Positions 1 through 64,000 of a stretch of 64,000 nucleotides of DNA are shown here, piece after piece. Positions within the stretch are counted from its first letter, which is position 1; each line of letters opens with the position of its first letter. Position numbers and translations under genes: made by a program. The stretch comes from Podarcis gaigeae (taxonomy: Eukaryota), in NCBI GenBank assembly GCA_964106915.2, contig OZ066914.1; one strand, 5' to 3'. The notes under the pieces were generated by a model that saw only the letters and a list, made by a program, of their open reading frames with translations, was not told the origin of the DNA and searched no databases.

Positions 1-2449
1 GAGGCTTGTTCTGCTATTTCCATAAGCATCTCCCTATCCTCAGCAAAATGTTATCTAGGAGAAACCAAGCTAGACTTGATGAGGCAGCGATGCTTATTAT
101 ACGTTGCTTATTCCTGTCTCTCCATTCACATAAAAAGTGGGGTGGATGGGGTCAGATCCGAATCCTCCCTGCCCCTTGCCTAACTATTCTGTCAGCACAG
201 GCCCTTTCCCCACCAGCAGCTTAAATACCAAATGTAAACTGAACTAAGAACAGTTGCCTGAAGCCATGGGAAGGCCAGATATTGCAAATGCTTTCATCCA
301 TGTGCCCCTTTTAGTATACACAAACGGCCAGACATTAAAACAAACATGGATGCCCAGTCACATTTAATTTTGCCCAAACATATTTGCTCCTTGTGAAACA
401 GGCCTCATTAATAGCTTTAGGCTATCAACTTCCAGAATGGCTACCTAGGGCCAGCACAGCAGCCATAAAAAAATTATCGATAAAAATTAGATCATCATTT
501 TCAGGTATCATAAAAGTCAAATTTGAGCAACAGCACATTCCACCAGGGACAGCTGGAATCTGAGATTTCTCAAGTAGCATTAGGCATGTGTGCAACAAAT
601 TCATTGAACTGGTCCTTCAATTCCTCCATGTAACTTTAACATAGGCTGATCCTATATACTTGGTGCCTCATTATGAATTAATGTCAAGATAACTCTTATT
701 CATAAACTAATTTTAAACCATTTGCATTCTAGTCTTCAGCAGATTTTAGCCTTGCAAACACCTGGCAAGGATGGTTTTGTTGGACAAACAAGGTCACCAA
801 CTGAATTGCCTAACTAAGTCAATATTTCAGTATGGATTCCCAAAAACCAAGGCCAGCACTAGCCAATAGACCAGACTGATGAACTAAGAACTTGGCATTC
901 AGTTTGCTGACAATGGCTAGATATGCCTTCAAGAAGCTTATGGTATCACAGCAATCCTGCAAGTGTTTCTGTACCACTGAAATAAATGGGGGCATGTGCT
1001 GTATTCAGGGTTGCAGCTCAAATGTGCAAAGTGGTTTGCAGTCATTATGTGATCAGCTCCATAAGGCCCTGAAATCACATAACTCCCATAACAATTCCCA
1101 TTTTACAAATGGAGGAAATAAAAGCTGGGAGAAATACTTTGTCCGAGGCTCGTCAGTGGATTAAAGGCTACGCCAGAGGCCTCAGACACATTAGTTCAGA
1201 CCAAAGCCAAGAGTTCTTTCAAACGAGTCAGAATTACATAACAAACGCTTTCATAATAACCAACGCTTATAGAAGTCTAGACTCCTCAGCTTTCTAATGC
1301 TACAAAGCATCTGAGTGTGTTGCTTTAGGCAGGACTTCGGAGGCAAAATGTACTGTGGCAGTGAAGCACACATAACTTTTAAGCACATCATTCAGTTGTG
1401 GTAACTGAGCTCAGAGGATTAGAACTCCAGTGCTGCCTGATTGAGGGCCTGCATGGATCTACAGATTTAATTCGCAGACATGAGAAATTATCTGCTATAC
1501 GAACTGGTGAGCAAAACGTTACAGCACCCAACAAACATGTTGTAGGCTCTGGCTTGACTGGTATTGTGTTTCAATTTTCTTTTCTTGAAACACACCAAAC
1601 ATTTTGCTGGGGAAGAATATGTAACCTGTCTGTGTTCCTGCAAATGTCAAGACCAACCACAGGCTGCAGCCTTGTAATCTGCACTGCTGGCATTGAGCAG
1701 GGGCGGAGGGAGACAGCAAGATCAAAGAAACAAGGGATTCCTTTTTACATTTCCACTGCTTATAATAAATCATGCTGTACGGAATCAAGAATGATCTCAG
1801 CCCTGACTTTTGGGCTGATCCCAAAGAAAGAGAAACTGATGACAGTATGTTAAGTACTACGTCTTCCAAGTACCGGCTCTCACTAACAAAGCATCATGTT
1901 CGCTGTAAGCATTAGTCAGCCTAACAAGACTAAACACTGCGGTGGCACAATTTGTTCTGCTGGAGTTCGTATGTTCCCTCTCACGGGACAATAGAACACT
2001 TCTTATCTGGAGTCTTGAACAGGAGGCTTTGGTAAACGGATTTCTGTCTCCCCTTACTGCTGAATATGACTGACATAGGAATTAGAAAATTCAGATCTTT
2101 CTACAGTACGGAAAAATATTTGCTGCTAACAAATGAATAAAACAAAGAGATAAGCTGCAGGTGGAACAGGTAGAAACATTTCCCCCTATGTATAACAAAT
2201 GCTGTTAACATTGTGCCAAGAGCTGAATAACTTCTCCCCACAGATGCCAGTCTACATTTTTAACAAGTGGTGCTTATGATAGCCATTTCAATAACAATGG
2301 TTAATTAAAAATCGGTGATACTGACAAAATTAAATAATTACTAGGTAGTATTCCAGACCATATGCTTCGTTTGAACTATTCTACAGTCATGCTTTTTATC
2401 AACTTATTGACGATGGGTGCTATTCAACTAAGTCATCCTCAGAATAAGA

Positions 2450-2806
2450 TAAAGGTAAAGGACTCATGGACGGTTAAGTCCAGTCAAAGGTGACTATGGG
2501 ATGCGGCGCTCATCTTGCTTCAGGCCAAGGGAGCCGGCATTTGTCTGCATACAGCTTTCTGGGTCATGTGGCCAGCATGACTAAACGCAATGGAACACTG
2601 TGACGGAAGCCAGAGCGCAAGGAAACACCATTTATCTTCCCGCCGCAGCAGTACCTATTTATCTACTGACACTGGTATGCTTTCGAACTGCAAGGTTGGC
2701 AGAAGCTGGGACAGAACAGCGGGAGCTCATCGCAATGTGGGGATTCAAACGGCCGACCTTCTGATCGGCAAGCTCCAGACGCTCGGTGGTTTAGACCACA
2801 GCACCA
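2450..2806 (-). mobile_element. Sauria SINE (older, different subfamily)
   Basis: aaaggtaaagg tail, gggtcatgtggccagcatgact, gctttcgaactgc, ggattcaaac; colinear with the 58215 copy. Confidence 0.88.
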
Positions 2807-4905
2807 AATCCATGGGTTTAAGTTGCTACTCTGAGTACGACTTAGGTCCCCTTAACACCATACATTCAAAGCACGTCAATACCACTTTTAGCAGTCATGG
2901 CTCTCCCCCCCCCCCCCAAATAATTCTAGGAGCAGCCAGAATTATTTGGTGGAAACCATGGCTGTTTAAAAAGCAGTATCAGAGTGTTTTTAAGGCATTG
3001 TGCAAATGTGGGCTTAGTTAGATACCACCCCATGCCATTATTTTTTTTTTCTACTTAATGCCCCTGAGATTGCAGAGGTCCAAAAAAGACTTCCTTAAAA
3101 ATGAAGGTTCTCATTTTCCTAGACCCATATTAGATTTTGTTGGGATCAAAATGATTATTGGTAGATACATGGGATTAGGATACAAAGTGCTCTCTAATCC
3201 AGCAAAAGCTCTTGTTGTTGAAAGGAAAGGGAAGATCTTCACCAATTCTCCTTTCCCCCTACAAGCTCCATCCATTTCCAACACACAATCCACCAAATAA
3301 TTTTTTCAGGGGGTGCAAGTGGCTGTAGGTGGGAAAGAAACTGACAAAACCCACCGCCAAACTTTCCATTAGTGTGATGGTTTTGTGAGTAAGCATTCTA
3401 CCCAAGGGATTTCTGGATCCAACAACCCTTAGGTGATAAAGTTAGATTTAAATTGTAAGGCTCTGAGAAGGATTTTGCTTAATTCTAATCTTTTACATGA
3501 AATTAGTTCTGTTAGGCCCTCTGAATTAATTAATAAATACAATATTATTTACATTTTTATTGTCCAGTTAAGAACAAGAAAACTGGGGGGGGGGGTAATG
3601 AATATGGGTTCAATATGAATTTTTAATTCAGGTTATTATTAATGTCCAGCACTAATATAAACAGGGCACAAGTATGCAGTGTTGTAATGAGTGAATTGTC
3701 CATGAACAAAAAAGCTGTTAAGTGACACCTTGAAAAATACCATATCAAGTTTTTAGCAAAACAATCTGCAGGAAGTTTGCTTTAAGAGGGTGTGGTATTC
3801 TTTCTCTCCTGGAAAATTTGATTTTTGTCAGTTAGGCTTCTGTTGAGTAAATGTGCCAGCTCTGTTTGCATGGCTGAGCGAAGAAATGCTGTTTCCTAAA
3901 AAGGGCATGAGGTAACTGCTTGGTAGCTAAGTGTTCATATGATTTGAGGATGTTATTTATAGAATGGGCAACATAAGAATGATCTTATACTTAGTTCTGA
4001 GTAAATTCTTCCTAGAACAATTTAGTGTGTTTCAAAAGACCCAGCTGCAGACAAGGATTTTATAAGTTGGCAAAATAATATTTCCTAACCTTTTCCTGCT
4101 TCATCTATGACCCTCTTAAAACAACAGAGACATTTTACCCATTTCTCTTCCAGCATTAAGGTTAAGTCTCAGTTTTGCATTCTGAGATTGCCACGAAAAC
4201 AGAAAATAATAAAATCCTAACCCAAAAAGTGGAAATTAAAGCAAAGGAAAGTGTGCATTTGATTTGATACAATAAAAAATAATACCCTCACACAAAGACA
4301 TTTTTTTTTTACTGAATCAGAAGATTTTGTTGCATGCTAAAGAAACTTCACATTTGGAATATAAACAATGACGTTTATCTTACTTGACCCAGTAAATAAC
4401 CAAGATAATCTCACCTAACCAGATGGACAAATGGTCTGGCTCAATATAAGGAAGCTCTCTGTGGCCTCACAGTTCAATGGGGCAATGGAGGGGGGGGGTA
4501 AATACCAACAAAAAACCAGAGAGGAACTCTGCTGCTACAGAAGCTTTTAGCAAAGGCCACTTCGGCAAAGACACAGCCAGTAACGACTGCCCCTAATAAG
4601 TAAGATCTCTAAAATTTCAAATAACTCCCCTGCCAATTGATCATAATCCCTCCCCCAATTCACCACCCACAAATGCTGCAGTGAATTCCTAGAGGAAAGT
4701 ATTCTGCAAACAAGCCTGGGAACTGCTTTGCTGGATCAAACCAAAGGCCAGCTGAATACTGTACTGTACATAATGTCCCCGAATACAAAATTCTGTTTTG
4801 GCTATCATAACTAATAGCTCTTTGATGAACACAAGCATATATTAATTTGGCTTATAATTGGGGGTTTTTAAAAGGACAGAGCTACTGAAGTTATAGGATG
4901 CTTAC

Positions 4906-5012
4906 TTTAGGTATTCTCTTCCTTGGAAAAGTTAAATTCATGTAGTTATTGAAGTTGGATGATTTTGCTGAACAAAGATCCTTTCTTTCTCCATTTCGCT
5001 TATCCGTAGCAC
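4906..5012 (-). CDS. MICAL2: MICAL2 coding exon 13 (GATDKRNGERKDLCSAKSSNFNNYMNLTFPRKRIPK), 107 nt
   Basis: gaacag|GT acceptor, AAA|gtaagc donor; resembles recalled mammalian NNYLNLTFPRKRTPR; basic cluster. Confidence 0.9.
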
Positions 5013-5998
5013 CTGTTCAAACATGGATAAATAAAGAAATAAATATAAAGTATGCTGTCCAGCAACTGGAGCATTCTTATTAGGCTAAGGAAATACTCCT
5101 CTTAATAAAGCATGTTTTGAAATTTAACCTCGAAATGCAAAAAGCTCTGTTTTACTCAACTGTATTTTAAAATAACATCACTGTCTGAGCCAAATAGCAC
5201 AATCTTATTCCTATTTATCAAATTTTTAATATCACTATATTCAAGGGGTCTTATTCAAGCTAAGTGTGCCTGAGATTGCACTCATTTGCCTGTAAGCCAA
5301 TCTAAGATTTCCCTATTGTGTCAGCAAGCATCACTGAAATTTGTATTACCTGGCCTCTAAATAGAAGTTTCAGCAGCTTGTAATCTAAGAGATCAAATAC
5401 TGTTGCCCTAGCTCTTCTCTAGTTCAGATTTTAATCAACATGGAAGATGTCTTCCAGCCTTGCCACTCCCATCACCACTTCCCTTCCCTTAACTGGTGGA
5501 CTGGAGGAAGATCTTTCTAATCCTGGTGGCTGTGGACCATGTGGAAGGTTGACTGAAATATGTCTCTCTCTTTTTGGTATGGTACTGACAGATACCACTA
5601 TACTGAGAAACCTCATGCCCCAGCACTCCTGGTGCCTGGTACATAAGTCAGATTTGTTTACTTGTTAGGATGGAGTGAATGAGTGCAAAACCAACAACTT
5701 TGTGTGAAACATTACAGCGACACTAAGTACAGATGAATGGCAATGACCATGTCACCCAGCTCTAGATAAAATATTTAAGCTGGCATAAGCCATTCACAAT
5801 ATTAGACATTACACCCCCATTTCGTTTTAAAGCCTGGGATAACCACAGAACACAGCTATTACAGTTGGACATTCCAGAGCAAGTTATATTGGAGCTGCAA
5901 GGCAAACTTTGGCTCGGCTTCAGGGTCAATCGGGCAAGCTGTAAAACAGTGAAAGGCTGGCTTCTCTTAAGACTTAAGAGCAACCTAGATTGACTTAC

Positions 5999-6198
5999 CC
6001 ACAGCTCTCAGAGGTGTTCCCCTAAATAGCTCATAGAATTTTGAGAGGTACATGACCATACTGAGTTTATCAGGCTCTCCAGAAGACACCATCTCTTTCC
6101 CCGTAGTGACGGGGGGAATTCCAAACTCTCGCTCAGCAATGTCAAACGCCAGCTGGTTGTTTCCAACGGCATCTTCTTCATTCAGGGAGTCAAAGTCA
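5999..6198 (-). CDS. MICAL2: MICAL2 coding exon 12 ([30 protein letters not shown]...[25 protein letters not shown]), CH domain C-half, 200 nt
   Basis: ccccaag|T acceptor, G|gtaagt donor; [13 protein letters not shown] motif. Confidence 0.96.
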
Positions 6199-7544
6199 CT
6201 TGGGGATTCAAAAAGAGGGGCACATCAGTCTGCAGAAGTGTAGATATTTTAGTTCCCCTGCACTGCCCTTCAATAATATCTTCTATTTCGGAAACATTTT
6301 ATAAGCAACCATTTCAGAAGCCTGCTGCAATCCTCCACAGAGAAATTTTGTTTAGGAAAATTGGCACCCCCACCAAACAACACATGAAAGTAACCAAGCA
6401 CTTCGATTTAGTTAAATCTAAATACTTCTATTCGGTTGAAAAAGTTGCCTCCTTGAGCAAAACTGAACATGTGTGGTCTAGGAATCAGCCAAGTGCTACC
6501 CTTGGTGCAAATCACACTTCAGCCTTCAACTCACTGGGTGGGCCTTGAAAGGTTGCCATCTCATCTTCAATCCTCAGCCATGCAAAAGAAACAACCTTGA
6601 ATTGTGGCTTAGTCCCATCCACAATAGGCATTCAAATCAGGATCATACCACTTTAAACAACCATGCCTTCTCCCAAAGACTCCTGTAAAGGGTGCTGAGA
6701 GTTGCTAGGAGAAACCGATTATCCTCACAGCGCTACAATTTCCAGGGTCCCCTGGGAAGAGGGATTGCCTGTTAAACCAACTCTGGAAACTGTAGCTCTG
6801 TGAGTGGAACAGGGGTCACCTCTCTGCTGACAACGACAACCAATTCACAATTCAAAAAACCTATATGAAACAACATGTGCCAAACAATAATATGTTGAAA
6901 CTCCTATCCTAGGAATTGAGGTAGGTATTTCTGTCCCTGGTGCAAACATGGCAAATGCTAGCAGGGAAGGTTGATGCTTGCAACATAGCAACAGCATGTC
7001 TGGACACAGTGCTCTGCCCCCCTCCCAAAAAAAAATCTGATGAACTTTTTCAGTCATATTTTTTTTTTGGGGGGGGGGGAGAAAAAGGCTATATTCTTCC
7101 TTTCAAAAGAATACCAATCCCTGTTCCCACCAGCACAGACCCTGAAAAGGTGCTATCTTGTGATGTCGCATCCTTCCACACAGACATGGAATCAGAAATG
7201 GTCCTGAAGCACACTAGGAGTGGTTGTTTGCCACAGTGGTGCAAAGTCTTTAAAAGGCAGCCAGGGTTGGAGTATCCAGCACTGTCAAATCAAAGTGTAA
7301 ATCTTCCGCCCCTAAAGATTTTTAACCATTTCTCCAGCTCACCTCCAAAAACTGCAGCAAATATTTCTCCACTTTTACAGCCAGAGAGAATTAAGCTCTG
7401 AAAACAAGGAAATGCCATTGGCTGAGCTCTATTACACATGGATTAATTCCCCTCACCTTTCAAAGGATTTAGCCATTATACTTATGATTTCCTTTCAGGA
7501 AGGGGACACAGCTGGTGATATTCAACATGTAACTTGATAAATCA

Positions 7545-8330
7545 AACCATGCCAGATTGAAGAAGATCCCTAAGCGGTGAACCTGATCTTTGAGAGAGGA
7601 TGCAATGCTATCCAAAAGCAGATGACTTCCACAGCCCTGGTGGGTTAAACCACCAACCAACAGTGCCCCTCTCTTATCTGGATTCAGTATACTAAGCCCC
7701 ATCCATCTCACTATGGATAATTCAGAGTCAGACATCCTCATCTAACCTTTAACCACATTAGATGAAAAAGGCAGAGTGAGACTGCAGAAGCATACCCATG
7801 CTACCTAAACCCCAACTTCCAGAAAACCTCTCCTAGCAGTTTAATGTTGATGTTAAATAGTATGGTGTGCAGAACAGAACTTTGCAGAGCACCATAACAA
7901 ATGCAATGGATTTATGAAGAAGAAAACTCCATCCCACTTTCAACCCCTCAAACAGAAATGGAAGTCCTTGAGCACAGTATCTCCCACGTTCAACCGGACA
8001 GGCCACCCAAAAAGTATACCATGGTCCATGAGATAGGCAATGAGAAGTCCAGATCAATTAGCAAGAGCTAGACTGCACCCTCTCTCAACAAATGTCATCA
8101 ACCAAGGCAGTTTCAGTTCGCAAGCCATGCCAAATAATGACTGAAATGGGTCTAGGTAATCTCTGTCATCCAGGAATAATTACATGCTTGAGCACCTTAA
8201 CCTGAAGAGGTTGCAGCCAGACAGATCAATTAGTGTCAAAGGAGGCTTCCCCCTTCACCACTTCCACTTCGCTACTGCCCCCTTCAAGGCAACTAGCAGC
8301 ACCATACCTTATCTCCCAAAGAGATGCATT
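7545..8330 (-). mobile_element. Decayed L2-clade LINE ORF2 (reverse transcriptase) remnant
   Basis: Frameshifted minus-strand peptides DHGILF..VGDTVL, GALQSSVLHTILFNINIKLLGEV..HGYA and WM..LNPDK..LLVG..LKDQVHRLGI resemble L2 RT motifs (GVPQGSVLSP.LFNIY, LNPDKTE, LKDQVRSLGV). Confidence 0.78.
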
Positions 8331-8728
8331 TACCATTTGCTGGTTCCAACCATTCCCTCTCACACTGGTGATAAAAGCCATGGGAAATGGTAAGCCAGAC
8401 CTTTCTAAGTGCCTTGTTAGCACTATCAGAAAGCAAGAACAGAAAGAGATTCAACAAACTGTCAGAAGGCCCTCAGAATTAAGGAGTGTTGCCATCAAGT
8501 CCAAGAGCATAGCAATTTAGAAAGCCCCTGGCTGCTCCTGCCCCAAGCAGCAGCAACAGTAAAGACAAGAGGGGGAGGGGGACAATAGTGGAGCACAAGC
8601 CCTCCTCCAGTTAGTTCTCAGGTGTTTGTGGCTACTTACTGAAGCAGCCATTTTAACTCTAAGGTGTACTTTCATAGGAGTAAGTAAAAAAAAACCCCAC
8701 AAAACCACCTCCATCCAATCATGTACAG

Positions 8729-8841
8729 CAGGCATGGCCAAACGTTTGGGACTACAATTCCCTGACCACTGGTCCTGTTAGCTAGGGATGATGGGAGTTG
8801 TAGTCCCAAAACAGCTGGAGGGCCAAGTTTGGTCATGCCTG
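8729..8841. mobile_element. Short hAT (Charlie-type) MITE
   Basis: TIR CAGGCATGGCCAAAC / GTTTGGTCATGCCTG; 8-bp TSD ATGTACAG; internal gggactacaa...ttgtagtccc inverted repeat. Confidence 0.88.
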
Positions 8842-9904
8842 ATGTACAGTGTTTAAATCTGCTAGTAAGGACTATTTCTCTAGTAGTGTCATGACCAGAT
8901 ATTTTTGACACTGTCTGCACCTCAAAACAAATCCATGGGGAGGAACGGCTTTAAGGTGTAGGGCCACCCTGAGTTCTTTTCTGCTACCCCCTAAATAATC
9001 TGGGCAGAAGGTTACTTAGGCAGATCACGTTCTTTGGCTTGGGTAACAATACAAAACAGAGCTTGAGGCTTAACATACACATTCTAAAATGTCTTTTATT
9101 CAGGCTATCCCCAAAAAATCCCCATATGGCACTAACTGCATGGTTTCTGCATCACTCCCAACTTGGGAGCCAATACAGTCACGGCAGGAATACAAAGACA
9201 GCTTCCAGAAGGGGTTTATAATCCAAAGTTCTACATTTGTAACAATGCTTCCAAGTCCCTGGCAAATCAAACTGGCCAAATCATCAGGAGAAGGATGAAC
9301 ACTCATTCTTGAAGGGCCTGGTGAAGGTAATGGTGTAGCACACTACTCTGTGCGTAACAGGCAAGGAAACACCCATAGAACCAACTGTTGGATGTCTCCC
9401 CAGGGTTCGGATCCTTAACATCATAACAAGTCATATCAAGTTGGCCATCCAATACCAATTCAAGAATTGGTAGTGTATATATCCTGAATGTTTTGTGTTG
9501 CAGTGAGCCCTTTTGGCACAGACCTAGTAAAGCTATGGGATTCTTTTTTCCACAAATATCATCTTCCCATGTATATTTGCAAAGAATTATAGCGGTTTCT
9601 TGCTTTAAAAAAAAAAAAGCAATTCAGACTCCGACAAAAGTAAGCAAAAACGATACAGTTAAAATCTCAAGTATTAGTTCTTGGAAACTGTATACCTTGC
9701 ATTTTTACTTTTTTTAGTACTGAGCCAAGGACATTCACGAAGGAAAAAACGAGCAAATACATGCTTAGTTGCAAAAAAAAGATGTTAAAAAGGGAAACAA
9801 ACTCTCCTCACTGTTTTGATTGGCTTTACCCAAGTCTATACTTTTGTAGGTGGCAGAACCTGCAATTAGCTAGCATTACACATATAAAAGACATAAGAAC
9901 TTAC

Positions 9905-10052
9905 ATGAGGTCAGGTCTGAAGCGATGCATAATTGCACATAAGGCAAGGCCACTCCTCCATGAAGTAGTGAGGTCCATGACACTAACATTCCTGTATCCT
10001 TCTGTTTGTTTTTGACACCAGGTTAAAAGCTTGTTTGGCCTTATATCAGATT
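9905..10052 (-). CDS. MICAL2: MICAL2 coding exon 11 ([49 protein letters not shown]), CH domain N-half, 148 nt
   Basis: tatttcag|AA acceptor, AT|gtaagt donor; CH2-type [10 protein letters not shown] motif. Confidence 0.96.
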
Positions 10053-10171
10053 CTGAAATAGCAGATTTTAAAAAAATAAATGTATACTCACTTGTCCAAA
10101 GCTACAAATCTCCCCTCCCCTCACCATTTATAGGATGTAAAAAGCATAATAATAAAACATGCATTTCATAC

Positions 10172-10262
10172 CATGTCTTGAAAGTCCAATTGATCTTCTA
10201 ATGGAGTCTGCTCTCTCTAGAGGGAATGGCTGAAGCTCATTTGTAATGTACAGATGCTTCAC
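10172..10262 (-). CDS. MICAL2: MICAL2 coding exon 10 ([30 protein letters not shown]), 91 nt
   Basis: ttccttag|GTG acceptor, G|gtatga donor; MO-CH linker; followed by a 119-bp intron. Confidence 0.94.
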
Positions 10263-10745
10263 CTAAGGAAAGGCACACCCCATAAAATACAATACTTGCT
10301 ATAACAACCCTGAATTCTCAATCTGCTAATTATTCAGACTCAAAATAAGCCTGTCATACCAACATTTTCCCATCAAGTAACATGAAAGGTTATCAAAATT
10401 TCTGACTCAAACCTGGAATATAAACCAGGAGACCATGATTTATAAAGCCTGATGTGATCATCCTAATTGGGTCCGTATCTCCAAATCTCTCAAATGTTTC
10501 GCTTATACAAACATTGCTTTATCTAGGGAATTGGAGGCTGAGTGACTTGACCTTTCTACAAAAGTCAGTCATTTACAGAGCATTCACACTGCTTTCTAGA
10601 GCTTGTGGGTTGTATTCAATGTTAGTCATATTCAGAGTAAACCCTCTGAAATTAGCAGACGTAACTAAGGTTCATTAATTTTAATTGGCCTGCTCTTGAG
10701 TAGAACTTAGCTGGAGACAGGCATTTCTCATGTACCCCAGCTTAC

Positions 10746-10872
10746 CTGATGAGGTCGAACACAACTTGAGTTCAAGTTTGGATAACGTGTTGCAGGATCA
10801 ATGGTGTACTGGTCAAAGTTCTTAGTGATATTTTCAGGTGTTGTCTGAGGTAAGAGCCTATAAATGCTTTCT
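10746..10872 (-). CDS. MICAL2: MICAL2 coding exon 9 ([43 protein letters not shown]), 127 nt
   Basis: ccttccag|A acceptor, CAG|gtaagc donor; end of the monooxygenase domain. Confidence 0.96.
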
Positions 10873-10899
10873 CTGGAAGGTAAAAACAAAAGGTTGCAA

Positions 10900-10908
10900 G
10901 TGTGTGTG

Positions 10909-10954
<46 letters not shown>
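10900..10954. repeat. (TG)n/(TA)n microsatellite just upstream of the exon 9 acceptor
   Basis: Direct reading. Confidence 0.95.
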
Positions 10955-10956
<2 letters not shown>

Positions 10957-11774
10957 TTCTATCTTACAGTGTTTTCTTTACCTTATGTGCTCCCTGCATA
11001 TATTTAGAATGTCAAACACAATACTTGAAAACATTGTCTAAACATGATAAATGACTGGGGTGGGAACAACTGAGACAGACGTTAAGTATGTCTTCCTCAA
11101 GCAGGAAAATAGCTAGGAAGAAATAAGATTACATCACCCAAGATCATATGGCTTTGATTTTTTCCCCCCTTCACACAAGGAAGCAGCTCCTTCAACCACA
11201 AAACAGCATCGGGTATAGATTCACCCAATCATTATTAGTCAGTGAGGATTCCAAGTACGACTGTACTATCTTTTTGTCATCCACAAACATGCTTTCTCAG
11301 CCCTTATATGCCCTTTCTCTAAGTCCAGACTCTTGCCTTCATTACTCAACACACAAAATGCCATCCTAATAAATCCTCAGCAGCTCTTTGATTCTTACTT
11401 ACTTATTTAGTATTCTGCCCTTCATCCAAAGGCCTCGGGGCTCTTCACAACAGAAAAACACAAAGCCTGCTGAAGACATTCTTATTTAGACATGCCTACC
11501 CAGATGTTCATAATGTTTGTGAGAGTTTTTATTTGCCTTAGTCTGGTCTATTTTGGTTTTGACTTTCTGTGTGTTTTAAATTATGGTTGTAATTTTTTTA
11601 ATAACAATTTTACTGTTTCACTTTTTTTTTGTAAACTACTTTGAGGCCGTTCTACAATGAAGCAGTACATAAATTTAAATAAATAAATAAAATGGATCAA
11701 CCCAGGCCCCAGGAAAATCGAAGTTTGCTTGGTTTCACTGTAATATATGGGAAGAACAAACAAGAGATGCCAAC

Positions 11775-11890
11775 CTTTCTGCAAGGATATCAAGTGGATG
11801 CTTTCCTTGGGCCCAACTTTTCACCATCCACGCTGTGTCAAACGCAGCCAGGAACCCTCTTGCACAACCAGTGCCCATGGGCCAGAACGG
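11775..11890 (-). CDS. MICAL2: MICAL2 coding exon 8 ([38 protein letters not shown]), 116 nt
   Basis: tttcacag|CCG acceptor, AG|gttggc donor; [14 protein letters not shown] signature. Confidence 0.96.
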
Positions 11891-12783
11891 CTGTGAAATA
11901 ACATCAACATATTAGATGAACTCTAACATCATGATCATTCTGAAATGACCACACAGCTATTACTGTGCTCTTCAGAATGGTAGAAAACTGTTCTTAGAGA
12001 CTTCAAATCAGCAACTCCACCATATTGGCATAAAACATTTAATCAATATGTCCCCTAGTGTGGTGACTGGTTAAAGTATCCACTTACAAGTCACATATGA
12101 TGTCATCCTGCCAAATGGAAAAGACAAATGCCCACAGAATGTAGGAGAGTTAATAAAAAGCTCTAGATCCACAGGGCCTATATCCATTTGCTGGGAGAAT
12201 GTAAGGGATTCCACCGATGTGAGCTAACATTTCTAAATCAAACCTATTGTTTTTCATTGTAGCCTGAACAGGCAAAATTCAAATCCTATTTCTGTTCTCT
12301 TTGGAACAATGGACCCTCTCCAATGTTCCAGCTCTGCTGTCGAAACAAACCTCCATGTGCATGATGGAGCCTCCTTCACCTCTCTTTTCTCCTCCAGCTC
12401 CCCACCCCACTACCCCAATCAATCAGCTCTGGAGAGTTGGGGAAACGTCCAGAGCAGATTTGGGAGCACATGGAGATAAGGAAAGGAAACTGAAGCCCCA
12501 CTGGGTCAGCAGAACTATGTGTGTGGAGCACTGGATACAACCCAATGAAGATCTTGTGTTCCCTGTTATTTAAAATTAAACTCACTATGATTTGGTGCAA
12601 GCCATGGTATTTACATAAGATCCTGGAACTCCAGCTTTTAAATAAAAAATAAGTTTCGAGCTCTCATGGCTGCACAGCTTTGAATATGTAATTGCTAAAA
12701 TCTCCAAGGTGTTCCATGGTATCAAAGAAGCCACCTGCCTAAACTTTTTTTTTTTTTAAAAAAGGGTGACAACGACACACTAC

Positions 12784-13041
12784 CTCTAGTAAACTGTCTC
12801 CAACAAGAGCAACCAACAGCTGGTGTCTGTGTCTCTCTCGTATTAATGCAGCATTTTCAGAGGCATACATGGAAGTAAAATCAAACATGGCTACATCTGG
12901 TTGACCGTAGTGATTAATTGCAAAATCCAAGGCAGGCAGTTGGTAATCGGTTGCAAAATCGGCAGCTTCTCTTGCATAGGACAGCAGATTGTCTTGGTCT
13001 ACGTTTTCCCCACAGAGTAGCATTTCAGTATCAATATAATC
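12784..13041 (-). CDS. MICAL2: MICAL2 coding exon 7 ([31 protein letters not shown]...[11 protein letters not shown]), GD motif, 258 nt
   Basis: atgtag|GAT acceptor, GAG|gtagtg donor; ORF 12739..13023. Confidence 0.97.
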
Positions 13042-14179
13042 CTACATTGGAAGACAAAACTATATCATTAGAGATCTTTGGATGTTCGCACAACTGCTAC
13101 ACAAAAAATATTATGATATTCCACATGGGAAGAACTGAAGGTTTGATAAGATTCAGGTTATATTCTGACTTCTTTCTTTTAAAAATGTATTGATGTATTT
13201 ATCTTATGTTACTCAGTATATTTAAGTCAAGTTTAGAGACCATGATCTGGCTTTCACGCAATACTAGATTAAACCATGGATCCTTTTGCTGTCATGCTAC
13301 CTAGGGATAAAACATGGTTGGGCTTAGTTATGTCTGAACCTGACCCTATTGTGTGTCTCATGCCAAATAAACCATGAGCCTGGAGCCAAGGTTTGATCTC
13401 GGCTTACCACTCATGATTTGTCTGGGGAAAGCAGAATACAAGGCTTGGATTGGATGTAATGCTAAGCCAAACCATGGTTTAGCCCTGTGGAGCTCAGCAG
13501 CAGCAGAACTGGGGAAAGAGTGCTGTGGTCGTAACCACGCCCCTGGAAACCTGCCTGTTTGTTTATTCACTAAATCCAGGTGAAGGGATTGAAGGTAAGA
13601 TCAGATTCACCCATCAGCTGATGAGAGAATGGAACTGTGCTTTCGAATGATCTCTCCTCTATGCTCCTCCTTCAAACCACCACGATTCGAAGGAGGAAAT
13701 TCAGGGTACCCAATAGTGTGCTGCAATCCTCCCATCAGCTGATGGACTGGTGGGAACTCACCTTGCTGGATCCAAGGAACAACTGGGAGCTTTGAGCTTG
13801 TTCTTTTGAAGTCCTACCCCTACACATTCACATACAGTGTCAGGTATAGGGTAATGGGTGGGGCTTCCTGAAAATGGCCTGGGGGACCACATTTGGTCTG
13901 CAGGATGTAAGTTCAACACTCCTGCGGTAATACAAAGTGTGAGTGATACGTATATATTTAAAGGTTTATTTGATTGGGATGATTACATGGTTTATTGGGT
14001 TGGATACTAGCCAAATGCATGCTCCCTCCTCACCTCTCCTCTTGTGCCCCTGGGGTAAGTGAAGCTACCTTTCTTAAACCACAGTTTCCTGTGGCATCTG
14101 AAGAAGGAAACTGTGGTTTATAGGCTCCCTCCAAACTAGCATATGATAGAAAGGCCTTAACCCACATTTGAATACCTAC

Positions 14180-14280
14180 ATCGATTATGACGCCCTTCTC
14201 CAAAAGGCTCTGCTTTTTTGCAGTCATCACAAAATAGTGGGTGCTATCTTTATAGTAAACAATATTCTCCAGGTCAATTC
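14180..14280 (-). CDS. MICAL2: MICAL2 coding exon 6 ([34 protein letters not shown]), 101 nt
   Basis: ttccctag|GA acceptor, GAT|gtaggt donor; visible in ORF 14030..14329. Confidence 0.96.
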
Positions 14281-15677
14281 CTAGGGAAGAAAGATATTTC
14301 ACACACAAAGCACCAGAAACACAATACATTCAACAAATGACAGTTTAAACCATAATTAAAATCAGCAGTGGTTAAGAGCTTGCAAACAAATGTCATGCTA
14401 TTACAAACGTACAATCTGCACAAGCATATCAGCTTGCCAGAGGAAATAATTCTCTTCCCTCTCCTCATGCTCTGCTGTGTGTGTTTATGGGGGGGGGGGT
14501 TCCTTCTGATCCCTTTGGAGCCAATTTTGCGGGAGTGCAGAACTAGAAGATGAGGAAAAGCCCTACTGTGCAAGCCCTTGCACATCGCTTCTGCTCACAA
14601 TATTTGTTAGGTGACTCCCGCCTTATACATTCTCTCAGAAAACAGTAATTACAAAGCCATAGATACCTCCCTAGGAAGGGAGTTCTAAACATGTGAGGCC
14701 ACCACCAAAAAGGCTCTGCCCCGGCACCTGTTGATCCCTCAGATCTTACTTGCATACCAAACAGCAGGTTCTCAGGTGCCAATTCTGAATTTCAGGCAGG
14801 TTTATAGCTGTGCAAATTTCTCCTTTATCTACTCAACATTTGGCACAAACCTGTTCCTTATTTTAGGAGCACAGAACAGTTGTAATGATTTGTTTACTTC
14901 AAAACTCCAATGCAGCTGGATCACAGCCAAATTGTATCCATCTCATGTTTATTTCAAAGAATACTGTGAATTAGCTCCTGTGCAGCTAATCAGCATGGTT
15001 TTCCAGTTGTGTATTTTAATAGCTTTTATAAAGGTCATCAAAACAATGGTCTACACTTCTACTTAGCTCTAACTGGTTTGAATTTGCTCACATCTACCAG
15101 GCTCCTAATTGTACATTTAATAAATGTCTACAGTGATGCCAAAAATGAGTATGAGTAACTGAGATATATTTACAACAGCAGCCGCAGCAACAACAAGAGA
15201 CTTCCTCTTGGTTCCTAAACTGCATTTTCACAGGAAGTTGATACTGCGAAGGTACATTGGGCTGAAAGATGGCCAGACCCAGCTCAAAACCAGTCAGTCA
15301 TGGCTCATGTTTCTTCAACTCTCAGAGTTAACAGCAGAGTTAACAGAGTCAAGCAGCATATAGCTAATCATACAGCAAGAAAAACAACAATAAGCCATAA
15401 AACATTGGCTAAATTCCATGCGCACCACACAGGCCTTAGGTACTCAGGGGGGAAAAATCTGTGCTATTGAAAATATTTGTGTACACTTTAAGAAAAAAAC
15501 ATGTAAGAGACGCAACTGGGGAAGGATAAGGATAAATATATCTGCTTTCAGTAGTCTGAAATGAAGTAACAGCCATCACTCAATTTAGTAACTGGTACAG
15601 AGCTGCTAGTGAGTTAGGTTCTCTTATTATTCTTTATTTTCCTTTGCCATGGAGATAAAAAAGATCAGATAACCCAC

Positions 15678-15833
15678 CTGTGTCTTCTTTCAGATCTTGG
15701 AAGAATTTTTGATTGAAGATGAAAGCAACACCACTGATCTCCTCCACCTTGGCTTCTGCTGTTGTATTTCTGTTTATAAAGTTGGCAGTGATTGCAATCG
15801 CCAGCTTTCCACGAAATTCCTTCCTCCTAAAGC
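15678..15833 (-). CDS. MICAL2: MICAL2 coding exon 5 ([52 protein letters not shown]), 156 nt
   Basis: tactag|GC acceptor, G|gtgggt donor; highly conserved MICAL sequence. Confidence 0.96.
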
Positions 15834-16386
15834 CTAGTACAGAAAAGCAACCGAACCATCATTCGTCTGCTGCTCAGCTCTAACCAAAGTATTTTCATAA
15901 GTTTAAGATGTAAAGCAAAAAGCAAAAATTAGCCATTTGTTCAACTGTTAGCTAATAACTGTAAAAATACAAACTTCTGGCAGTAGCTGGTTGATGGTTC
16001 TCAGTCCAAGATTATGTCTTTCTGGTACCTGTCTGGGGAAAAACTCATCCCCCACCCCAAATATTGTTTTTGAGGATCATAAATTAACATCAACTCCTAC
16101 GGTGTTGCTACTGTGCACACTTTCCTCATTCAATTATCCCAGCCAAATTCTGATTCATTGTATAATAATATCCTGCTTCACCTATTTCAAGTTCCTCCTT
16201 TCTGCTTCCCTATTACCTGTTTATTAGTTGAAACCACACCTGCTACAAAGTAGTTGCCTTATCACCCAAGGCAGATTCCTCATATTAGTCATCTTGCCAA
16301 ACCTCAATTCCTCTCCTTTTCCACCACAGGCATATTTTCATCTTTCAAAGCCTTTGTGAACGTTGTACTTACAACCCACTTAACAG

Positions 16387-16524
16387 CCAGGATGGGGATC
16401 CTGTGGCCCTCAAGACATTGCTTGACTACAATTCCCATCATTCCTGGTCATTGGTCATGGTGGCTGGGAGTGATGGGAACTGGAGTCCAACAACACCTGC
16501 AGGTCCGTAGGTTCCCCTTTCCTG
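16387..16524. mobile_element. Short hAT MITE related to the 8729 element
   Basis: gactacaattcccatca...tgatgggaactggagtc hairpin core; flanks CTTAACAG / CTTAACAC resemble an 8-bp TSD. Confidence 0.7.
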
Positions 16525-17933
16525 CTTAACACTTTGTGCTTCCATTTCTGCCCATTTTCTTCCATCCTCCGCCTTGAAGCCAGCCCTGTCTATCTTCCTT
16601 TGCTTCCGCATAACCCAATGCAGCATGGGTGCTGATGGGAGGTTTTTTCCCTTAAAAGTAAGAGCCACATGGAGAGTGATTTTCATGTGGGGAGATAAAC
16701 GTCTTCTCCATGCTGCAGTCCTAAAGTCCACATTCAATGTTAATTTTAAAAAAACACTGATGCTGTGGACTAGATATGCAATGAAATGTGCATCGGCCCC
16801 CATAAAGGGAGTCATGTTTCCCATGACACAGGGACCCAAACTTCTCATGATGTTCACCCGCATGATTTTCCCCCCTGTCCCAAGTGGTTTTGTTTTTGGA
16901 ATGAAGAACAACTCAACAAGCCTGACTCCCTTACTGGTTGCCCACACAAAATGCTCCCCTCCCACAATCTGGTTTCTCACCAGTGGGGAGGAAAGTTACA
17001 TGGAATACAGAGCCTCATGAGTCACTTGGGCTTAAGAACCCCTTAGAACTATTCAACAGGTTCAGTGCACCAATGTTTCCTAACTGTATAAAGAGCAGAG
17101 AGGAGATACACTTGTGTTCTCAAAAATGAAACTGGCATGCACCAGGGTCCTACAATTCCCCATGGCATCTACTCCCATTGCCTTTGGTGTTTCACTGGCA
17201 TTTCTTGATAAGCCAAATTTTTAAAAATCACCTAATTAAGTCCAATGGGAGTACATACTTAACTAGGTTGGTTCATGTGATATGGCTAGCAAGAACTGCT
17301 CAACTAATGTCTCATTGAGAGAAGCCGACTCAGAGGGTTGGAATTTTCCCTAATTATTATTTTGCAGCTATTGCAACAGAATATTCCTTTCCTTCAGCTG
17401 TTTCTTCTTCCTCAAATCCTTGCCCTAAGTGACTGTTCTTAAAATCTTATCTTCCTAATTATTCCTTCAGATATCTTCACCAGATCCCCAGCAGGCACTG
17501 TAGGTGATGATTATTTTGAATACACATGGCCTACAACACAAAATGTAGGCCATTGTTGACTTGCTTGTGCCGTTCCTGATAAAACCATGAAACCTTTCTG
17601 TCAGGTATTATTCCACAATGTAAAAAAAATAAAATAAAAAATCCACAAGCACAATGTGATACACAGCTGTTAATGTATTTTACGATGAATTGTGTTTTAA
17701 CTTGGTTTTTAATGCCACATTTTATAAACATTGTTAGCTGCTCTGGTTCTGTTTGAAGGCAAGTAGAATAAAAGCAATATATATGACAATAAAATGACTT
17801 TTAAAAGCAAGAATGTAACTTTTCTGTAAAAAACTAAAAAAGCAGTAATTTAAAACCAGTCATTATCCCACTCTACAGCCATTCCTGTAGTAAGAAAACA
17901 AGCAGGCATTTTGCTACAACTTTTACAACATAC

Positions 17934-18035
17934 CTTCCAAGCTGTTTCTGCGGCCATCGGCACCAATAACAACATCAAATTCATATTCTGACAAAGGATG
18001 ATCCATTGGGAGAAATTCAGCACGCCAACCTATTT
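17934..18035 (-). CDS. MICAL2: MICAL2 coding exon 4 ([34 protein letters not shown]), DG motif, 102 nt
   Basis: ctttcag|AA acceptor, G|gtatgt donor; GADG flavoprotein motif. Confidence 0.96.
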
Positions 18036-18685
18036 CTGAAAGGAGTAGGTCAGTCAGCCACACAAGTGGTCAAACAGTGAGTAATTCAAACTGCATTGTC
18101 AACACCTGTGGGCTCCATGTATCAGCTCCAAGCAACACGAGAGAGGTCCATGTAAAGACTGCACAGCACGGCCAGCCCTACCATGAGGTAAACTGAGAAA
18201 ATTACCTCAGGTAGCAAGAGGGCAGCATATTTAAACCGCAGCTCACATCCCTATTGTCACTGCCTGTTGTTCTGAGGAAAGGGGCCCTTCCACAGAGAGA
18301 GGCATACTAGGTTAGGTGGTCCATAGAAGCTAAACATTTTTTTTTAAAGTTAAAAGTTGCTAAAATAAAATTATGGTTTCACTAATTTTGAAGGAGAATT
18401 TCTAGCCGTGGAAGCAAAACCAAGGCAGTGCAATCACCCTCTTGCCCAGAAAACCTTGCTCCAGGCATCCTTGAACATATTGGAGAAAACATTCAAACTC
18501 CATCCAAGCAAACTGAACTGAAGTTTATTTGGCATAAGGTATAGCCAAAATGCCAATAGAAAGAGACCAAACAGATTTAAATTAAATGCGCTCACTCACA
18601 CCAAGCAGAATACCCAATTCTTTAAGGTTTAAACTGATCGCCTTATTTCTGTGCAATACTTTTCTTAACGAAAGTCATGCCGTAC

Positions 18686-18802
18686 TTTGATTTTCTTGAT
18701 CTTCAGGAGGTTCCAAAACTTTCACAAATTCTAAATTCACGTGGATTTCAACTCCCAACATAAGTGCAACCTTGAAGAGGATGAGCTGAAGCTGCCTAAT
18801 AC
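18686..18802 (-). CDS. MICAL2: MICAL2 coding exon 3 ([39 protein letters not shown]), 117 nt
   Basis: ttttgcag|GT acceptor, A|gtacgg donor; translated by hand, phase 1 to 1. Confidence 0.96.
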
Positions 18803-19805
18803 CTGCAAAAGAGAAACAATATGGTTATTTTAGGATGTGCATTAGTCAACATTTGAACGTATGTTTCATTGGAGTGGCAGATATACTTGTTTCCTAATAC
18901 AGTGAAGGCCTTCAGAAGAAAAAGCACTCCAATGTTGCTATTTTCAGTTTAGCCAACTGATTTGCTAATTCATGGTTTTCTTTCTCTTTTTTTTAAGTAT
19001 CCTGGATAACTTTACCAGCAGGGTAAAAGGATACCAGGAATCCACTATATACAAATCTAAGCAACTGCAATACACAGAGAGAAAGAGATTTAACTAGAAT
19101 AATTCTATGTTTTTTAAAAAATTAATTGGGTAGTACCTTAATCCATGCTGATCACAACTCACTAGCTCTCTCAGCTTATTTCGGTGTCTGTCTGTGTGTG
19201 TGCGCTTAAGAAATAGAAAAAAAGGTAGCTAACTTTTTTCAGTCCAACAGTCACAAAAGTGAGCATGAACACTCCACACCAACTCTCTCTCACATACAGC
19301 TATCTGATTTATCTATTGTTTTTTGTGACCTGCCTTGAGCTGAGGTTCTTGAGGAAAGATGGGATATAAATAAATAAATAATAAAACATAAATTTGAAAA
19401 ATGAGGGCTGTCAACTTAACCTTCTTGAAAATTTGAAGAAATGTGTTGGCATTCAATTTATACAAAACTTGCTAAAAATATGGGTAGGGGACACCTGCTA
19501 AAAGGAGTGGGATGCCATGTTCCGTTCTCTATATACTGAAACATTTCTTTCATCTTCTTCCAGATATACCCAGCATGGGCTGTTTCCTAGAGTGGATACA
19601 GGCTTCATCGGTTAAATCTGTTGTGATATACTGGTATACCATATCAGGAGAAGAGCTACAACCCTGCACAAGCTCAAATGAATTCAACAGAAGGTGTCTG
19701 CACACAGCTGTGTAGTGACCTACAACCAATATTCCTGCCGTGTAGCTAGAGAAGTATTCACACTGAACTTTCGTGCAATATCCATTCTTAGTTAATGATA
19801 CTTAC

Positions 19806-20013
19806 TAATGTGATCAATGGATCCTCCACAGAACTTTCCATAGAATTTCTTTGCTCCTAGGCTTCGAAGATCATGAATAGTAAAAGGCCAGAGGTGAAGC
19901 ACATTGTTTCTTGAAAAAGTGTCTCGTTTCTCCACAACAACGACTTTGGCTCCTAGAAAGGCAAGTTCTATGGCAGTCCGCAAACCACAGGGTCCACCTC
20001 CAACAATCAAACA
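19806..20013 (-). CDS. MICAL2: MICAL2 coding exon 2 ([17 protein letters not shown]...FCGGSIDHI), FAD-binding GxGxxG motif, 208 nt
   Basis: cctgcag|TGT acceptor, A|gtaagt donor; Rossmann GGGPCG motif; phase 0 to 1. Confidence 0.97.
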
Positions 20014-23000
20014 CTGCAGGAGGAAACAGAGAAGATATTAAGATATCTGAAAATATTTTATACATGTTTTGATACGATTTTAATTCATGATGCTCCACAA
20101 TCAGGAGATGATTTTGAGAAATCTTCTCATACATTCAATCCAAAACAAACTTAATCAAAAATTGGTCAATCAATTCAGAGTTGTGTTCTCGGACTCAGCC
20201 TTTCCACTGAGTTCCATGATGAAAGAAATGTGGGATAGAAATGTCCCAAACAAATAAAAACAAGACAAAGGGTCAAAATATTCTTACACTGGTTAACTAG
20301 TCCATTTAAGGATGATTGTTCTCCTGTAACCTTCCTTGGGACCTTAAGGAGAAGGGCAGGGCAAGGAATCTTACACAAATAATTAAAATGCAAAGCGGGC
20401 TTGGCTTAATTCTAGAGAACTTTCTAGGCTCTCCTTTTCAGAGCAGGAGTGTCAGCTTCTATCGTAAGAAAAGGTAGCAAATGACTCAATTATATGGATG
20501 GACAAGACTGAGTCCAGGATGCTATCAAGACTGGGAAAAGCAGAACAGTTGGCAGGAGTTTAGGAAGTTTTTGCAGTAAACTCTTTCTGATTAACATGAG
20601 AACTCCGAGTTAATGCATTTGCAGCTTAACAGTGGTACACGGTATTTTGTTGTAGTCAACAAATGCATACCATAAATGGTTTCATCCACTTTGAGTCCCC
20701 AAGCAAACAAAGATCTATGTATATAAACAATGGCAGTTACCAAAAGCGACTCATTCAAACATAGGCCTTCCAGTGAATAATGTCTTCATCCCTCCAGACA
20801 AGAGGAAAAGCCCCACCTATTTGCTCCAAAGCACTTCAGGCACAAAACCTTTTAAAGCCATAATCTGGGGTTACCATCTAGCAACGTATTTATCTTTGCT
20901 TCAAATGTATTTGCTCTTTGATTTATTTGTGAAGATCTCCTATTGAAGCACAGTTTACACATGGCAATGTACGGCTGATATTTAAATATTCTGGAGACAA
21001 AGCAGCAGGGCTCTTGACAACACTGAATTCAGGAGTGTTTAGACTTTTACCTATATTAAATTATGAAAAGGACAGAACAAGAATTGCGAAAGGAGGAAAG
21101 AAGCCAAGCCACTTAGAACTCAGGTTACATAAGGAAATAAATGCAACCACTGAGCTCTGCTTTTTAGAAACTTCTGGACTAGGCTAAAAATGCCAGACTT
21201 CCTCTTCTGATCCCAGCTGAGTCCACTCACAAGTAGTGGTAGGGTAGAGATAAAATGCTAAAGCAACCTGCAAAAAGCAGAACAGCTGGACAAAGGATCC
21301 CCTCCAGCACCATTCCTAGGATCTGTGCATGCAGCCTTCTGGTTCCTAGTGGCCTCGACCAACAGCTTGAGGTGGGAATGAATTTTGGCTTCAGTGCTTC
21401 TGGCTGAAGAGTTTGCCTCCCACCAGTTCACTCACTTCTGCTTGCTGGGTTGGAATTCAGAGAAGAGAAAGGCATTTTAAGAATGGCTTTGAAAACTACC
21501 TGCTGGCTTTTAAATTATGGTTATATTTATGCTATTGGTATACCCAAGCCAGCTGGAGGGCACTAGGTTTCCATCTCTGGTCTACAAAGACCATCCACAT
21601 GTTGATCACAACTAGACACAAGTCCAGTTCAAGTGTTGCCATGTGTGGCTCAGCAGTGGGAGCAAACAACCGAGCTCTACATTCCTCCACTCATCATTGT
21701 TCATCATTGTTTCCATCATCCTTCAACTCACTGAGGACAACTGTGTGGTATGGGAAGACTTGAGAAGACTTTCTACCCCCATTTCAGGATTCTGGAAAAG
21801 CAGGGTTCTAAAATGCTTAGATTTCACACGTACAGAAGGCTCCCTGCTTCAGAAGGTCACCTTTCATGAGTTGGACCGTGAGGTGACAGCATACTCATCC
21901 CCACTGCTCCCCCCACCTACATGTTTGCTGAGCACAACAAAGGTAATACACAAGTACTGAAGAGGTAATATGGAATCCGATTCATTACTCATTTGTAGTG
22001 ACTGCTATATATTCGGCTATTTAGTTTCTTTCTCTGATGTGGTTATAAATGGTTATATAGTTTCTTTCTCTGATGTGGTTATAAATACTGCTGCTTTTCA
22101 TGTGTATTTTAAGTGTATATTGTTCAACACTTTGATATTATTTGAGTAAGATTAGAAATAATCCAAAATAAAATAAGTAATCCATTTCAATTCAATGTAT
22201 TTTTTAACGCAGGTTAGTAAAAGTAAGGCAAAAATAGAGGCTCTAATTTTTGATTTGAAGTCAAGGAAAACATAAAAGAAACAGATTTCACTTCCTGATT
22301 TCAGCTTAGTACAGTACTCACAAGCCCTAACTATTTCTACCCACTTATAATCTTCATTAGATAAGCACTCAGATAATCCCCCCATACTCTATGAAAACCC
22401 CATATTGTCAATTTACTATGATACTAGGGTTGCCAAAGTAAAAAGTTGTTGAGCTTTCCCCCCCCCCCCAAATAAGCAAACAAATTAGTTCCTATAGGGC
22501 TTTTTGCATATATGTTGTTCAAAACCCATTATATTATTCCCAAGGGACGCTGGGAGATAAGAGATGGCCTGCAAAAGTTGTCATCACCATGGATCCCCCT
22601 CGCTCAAGTCCTCTGCATGTGCTAGAGAACTGAAGAGGTATCCCCATCTTGCTGGCTTTTAAAAATATATAAATTGCTCAACCCTCCAGAGATTTAGAGG
22701 GTGCAGAGGACGAGAGGAGAGGAGAACAGACATTATTTCTCTGCACTGGCCCTCTTTATAGGAGAGAACTACAGATGTCAAGCACGTCAGAGGCTGCACC
22801 TCAAGAGAACAAGAGCTGGGTCTGAATGGAAGCTGTTCCCCTTTTGCCATCCAGAGTGGTCTAGACATGATAGTTTCCTACTCCCCTGCAGGTATTTGAA
22901 TATTCCAGTTTCATATAAATCCATAATTTGATATTCAGTACAAAGCTAAACATCCTGAAAATCTCATACTTCATTTTGGTATACAGGTTTCTAATCCTCG

Positions 23001-24049
23001 TAGACTGCAAAGGTAAGTTTGAAACTATGTTGATTAATATTTTTCTAATTAACATTTGCATTACTGAACCTCCTTTTTATTTCCCTCGGGGAAAATCCTG
23101 CATTTTGCTGTTAATTTAGAAACCACTACCCAGAATGAAACATGCATGGACAATCAAGCCTATTGTAAGCTTTCACACAATTGTGTCCCTTCACCCACAG
23201 AAGGCTTTTAGCTCTAGTGGAGTTTGCAGAGAATGGACGGGAAAGCGTTGTATTCTCACAAGTTGCCATCATTTGATACAACTTTTATTGCATGATGGTA
23301 GAATACAGAAACTTGGGCAAACACTTTCTGGAGAGACTTCCAGCCTAAGTACTCAGTACCATCACGATAAAAGGCAATTACTTCACAGGATAAATTGAGA
23401 CTTCCATGGAATTAATCCAATTTGTTTCCAATGAACAGCAGCTGCTACAGCAACTAAAAAGGAGGCAGTTAAGCAATGCTTCAGTGAGAAGTCTCTAACC
23501 TCTGCCCTACAAGAGAGCTTTTTCATACTTTAACCCTATATGTAGAAATTGAAGAATTTTTGGCAGAAGTCTCTTCCAAAAGATTCATAAGACTTACTGC
23601 TCCTTCAGCTGATGCTTCTATTTTAGAACCTAAGCCAGTCAGTGGCAGACTGTGAATTATCATGAGTGAACTAAAATCCAATATAATTGCTTAATATAAT
23701 GTGAGAGATAATTCAAGAATCTATTTTTACTTTTAAATATTACTAATACCAGCTGCTCATCAGTTTTTCTTTGAAACACAATTAAAAACAAATCTAACTA
23801 GATTCATCAACACATAACAGTGTTTGAATACTATTTAGGGTATCAGACAACAAATCATTTATGTTAATAATCCTACTGAAAAGAAATCAATGAATCTGTT
23901 TCACGCATTTACAACTTGTTTGATACTTTATGAAACCTTTCCTGCCTGGACTGCCACCTTGTTGCTTGGAGATAAATGCAAGCAACTACTACACAGGCCA
24001 AAATCACTAGCAGGCATACCTCTTTATGACTGTCATTTGTAGGTACAGG

Positions 24050-24196
24050 CAGTGGCGTAGCGTGGGTTGTCAGCACCTGGGGCAAGGCAAGTAATTTGCA
24101 CCCCCTAACCCGTGGATTTGCACCCCCAAACCCTACCACCCAGATGTTGCGCCCGGTGCGGCCGGCCCCCCCTGCACCCCCCACGCTACGCCACTG
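24050..24196. mobile_element. hAT-type MITE (147 bp)
   Basis: 17-bp TIR CAGTGGCGTAGCGTGGG / CCCACGCTACGCCACTG; 8-bp TSD GGTACAGG (24042-24049 / 24197-24204). Confidence 0.92.
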
Positions 24197-27100
24197 GGTA
24201 CAGGTATGTCATGGGCACTGGGTGGAATTTAACATCACACTACTGCAAATGTTCTATCTGCACAAGTGTATCAGTTTGCCAGGCCCAATAACACCCCCCT
24301 TGCATGCTGTTCTGGGGGAGTTCTCCTGAAGAACAACCCCCTCCCAGCCAATTTCAGGAGGTGCAAGTGAATGGGAGAAGGAGAGAAGGGAATCCCCACA
24401 AGGGCTTCTGCTGAGAGGGTTCATTAGGTGAATCCCACCCACCCACAGAATTTTAAACATTATCCTCTCACACAAGGAAACAAATGTGATAATCTGAGCC
24501 ACCGGGGGGGGGGATCAGAATTCCACAATACTACCTTTAATTTACTCTAACAACATGTCCAGGCTATAAAGGTGTTTACACAGTTTGCAACCAGTAGAAT
24601 TAGTACTGCAACTACTGTATATGTATTTCAAAATGGGAAGTATAAAAGAGTGGCATGGCCAATTCAGAGAACTAAAATAACATGAAGGGAAAGCTTTGGC
24701 TGAGCAAGTAGCAGCATCTATGTGACAAGAACGCTAGCAAGGATAGGTTTCTGTTACAGTTGTTCAACAGAATCAGTGATCTGGACCTTGTGTGAATTCT
24801 CTCCACCACAAGAATAAGTTTTCAAAGCTCTACTGCAAGATTGTCCGAAATGCTAGTTACAATAAGTTAATCGTTACAAAATAACAAGGCAACACATTGC
24901 AAACAAGCAATGTGGTTCAGTCCTCGATACAGTTCAGTAAACTTTCCTCTCTCTGGACCCTGAGAGAGAACCTTTGAGCAACTGCTGTTGCAGCAGCAGC
25001 TGCTACTACATCTCCAACAAGCAGACACAGCTTCTTAACTTTCAGCTTCCTGCTGTGCAAGCTCTGCACTTCCTGTTTCCGAGTCATCAGGTAGCTTAAC
25101 TCATTGTAATGGAAAAATCCCAGCCTTCTCTGACGCTTTGGCCAGAGTGAAACTTTTTTGCTTAAGGTAATCTTCTCTTTCTAGCATTCCAAATAGAATG
25201 AATTCAAGCACGCATTTTAGGTACATTTAAACTTACAACTTTTAAGAGTTTCCTCCAACTGTGTTAACATACGAACAACGGAGGAACCATTCGGATCAGA
25301 CCAAAGGCCTATCTAGCCCAGCATCCTGTTTTCCACAGTGTCCAACTATATCCCACACCTAGGATAGGAGCACTTTCTACAGCCATACTGCCATCATGAC
25401 TACCAGCCACTGACAGCCTGATTTTCCATATTAATAATCCAGAATAATCCAGCCTTCAATTGGGGTTCCAGGGGAAGGTTCTGCAGCAACCCTTCAGGGA
25501 TGTAGGGTCTAATTATCCATATGCTGTGAAGCTTGAGCATGCCTTTTCCCTCCAAAAGGAGAATTTTTGTAAGGCAAAGGGCATTTTTATATGTGGTTAT
25601 TCAAAGAGTTCCAGTAGGTTACAATTAAACAACTGCAAAAAGAGAAAAAGTAGACCTGTACAAGGATCACAACATATGTAGTAGCACTGAAACTCTTATA
25701 TCACCTAGGTGTGCAAAAGCAAAGTCCTTTTTTTGTCACAAGACTACTTAAAGTGGCACAAGAAATGATGAGGCAAGTCAGACATGTTTAAATCAAAGAC
25801 TGGCACTCCTAGTTATTACAACATCCTTTGCCTTCAAGAAAATGACTGGACACACAGAGAGAAAGCCTGTCAAAAGGGTTAAGGAGAACAGAGCTATAAT
25901 AGCTTCACTAGTGAATCGCTTTTCAGCCTTTGAGCTAAGGTCAAGTGCAGTGAATTCTCATACTTGACATGGATGCTACTGATTGAGAACATACTTTGAA
26001 CATGAAAAAGAAGTAGGCTTTTTACAGAAGTAACAGCTCTGCTTCATTGAAACCCTTCTCTAACTTTCTGTTTCTATCCAAAACCTGATTCCTAAGCACA
26101 TTTATTTTTGAAAAATCACTTTCTGCCATAAATATAATGTGGTCCATTCTTTTGAAGGGAAACACTTACCATACAAGAGGTTTCAGCATGTTGCCATAGG
26201 AAGAAACACAACTCAGATCAAAATCATGGCTTATATATGATAATGAGTGAGCCTGAGTTCTACTCTATGCACTAGGGGAGAAAGTTCCTGCGTTTACATT
26301 GGTAGAAACAACAGTTACTTATTTTCAGTGGACTCAAGGAACTATAGTTTGTTCTAACCACACTTTTTAAACCTTGTTTTAACTATTGGTCCAGCAAGAA
26401 ACTTCCCTCATCATTTATTCATTACAATCAAGACAAACGGCATTTATCCCACCTCCCCAGTCTCAAATCTTTACCCCACATGATACATTGATGTCCCATC
26501 TCCACTATTGACTTCTCATTCATCACCTGACCTTGCTGTGTCTCCCTTCTAGAATGTGTTTTCTATGTAACACCTGGTAGATGGTGTTTTGATGTTCAAA
26601 AATCAACCCCACTTATTCTATTTTTAAAAACCCCTGAAAAAAAGTTAGCTGAACTGTCTGAAACCATAGCCAACTGCCTCACAGAATCAGAGTTGGTAGG
26701 ATATAAATTATATACTTACAAAGCATCTGTGCTATGCATATCTGCAGTGGTCTCATTACGCAATAATCAAATGCCAGAAAAAACTGTTCTCACTGATGTA
26801 ATTTAACCTAATTTAATGCTTTAAAACAATATGTACCAAGAGTCTAATACATCACTCCATTTTCAGAAAATTGAGTCTCCTATGTATCCTTTCATCACTG
26901 ATACTTGTCAAAACAAGAACTAGCTCCTTAAAAAAAACACCCTAATGCATGAAAACTAAGCCACAAGCCAATCCAAACACAAAAATTAAATGTGGTGTGA
27001 TTTTGTCCTTCTGCAAACATTTTTGTTCAAATGACTTAACAGCCTTTTGATCTACCAACCGCCAGAAAAGAAAATATATAGAGATACAGAACAAAAGGTG

Positions 27101-28258
27101 TGCTTAGATAATCTCAGTTATAAAAGCCAGTCATACCAACATCTCAGTTATAAACCACCAACTGTAAAGTCCAATCATACCAACATCTCTCAAACAAGTC
27201 TCTTTTTAACAATGTGCTGCCAGATTTGAATCATGACCTAAAAAGTTACCAAGACATTATCCTACCAAGCCCAGAAATGCTTCAATTTATATTTTCACTT
27301 GGTTGTAAGAAAGAATCTCAAATTTGAGTCAAATCATTGCTGAGACAGGTCATTCTCTAGTTGGCTAGGACAGTGGTTCATGGTACCAGTGTGTCGTGGA
27401 ACCCTAGGGTGCCTTGAATGATGGTCAGGGGTGCCATAGGCAATACTGGCCACCATCCCTTTCCTTCCCTCCCTCCTCTAATGCCCTCTCACGTCTCTCC
27501 CTCCCAATGGCTTGCAAAGCTGTTTATTGCAGCAGCCCTGGCTATAATCTCCACAGGCAAATGTTGCCTCTGTGAGGCACCTCTCTTGGGGGGGGGGGCA
27601 ACTTAGAGGCCAGGGCAGAAACAGCAGCTGCCTGGAGGACTCCCAAGCAGAGGGGAGATGAAAGATGCTAAGGGAACACACCACAAGGGAAGGTGTTCAA
27701 AAAAGGGTGAGAGGCTGCCAGCTCTGCAGGGAAGGAGTGACATAACTGGGCTCCCGAGCCCCACAGGGGTGCTGCAGACAGAATGTAGTTGGTCAAGGGA
27801 GCTGTGGACTCAAACAGGTTGAAAACCTCCGAGTTCTAAGTTCTGAGTTTCCTACCACATCACATCCATCTAAAATAGGCTGCTTTCCAGCCTACTTATT
27901 GGCCATTACATTCTGCTCCACTATTGAGCATCATGGCATCTCCTGCCTGAAATTAACCCTTGATGCTATACAATGCTTCCTGTTGCTTGAGCTCCTTCAC
28001 TAAACATCTTCCTTTACTCCTTACTAAGCACTTCATAGCTTGCTGTCAGCAATATATAGTGCGGATGGTTTCAACTTCACTCTTGAGATACCAGCCACTT
28101 TTATTTTCTGCTGAGTGAAATAGGTTTCTTCCTAAAATAATTTTATCAAAAACTGTTTGTTGCTTTACTAAAACCTTTAATAAAAGAATAAAGAAAACAT
28201 GGGTTGCACTCTCTAGCCAATATAGGGCGTAGGTTATGGTACCTAAAGTCCAAAAGTA

Positions 28259-28487
28259 CAGTGGTACCTCGGGTTAAGAACTTAACTCGTTCCGGAGGTC
28301 CGTTCTTAACCTGAAACTGTTCTTAACCTGAGACACCACTTTAGCTAATGGGGCCTCCAGCTGCCGCCGCGCCACCACCGCCACATGATTTCTATTCTCA
28401 TCCTGAAGCAAAGTTATTAACCTGAGGTACTATTTCTGGGTTAGCAGAGTCTGTAACCTGAAGCGTCTGTAACCCGAGGTACCACTG
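28259..28487. mobile_element. Tc1/mariner (pogo/Tigger-like) MITE
   Basis: TIR CAGTGGTACCTCGGGTTA / TAACCCGAGGTACCACTG with TA TSD; opposite orientation to the 39335 and 47470 copies. Confidence 0.9.
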
Positions 28488-29912
28488 TATAAAAGGAATA
28501 TTTAGTGGAGGCAGCCAAACGAAAAATGAAGGTATCCACTTGGTGGCAGGAGTGAAGTTAAGTAGGAATGGTTTGTTTATCTAGTTCGTTTGGCTCTCTT
28601 CCCTCTCAAAAGGCAGAATACAGGTGTGCTGTCATACCAGTATTTTAAAATGTGACAACACTTTTATATTACCTGGATAGAGAGAGAAAAGGCATGCCTA
28701 TATGAATTCCCAATTATACATTGATAACTAAAGATTCTTAAAAGTTGCAAATTAAAGCAAGGAAGCCAAAAGGAACAAGAAATAATATATTGCCTTTAAC
28801 AGCTGTGTTCTGGGACTAGTTCAGCAGCATCAGTTTTTCATATAAGCAAGAAGCTAATGCCACTGTTATTCTCAGAACATCTTACTTTGCTTTATCATTC
28901 TGGATGATGTTCGGCCTGGACAAACAGAGTTGACTTTCTCTGCTCCACTGCAAAGCATGTTCGTCAATGTTGTTGTTATTTTTAAAGTCACCCGCCTTCA
29001 CATTTCCTGTGAAGTTAAGCCAGGGCTTTGCCCTAGTCATTTTCACAGAACTGAAGGGTCACCTCTATACAGTCACAGATCACAATGGCCTGAGACAGTA
29101 CAGCAGAAGCTAAAACTAGCATACCAACTCCAGACATCTGGAATTACCTCAGTAGCACAGCATGCCTGTTACTTGTCTCACCCCACCACTATTTGAAAGG
29201 GAGAAGGAATGAAATTACCGACACTAATCAGGACAACACTTATAACAAGTCCCCTCACTTCTTTCCACTCTTCATCTGGCAGGATCGGCAACAGCCTGCC
29301 TAGACTTTGTCAGCAAAGATCAGCTCCAACCAGAATCACATAATCAAAAAAAGTCTTCATTTATAGGCACACCTCAGCTAACCTTCTTGAAAAGTAATTA
29401 ATGTTAAAGAAAAATTAACACAATGAAATAACTGAGGACAGCTTACTTTTCCCCTAGCACAGCAGTTCTAATTGTTCAGCATGACAAAAGGGCCTGAGTA
29501 ATAATCAGGTGGATGGAAGAAATGTTACGAGATCAGCATAGAATTAATTGTACTAGCAGACAGACATGAGTAAGCTCTGCTTGCCACCTAGTTTGGTTTG
29601 GAAAGTAATCTACATACTCTTCCTACATACTCTTCCTTTCTCAGGATATGAGTAATTCAGTGAAGCATCATCTCATAAAAGCCATGATAAAATTGAAGTG
29701 CTCTGTGGGACCATCCAGATAGTACCTACCTTCCCTGTACCCTACGCATAGTCTTCCTGAATCAAGAAATGTAATGGGCCTGAGTATGATATGAAGACAT
29801 ATGAGGCCATCAACTTGCTGAAGCTAAGCAGGCTCATGCAGGCTGCATGAAGAGGAAAGGAAGGGCAAGTCTCTTTAGGCAAATGGAAGTCTACTGCACA
29901 AATGTGATGACC

Positions 29913-30099
29913 CTAAGGCCCGGGGGCCGGATGCAGCCCAATTACCTTCTCAATCTGGTCTGTGAATGGTCCAGGAATCAATGTGTTTTTGCATGAGTAG
30001 AATGTGTCCTTTTATTTAAAATGCATCTCTGGATTATTTGTGGGGCATAGGAATTGGTTCATTATTATTTTTCAAAATATAGTCCGGCCCACCACATGG
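29913..30099 (+). mobile_element. OC1-like hAT fragment, second copy
   Basis: Colinear with the 49046 copy (catgagtagaatgtgtccttttattt, ttatttgtggggcataggaatt). Confidence 0.7.
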
Positions 30100-31562
30100 A
30101 ACTCCCCCTGGTTTTGGCATTGCTTGGGCAGACAGCTAAAAACTTTACATTTTGTCTGACAAGTTATCAGTTTTCAAGAGACTTTTCAGATGTGAGGCTT
30201 AAAGCTATCATTGCTGCTTCGACTTGCAATGCCAGGGGAAAAAGCCTCAGTAGTTAATACAAGTGAGCGCTCTGTTTCCATTTCTACTTTTTCCTCCGTA
30301 TTGACACAAACATGCACCTTTGAGCTTCTCTTTATGTTTTCTCTCTAGCACAAAGCCTGAAGCGTAATTTTTATAGCATAATTTTATTGCCCTAATGTTA
30401 ATACTTGGAAGATGCTTAACATACATTGGTTAGCATCATAATAAAGTATCAAGAGGTAGGTTAGACTGAGACTTGACTTTGCACAAGACCACACCGATCT
30501 TCATGGCACTGCAAGGATTTGAACTGGGCTGTTCCACACTGGACCAGTCACTGGCCTGGGTTCAGTTCCTTGACTCTTGAATCCACAGTGAGACTCATTC
30601 CCTGTTCAATATGCAAATATATTCCATCCCATTTCTGAAAGCCCACCTGCTTCCCTGCAATTACTCCTATGCTGGCAAGTCATTTTACCATGATGGATCT
30701 ATTAAGGTGCTAGTTCACAGGCTGGTACGATTAACCTCCCAAAAACAGCATGACGTCAAAGTAATCACTGGGGAGTTGCTCTTGTCTGGATGCGCTTCCT
30801 ATCATTCATGTGCCATAGATATATTTTCACAGCAGACTATGAATCATAAGCAAGGAATGCTTGCTAGATAGCCACAGTAAGCCTGCAGTCCATAGCCAGT
30901 GTTTTCATTTGCATTCCCCAGATTAAGCATTTTCATATATTCAGGCTGCTTACACCGATAAGCAGTAAAAACAAATCTGAGTCATTTATGGGCTAGTTTA
31001 AGTGACAGATACAGCTAATATATTAGCCAACATTGTGCTTGTTTCATTTATTCATATTCTGTCCACTGTTCTCATTCTCCACCTCTGCCCCCTAGTATCA
31101 TGAAGAGCCATTCCTCAGGGGAAAATGGGACAATCCCATATTCACTGCTCAGAGCTCGAGGACATATATTATACAAATACAATAATAAACAAAGTCCTGC
31201 AAATTACAGAAGGATGCTGAATGAAATATCAAAGCTTTACAGACTGAAAGGCCTACCCAATCCCCCAGAGGCTCAGCCTTTTGACAAGATGCTTCCTTTA
31301 GGCTGTGATATAAACTCACTGACAACTTCCTGTTAGGCCAACTAGCAGAAACTGCAGGGATGCTGTGGGTTATCAGCCAGATGAGTTTCCCACACTCCTT
31401 CCTCTCCTGGCTTTGATTTGAATGAAGTAACACATGCAGATAAGCCTCTTCGAAAGAGGAATAGATGAGGCAACCATAGACAGGCACATTCGATTTTAAT
31501 TCATCATCACATTCTTGTGGTTGCATTTTGCTTCACCACTGTAAAGATTAAAGTAATTAGAA

Positions 31563-31630
<68 letters not shown>
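31563..31630. repeat. Compound (AC)n(AT)n microsatellite
   Basis: Direct reading. Confidence 0.95.
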
Positions 31631-31633
<3 letters not shown>

Positions 31634-31991
31634 CGATGATGAAAGACAAATGCACACAACCTGTAGATTATGGCAGACTATGGATATGAATTGGCAGTGG
31701 GGACTTCTGATATGACTACTTGCAAGGGCAGATAAGCCAATGAACATTCCAAAAACATACAAAGATGAGAGAAGTGATCCAAAAATAGACTATAAAAAGC
31801 ATGAACTATATGCTGGTCATCACAGGGGGGTGAGTAATTAAAGCAGTTAACAGATGCAGTGACAGTTGCACACTTCCAAATTGTGGCTACTAGGCACAAT
31901 TTGCAACTTGAACAGCACAGCATTGACATGCAGAAAAAGCAAGGATCCAACTTTCAAAACATAGCATCAGAATTAAAGTCTATGATCTTAC

Positions 31992-32255
31992 CTTGGTGTT
32001 CACACAAGATTTCCCACGCTTATATTCCTTATGGCTTGCTCTTTTATCTAGCTTGTTCCACAAGGCTTTGGCCTTCCAACTGGTCACCTTTGATTTAAGT
32101 TTTGTATAAAAGTTCCTGTTGTCCAAAGGATCTAGTTCAAGTTGACGAGTGAGGATATTAAAGGCCTGGATTGTACCTTTGCATGTTGAGGCTTGGACAA
32201 AGTTTTCAAATATTTGGCCAGCTTGGCTATATTTCTCATCGTCCTTTTCCCCCAT
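31992..32255 (-). CDS. MICAL2: MICAL2 coding exon 1 ([28 protein letters not shown]...[10 protein letters not shown]), 264 nt
   Basis: ATG at 32255-32253 in strong Kozak context (gaacATGg); donor AAG|gtaaga at 31991; acceptor ttcctag|g places the exon start at 32349 (94 nt 5'UTR). Confidence 0.96.
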
Positions 32256-32349
32256 GTTCCAAGTAGTAAAAGAAGAATATCCTAATGGCATGCTCTTAGG
32301 CTGGGGTTCAGCTGAAATATGCTATCAGGTTTTCGCAAGCATGTAACAC
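32256..32349 (-). other. MICAL2: MICAL2 5'UTR part of the start-codon exon
   Basis: Polypyrimidine acceptor tctgtctcttcctag at 32350 onward; contains two upstream ATGs. Confidence 0.75.
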
Positions 32350-32598
32350 CTAGGAAGAGACAGATATAGGTCAAGTTAGTGCCACCTTAGGACAAGATTC
32401 AAATCCTTACAAACTACAGGTTAAGAAGCCTGCAGGATACAAAGCACATTGTGGGAATAATCTATGGACCTTGAGGGACAAACACTTCTGAATAAATGAA
32501 CACAGTAGTTTTCAGCAAATTGTGTATCCTATGTAAAGCAGAATTCCCAAATAAGATGCCTCTGCTCTCTTTTATTTATAACTAGCTACTTTTGCAAA

Positions 32599-32868
32599 CG
32601 GGTTGAGCGCCTGTTGCTCGGTCCCTGCTCCTGTCAACCTAGCAGTTCGAAAGCACATGAAAGTGCAAGTAGAGAAATAGGTACCGCTCCAGCGGGAAGG
32701 TAAATGGTGTTTCCGTGTGCTGCTCTGGTTCACCAGAAGTGGCTTAGTCATGCTGGCCACATGACGCGGAAGCTGTACGCCGGCTCCCTCAGCCAGTAAA
32801 GCAAGATGAGCGCCACAACCCCAGAGTCATCTGCAACTGGACCTAATGGTCAGGGGTCCCTTTACCTT
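32599..32868 (+). mobile_element. Sauria SINE, 5'-truncated
   Basis: ctagcagttcgaaagcac...gctggccacatgac...ctttacctttac tail; 12-bp TSD TACTTTTGCAAA (32587-32598 / 32869-32880). Confidence 0.9.
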
Positions 32869-34769
32869 TACTTTTGCAAAACTGCAATAGAAAGGATGGC
32901 AGATTTACCTTCTTCAGTGACAACCTACTGCTTCTTTCCCACTTTCCTAGAGCGCGATTTTCAAAATGTCCTTAGCATTTGTTACTATCAGATCACCCAG
33001 TATTTTTCTTACTTTAAGGGTGGTAAGCATACTGACCCTTCAAACTGTGAAAATTGAGATTCTCAGGATTTCATCAAGCAGTATCTGAGCAATATGTTTA
33101 ATTTAACAACAATTAACTGATGCTCAGCATACACTTGCTGATCAGTTATATAGTTTCTTGTAAGACAGCAGGAACAGCAACAAGCGAAGGTGCTGCTTGA
33201 CTTTCCCCTTCCTACCATTTGTGTCTTCAAAATTACCCCCAAAGTTATTTCACACAAAACCAAAATCTTCCGAGTTCCCAAACAAGCTATGCTGTTGCCA
33301 AAATACACATCCGAGGGAAACATCACATTAAAAGCGGGGAACAATCTTTATAGGATCTCTTCACAAGGTGGCAATCACAATGGTTTCCCTCACCTTCTCG
33401 TTCTGTACTGAATCAGCTGTACTGTTTTAGAAGTACAGGTAAGGTTACAACTTAATAGGGCAAAGTACAGTCTAGTCACATCAGGCATTAACTCATGGTT
33501 AAGTGTTTCAAAGGTCAAGAACTTGTGTTTCACTAACCATTTGTAACATCCAACCTGTTAGAGGATTTGGGTTACTATAGGATTATTCGTCCAACACCCA
33601 CCCACACCCTGATGTATTCTGCACAATGCATTCTTGAGGCATCCTTTTTTGCACCATTTATTTGGATAGACAACAGTGTTTATGAAGGATGCTCACTCTG
33701 CACTATAACAGAATAAATTCCTGTTCCCTTTCCACCAGGCTGTTTATTCTAGTACGTGATTCTCCTTTGCATTGATACCCTACATCTGTAAAGCTGTCTG
33801 AGCCTAAGGAATGAATAAAATTCCTGCCCAGAACAGAAGATCACAAAAGTGAAGCTCCTCATTATTTTTAAGTATTTTTAGGGAATTGTTTCTTTCAAGC
33901 TCAGACGATTAACACAACTTTTTTAAAGGTCTGGTGTGACATGTATATTTCTGCAGAATATTTATTACTCAATTTATTTATTACTTTTTAATGAAAATAT
34001 ATCTTTTGTGGCTGAGCATACCAATGAGATAATCCTCATGGCACACATTGCAACTGCTTCAATTATACCCATAATTTCATCTTTTAGCAACATTGTCCAA
34101 CAGTACCATAATGTTTTTTAGCAATGCTGCCTAGGAGGAACACAGAGGACTTCTATTTTGGAACGCAGAATTTCATCTGTCACAGGGCAAATTATTCTGC
34201 CTGATCAATCCTTGATGCTTCTAAAGATCCAATCTTCTTAGAAGCAAAAGTTGATTCATTGGGAGCTGCTCACATTACCTCACTGCAACTCATTTAGAAG
34301 TTGCTGGTAATTGCAAAATGTGGATTTTCTATCAAAGATTGGCTTGGAATATTTTTAGAGCATGGCCTTATTGAAGAGACTTGCTTATCAAAGCCATGTT
34401 GTGAGAGTGATAATCAGAAGAGATAAATTTCAGCTTATCTGGGGGTCTTTCATATCCTATTTGAAAAAGGATAGGATACTGTTGCAACCTCTAGCGACTC
34501 AAGTCATGAAGTGGAAGGGGTTTATAAGGTGCTATTTGGTAATTCTATACTCGACATTCTCATGAATGGTACTTTATTCTGCTTGGTCAGATTTTTTTAA
34601 TGTTGTACATCCATAAATATAAAACTTCAATTAAAATCAACTTTTAAAAAAAGAATTAAGAAGAAGTGGATAAAAGGCATTGCCAAATAATTGCAGTGAA
34701 ACAGAGCAGTCAAAGTATAAAATCTCTCTCCCTACACTGGTAATATTGCTGGACATTTCTTACCTCACT

Positions 34770-34902
34770 ACAGTCAACGTGATGCCTTCCAAATGTTGTT
34801 GGACTCCTCCAACTCCCATCAGCAACAGCAAGCACGGTCACTGGCCAAGAATGATGGAAGATAAAGTCCAGCAACATCTGGAGGGCATCAAATTGGTGCC
34901 TG
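34770..34902. mobile_element. Degenerate short hAT MITE (same hairpin-core family)
   Basis: gatgccttccaaatgttgttggact...agtccagcaacatctggagggcatc inverted arms. Confidence 0.6.
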
Positions 34903-35420
34903 CAGCTTACTTGTGCAAGATTGTTCTTCATTCATTACAGAACATGAGCTCCACCGAACGACCTCCCCTCTTCCTAGAGTCTGCGCAGCCCCCTATTATT
35001 TTATCTGTACTAACCAGAGAATTCTAATCCATCACTCTCCCAGCTCATAATATTAACTATACTTTATTCAGCAATGCAAAAGAAAATGCACAAGATTGCT
35101 GCCCCATTACTATAATGGATTCTAATTTCAAAATCACAAAAATGCTTGATATTGTGCTTGGATTTGAAGTTGAGAGAAGGAGAGGCAAATGGTCTTATAT
35201 GATTGCAATACTTTACAAAAATGAAGGGGATACGCACACACGACACATTCGCTACCAAAACATAAACTGGATGTTGTATTACGTGATGGAAAGCTTTCAG
35301 TCTCCATCAAGCCATTCAGTGTGACAAGAACATCAGTGTGCATCCAACAATCATCGTTTTGGTCTCAATTTTGTCCTATTTCAGAACAGTGCTTCTGCAC
35401 GGACAAATTATGAGTGGCCA

Positions 35421-35660
35421 TAAGAAGAAGAGTTTGGATTTGATATCCCGCTTTATCACTACCCGAAGGAGTCTCAAAGCGGCTCACAATCTCCTTTCCC
35501 TTCCTCCCCCACAACAAACACTCTGTGAGGTGAATGAGGCTGAGAGACTTCAGAGAAGTGTGACTAGCCCAAGGTCACCCAGCAGCTGCAGGTGGAGGAG
35601 CGGGGAAGTGGACCCGGTTCACCAGATTAAGTCCACTGCTCTTAACCACTACACCACACT
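35421..35660 (-). mobile_element. tRNA-derived SINE with (CTT)n tail (MIR/CORE-like; possibly lacertid Squam2-type)
   Basis: Minus strand begins gtgtggtgtagtggttaagag (tRNA A box); gcccaaggtcacccagc core motif; aagaagaag tail on + strand. Confidence 0.7.
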
Positions 35661-36391
35661 ACACCACAAGTATCTCTTCCCACCCAGCTCTGCTCTGTGG
35701 GGTACACACAACTGCATTCATCATGTCACACCATTACGATTCCTCATGAGCTCCTGAGCAGCCCACTTCCCTAGCACTCCTTAACTACCCAAATGAAGAA
35801 AAGCTGAAGAGGCTTATGGAAGGTGCAAACAGGTTTATCCTCACAATAGCCTGCTGCATTGACCACTCATATGCATACACTATGGAAAAAGAGGGAAACA
35901 GGAACAGGGAAATTTATTATGCCTGCTAGAGAGCCTTCTGTGCATATGTACTTCCAAAAGCATTGGATTGAAACTTCTTTTTTCCTAAGGCTTTGAGTTA
36001 GTATTATCAGGAGCAACAACAGAACCTCTGTAGAAACTGTTGCTTTGGCCTTTCTCCATCACCTCTTTCTTTCAAAATGATGAGCTGCTATTCTTCTTCT
36101 TAACACAGTGTTTATAATACAGTAAGCAAAGCTTTGCAAGCAAGTCAGCAACCCTCCTGGAAAGATCATTTCTCTTGCTCGGCACTTTGCACAGCTGTGC
36201 GCTGCAAGCTAGTGCTTATATTCTGCAATACTATGGGAATTTGCCTTACATTTCTTACAGCACACATGTTTCAGGCCATCTATTTCCTTCTATTTTTGAG
36301 GCTAACTCTTCGGGTGCAGGGACCTGTCTATGTTATGGTTGAACAAAACCTAGTAGGCAAATCCTTGGAATACTTGGGAAGGAAACACTGA

Positions 36392-36575
36392 GGAGGGACA
36401 ATAGCTCAGTGCCTGGTTTGCATGCAAAAAGATTCATGTTCAGTCCATGGCATTCCCAGTTAACAGGATCAGGTAGTGGAGGGGGAGAGACCCTGGAGAG
36501 TTGCTTCCTGAGAGCAGAAGATACTGGGCTAGATGGACCAATGGTCTGACCAGGCATAGTAAGGCAGTTTCCCAG
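36392..36575 (+). mobile_element. Degenerate Squam3-like SINE
   Basis: tagctcagtg...gagaccctggagag...ctagatggaccaatggtctgac...aaggcagtttcc; colinear with the 47203 copy. Confidence 0.65.
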
Positions 36576-36655
36576 TGGATCTTAAGCATTTTGCCACTTC
36601 CCCTGCACTGCTCTAGTTGTGCCGGAACTCATTAGTCCATACAGAGCACCTTGAG

Positions 36656-36757
36656 CAGTGGTGGCCAACTTGGTACTCTCCAGATGCTGTTGGATTCCAA
36701 CTCCCATCAGCCCCAACCAGCACAGCCAATGGCTAGGGATGCTGGGAGTTGTAGGCC
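36656..36757. mobile_element. Truncated short hAT MITE (same hairpin-core family)
   Basis: cagtggtggccaact...caactcccatca...gatgctgggagttgtag. Confidence 0.6.
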
Positions 36758-39334
36758 AATGCTATACAGTCTGCCAATGTCTAAAGCTAGAAAGTCACAT
36801 GGGTTCAGCTGTTTCAAGGAAAGACACCTCCCAGGTTTAGCTGGTGCCACTTCAGATCCTCTAAGGAAAAATGTCTCATTCTATCAAGCCTCAGGATGGT
36901 GGCCACCAGATGCATGAGGTCCTGTGCCATAGTTTCTAAATGTTTTTGTCTTCCTAAGTTCCGCCACTAGTTCTCACCATGAAAAGTTCCATCCCCTCTG
37001 CACCACCAATGCTGCCTGACTGAAAGGGAACCAAACAAGCAGAGGTCTCATGGGCTGTTGCTCTCCCATAGTTTTCTGTGTATTTAGATCACCGTGCACT
37101 TTTGAAGATGGTGACAGCAGGTCTTGGAACACAAATCACCATGTATTAATTCTCAGCGATATTAAAATGGTTTATTTTAAAATAATTTAAATTTATGAGG
37201 TCACAAAGGATGACTTAACCCACAGCCAAAAACTGGAATCAAAAATAGCATGAAGGTCACCACCAGTAGGAGGAACTGCTGCCTGGAAAGTGACTGCCAA
37301 AGGAAAAGCAACCCTTTGGAGTGATCCTTTAGTGGAACCAAGTCAGAACCCCAGAGACTCTGCTCTGCTGGAAACAGCAAAAGGAACAACAACCGGGAGA
37401 AATTCTGATCCCCAACATGGTTTTTATATTATATATGCAACTTTAGTGTTCTGATGTTTCATTTTGCTACGTTGTGTTTTGTTCTCCATTATAAGCAACT
37501 TTGCGTATTATTTTAACAGCAAAGCAGGACATAAATATTAAATTTAATCTCTTCATCTATAAGGGCTGTATGTACAAACCCTACTAGTGCACACTGCCTA
37601 TTCAGCCAAGTCAGAGAATACAGGAAGGGCTACAAATATCACAGCAATCCCAAGTTTCAAATATTTATGGAATGTTGAAAGTCAGGCTTGGGATCTCGTA
37701 GTATCCATTGGCGGCTGAAAGTTAGCTGTTACCTAGCTGCATAAGCCTTAAAGAAACAGCTACCAACTGAATATAGTATTTACATTATTTTACCTTTACA
37801 GTGAATAAGAAATAACCATTCATTATACTGTTTGCTAAGCAGCATAGTCTCGATGCCTGGTGGCAGTGGTTAGGAGGTTTTGAAATGCAAGAGTGGTTGG
37901 CAGTGGGAGCAAAACAGGAATTCCGCCAGACACCTGGAAAATCAGCAGTGGCAAATCAAATATGGTTCTCCACATACAGAGAGAGGTAAATTCACCACAG
38001 TCCTCTTGTCTGGGATAGAATCCACCAACCTTACCTTGAGTATCCCCTAGGGTATTGAGCCCTATTCTGTGTGCTGAAAGAGAGGATGATGTGTACCTCA
38101 GAAAATTAAACCACTATATTGCCCAGACTGCAGTTACGAACCAGTGAAATACTAGGAGAGACAATGGGGGTTGATGGATAGCTCAGGTCCTGCTTGCCAG
38201 GTTTCCTTCAGACATCTGGTTGACCACTGTGAGAACAGGATGCTGGTCTAGATGGGCCAGCATGCTCCTATGATCTATGGCCAATGACTAAGGGAGCAGC
38301 ACAGCTCATGTTGCAACTAACGGGCTGAATCCCCACCTTGCCCAGCAATCCTGCCTCAACCCTGAGTCTTCATTATGCTAACCTGTGCAGTATTTCTAAG
38401 GAAGATGCTTGTCTATTGATCTAGGAAAGCAGATACACTTTTTTCTAAGGAGAGTACAGTGGATTGAGCCTCCAACTTTAATGGGGGAGGGACTGTATCC
38501 CAGGACTAGATGTCTGGAAAATACTGCCCTAAAGCATTTAAACAGCATAATTCAGTGGTTAACACATATTCTCTCCTAAACAGTATTTATGGGTCACTGT
38601 ATATTTTTTATCACCGTGCTGCTTCATTTACAGTAATCTTAACTTTTAGCTCAATTCCTGGACATAATGTTTTTTCCATGTTATATTCCTGGGATATTGT
38701 CAGCACTACTAAAGCAAGTCCCTATGTGGTGGTGCTCCAATTTCTTTTTATTACAAAGGCTAAGCATTCACTCTGCCTTTATTTCCTGCCTTTGCTTTAA
38801 ATCGCATCCAAGACACACAGTAAGGCTAACTAAAGTTAGCTTTAAAGCTATCTGGCAACCTTTAATTTAAAAAAGTTTTAAAATAGCCTCCATGTTTTAT
38901 AGAAAAGCTACCCACAACCATTTTATATTGAACTAAATTAGCCTGATATTATGATCCTCATGGGAAGCGCTTTCCAAGATGTGAAGCAAATTCACGTTAA
39001 TTGATTGCAAAGTTCACTCTGAAAACCTTCTAGCTATAGTTGTAAATTGCTGCAGTCAAACAGTGTCGGAGCACTGAAGAGGAGAGTGTGTGCTCGTTGT
39101 TGTTTTTTAACCATTTTCTTTTTTAGAAAAAAAAGGTTTGCCAGTATTTGCTCTGGTGCTCAGTAAGGAAAAGCTCAAATACCTAAGCACTGGAGCCTTA
39201 GTCACATGTTACTCACATGTGGCCATAAGTGTGTAGAGTAAGGAACTTTTAGAGCCACCCCTGTTGTGTCATCCTTTCACTGTGTGTGGCTGTGCGAGAA
39301 GCAAGCCCAGCATGCAAGCACCTGCTTGCAAGTA

Positions 39335-39555
39335 CAGTGGTACCTCGAGTTACATACGCTTCAGGTTACAGACTCCACTAACCCAGAAATAGTGCTTCAG
39401 GTTAAGAACTATGCTTCAGGATGAGAAATTGTGCTCCGGTGGTGCGGCAGCAGCAGCAGGCCCAATTAGATAAAGTGGTGCTTCAGGTTAAGAACAGTTT
39501 CAGGTTAAGAACGGACCTCCGGAACGAATTAAGTACTTAACCCGAGGTACCACTG
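39335..39555. mobile_element. Tc1/mariner (pogo/Tigger-like) MITE, same family
   Basis: TA|CAGTGGTACCTC...GAGGTACCACTG|TA; internal ttcaggttaagaac repeats. Confidence 0.9.
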
Positions 39556-42500
39556 TAGAGGCTCCTCACAATTGGGATACCACACGGTCAGGTGCCCTGG
39601 TCCTCCAAAGCCCCTACTCAAAGGTAGGTGTTCACATGCTGAACACTCTTCTCTAAAAATGAGAAGGAAGCAATGTCCCAAGCAGGGCTAAAAGCACAGC
39701 CTGACTTTATACACGTATACACTACACATGAGTAATACATTGACAGAGTTAGTGCGTGCGTGCGTGCGTGCGTGTCTTTCATAATATGTATGTTTTACAG
39801 ACCAGGGAAAAGAAGAGCCATGCAATAATCACTTTCTTCTGGAAAGTGGAAATATTGAAAGCTGTTTATTAAATTTCGGATTCCGCTCATTGTTAGAAGG
39901 GCCATCTTCATTTTATTTTGTCATTGCATATTGCGGCAATACTTTTTTAAAAAGACACAACCCATATGCATGTGATTAACTAACAGCCTCATCATTTTTA
40001 GTCACCCGCCTGCCAATTTTAATCAACCGCCAAAGCTTTGTTGGCCCTTTAAAACTTGAAGCTGAAGTAATAAAGTGAATGCTTTGCATATCACTAAGTA
40101 GCAATGACTGAAGTCTGAGATAAAAGCCACAAGTAACCGCATCCCTTAAAGAGGAAATAAGTCCATCTGGATAGGTCCCTTTAATCATCATCTTGCTAAA
40201 AAGAGGAAGAGGAGAAAGGAGTAGTTTCTTTCTCTCAGATCTTGAAGGCAAAGAGATAGCCTAAATCAACAATGATGTATTTATTTATCAGTAAATGGCA
40301 TTAAAACTAAGAATTTGACACAACCCACCTTAGCACCGAAATACAAGTTGGTAGTTCACTAGGGAAAAGATCCAGAAGTAGTCCACACCCAAAACTCTTT
40401 TCCTTCATTGTCAGGAATATCATGGCTTGAAGGTTCAAGAGTAATTTGATCAAGTTATGCATTATTCTCCCTCCCACTTCATCAGATTTTTAATTAACTA
40501 TATTCGAGATTAAGTTCATTATCTCCCAGTGCATTGTTAATGGCAATTTCTGCTAATAAGGTACACAGCATATTCTGATCACCTACCAGTAAATTTAAAA
40601 AATGGGGGGGGGGGGATGAAAATTAGAATCTTTTCACTTATACGCTTTACATACTGTTACTATTATCAGGCATGCTTGTAGTGCTTTTGAGCGGTTTTTT
40701 TGTTTAAGTAAAGTTCTGCTCTAATTTTACAAGCCTGAAATATTCAGTGTACAATCTTTCAACCCAAGCAATATTTTACATTTAATTTCCCAGATTTCAT
40801 CTGGATTCTTTTTTAAAAAATGGTGTTATATTTGGCCACTCCAATGCTCAGACGAAGAGGCCAATCTTAGGGACAAATTATGTATTTTTATAGAATCAAA
40901 ATGTGACATTTCTGAACTCTTGGGTGGGTACTAATTGAACCTGGAAAGGTATCTGCATTGAGTACGTCTACAACTTCTCCTCTTGTCACCATTATTGTCG
41001 TAACTTCCCTGACTCCCTTCCTGAAAATATCACTACATTCATAGGTATCCACCATGCATCTTTCACACCATGCATCTTTCACAGACAGACACAAAGAATT
41101 CAGCTCCTTTTATAGCAGCAACCTCCTGATATAGCACCAATCTATAATGTGTACTGAAAATATAAACATTAACGTTAGCCAGCCAACCTTATCAAGATCT
41201 TATCAGCTGTAGTATTGCTAAACAAATGCCAGAAACAAGTTTGGCATAAGCACAGGGATGACAGGCCCAAACCTGCCAGCCATTCCAGCTATTTGTTTCA
41301 CCTACAAGCAAAGCTTGTTTCTCTAGGTTCCCCAACATCCACCCAGAGGCAGAGAAGATCAACTGGGATGAGAAATCCTCAACATACAGGAAGGTTCAAC
41401 AGGAGCCAATTACATTCACATTGCTTCTAAATAACATGAAAGGAGTAAACCCTGTCCATGGAATCCCATCTAGTTCCCTTCCCAAAATTTCTGCAAATAC
41501 CAGTGAGGACAAAGCCAAGGAAGTAAGGAGCAGCAATTAGAAATATGGATGAGGGACAATAGATTTTCAGTTTATGGCAGGGGGTCTGTTTAGTTTCCCA
41601 AGAATCAGCAGGCCTTCTAAGCTGCTTATCTCATTGAGCCCCATTTGCTTACCACTTGGCCAAAATGGAACAAACTCAGTCTACACCACTGCACATAGAT
41701 GAAGGCACATGACTGAAGGCTAAGCAATGACCATAGGTGTAAACACTGTGGTGGGAGTGTGGGAGGGAGGTATAATTTGTGGTTAAAAGTTGGATTCATT
41801 TAGGAAGCAAGTGACAACAAACCTTAAATTCCTCTTCAGACTTTCTCAGAATTCTCTGTCACTTAATGAGCACATGGCATGCATGATAGCAAAACTAGGT
41901 CAGAGAACAAACTCAGAAATCCAAGTCAGTGTCAACAGTATGCAGGGGCACTATCTAGTTTTGTTACCCTTTCCAGATTCCAAGACAGCTTCTAATATCT
42001 AATATCTCACAGTGATATTTAATTTTCAGAAAGTAACAAGCTTGGCTCTAGTGATGCTCTTACCAAATGTGAATAACAAAGGCTCATTGCAATAAAACTT
42101 CTAACACATTTGCAAAGCTAAGCAGGGTCTGGTATGGTTCCAAATGGGATGGGGAACCTCATGATACCTGTATTGCAAGGAGTTGGACTAGATGCCCCTT
42201 GTAGTCTGTTCCAACTCTACAATTCTATGATTCTATCATGTAAGAAGCTATATTTCACTGAACATGGAGCATGCTGATGGATGCTGTTGAAATCTATCAT
42301 TCCCCCACTCTCCCTTTCGCCAACCAGGAAAGAAACAAACCACAGTACTAACTAAGCATTTTCTGCAAACCAGCACCTGTGGCTTGTTTCCCTCCAAACA
42401 ACTCACAAAAGGAAGCCAAGGTTTGTAATGTAACATTAAGCCAGGACTGTAATCTGCTTTCTCCCTGGCTGGCAAAGGGCAGTGGGGATTGGGCACGATT

Positions 42501-45500
42501 TGAGCAGTGTGCACTATCACACTGCTCACTTGGCAGTAAAGTATAATTTGTTTGTGGTTATAGCTTACTATACATGTGCAAGCATGTATTTAACAAAGCT
42601 GTACTGTATCAAAATCAGGGGGCAACTTTGGACATACGTTTATCATACTGAATCCCATCGATGCGTGGGTAGCACACAAGCAGGAATCCAAACCACCAAA
42701 GCAATAGTATCCTATCAAAGGCCCACCCTAGCTAGGCAGAGTGGGGATTTTAATTTGGACCTCCCACTTTCAAACCACCATAGTCATCAAGTCACAGCAT
42801 CAATAGCTCTAAGAAAAGTCTCAGCCCAGCCTACTATCACATTGCCGTTGAAGGAACAACTGTGGATTTTGTATTTTGTTTTTGTAAAGTGAGTAATATT
42901 TTCCCACACATATGATAGATAACCTACCTTGAGGCCTTTTGATAGAGCAGGGAGAGCATTTAAAAAGCAATGCTACTTTTGAATGAAGTGCTTGATGCGG
43001 TCATGCCAATGTGTGCACATGCATTAAAACGTCTTTCAGTACAGCATATTACTTTCACAAAGACTGGTGTATGGAGGCACTCTGTCTTAAGCATCAATAA
43101 GTTTTGACTTTGGAAGGCTCCATGGATACCCGTGTTCTTGTCTGTGCTCTATTTTTCTAGGTTGTTCTCATATATTATGCACACTTAGTCTTTGTTTCTT
43201 ACTGCTGTAAATATTTTACACCACTTCATTTCCATTTGTATAGGTTTTTTCCTTCAAACTTACAAACTCTTATGCTGCTCTGTTGTTTGAACAAATATGT
43301 CCTGTAAGATTGAGTTTATACGTAAGAAATAACATAACAAAAACTGGCAACAAAGTCCGGGCACTTCATGCATGCTAAGAGGTGCTGAAAGAATCATGAG
43401 CTTCTCCATGATATGTTTCTACTGTAGCATGCAAGATTGGGGCAGGGTCATGAATTCCCCACCCCATCCCAGGATGCACCCGCCTTCTAGATATGAGAAC
43501 AGCCAGTGACTCTTCTTCTTCCCTTCCTAATACATTATGTGCGAGGGAGGAAGTACAACTCACTCCCACTTCCTGTTTCTTGTAATGTCTAAAGCATCTC
43601 AGCAAGCATTCAAACACCTACGACAAATCACAAGTTGTCTGTTTCAACATCCACCTCCATATTCCACCTTTAAAGCACGTGAGGCTCTTGCACCTGCAGG
43701 TACTGTGAACATTCCTGCTTAATACGATGATAATGATCAGAAGTTAAGAGCAAATGACAAATTTGCTACAGACAAGCCAAGTTATTTTGCAACAATTATT
43801 CAATGTGCTAGCACCAATTCTGGATCTCAGATTTCTAAAAGGAAAAAAAAGAAGAGTCTAAAAAGAAAACCCTACAAATATTAATTTTAAATAGGGAGTT
43901 ATTTTACATTTTTACATTTCTATTCCACCATTCATTCCAAGGCAGTGTATATGGGGCTCCCTGGCAGTCACTCATTCAGACACTGGTCAGATCCAGACCT
44001 GCTTAGCTTCAGCTTATGTGCCTTCAGACCATGCAAATAGTTTCCTCTTTAAACATATTACAATATTGTACTAGGGGAAGGCACACCTCTTAGCTTCTGA
44101 AGGCTACTCAAGAGAAAAAGTTAATACCTATTTATGTGCCTAAGTTATAGACTGAACAACTGCATGTCTTGCTCTACATATTGTGGCCTGGCAAGAATGT
44201 TGGAACCATCAGCTGATTTGTGGAGTGACACAGCAGCTATTATGGCTAGAGGGAAAGAATAATCCTCCCACGAGATCTTGGGCCCTCTGCACAGCCCAGT
44301 GAGATCTTGGGGAAGGGTAGACTGGTGGCCCATCATCTAAAGGGACTGACTGCCATTCTGCCCAGCCTTCTTCCTCCCCACCACAAGTAGGGCAAACTTT
44401 CCCAGTCCTCCCTCCTTCAGTTTACAGGCTCCCTCTAAGACTTCCAGTGGTCACTGGTTTACAAGGTCAGAAAGGAATTTTACTATCAACTGCAACTGGC
44501 TCTAGGTTGGGAGAATTTTGCCTTTTTCCCAGTGAAGAGCACATGTTTGTTAGGCATCTTGTCTTCATTGTCAGAATTTGGGCAGAAGCGGCATTGGGTA
44601 GAGTATATGTAAAAAAGGGGACCCCTTAAAGGGCCTGGAGGGTGAACAACCCCAGGAGGCCTTAGCATCCAACTGGTCAGTAGCTATCTAAAGGTATTAG
44701 CAGTACTGTTTTGTGCCATGCTGGGTCCTTAATGCTGGATAACTCCCCATAAGATACCCCAGCAGTCCTGTGGGGATCAAGATCAGACTTCAGATCAGAT
44801 GTTCCTTGGTCAACAGATTCTGTCCTAATGCCAGGCCAGGTCCACCTATTTCTGTTAGTCAATAAAGCTGTGGCCAATTTTCACCCACATACGTATCCTG
44901 GTCTATTATTTGGCTTGTACCCTCACCTGGCCTTAAAGGGGGCTGCCAGTACAAATGCCCCAGAAGTGGTTTTGCACAACAGGATGCTGCAGAGCACTGT
45001 TCCATTTGCCAGGTACCTGCTACAAGTACTAATACCAAGATCATGAAAACAAATTGTCTCTGCTTTTCTACAATTAACCACAGTTTACAATGAGTTCACT
45101 GTTTTCTGCTGCAGCAAAAGATGCCAAGTATTAGCAATAAAGCTTTGAATAAGAGTGTGGTGAGAGAAATCAGACCATAAGCCACAGTCACATGATGCCC
45201 TACTACAATCGCTTCATTTGTTGCCCAGTACAGAATTAATGTCAAGCCTTGAGCATATACAATATAAAAGGTACAAGTCAGCAACAGATGAAATAAAATT
45301 TAGTTTCAAATGCATGGGACAATTCAGATTACTTTTATAACCCTAGATGGGTTGCTATGGTCCTGGGGAAACATTATTGCCCTATTCATAGCTGTTGTAT
45401 AGGGCAATAACGTTTTCTCAGCACAGTTCAGTCATTTACTCAGTTTACTAAAGCGTACTGCTCACTTCCAGCTTACAAAACTGGTCCTACTTTTTGGAGG

Positions 45501-47202
45501 GGGGTGTGTGTGTGCGCGCGCTCAGAGGTTAGTCACAGACCACGTTCACATCAATCTTCATATCAAATCCTTAACCTGCTTAGACATGTCATTCAGTGGA
45601 ATTGTAAAAAGCAAGCAAACAAACAAACAAAACCTAAAGAAAATGTCAAAGCTGGTAACACCAGTAAGTTCGTTTACACACCCAAATGAGACAGCAGAGC
45701 CACTAATAGGCTATTCTGGCAAAGTGGAAACCAAGCCAAGCCAAGCCAAAAAAACAAAAAAAAATCAAACCAGCTTCATGCACACACAAAAAAGAATCAT
45801 CATGATCTATCAGAGTTAAAACAGCATCAGTGTGAATCTGCAGAAAGGGAAGCTACCATGGCTGAAGGCATTTCTTTCTCTTAAGAGAACTTTAGAAACC
45901 ACAAAAAGTTACAAAAGCAGGAGAAAGTGTGTCATGTAGAGAATATCTACTTCTGTTTTACTGCAGGAGAACAGAGGATAACTGCAAGATGCCTCCACAG
46001 TAACTGAGCACGATCCTTTTGAGTAGATGTGATGAATAAATCTTATCAGAAGTATGAGAGGCACTGGCTAATTCCTATGGAATTCCCAGTGCTGTTCACC
46101 TTTGTCCATGTGTACACTCACTGCTGCATGCTGGATGTTAGTCATCTGCAGGTTAAAAGGTTGGATCTGAGCATGCCTGCAAGGCAAGGCAGGTATCCAA
46201 ACCAGGTCATCATCTAATTAGGACTTTGGTTAAGCCTCTCTCTTTTTTTTCAAGAGTTGTTTTGACAAGCCAAAGAAGTTCAGTGTGTCAACATTTTCAG
46301 CCCTTGGAAATAGAGCAGATTGGTGCAATCACATGTTCTGTTGGGCAAAATCTGATGATCTGCTGTACACACGGAGCAAGCATAAGAGGGCAAAATGCCA
46401 AGCAAGCATAACTGACAGATCATGTTTACATTTCCCAAATGTAAGACTTCGATTCTTAGTGTTAATCATTCATTGCCTTGCAATAGGATAGCAGTTTCAC
46501 TCTCACAGGACAGTCTCTCCAACTCCAGTTATTCCTCATCCCAAATTTTCTGAATTGTGCCCATGAGCATTGCTGCTCATCATCACACAGGGCTGATATT
46601 CTCACTCTCGGAAGCTAATCCACCGCTTTGAGTGTCTTAATAGGATCATGACAGACTGTGTCAGCTGGAAAGAGCATATATGAAAACCACGGAAGGGAAG
46701 TCGTATTTTTATGCATGGGAAGACTAATTAGGAGGTAATTTACAAAACAAGCAGTTTGTATACTAAAGCACTACAAAACGCCTCTGCTGCAATTTAGTAA
46801 AAAATGTGGCGCACAGGCCAAGTCATAAAACAAACTCAACTGTCAGGAGTTCGCAGCAATCTGTATGCTGAAGCACTGAACTGCAGGTGGCAGCCTTCTT
46901 AGTGAAGAACCTTCTAGACTGGCACTACCCACTTAGGCTGACTGCTGGATCTTACTGTGCAGGAAGAGTAGAAAGTCCTTTACTGTATCAAGCAAAAAAT
47001 AAAATAAAGCCTTCCTGAGCTCTTGTCTATTCCTGTGTACTTGTGCATTCCTTGAACCTGCCTCTAGTTTTTCCCTTTCAGTCCTGATTTGCTCATTTAT
47101 TCCCAATGACCAGCCCATCTTGCAGCTCCTGGCTCCCGATTGCTCCTGGCTCCTGATTCTCCAACTTCCTTGTATTTAGTCCAACATCATCTTAACAACA
47201 TA

Positions 47203-47397
47203 GGGAAGGGCCATAGCTCAGTAGTAAAGCATCTGCCAAACTTGCAGATGGTCCCAGGTTCAATCCACAACATCTCCAGGTAGGGCTGGGGGAGAACTCT
47301 GTCTGAAAATCCTGGACAGCAGCTGCCAGCCAGTGTTGACAAGACTGAGCCAGATAGACCAATCCAAGTTGGTATAAGGCAATTTTCTATGTTCTTA
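47203..47397 (+). mobile_element. tRNA-derived SINE (Squam3-like)
   Basis: A box tagctcagtagt, B box ggttcaatcc, 3' ggtataaggcaattttctatgttc. Confidence 0.75.
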
Positions 47398-47469
47398 CAT
47401 TTCGTATCACTCAAAAAATAAATCACACACATCCCAGAAGTTAGAAAAGCTTTTAAGATGAATTGAATA

Positions 47470-47696
47470 CAGTGGTACCTCGGGTTACATACACTTCAGG
47501 TTACAGACTCCGCTAACCCAGAAATAGTACCTCGGGTTAAGAAATTTGCTTCAGGATGAGAACAGAAATCGTGCTCTGGCAGCGTGGCGGCAGTGGGAGG
47601 CCCCCACTAGCTAAAGTGGTACCTCAGGTTAAGAACAGTTTCAGGTTAAGAACGGACCTCCAGAACAAATTAAGTACTTAACTCGAGGTACCACTG
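47470..47696. mobile_element. Tc1/mariner (pogo/Tigger-like) MITE, same family
   Basis: TA|CAGTGGTACCTCGGGTTAC...GAGGTACCACTG|TA. Confidence 0.9.
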
Positions 47697-49045
47697 TAGT
47701 CTGAAAGGGGGATGTACTGTACTAAGTGAAGTAATATAGTATTAAGCCAATCAGAAATTGGTGAAAAGCCAACAACCTGTTAAGCCTCCACCACCTTGTT
47801 GTATATAAATTTTATTAAATAAATAAATAAGGTAAATGAATATTTTCTTGTGCTGAAGAGATAACAGGTATTAGTAGATTGACATTATGTTACTGAAGTA
47901 CTGCTTTCTTTAAAAAAAATTACAGTAGGAGCAAGGTTTATGAGCTTCTGCAATTATATGCCTAAATAAAAGGAGGCTCCCTCTTCTGGAAATTATTTGA
48001 ACAAATCAGCTCCATTAAGTATGCTGAAATATTCTGACTAAAAGGTTATATCGCTATATAATTCCGTAAGGTTTCCCTGAAATTTGATCAAGACACCAAA
48101 GGCATGAAATAATCTCCCTGATTAAAAAGGAGAAAAATAAATATACATAACTTTTGTATAGAAAAAGACATTTCAATACTATCAGCTAATATGCATAGTT
48201 ACTTAAATAATGGCACTCTATATCTTGCATTTATTATCAGTCTTAACAGGTGAGGAAGAGTATTAGTTTGCCTTCCACCCTCCCAACCTCTTAGCATGTA
48301 CACCCAACGTCAAACTTGTACTATGTGACTGTACAAATACATCTGCAACAATTAACGGTATCTCTAAACATCCAGGCTATTAGCTATATTATGACTACAC
48401 CAGAATTAATATCTATGTTAAAATTTGGTGGCTTGGACATAGCTGTGGATTTCACCTTATCCTTCATTGCATTTGATAATAAAGTTTGTGATCAGATAAA
48501 GGAATACAGATTGTGCCACAGGAGGAGAGGGGACTTTACGGACTGTCAGTCATCTGAGCACTGGTGGCTGATACTACAGAGGTCACTTCCTGAAATCTGT
48601 GACCTTGACTGCACCAGTACCCACTTCAATTATTTTATCCAGCTCTTCTACTTCAGAAAGCAGTGACCTAGATCTGGCCTGTACGAACAATGCTGTTCAA
48701 GACAAGGGCTAATAAGGAAGTGCAATTAACAGGAGTTTACACAAGGAAAATGCTACCAGAATGCATGCTCTCCCCATCCACTTCGATAAGCTCCCCTTCT
48801 ATCTTCACCAGGATTTAACTCATGATAAAAATAAAACCATTACCCACACTGACTAAAAATGAGCTTGGAGACACACACTGAACCCAGTTTAAAAAAAAAC
48901 ATTTTTATTCTGCTCTTCAGGCACACAAAGTAGCTTACAGATGAATAAAGAATATCTTCCCTGCCCTCAGAACACAAAAGGTAAGTGGGGTGGAGGGGGA
49001 GCAAACTCACACAACATCCTTTAAAGGACCTGAAAGTATGTAAAC

Positions 49046-49278
49046 CATGGGTAGGCAAACTAACGCCCAGGGGCCAGATCCGGCCCAATCACCTTCTCAA
49101 TCCGGCCTGCAGACAGTCCAGGAATCAGTGCGCTTTTACATGAGTAGAATGTGTCCTTTTATTTGATATGCATCTTTGGGTTATTTGTGGGGCATAGGAA
49201 TTTGTTCATCCCCCCCAAAAAAAAATATAATCCGGCCCCCCACAAGGTCTGAGGGACAGTGGACCCCCTGGTGTATAC
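49046..49278 (+). mobile_element. OposCharlie1 (OC1)-like non-autonomous hAT fragment
   Basis: ggcaaactaacgcccaggggccagatccggccc ... ttatttgtggggcataggaat ... tccggcccc...ggtctgagggacagt matches the recalled OC1-type consensus; homologous to the 29913 copy. Confidence 0.7.
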
Positions 49279-49684
49279 AGTTCAGGGATAAGGAGGTGCC
49301 AGAAGGAGATGGCGTCTCAGCAGAACTGATGGCGTGGACCCTGCTTCCCATCTTTCTACTGCTGCAGCCAGATGGAATAGCTGCTGCTTGGAGACAGCTG
49401 AGGAAGAGCAAGGCAGCTAGTCACTTAGGAACGCCTATGCTTCCCATCTCTGCTACTGTCTGATGGACAGACAAAAAGGGAGGCAGGGAAACACACTCCC
49501 TGGTGATATCTATGCTTTTTCAGCTAACATTATGCTCCAGAATTAGCATTCTGTACTCATTAGAAACTGATTATCTACTTCTGGCTGTCCAGAAATAGGT
49601 TGTATTTAATGTTTTTGAATTTCATATATGCTATGCAGTGCATAGAAATCTGAAGTCTGTCTATGGTCAGTCTTCTACAGATTA

Positions 49685-49924
49685 CAGTGGTACCTTGGTT
49701 TGCATATGTCTTGGTTTGCATATGTTTTGGATTACAAACACGTTAAACCCGGAAGTGTGTGTCCTGGTTTGCAACCTTTTTTTGGATTACAACCCAATTT
49801 TTTTGGAATACGGACAATTTTTTTTTGAGGCCCCATTGGCAAAAGCATGCCTTGGGTTACAACCTGTTTTGGTTTACAAATGGACCGCCGAAACAGATTA
49901 TGGTTGTAAACCAAGGTACCACTG
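49685..49924. mobile_element. Tc1/mariner MITE, related subfamily
   Basis: TIR CAGTGGTACCTTGGTTT / AAACCAAGGTACCACTG with TA TSD; different interior. Confidence 0.88.
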
Positions 49925-50906
49925 TACATGAACAACTCTGGATAGCAGGCTTGTCTTGGGAAAACAAGAATAAAGTTGTTTTCCAAGCAAAGAATAAGAC
50001 ATTTGTTTGGTGATTCCCATCATGGCCCTATAAATTGATTTTCCTTTTTTTAAGCAGGAACCTGAATACAGTGCTACATGAAACACACAAAATAGCAGAC
50101 AGCAACCTATTGACTGCTTTACAGCATCTTCGGTTTTATTTTAAATGTGCATATAAATTACTCTATTACAAAGAGGTGCTAGAAAAATATGCTGTCAAAC
50201 TGAGGGCAGGACCCATGTGAGTTATGCTGGCTCATATCGAGATACACCTTGATCCTAGCTTTGAAATGATAATGCACTCTGAGTAAACAGATGAAATAGC
50301 TAAGCAATTCCTGTTGTTCAAGTTAAGGAGGTGGTTTCACATTAACAATACAAATTCAGACACCAAAGACATTGGAGATCAAGCTGAAATTATTAACATG
50401 GTAAGAGCACATGGACTGGAATTAAGCCTTCACCACATCACATGCCAACATTTAAGAATTAAGGTTGGGGGTGGGGGATAGGCAGTATGGTAGGATTATT
50501 TCATAGTTCTTATATTTATACTTTTCCAAATGTCAAGAAACTACAGTATGAAGAAGAATGGTGAGATTACCTGTATTTTTGGAAGTTTTCCAATCTCTTT
50601 TTGGGGAATACACCCTGTCCTCCTTTAAGTGTAATCCAAAACTCTGCTGTCCTTTCACAACCTGAATAGGATACACTGGTCTTGCTGTTAGGGATCACTC
50701 CCTTTTACTAGAAATACACATGTGGCCTCTAATGTGGTCAGTCTTAACCCAAGTTTCAGGAACCAGCAGACCCATCTGACCAACAAAGCAATTGCATCCA
50801 GACGCAGGAATTAACAGGCAGGTTATTTTCACCAGTTTCTTTAATATGGAAAATAAACAGTTTAAGAGTGGAAAGAGAGATTTGGGTATTCTAACCTTAT
50901 ATTCTT

Positions 50907-51021
50907 ACCAGCATGAGTTTGACCAAACTGCGGGAGGCAGTGGAGGACAGAGGTGCCTGGCGTTCTCTGGTCCATGGGGTCACGAAGAGTCGGACACGAC
51001 TAAACGACTAAACAACAACAA
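50907..51021 (+). mobile_element. RTE-BovB LINE 3' fragment
   Basis: ggtccatggggtcacgaagagtcggacacgact with (CAA)n tail; flanking AACCTTATAT duplication. Confidence 0.88.
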
Positions 51022-51596
51022 AACCTTATATCCAAGTTCTGCATGTAATTCCCAGTTGATAGCTGCTTAGAGACTTTATAACAGAGTTAGCCTGTGGAAC
51101 ATGTCACTGCTTGGAGAGTAGAATGGACAGAGAAGCTGCCCATTCCTGCTTCAGCATGTTGTGGTCAGACACGAACACACTAAGGACATCTGCTTTGTTC
51201 TTTGAACGTACCAAGACTACTAACCCTAACGTTCCAATAGCTCAGGCAGGTTTTTCTATTGGCTACCCTTGCCAGAACATCCTCAAAGCCCATTCTAGCA
51301 GTCAACGGGATCGTCTCATTCTACAAGACAGAGATGTTTTGGCACTGGCCTGGAACCACCATTTCTCAGCACACTTTCTTATTCAGGCCCACTCTCCTTT
51401 ACACTAGGAAGGGACTTTATCAGATCCATCCAATTGCTGTTAAGGCTACTGCAGTTACTAATCAAGCAAATACACTCCCTTCCCTATTATTGCATGTAAT
51501 AGACCCTAGTTCAGTGTTTCCCAACCGGTGTTCCCTGGCACACTAGTGTGCCGCGAGAAGTTGCCGGGTGTGCCGTGGGAGGGAGGCGGGCGAGTC

Positions 51597-52579
51597 GGGC
51601 TGCTTTAGCCCCGTGCGTGCTCTCCCAGCTGGAGAGGTGACGCGCGCCTATGGAGGCTCCTGCCATAGGCGCGCGTCACCTCTCGAGCTGGGAGAGCACG
51701 CACGGGGCTAAAGCAGCCCCCCGCGACCCTCTCCCCGCTGGAGAGGTGACGCGCGCCTATGGCAGGAGCCTCCATAGGCGCGCGTCACCTCTCGAGCTGG
51801 GAGAGCACGCACGGGGCTAAAGCAGCCCCCCGCGACCCTCTCCCCGCTGGAGAGGTGACGCGCGCCTATGACAGGAGCCTCCATAGGCGCGCGTCACCTC
51901 TCCAGCTGGGAGAGCACGCACGGGGCTAAAGCAGCCCCCCGCGACCCTCTCCTCGCTGGAGAGGTGACGCGCGCCTATGGCAGGAGCCTCCATAGGCGCG
52001 CGTCACCTCTCCAGCTGGGAGAGCACGCACGGGGCTAAAGCAGCCCCCCGCGACCCTCTCCCCGCTGGAGAGGTGACGCGCGCCTATGGCAGGAGCCTCC
52101 ATAGGCGCGCGTCACCTCTCCAGCTGGGAGAGCACGCACGGGGCTAAAGCAGCCCCCCGCGACCCTCTCCCCGCTGGAGAGGTGACGCGCGCCTATGGCA
52201 GGAGCCTCCATAGGCGCGCGTCACCTCTCCAGCTGGGAGAGCACGCACGGGGCTAAAGCAGCCCCCCGCGACCCTCTCCCCGCTGGAGAGGTGACGCGCG
52301 CCTATGGCAGGAGCCTCCATAGGCGCGCGTCACCTCTCCAGCTGGGAGAGCACGCACGGGGCTAAAGCAGCCCCCCGCGACCCTCTCCCCGCTGGAGAGG
52401 TGACGCGCGCCTATGGCAGGAGCCTCCATAGGCGCGCGTCACCTCTCCAGCTGGGAGAGCACGAACGGGGCTAAAGCAGCCCCCCGCGACCCTCTCCCCG
52501 CTGGAGAGGTGACGCGCGCCTATGGCAGGAGCCTCCATAGGCGCGCGTCACCTCTCCAGCTGGGAGAGCACGCACGGGG
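51597..52579. repeat. Tandem array of nine 109-bp GC-rich palindromic units inside the hAT element
   Basis: Hairpin start gctggagaggtgacgcgcgcc recurs at 51628, 51737, 51846, 51955, 52064, 52173, 52282, 52391, 52500 (period 109); only about 5 variant positions. Confidence 0.97.
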
Positions 52580-53162
52580 ACCGTCTCCCGGCTGGAGACG
52601 CGGGGCTGGGGCGGGGGAAGCCCGAGCTTCCCCCTCCCCCAGAACGGGACCCAGAGCTCTGGGAGCTTGCGGGGCTGGGGGAGGAGGAAGCCCTCCGCCA
52701 GCCTCCAAACCATGTCGGGAGACAGCGGGTGGGCGCGCTACGCCTCTCCCGCTGTCTCCCGAGTTTGCGGGGCTGGCGACGGGGAGGAGCAGGCTTCTCC
52801 CCCCGCCAGCCTTCTAACCAAGTCGGGGGACAGCGGGATGGCGGCGTTCCTTCGGAGGACGCCCCGTGCTCCGCGCTGGTGTTGGCCAGCCTTGCGCACC
52901 GGGCGGCGCAGAGCACGGGGCGCCCTTCGGAGGACGCCCCGTGCTCCGTGCTCGTGTTGGCAAGCCTTGCGCACCCGGAGGGGGGCGCGTGGGGCGCCCT
53001 GAAACAGAGGGTTCCCCATGCTGCGGACTGTAGCCTGCCGCCCGATGTGCGGGGCGCCCTGAAGCAGAGCGCCCCTCGCGCCAGGCAGACATGGGCCAGC
53101 CCCACAAGCTCGGGGGACAGCAGGGAGGCGCAGCACCGCCATCCTACTGTTCCCCGACCTGG

Positions 53163-53220
53163 TTTTGGGGGGGGGGAAATAAAGGAAAAAATTTTTTCCT
53201 TTATTTCCCCCCCCCCAAAA
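53163..53220. repeat. Perfect 58-bp palindrome with no loop
   Basis: TTTT-G10-AAATAAAGG-A6 | T6-CCTTTATTT-C10-AAAA. Confidence 0.95.
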
Positions 53221-54436
53221 AAAAAAGTAGGTGCGTCATATGGGACGGAGCGTCCTAAAAATACGGTACTTACTATTTCATAATAAAGTAATTATAAAAT
53301 ACCGGTACTTTCTTTGTGTTTATTTGATGCCTATTAAAGAGAGTTACTTTATATATAGTCAATATAGGCACAGAGTTAATTTTTTAAACATTTTCTAATG
53401 GTGGTGTGCCTCGAGATTTTTTTCATGAAACAAGTGTGCCTTTGCCCAAAAAAGGTTGGGAAACACTGCCCTAGTTAAAGAAATCTTCAAGGCACAGAAA
53501 TATATTTTTAATTACTGGTATGCTTGTGGCCTCAACAACTGTGCATAACAAATAAAACATAGGGTGGCATGTTTACCTATTTAAGGTAATTATTTAAGTA
53601 ATGCTGACAAGTACCTTTCACTTGCTTGGAATGGAACATACAGAAGCCCACAATTGTGCCCACATGGTGTAAGGGTTTTCCTGCTTCAAGGATCTAAGAA
53701 AACAGCCACTTTTCCCATATATAGAAATCGCTTGCACTTGCATCTTATTTCTACTACAACCATTATCCATTTTGTAGCATGAATACCTTGAAGTCTTAAG
53801 CATTCCAGAAATCAGCCATGAAAGGCAACAGTAGGGTGGCAAATCTTGCTACAAAATCCATGTTCCACTGGACTCGATGTCCATAGGATGAAGAGGTGCC
53901 CAATTCTATTTCAAAATTACAGTATGAAGAAGTAGCTCATCCTCGCTCCACACATACAACTCCATCACGTGCCCCACTGTAAGAAACCTGAGCTACAAAC
54001 TCATCTCCTATCCTGCCCCTTTCTATCTATCCTAAAACCTAGACCTTGTGTAGCCGCTCCACCCATACAATTTTTAAACTAGATAATAGCAAAATAAACC
54101 TCCTCCCTTCTTCCAGAGCACCCACCCTTAATATTACAGAAGTTTAACATTAATTGAACCTCACTTACTTTGGGTATGCACTTTCAGTAGAGAGGATTCA
54201 CACCTTCAGTGCCTTTTGAACCACCCATTAATAAAGAACACTCTTAGATGGACAGTCAGATACTTAAAATGCTGTTTCAAAGCACACCCAATGAAATATG
54301 AATGGTGCTTAAGCCTCTGTAGGACACAGAGGCTGGGTGGATACAGGAAAATAGCACATTCAGGTTTCTGAACATCCTACACAGGATGGAAGACTGTAGG
54401 CACTTACTCAAGCGCTCCAAAAATAATGTTTAGCAT

Positions 54437-54914
54437 TGTTATTTATGACTTTGTGGGTGCCAGACCTTTCAAATCCCTGGATCTAACAAGTGCAAGAAGC
54501 CAGGCTAGCTTCCTGAACTCCGGGGTCCAGCAAGTGTTGAAATACAAGCCAGGTTAGCTTCCTGCTGAGGTAATCACCAGGGGTGACGGGCCATTAAGAG
54601 AACAAAGGAAAGGGGGCTTTGTGTCAGATGACAAATGGATGAGCTTCAATTCAAGGATAGAGGGCGGAAAGCCTGAGCTATGTGAGTTGAGTTATGTGAG
54701 CCAGAAGCTGGGAGAAAAGCTGCTAGCTGAAGAGGCCTCAGAGCAATGGTTGATTTCTATCTGAATCCAAGGCTGTAGCTATGGGAAAGGCAAGACACTT
54801 TTGGGGTGTTAATGTTTCTGCCGTGCCTCATTCCAAAAGGAAACACAAACCCTGGGTAAACTCCTGGAACCCCTGGAATCTTGCACTGCTCAGAGATAGG
54901 GGTGGCAAGCAACA
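54437..54914. mobile_element. Possible solo LTR
   Basis: TGTT...AACA termini with flanks GCAT/GTAT (one mismatch); ~480 bp and more GC-rich than flanks; family not identified. Confidence 0.35.
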
Positions 54915-55049
54915 GTATATTTCTGGCATTTATTCAGCTCAAGTGCAGCGTTTATTCAGCTCAGGCTCCTACTTACTTGGTAGCAGGCACCATTGAGGTC
55001 AATGGGATTTATCCTGAGTGGACATGCATAGGATTGCACTGGAAATATA

Positions 55050-55271
55050 GTCAAATGCTTCAGGCTGCGTGTTTTCAGGTTGCGCACAGCGCCGAACCCA
55101 GAAATACTGGAACAGGTTACCTCTGGGTTTTGGCGCTCGCGCTTTGCACATGCGCAGAAGTGCTGAATCACAACATGCGCGTGCGCAGACACGGCACTGC
55201 GGGTTGCGAACGCTGCGGGTTGCAAAGGTGCCTCCCGCATGGATCATGTTCACAACCCGAGCGTCCCACTG
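55050..55271. mobile_element. Degenerate Tc1/mariner-type MITE (one end recognisable)
   Basis: Ends acaacccgagcgtcccactg|ta; interior ttcaggttgcg / aacccagaaata motifs resemble the MITE family above; CpG-rich. Confidence 0.6.
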
Positions 55272-55453
55272 TAGTGCGTCCCCACTTAACTTGTAAAAAA
55301 AATTAACTCTTTGGCTTCTTGACAGATTTTTATAAGTTTAAGAATGGTATTTTATGAGCCGTCAAATATTTTGGAGTCCCTTCCCCCCCTCAGTCACAAT
55401 AGGAATTGTCAACTCTAGATGCAAGAAAGCAATGAGGGTGTTTATATTAAGAT

Positions 55454-55569
55454 GTTCTCGAAGCTACAAACATGAGCCTGACCAAACTGCGGGAGGCAGT
55501 GGAAGACAGAAGTGCCTGGCGTGCTCTGGTCCATGGGGTCACGAAGAGTCGGACACGACTAAACAACAA
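55454..55569 (+). mobile_element. RTE-BovB LINE 3' fragment
   Basis: Same 3' end and CAA tail; 10-bp TSD ATATTAAGAT (55444-55453 / 55570-55579). Confidence 0.88.
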
Positions 55570-55602
55570 ATATTAAGATTACTCTTGGGAAGAATAAGAG
55601 GA

Positions 55603-55607
<5 letters not shown>

Positions 55608-55660
<53 letters not shown>
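55608..55660. repeat. (AG)n microsatellite
   Basis: Direct reading. Confidence 0.95.
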
Positions 55661-55662
<2 letters not shown>

Positions 55663-56967
55663 CTTCAGATAGTTGATGGTTGGGTTGAAGAGAGTTTTGT
55701 ATCTTAATGTTAAAAAGTCAACTTCAAGATGCCAGCAAATCTGTAGGTGGACTTGTTCCCTCCCTCCAATTTCAGCTTGGATGTTGTTTCCAAAGTTCAG
55801 CGGCAAACCTAGCTTAGAGACCTAATTATACTCATTCCTGATATCAGCCACTGTTCTGGCTTATGTGCTTGTTCCCCTGCATACAGCTCTTATTGGCCAG
55901 AAAAAACAAAGCAATGTTCCTTTTTAAAAACTGGTCCCAGTCCTCACTGTACTTTGTCCCTAAATGACTCTCACAGACACACCTGTGGAGTCCAAGCTTT
56001 ATTCCTCTGTAATGAACTTCAGCAGAAAGTACTTGCAAGTAGCAGTTGGGTTAACAAAACCATGAAAGAGTCGCTGATGGCCCACCACTGTAAGGAGGAT
56101 ATTGTAGGGTAAAGCTGAAAGAGGGAGCTTCAGCAGCCAATCAAATCTATTTAATCAATAGTCACTGTTATATTTTATGCATATTCTGCAACTTTTTATC
56201 TCTATTCTTCCTAACACATCTGTTGTCCTATCCTCTTTGTGTGCAGACTGAGATCATGGCATTGGGAAGGGAGGGTATAACTCTCTTTAACAGATGGACT
56301 CACCCAGTCATTAATCAGGATTATCAAGATCTTCCTGCTAGTTATATGTAAATGAAGATTTTTAACCACTCTACCTGGACATCTTCAAAGGCTTAAGAGA
56401 ATGCTTTTCACTTCTTTGCTAGTAAGCACTAAACTACAATGATGGCAGAATACTGGATCTATGAATGATACTGGTTTAACCCTTTACCTCCAGCTACATT
56501 TTCTGCAAGTTACTTTTGCCCCACAAAGAAAAGCTTTACACACCTACAATACTATTCCAAACTAACAATTACAAGGTCTTATTTCAAAAGGCTGTGTTAA
56601 ATTCAATCTGCTTGCTAAAAGGATTTAGAGTGACACAAAACTGTATGTGTACAAGTTGTTAAGTTTTCAAAGCATACAATGCATGCAATAACCCACAAAT
56701 GCCTTATTATATGCGTTAATCAGTTAAGAAAATGAAGACTTAAATTATCAGTTGACAGTTATGTACCAACTTTAAATTTCAAAATGAGTTCATGATGTTT
56801 CAATATGATCAGATAGACAAACATACTGAAAGTGTGCTAGATGAATGCTGAAAGACAACTAGAAAAGCTCCTTTAAGTGTTATACCAGCACAGCCAAGCA
56901 ATAATCTGCAGGTTTAAGAAGTCTGAGAAGGGTTTATCTTCAATTAACAAAACCAAAGAATTTGCTT

Positions 56968-56971
<4 letters not shown>

Positions 56972-57011
<40 letters not shown>
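56972..57011. repeat. (CA)n microsatellite
   Basis: Direct reading. Confidence 0.95.
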
Positions 57012-57014
<3 letters not shown>

Positions 57015-58214
57015 ATATCTCTGCAGAATCAGGCTATTTCAACCTCTCGTTTCCAAGTTGACTTCAGTCCCATAATTCAGCTATTTCTCAGGCCAACTAT
57101 AAAGTTTCCTTCATGTTCTTTAGTACTCTGAAACTTAGTCATATATGTTCCTGAAGCTGCACAAAATTAGCATTATTTGTGAATAAAATCATTTAAGAGA
57201 AAGGAGCATATTCACAGGTATGTACAAAAACTAGCATCAGGGCTGGCCTGAGCTACTTCATTCAAGGCAGTTCCTACGCAGATAAAACAACAACGGCGCA
57301 GAAGTGTTAAGTGAACCCATTTTCACCATTATTTGTGAAAAATATGACAAAACTGACATGATAAAGACTTTTTTTGCATTTCCCCCTACACAGAGATTTA
57401 TTATTCAAGGCTGGATTGGTGCAATGCAGTCCCTTGAGCAGAAACTGCTGTTAAATATGCTGATAAATATGGCATATTCTGCTGCTAATCCTGCACACAA
57501 CGGAAAGGAACAACATCAAGTGACCTTGTCTTGTCATTGATATTTGTATCAGCATTCTGCCTCAGTCGGCAGAAGTAGGTTTTGTCTAGCCCTAACCGGT
57601 ACATTTTAACAGTGCTCTTTGTTAACATACCATTATTGAAAGAATGCAGCATGATCAGAAAATAAGGTAAGGCAAGCCCTGCTGGTTCAGACCCAAAGGC
57701 CCGCCTAGTCCAAAATCTCATCCTTACAGTGGTCAATCAAATGCCTATGGGAAGCCCACAAGCAGAACCCGAGTGCCATAGAGCTCTCACCACTTGAAAT
57801 CCCAGCAGATGGTACTCAGAATCATATGGTTCTGGTTGGGGGGGGGAGCCCTGGTTGTGGGAGGGAGGGCTCTCACTTGAGCTCTGCTTGGTCATGTTGC
57901 TGCTACTTACTGGGTGGTAGAGGAAGAAGGGTGAGATAGCAGCATGACTGGTACAGCACACAAATGCACCAGCAGAATAAATCCAGTACTCCACTGATCT
58001 CACTGCTGACTCTGCCCCCCCCCCCCCCACTTCCTGGCAAACAGGGTGTCAGGTGAGCGCTGCTGCTGCTGCTACCTCCCCTAAAATTATCTGCTTCTGT
58101 ATGAAGTAGTGGTTTATTTTGCCTGTTCTGAATCTTCCAACATTCAGCATCCAACAATCTATTCTGCCTATCCACTTTCTCCATACATGAACAATCCTAC
58201 ACACACACACCTTA

Positions 58215-58568
58215 AAGGTAAAGGTAAAGGTACCCCTGCCCGTACGGGCCAGTCTTGACAGACTCTGGGGTTGTGCGCCCATCTCACTTAAGAGGCCAGG
58301 GGCCAGCGCTGTCCGGAGACACTTCCGGGTCATGTGGCCAGCGTGACATCGCTGCTCTGGCGAGCCAGAGCCGCACACGGAAACGCCGTTTACCTTCCCG
58401 CTGGTAAGCGGTCCCTATTTATCTACTTGCACCCGGAGGTGCTTTCGAACTGCTAGGTTGGCAGGCGCTGGGACCGAGCAGCGGGAGCGCACCCCGCCGC
58501 AGGGATTCGAACCGCCGACCTGTCGATCGGCAAGTCCTAGGCGCTGAGGCTTTAACCCACAGCGCCAC
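58215..58568 (-). mobile_element. Sauria SINE, near full length, young
   Basis: (AAAGGT)n tail on + strand, ttcgaactgctaggttggcagg core, tRNA-like B box ggattcgaacc, CpGs retained; 11-bp TSD CACACACCTTA (58204-58214 / 58566-58576). Confidence 0.92.
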
Positions 58569-59194
58569 ACACCTTACTTTACCCTAAAAAGCCCCGAATG
58601 TTGCCACCTTTCTTCAGGGTGGTGATGTGATTTCAGTTCTCACAAATAGAAAGGATGGATAAAAAGACTACCAAACCAAAGTCCTAATGTGCATCTGAAG
58701 GACACTATGGCAGTAAAACTTGTTATGTTATTCATGTCCATTCATTCCAATGCAACACCATTCTCTCTGCTTAAGAATGGCAACACCGAAGTCGAGTGGG
58801 GAGATAAGGAACCAGGGGGCAGAAGATCAAGCAAACAGGCTGCTTAAATGAAGCTTTCAGCTTTACTCCATTAGATAAAGTGGTTGTAGATTAAGAGAAC
58901 AATTTTATTATAAACTGATTTACTCCAAGAGTTGAAAAGGCCATGCCCCATGTACCTGGCTTTAACTCTCTCATTTGTTTCTTACAGGAAACTTCGCTTT
59001 GATAAGATTACACTAGAAATGGTGTGGGAGGGGTGAGAGGTGTAGTCCTATTTGCCAGAACACACAACTATCTGATTGTGGTCTGAATCAGTACTTGCAG
59101 CAGAACGTCCCACCTGCTTCCATTGCATTCCATGAAACTTAACTGGTTATATATAGGAAGCGGGGAACCTCAGGTGTGGGGCCAGAATGTGGTG

Positions 59195-59463
59195 GCAGAT
59201 TGGTGGCTGCGGCAAGGGCTGCTGAGGATTGGCTGTGGCGGCGGCAATTGTGGTTGCTATGTACTTTCACTGTTGGCGCTTGAGTAGACGTTTGTAGCAG
59301 ACACGAGTGATCGTTAGCGAGCGGTGCAATTGATTGCAACTGTTGGGTTAGCGATTTACTGTATCCCCCCCCCCAAAAAAAGCTCAAAAACAACTTTGAG
59401 CCATTTTCCAAAATAGGGGGCATCTTATACAAGGGGGCGTCTTATACACGGAAAAGTATGGTA
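59195..59463. mobile_element. Tc1/mariner (pogo-like) terminal fragment
   Basis: Ends gggggcatcttatacaagggggcgtcttatacacggaaaagtatggta, resembling the ...gcgtcttat...aaaatacggta terminus also seen at 53227-53268. Confidence 0.5.
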
Positions 59464-59572
59464 TGTTCTCTAAATAGTAACTGAAACAATGTTGACATTT
59501 CAACACTAATCCCATCTGAGTCGACCCACTGAAATCGGTGCACTTCGATATGTTGATTTCAGTGGATCTGCG

Positions 59573-59718
59573 CAGTGGCGTAGCGTGGGTTGTCAGCACC
59601 CGGGGCAAGTCAAGTAATTTGCGCCCTCTAACCCGTGGATTTGCGCCCCCTAACCCTAACCCCCAGATGTTGTGCCCGGTGCGGCCGGCCCCCCCTGCAC
59701 CCCCACGCTACACCACTG
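59573..59718. mobile_element. hAT-type MITE, second copy of the 24050 family (146 bp)
   Basis: Same TIR (one mismatch); 8-bp TSD GATCTGCG (59565-59572 / 59719-59726). Confidence 0.92.
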
Positions 59719-62700
59719 GATCTGCGCAGAGTATGATTGAGTTGGATGCTACCCAATGTAGACCCTATGTTTCTTGTTATGATCCCAGCTGCATGCGCAC
59801 AGAGAGACTGCAGTGGAGCCCCAAAGAGCCTTCTTTTTCCTCCTCAAACTCAAGTGCATTCCCAGTTGCAGGCCTGGATTGAAAAGGAAGTGCTGGACAG
59901 GGAGGCAGGAAGTGTACCAGGAAGTGCATCCAGCATGCAAACTCCAGGCAAGGAGGAAGATAGGCCCCAATTTATTGATGCCTTCTCATGTACTTCCTTC
60001 ATGGTGAGAGATATGCATCCTGCAATTGCATAAGTTAAAGAGTTCTTAGAATTTTCAACTCAGTATTTGCCATGGATGGAACATTACTTCAGTAAAGTTA
60101 CTATTCAAAAACAAATGCAAGAAAGAAGACCTGTACGTCTGGGCTTTGCAATGAATGCCTATAGCTATGCTTTTAGAAATTTGAATAAGTATTGTTTATA
60201 ATTTGTTTCTTCATACAAGACACTTTTCCAGCGCAATTACCAAGTGACTCAGCCTGTAAGGGCAATAGGACACTTACATAGCCTCTCTCATCGAGAGAAC
60301 AATACTTTGCAACGTTAATTAGGGTTTAGCATCCCAGGCAAGCAAGCCTTGCAAGTCTTATTTTCATATATAAAAAAAACAGGAATCAGATCAAACAGGT
60401 TAAGAAGCTTGCCCCTAGTGAGCTGGTAGAAAACAAGAAGAGAGAAGAGAAAGACACCTTTTCCCTCCACTGTGTTATTTCTTACCACACCAATTCCTTA
60501 ATATATAAAACCCTGGAATAAATAGCCAACAAGTACTCATAATTGGAACAAGACGTTTTCTGCTCCCATGACTCTCTCTTAACTCTGACCTGAAGTGGCC
60601 ATCTCTAATGGTGAGAACGTCATTCAAATTCCACTCTCAAATTGCTTCTTGGCTGCGATTATTGGCCTGGATGCCAATTGTAAAGATAGTTTACGTACTT
60701 TGCTGCACTAGCATGCAATGCAAGTATTCCGTATGTGGCTCTTGAGCACACCGACAGCTATGGCCCATGTGTTTCTGCTGGTACAAAGCACCTAAACAGG
60801 GTGAAAGTTAGAACTTGAAACCATTTTATCAGTCACACACACACAGTGAATCCTGGGAATTGTAGTCTTGTACAATTGTAACCTAAATTAACTGGGTGGT
60901 GGATCAGACTGTTAGTTACCAATGGTAAATTTAAGTTGGAATCTAATCTTTAGATTCCAACCTACCTGTGTCACTCAGGAGAGATATCCAGGATCCTTTG
61001 TTTTGCATTTTTCAAAACAATCTCTGTTTAAATACACACAATACATATAACAACATAATAAAGAACACTTCAAACACTGGCACTCCAAAGCCAAGGTAGA
61101 TAGCAATGGGGTAGCATATCTAATTAAGCCCAACGTGAGAGAACAAATTGAAGAGCCAATGAATTCAGAGAGACCCATTCGCACTGAATTTCACAAGTCA
61201 GTGATAGCATCACATTCTTGCAAAATATTTACAAGCCTGATGTTGAGCAAGCATTGTGACAGATTAAGTACTGCTGCAGATTATTGAGCAAACCTTCCTG
61301 CCATCAGTGCCAAGAGGAAAGATTGGTACAAAATACCATCAAATATCATCATTCATTCAAACAAACAAACAAACAAAACAAAAAGGCCTCTCTTTAGAAT
61401 TATCTCCACTTTACTATGAATCTTTCAAGGAGCCATGGAAGGAGGTGGGTTTGCCTATTTAAAAAGTCACCTACTCAAGCAGCTGTTGTTAACCTTATTC
61501 AGTAGGGAAAAAAGGCTGTCAGCAGATCTTATTTAAGTAACTGGCAGGCATAAAGGAAATACCACCTGCTGCAGATTTTGTTAAGGATCTTAATCTGTGC
61601 TTTTTTCACAGTATATGGAATGAATAATATTGGTAGGTATGGTCTGATAGTATTAACATGACACAAAATACTAACAATATTTTTTAAATGATGCAGCACT
61701 AGAACAATCAAGGGTTGCCATATTTCAAAAAGTAAAAAGTAATTTTTAACACGATTTCTGCTCAGCCTTCCACTATCCACCAAAAGACTCATTCAAAGGT
61801 ATATTTGCAATGAAGATATCTACACAAACTCTGAAGTCAGGAGAACAGGAGTAGAGTCCAAAGTGCAAATTCTTAAGCAACTCAACCTGTGTGAGCTCCT
61901 GTAAGAAATTACCTGATCCACACTGCATAGATGAAGGTGCAGACCAGAACTTAACAATCCACCAACTTTTGTACTTACAGGAACATTGTGGTGGTTTATT
62001 GGCAACTTAACGATAAGGAAAATGCGAATTTAAATACACATTTTAAAATACTACTTTAAGAGGGGTTTTTTTAAGTACAGATTAATTGAGAAACAAACGA
62101 ATTGTGGGTAAAATGTGAATGCGACAGACCAGAAGATAGGTGAAAAAACAAAACAATATGTGGCTGGAGTATGTACACCTCTTAAAGGGGCAGAAAGCCA
62201 TCCACAAATCCCCACACTCGTAGTGCAGTGAAGACAAATCCAAGAGGAACTCAGATGGACTTGAAGAATCAATCTACACGCGCTCCCCGCCCCCAACTGC
62301 ATATGCACACACCTCCTTAAATAGACACACAATTTCACACTATGCAGGGCACACACATGGTCAAGTAGCATGCTGATAGGAAGACTAGCACACAAATGCA
62401 TCAACAAGTGCCATCAGAAATGCTGATCACATTCCTTTAAAGTTCAGTTTCTCGAAGCTTGCAAGCCACTATTCCATCTTCAATGTATTATTAATTGATG
62501 GTGATTATATGGAATTTGCAGCATGTATTAACACAAGCCATTCTCCTTGGAGCAGCAGAAGAGTTACACTGCCCATTCTCCTTGCAATGTTTTGCTTACA
62601 TTTTTATTATAGGGATGTCCCACTTCTGTGGCTTAGTATACTATTAAAGCTCTCCTTCTTCACCCATAACAGGGAACAGCATGCTTGCAACTGTCTGTAA

Positions 62701-63599
62701 ACAATCTCCCGACTTCCCGTCCACACCCAGCCGGCTTCTATCTACATTCCTCATCTACCGCACCTCATTTTTCCCTTTAGGTTCTAAAACCTCTCTTCGG
62801 ATGACCTGTCACTTTTAGGACACTAAGAAATGTGCCACTAACACTTCAGGACGTCTTCGGTCACATAAGGATTTAGGACTTGCATAACACAACTTAATTG
62901 CCACATGACCCCCAAGTTTAGCATTTTTTCATCCATGTATATGATTCACATAAACACACACACACCCTGCCAATCAAAAACACTTCCACCACCTGACACA
63001 GTGGCCTGCAGTCTTCCAAAACTTATGCCAAAACAGATCTGGTGGGTTGCAATGCTACACCCAGTTACCTGGGAGTAAGTACTACTGAGCTCAATAGGGT
63101 TTACCTCTGAGAAAACAATGCACACAGACTCTCCCAACCCACCCAAACCTCTAATACAAATATGAGGAACCATCGGTTTTGCGACACTGCCTGCTCTCTT
63201 TATACTCTAACCAGCCTCATCAGTAATTGAAAGGAAGAAAAACTCTACAATTAAATGCTCTGATCAACTTATAAAAATTTATCTTTTTAATATATATCGA
63301 AAAAGCTCGGGATCTCCCCCTAGTTTTAAAAGCAAGTCCAAGCAGCGCAGGCTATAGCAGAGCGTGTGTCTCGAAAGCCACCTGTTCTTAAGCCCCAAGA
63401 GCTGAATTGAAAAAGACCCTAAAAGGTGCCGGAGTGCAAAATAGTTCACATCTGAGTAACACAGCGAGAAAGAACGAACACCCACACAAGCAGGATTTTC
63501 GTTTATTTCCGCCTCTGCCAGGGATGTGGCTTTGGGGTTGCCTATTCCACGTCCTGTTTCTTCCTTTCTTTCAACGCGCCACATTTTTATCTGTTTGAC

Positions 63600-64000
63600 G
63601 AGCGGTTCTGTGTTTTCCCCCTCGCCCGCCCTTTCTTTTTAAAGAAACAAGTACTGTACGCCCAGATCCCATTCTCCCCAGCCGGAGGCTTCCCGGGGTT
63701 CCTCGAGGCAACGGCGTTGAGATCAGATCCGCACTCCGGGTGAATTATTTAGCGCTGCTCCCGGGCGCCTGAGTCCTGAACCAAACGCCACCTGCTCCGC
63801 CGCGGCCAAGGGCAGGCGAGATAGAATTGCCCAGGGAAGCCAGGGCTGAGCCGGCGGCTCCGGGCAGGGCGCAGCCGCGGGAACCGGGACGCCTCCGGTC
63901 GGGAAGCGCGCCCGGATCTCCTTACGCAAGAACCGAAGCGCCAAACGCGCGCGCGCCCTCCGGTGACTTACCGAGAGCCCCCGCTCAGCATGTTACCTCA
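63600..64000 (-). promoter_or_regulatory. MICAL2: CpG island at the MICAL2 promoter / first non-coding exon (truncated by the window edge)
   Basis: Sharp rise in GC and CpG density (e.g. cgcgcgcgcgcc); minus-strand consensus donor CG|gtaagt at 63971 and GAG|gtaaca at 63996. Confidence 0.75.

Follow-up and report, generated by a model that had tools for sequence, protein, structure and literature searches.

A 1957-bp element located at positions 51512–53468 of the window (the whole 64-kb stretch of lizard DNA that was analysed) is best described, with a probability of roughly 0.8, as a non-autonomous hAT transposon of the Charlie-like group, represented by a recently inserted and still polymorphic copy, whose internal array of 109-bp hairpin units is passive cargo. 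Several samples were compared with the assembly via k-mer contigs, a type of contig that collapses tandem repeats; these include X1, possibly the source sample of the assembly, X3, another sample with the same species label, and X4, which represents a second species. What is new in this case is the empty site in X3 and X4, the occurrence of arrays at other loci, the Charlie-like match of both ends and target, and an interior without a Pfam or Rfam family. The features of the element and its target site are as follows.

51504–51511: left copy of the target site duplication (TSD) CCCTAGTT (8 bp), found only once in those contigs of X3 and X4 that show the empty site
51512–51526, plus strand: left terminal inverted repeat (TIR), 15 nt, perfect
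51527–51580, plus strand: left subterminal region, containing two GTGTGCC motifs as well as GGCACACT, the latter 26 nt away from the end
51581–51696, minus strand: one inverted unit, both of its loops being flipped, immediately left of the direct array
51620–52579, plus strand: 109-bp tandem array (Tandem Repeats Finder), each unit with a 34-bp-stem and a 6-bp-stem hairpin
52580–53162: GC-rich (0.64–0.75) non-coding interior, a mosaic of shorter palindromes and direct repeats with spacings of 60, 75, and 108 bp
53163–53220: perfect 58-bp palindrome of two 29-nt arms with no spacer (100% complementary) at the boundary between GC-rich and AT-rich DNA
53221–53453, plus strand: right subterminal region, AT-rich, with GTGTGCC at 53404 and 53434
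53454–53468, minus strand: right TIR, 15 nt, perfect
53469–53476: right copy of CCCTAGTT, completing the 8-bp target duplication

The boundaries of the element are sharply defined. The 15-nt end CAGTGTTTCCCAACC has just two occurrences in the entire 64-kb window, at 51512–51526 (plus strand) and 53454–53468 (minus strand), against a chance expectation of about 0.22 matches in the window when up to two mismatches are allowed, and the perfection of the inverted repeat stops at 15 nt. Both ends start with CAGTG, which conforms to the YARNG motif of hAT elements, and CCCTAGTT flanks the element on both sides and is found once in the empty alleles, as is characteristic of the 8-bp duplications of the hAT superfamily. 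The target shows T-A at positions 4–5 and agrees with five of the six specified positions of the consensus NYYTARRN, deviating at position 7, an agreement that carries little weight for a single site. Inside both ends GGCACACT is present at a distance of 26–29 nt, and four of the five GTGTGCC occurrences in the window fall within the two subterminal regions, where their placement is asymmetric between the two ends; on the basis of the sequence these subterminal repeats are candidate transposase-binding sites. The original prediction of perfect TIRs and an 8-bp TSD bounding 1957 bp is thus borne out, as is the assignment to non-autonomous hATs, with YARNG-type ends, an 8-bp TSD and a central T-A as in Charlie-like hATs.

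The closest comparisons come from the green anole and from insects. In Anolis, an 8-bp duplication and ends of the YARNG type are the defining features of hAT families, with a target consensus NYYTARRN or NYYYRRRN (PMC3014272). As described there, hAT-N3_AC, hAT-HT3N, and SPIN_NA of Anolis carolinensis resemble the present element in their 8-bp TSD and central Y-T-A-R, have 14–16-nt ends of the form CAGTG.TTCCCAA(C/A)C (that of hAT-N3_AC, CAGTGGTTCCCAACCT, differs from the end of this element at 1 of 15 positions), are likewise non-coding, reside in a squamate host and reach hundreds to thousands of copies (PMC3014272). They belong to a different host family and, unlike this element, are described without an internal palindromic tandem array in the accessible part of that paper (PMC3014272), the comparison covering the ends and the target duplication. 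The insect family hAT2_NA has the 14-nt end CAGTGTTTCCCAAC and a target preference for T-A at positions 4–5 (PMC3845634); in Manduca sexta this end matches the initial 14 nt of the lizard element exactly, and the TSD is 8 bp in both, whereas hAT2_NA differs in its size (236–956 bp), its insect hosts and its reported horizontal transfer among invertebrates (PMC3845634). Identity over a 14-nt end is by itself no demonstration of common descent.

No transposase is linked to these ends, which would accommodate another superfamily in place of hAT, such as P, Mutator, or Merlin, whose duplications can measure about 8 bp. Such an assignment is highly improbable in view of the CAGTG (YARNG) ends, which are 1 base in 15 away from an Anolis hAT family (PMC3014272) and over 14 nt identical to an insect hAT MITE (PMC3845634), and of the central T-A of the target, which is that reported in both hAT papers (PMC3014272, PMC3845634). 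Within the hAT superfamily, "non-autonomous hAT" is a safer label than MITE in its strict sense, as the element measures 1957 bp (about 1.0–1.1 kb without the array), whereas strict MITEs form homogeneous high-copy populations and usually stay below about 800 bp.

The same end in combination with GGCACACT occurs in 12 metagenome contigs, in short elements which share about 41 terminal nt with the lizard element at 83–86% identity; one of these elements is 218 bp long, is bordered by a target duplication matching at 7 of 8 positions and has a (G/T)GTGCC subterminal motif in common with it. Neither an adjoining long ORF nor a transposase was found among the 12 matches, and the end plus GGCACACT pattern gave no match among viral contigs. 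An autonomous hAT with these ends was seen neither in the 64-kb window nor beside the 12 metagenome matches, and the window contains no second copy or fragment of the element, the two short matches obtained being insignificant.

Direct evidence of mobility is provided by the comparison of samples. A contig of X3 (record 10, 1654 nt) joins 50999–51503 directly to 53469–54500 with no extra letters, omitting exactly the element and one CCCTAGTT, and is covered to the same depth (11.1) as the flanks; X4 (record 16) likewise has a clean empty site with a single CCCTAGTT. In X1, records 2 and 8 span both junctions of the filled site with no differences from the assembly; should X1 be the sample behind the assembly, this support for the filled allele would not be independent. 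The clean empty site in X3 and X4 indicates that the insertion is young and polymorphic, in accordance with the youth claimed for it, and its presence in X1 and absence from X3 and X4, with an intact pre-insertion site, is the pattern of cut-and-paste mobility. In X4 this also supplies the empty orthologous site that the original prediction proposed to look for in related lizards.

The array itself has a period of 109 bp, 8.8 copies, 98% matches and zero indels according to Tandem Repeats Finder, the unit count being that of the assembly alone, and spans 960 bp or 49% of the element, where the original prediction gave about half. The segment 51581–51696 is a whole-unit inverted copy, 92–93% complementary to the direct units over 115–116 nt, so that one flipped unit precedes 8.8 direct ones; the nine-unit array first proposed stands as regards the direct units and is refined by the additional flipped unit at its left. 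Together with the adjoining half-unit, the inverted unit forms a palindrome with 57-nt arms (51597–51719; −69.7 kcal/mol, z = −15.3). Folded as single-stranded DNA, each unit forms a perfect 26-bp stem continued, after one mismatch, by seven further pairs, with a loop of 9 nt, and a second, small hairpin (GGGGCT/AGCCCC), which reproduces the hairpins foreseen (26 bp extending to 34 bp with one mismatch); the fold reaches −54.2 kcal/mol (z = −13.7), and none of 200 shuffled sequences was equally stable. For RNA, the folding energy of the unit is −90 to −94 kcal/mol whichever strand is taken (z = −11 to −14).

The length of the array deserves separate consideration. Units 5–7 (52056–52382) are identical, and an assembler could for that reason miscount units; in addition, the available contigs collapse the array and their depth in its middle is patchy. 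An assembly artefact, with a true allele of fewer or more units, is nevertheless quite unlikely. The remaining units carry private or shared variants, and 6 of the 9 (U1, U2, U3, U4, U8, and the truncated U9) have their own ordered variants, which an error of collapse or expansion would not invent, so that at least seven units are implied; moreover, both junctions are matched by the X1 contigs noted above. A joint in X1 that passes from 51680 to 52584, skipping 903 nt, was considered as a sibling copy with one unit and rejected: its 30-nt anchor is common to all units, which makes it unusable as a unit count, and it possibly represents a 31-nt deletion ending another array. The number of units may differ between copies and between alleles, as first proposed.

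The 109-bp unit is not confined to this locus. A 117-nt contig of X3 is identical to 52034–52150, crosses a unit-to-unit junction and has a depth of 318 vs. 11 for single-copy DNA (about 29x); given that X3 lacks the insertion, arrays must occur at other loci, contrary to the possibility that no other copy carries the unit. Contig depth over the array is also seen in X4 and X7, and in X1 the ends and the GC-rich interior are both covered at about 1,000–7,000x the depth of single-copy DNA, values that serve as a rough guide only. With the array enclosed by the ends of the element and the exact unit junction recurring elsewhere (X3), the element is a transposon carrying a tandem repeat, and the proposal of a mobile palindromic-minisatellite carrier is upheld by these copies together with the empty sites.

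To the right of the array, the GC-rich interior contains ORFs of up to 253 aa, but the four longest interior ORFs have no Pfam match, in agreement with the claim that the element is non-coding. An interpretation of 52580–53200 as decayed 109-bp units was rejected, as alignment to the unit is limited to the first 20 nt and scores elsewhere are near those of shuffled controls. The CpG-island-like composition of this interior could suggest that it is host DNA captured in a Pack-TIR-like manner, for instance a CpG-island promoter or a first exon. This origin is unlikely, since Pfam matches are lacking for the interior ORFs and the region consists of palindromes and short tandem modules, unlike exons; contig depth there is as high as at the ends, which places the GC-rich interior within the family and implies that any capture would be ancient and by now family-wide. 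A scan for bacterial promoters and terminators is uninformative for vertebrate DNA, and the 26-nt unit stem has zero exact matches in the metagenome or viral collections.

The composition of the element stands out from that of its surroundings. The array has a GC content of 0.70 and a CpG observed/expected ratio of 0.84, and this ratio is 0.82 for the whole element vs. 0.23–0.31 in the flanks. Over 1600 bp of the element (GC 0.71, CpG observed/expected 0.80) the composition is that of a CpG island as usually defined (>200 bp, GC >0.5, CpG observed/expected >0.6), and all seven 500-bp windows with starts from 51251 to 52751 pass these thresholds. CpG losses account for 6 of the 9 sites at which this copy differs from the family majority, a proportion that hints, at the level of sequence, at methylation and not at a protected island; no decayed CpG was found inside the array, which fits the youth of the insertion and could fit protection from methylation as well. 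The term "CpG-island-like" holds for GC content and CpG observed/expected ratio only.

A functional role of the hairpin array has also to be weighed, either as a source of Drosha/Dicer substrates, in the MICAL pre-mRNA or in a transcript of its own (small-RNA cluster), or as a CpG-dense block acting as mobile promoter, insulator, or CpG island. The RNA fold of each unit given above, a stem length close to that of a pri-miRNA, the CpG-island composition over about 1.6 kb and many weak Rfam matches to miRNA precursor models are compatible with such a role, which is still very unlikely. All 61 matches to Rfam 15 lie below the gathering threshold (best, 39.9 bits vs. a threshold of 100), and scores of at most 40 bits vs. 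gathering values of 43–105 are typical of any long hairpin. Five variants distinguish the units, of which three fall in stems and none is compensated; CpGs have been lost relative to the family majority in the pattern of methylated DNA, and none of the listed sequencing runs containing the sequence is recorded as RNA. The absence of the insertion from another individual further implies that it is not an essential element at this site. The reading of the array as passive cargo is the one favored here, neutral decay being supported by the uncompensated stem variants and the CpG losses.

A mechanism consistent with these observations can be proposed. The element encodes nothing and would be cut and pasted by a hAT transposase supplied from another locus, which probably recognizes the inverted repeats of 15 bp together with the subterminal motifs GGCACACT and GTGTGCC; insertion at the present site would have duplicated the 8-bp target CCCTAGTT. 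One palindromic module was presumably amplified into the 109-bp minisatellite with its one flipped and 8.8 direct units. Array growth may have proceeded by replication slippage, unequal exchange, or template switching during repair of the double-strand gap left by excision, all of which hairpin-forming units would favor alike. With the array carried as passive cargo, each fresh insertion would endow its locus with about 1.6 kb of CpG-dense DNA prone to forming cruciforms.

Internal tandem arrays are already known from other transposons (PMC9659126, PMC12628747), and this element is an ordinary example of that kind. In Xenopus miDNA4 (Tc1/mariner), Xmix/Xstir and bivalve pearl/CvA, inverted ends enclose a satellite-like monomer, either single or repeated in tandem, and stem-loop formation and microhomology have been proposed as drivers of expansion in such tandem-repeat-carrying MITEs (PMC9659126, PMC12628747). 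These elements (miDNA4, pearl/CvA, etc.) belong to other superfamilies and other hosts than the lizard hAT, whose unit is itself a near-perfect palindrome, whose array includes a flipped unit and which shows no sign of a free satellite yet. In the foldback transposon Tetris of Drosophila virilis, internal or terminal repeats supply the building blocks of arrays, as here, whereas its long inverted ends are built of repeats (PMC4079207) and those of the lizard element are short (15 bp), with a strictly internal array. A non-exhaustive literature search yielded no report of lacertid hATs that carry a palindromic minisatellite.

The genomic setting of the insertion is given by a MICAL-family gene on the minus strand, whose ATG exon lies at about 32255, placing the element 19 kb upstream of it. 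The N-terminal exon of this gene presumably resembles MICAL2; comparison with solved structures assigns it to the MICAL family, the best matches being MICAL3 and MICAL1, and does not separate MICAL2 from MICAL3. The location in a "MICAL2 5' intron" put forward in the original prediction is accordingly retained as regards gene family and the upstream position of the element, its placement in an intron being putative and the structures fitting MICAL2 and MICAL3 alike. As a consequence of the insertion, 1.6 kb of cruciform-prone, CpG-dense DNA now lies 19 kb upstream of the first coding exon of this gene. Insertions of this type are potential fragile sites and length-polymorphic markers and may rarely provide new regulatory DNA or small RNAs.

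A bolder interpretation is that a lacertid hAT lineage is active now or was so very recently and repeatedly builds near-perfect hairpin arrays by strand-switching in gap repair, its jumps seeding CpG-dense blocks and, in transcribed regions, clusters of dsRNA hairpins from which small RNAs directed at the whole family would arise. Strand-switching in post-excision gap repair would explain both the flipped unit and the zero-spacer palindrome; taken as a whole, this scenario is improbable and, if true, would represent a self-limiting, transposon-borne generator of small RNAs in an amniote. For the preferred reading, that of a non-autonomous hAT with a passive array, the significance is more modest: frogs, bivalves, and insects already offer well-documented transposon-borne arrays, and the value of the lizard element is that of a well-documented and datable case rather than of a new principle, illustrating how a transposon can disperse a minisatellite across a genome. 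Ongoing movement of DNA transposons is uncommon in amniotes, and a hAT insertion found in one lizard and cleanly absent from another individual and from a second species constitutes direct evidence of very recent activity.

The hAT-type element at 51512-53468 is real and well bounded, and the region is as the original prediction described it, with perfect terminal inverted repeats and an 8-bp target site duplication. Within the 64-kb window, the two termini of the element are the only occurrences of the 15-nt end CAGTGTTTCCCAACC (about 0.22 would be expected even with two mismatches allowed), and the 8-bp CCCTAGTT adjoins the element on the left and on the right. Identity between the two ends stops after 15 nt, GGCACACT lies 26-29 nt inward in both, and four of the five GTGTGCC motifs in the window fall within the two subterminal regions. 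The right-hand final 250 bp of the element are AT-rich. Its features are the following:

51512-51526, + strand: left terminal inverted repeat CAGTGTTTCCCAACC, 15 nt, perfect
51581-51696: inverted whole unit, 116 nt, left of the array; 92-93% complementary to the direct units, with both loops flipped
52580-53162: remaining interior, right of the array, in which other palindromes and short direct repeats form a mosaic
53163-53220: zero-spacer perfect palindrome of 58 bp at the junction of GC-rich and AT-rich sequence, with a G10 run, AATAAA and an A/T centre
53454-53468, - strand: right terminal inverted repeat CAGTGTTTCCCAACC, 15 nt, perfect

The proposed assignment to the non-autonomous hAT elements agrees with these ends, the 8-bp duplication and the lack of any Pfam family match among the ORFs of the interior (longest 253 aa), the classification being made from ends and target. 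Anolis hATs are defined by 8-bp duplications and YARNG ends, and Charlie-like families have ends including CAGTGGTTCCCAACCT (hAT-N3_AC) and CAGTGRTTCCCAAA and targets of the form NYYTARRN, NYYYRRRN or NTCTAGAN (Novick et al., PMC3014272). Judged by those published forms, the end of the element differs from that of hAT-N3_AC at one of 15 positions and its target agrees with the Charlie-like consensus at five of the six positions specified. The hAT2_NA MITE of Manduca sexta has a published 14-nt end, CAGTGTTTCCCAAC, and a target preference for T-A at positions 4-5 (PMC3845634); the former is found exactly in the lizard element and the latter is shared by its target. Metagenome contigs were scanned for the end together with GGCACACT, which gave 12 loci from at least one eukaryote:

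L001, 1124-1341: short hAT-type element with the same 15-nt end and GGCACACT
L002, 7368-7585: the same
L003-L012: further elements of this type

These contigs have a GC content of 0.37-0.44 and look eukaryotic, and several of the loci resemble one site from different samples. One of the elements measures 218 bp, with a duplication matching at 7 of 8 bp and a repeated subterminal GGTGCCG that is related to GTGTGCC. The matches suggest that distant hosts share this type of end. Beyond about 41 nt the likeness to the lizard element is lost; the part conserved across hosts is therefore putatively that read by a transposase, the interior being lineage-specific. No autonomous partner was found in the 64-kb window or beside the metagenome matches.

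The insertion is young, as had been proposed. Nine sequencing runs contained at least half of the sampled words from 50500-54500, and four of them were compared over that stretch. Run X1, the best match among them and possibly from the source animal, crosses both junctions of the element with no differences (record 2, 50999-51566; record 8, 53446-54500). In X3, another sample under the same species label, a 1654-nt contig (record 10) joins 50999-51503 to 53469-54500 with no extra letters, so that precisely the element plus one CCCTAGTT is missing. At a depth of 11.1 this empty-site contig matches the flanks (10.2-11.7), suggesting that X3 has no filled allele beside the empty one, although contig data are no proof of homozygosity. 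Record 16 of X4, a second species, likewise carries a clean empty site. An intact site with just one target copy is what precedes insertion; the filled state is therefore the derived one, and the insertion is young and polymorphic among animals under this species label.

The flanks hold other differences. A 5'-truncated SINE tail of 119 bp (50903-51021, within 50893-51031), ending in a ACAACAACAAA run and bracketed by the 10-bp duplication AACCTTATAT, is a second young insertion less than 600 bp from the hAT element; it is present in X1 and X3, and record 16 of X4 joins 50892 to 51022, lacking the SINE and one duplication copy. SINE contig depth in the millions indicates a very abundant family. 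X3 lacks 10 nt at 50805, and X4 has 10 extra nucleotides, AAGGTGTAAA, after 51181.

Tandem Repeats Finder reports one array (51620-52579; period 109, 8.8 copies, 98% matches, no indels), and folding of the unit as single-stranded DNA gives a perfect 26-bp stem, seven further pairs beyond one mismatch, a 9-nt loop and a second hairpin with a 6-bp stem, so that both methods agree with the predicted hairpin-bearing 109-bp repeat. This fold has an energy of -54.2 kcal/mol (z = -13.7; none of 200 shuffles was as good), and as RNA the unit reaches -90 to -94 kcal/mol on either strand. The left arm of the first large hairpin is the reverse complement of the standard right arm, and the flipped unit gives rise to a palindrome whose arms are 57 nt long (-69.7 kcal/mol, z = -15.3). 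Direct units 5-7 do not differ from one another; five variants are spread over the rest, one common to units 1 and 2, three lying in stems, none compensated and none a CpG transition. The mosaic at 52580-53162 was considered as decayed 109-bp units and rejected on comparison with the unit. Many sibling copies differ at 53163-53220 by deletions of 3-91 nt, which makes this palindrome a hot spot for structural variation in the family.

The unit is not confined to this locus. In X1, aligned-contig depth, a rough guide rather than a copy number, is roughly 1,000-7,000 times single-copy over both ends and the GC-rich part of the interior outside the array, and tens to about 200 times over the array bins. 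X3, which lacks this insertion, contains a 117-nt contig (record 11) identical to 52034-52150 at a depth of 318 versus 11 for single-copy sequence; it spans a unit-to-unit junction, which is possible only where units are in tandem. Array depth is also present in X4 and in a further species (X7), whose flanks do not align at 90% likeness. The array-bearing form is therefore a minority subfamily of an abundant family, found in several related species. One objection foreseen with the original prediction, that the unit might be borne by no further copy, falls away. The core of that prediction is supported: a non-coding element with hAT-type ends entered this site recently, duplicating 8 bp, and the unit it carries in tandem occurs at other loci.

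GC content is 0.69-0.75 from 51600 to 53000 and about 0.4 outside, and the CpG observed/expected ratio is 0.82 in the element and 0.23-0.31 in the flanks. The description "CpG-island-like" holds for composition. Most related contigs differ from this copy at nine sites, at six of which a CpG has been lost here; such a pattern is typical of methylated DNA and speaks, if mildly, against a protected island. The interior matched no Rfam family at gathering score, sub-threshold matches being miRNA precursor models, generic look-alikes of long hairpins. The array is most likely passive cargo: changes in the stems lack compensation, the lineage shows decay of CpGs, the insertion itself is dispensable, and no known RNA family fits.

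A hAT transposase supplied in trans would recognise the ends and subterminal motifs, and a single palindromic module may have become an array through slippage or unequal exchange. Alternatively, the array may have grown by template switching during sister-copy repair of the excision gap; such strand switching would also yield the flipped unit and zero-spacer palindromes. Stem-loops and microhomology also figure in reviews of MITEs that carry tandem repeats (PMC12628747; PMC9659126). Transposons with internal tandem arrays are well known, and the present element resembles in this respect Xenopus miDNA4 and Xmix/Xstir, the pearl elements of bivalves, and DINE-1 and Tetris of Drosophila (PMC9659126; PMC12628747; PMC4079207). 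SINE-derived satellites have been described in squamates (PMC10702118); no description of hAT-borne palindromic arrays in lacertids was found in the papers searched. The element is thus another case of a known kind, of modest novelty.

Two exons place the element near a MICAL-family gene:

32255-32070, - strand: MICAL-type N-terminal ATG exon, with an ORF from the ATG at 32255 beginning MGEKDDEK
20013-19810, - strand: exon with the FAD-binding GGGPCG motif of a MICAL-family gene

Both match solved MICAL3 and MICAL1 structures as best relatives (E = 1e-13 and 4e-37), and the element is 19 kb from the ATG exon, on the upstream side, opposite the coding region. Of the location first given, a MICAL2 5' intron, the gene family and the position 5' of the ATG exon stand, and the intron and the paralogue number are putative; the gene is putatively MICAL2, judging by the human N-terminus. 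For the element to be intronic, the gene would need a non-coding first exon still further upstream. Just one other 500-bp stretch in the window qualifies under loose CpG-island criteria, a weakly CpG-rich patch at 58001-58500 (GC 0.57, observed/expected 0.61); it is a candidate MICAL promoter or non-coding first exon, and if it serves as such the hAT element would be intronic.
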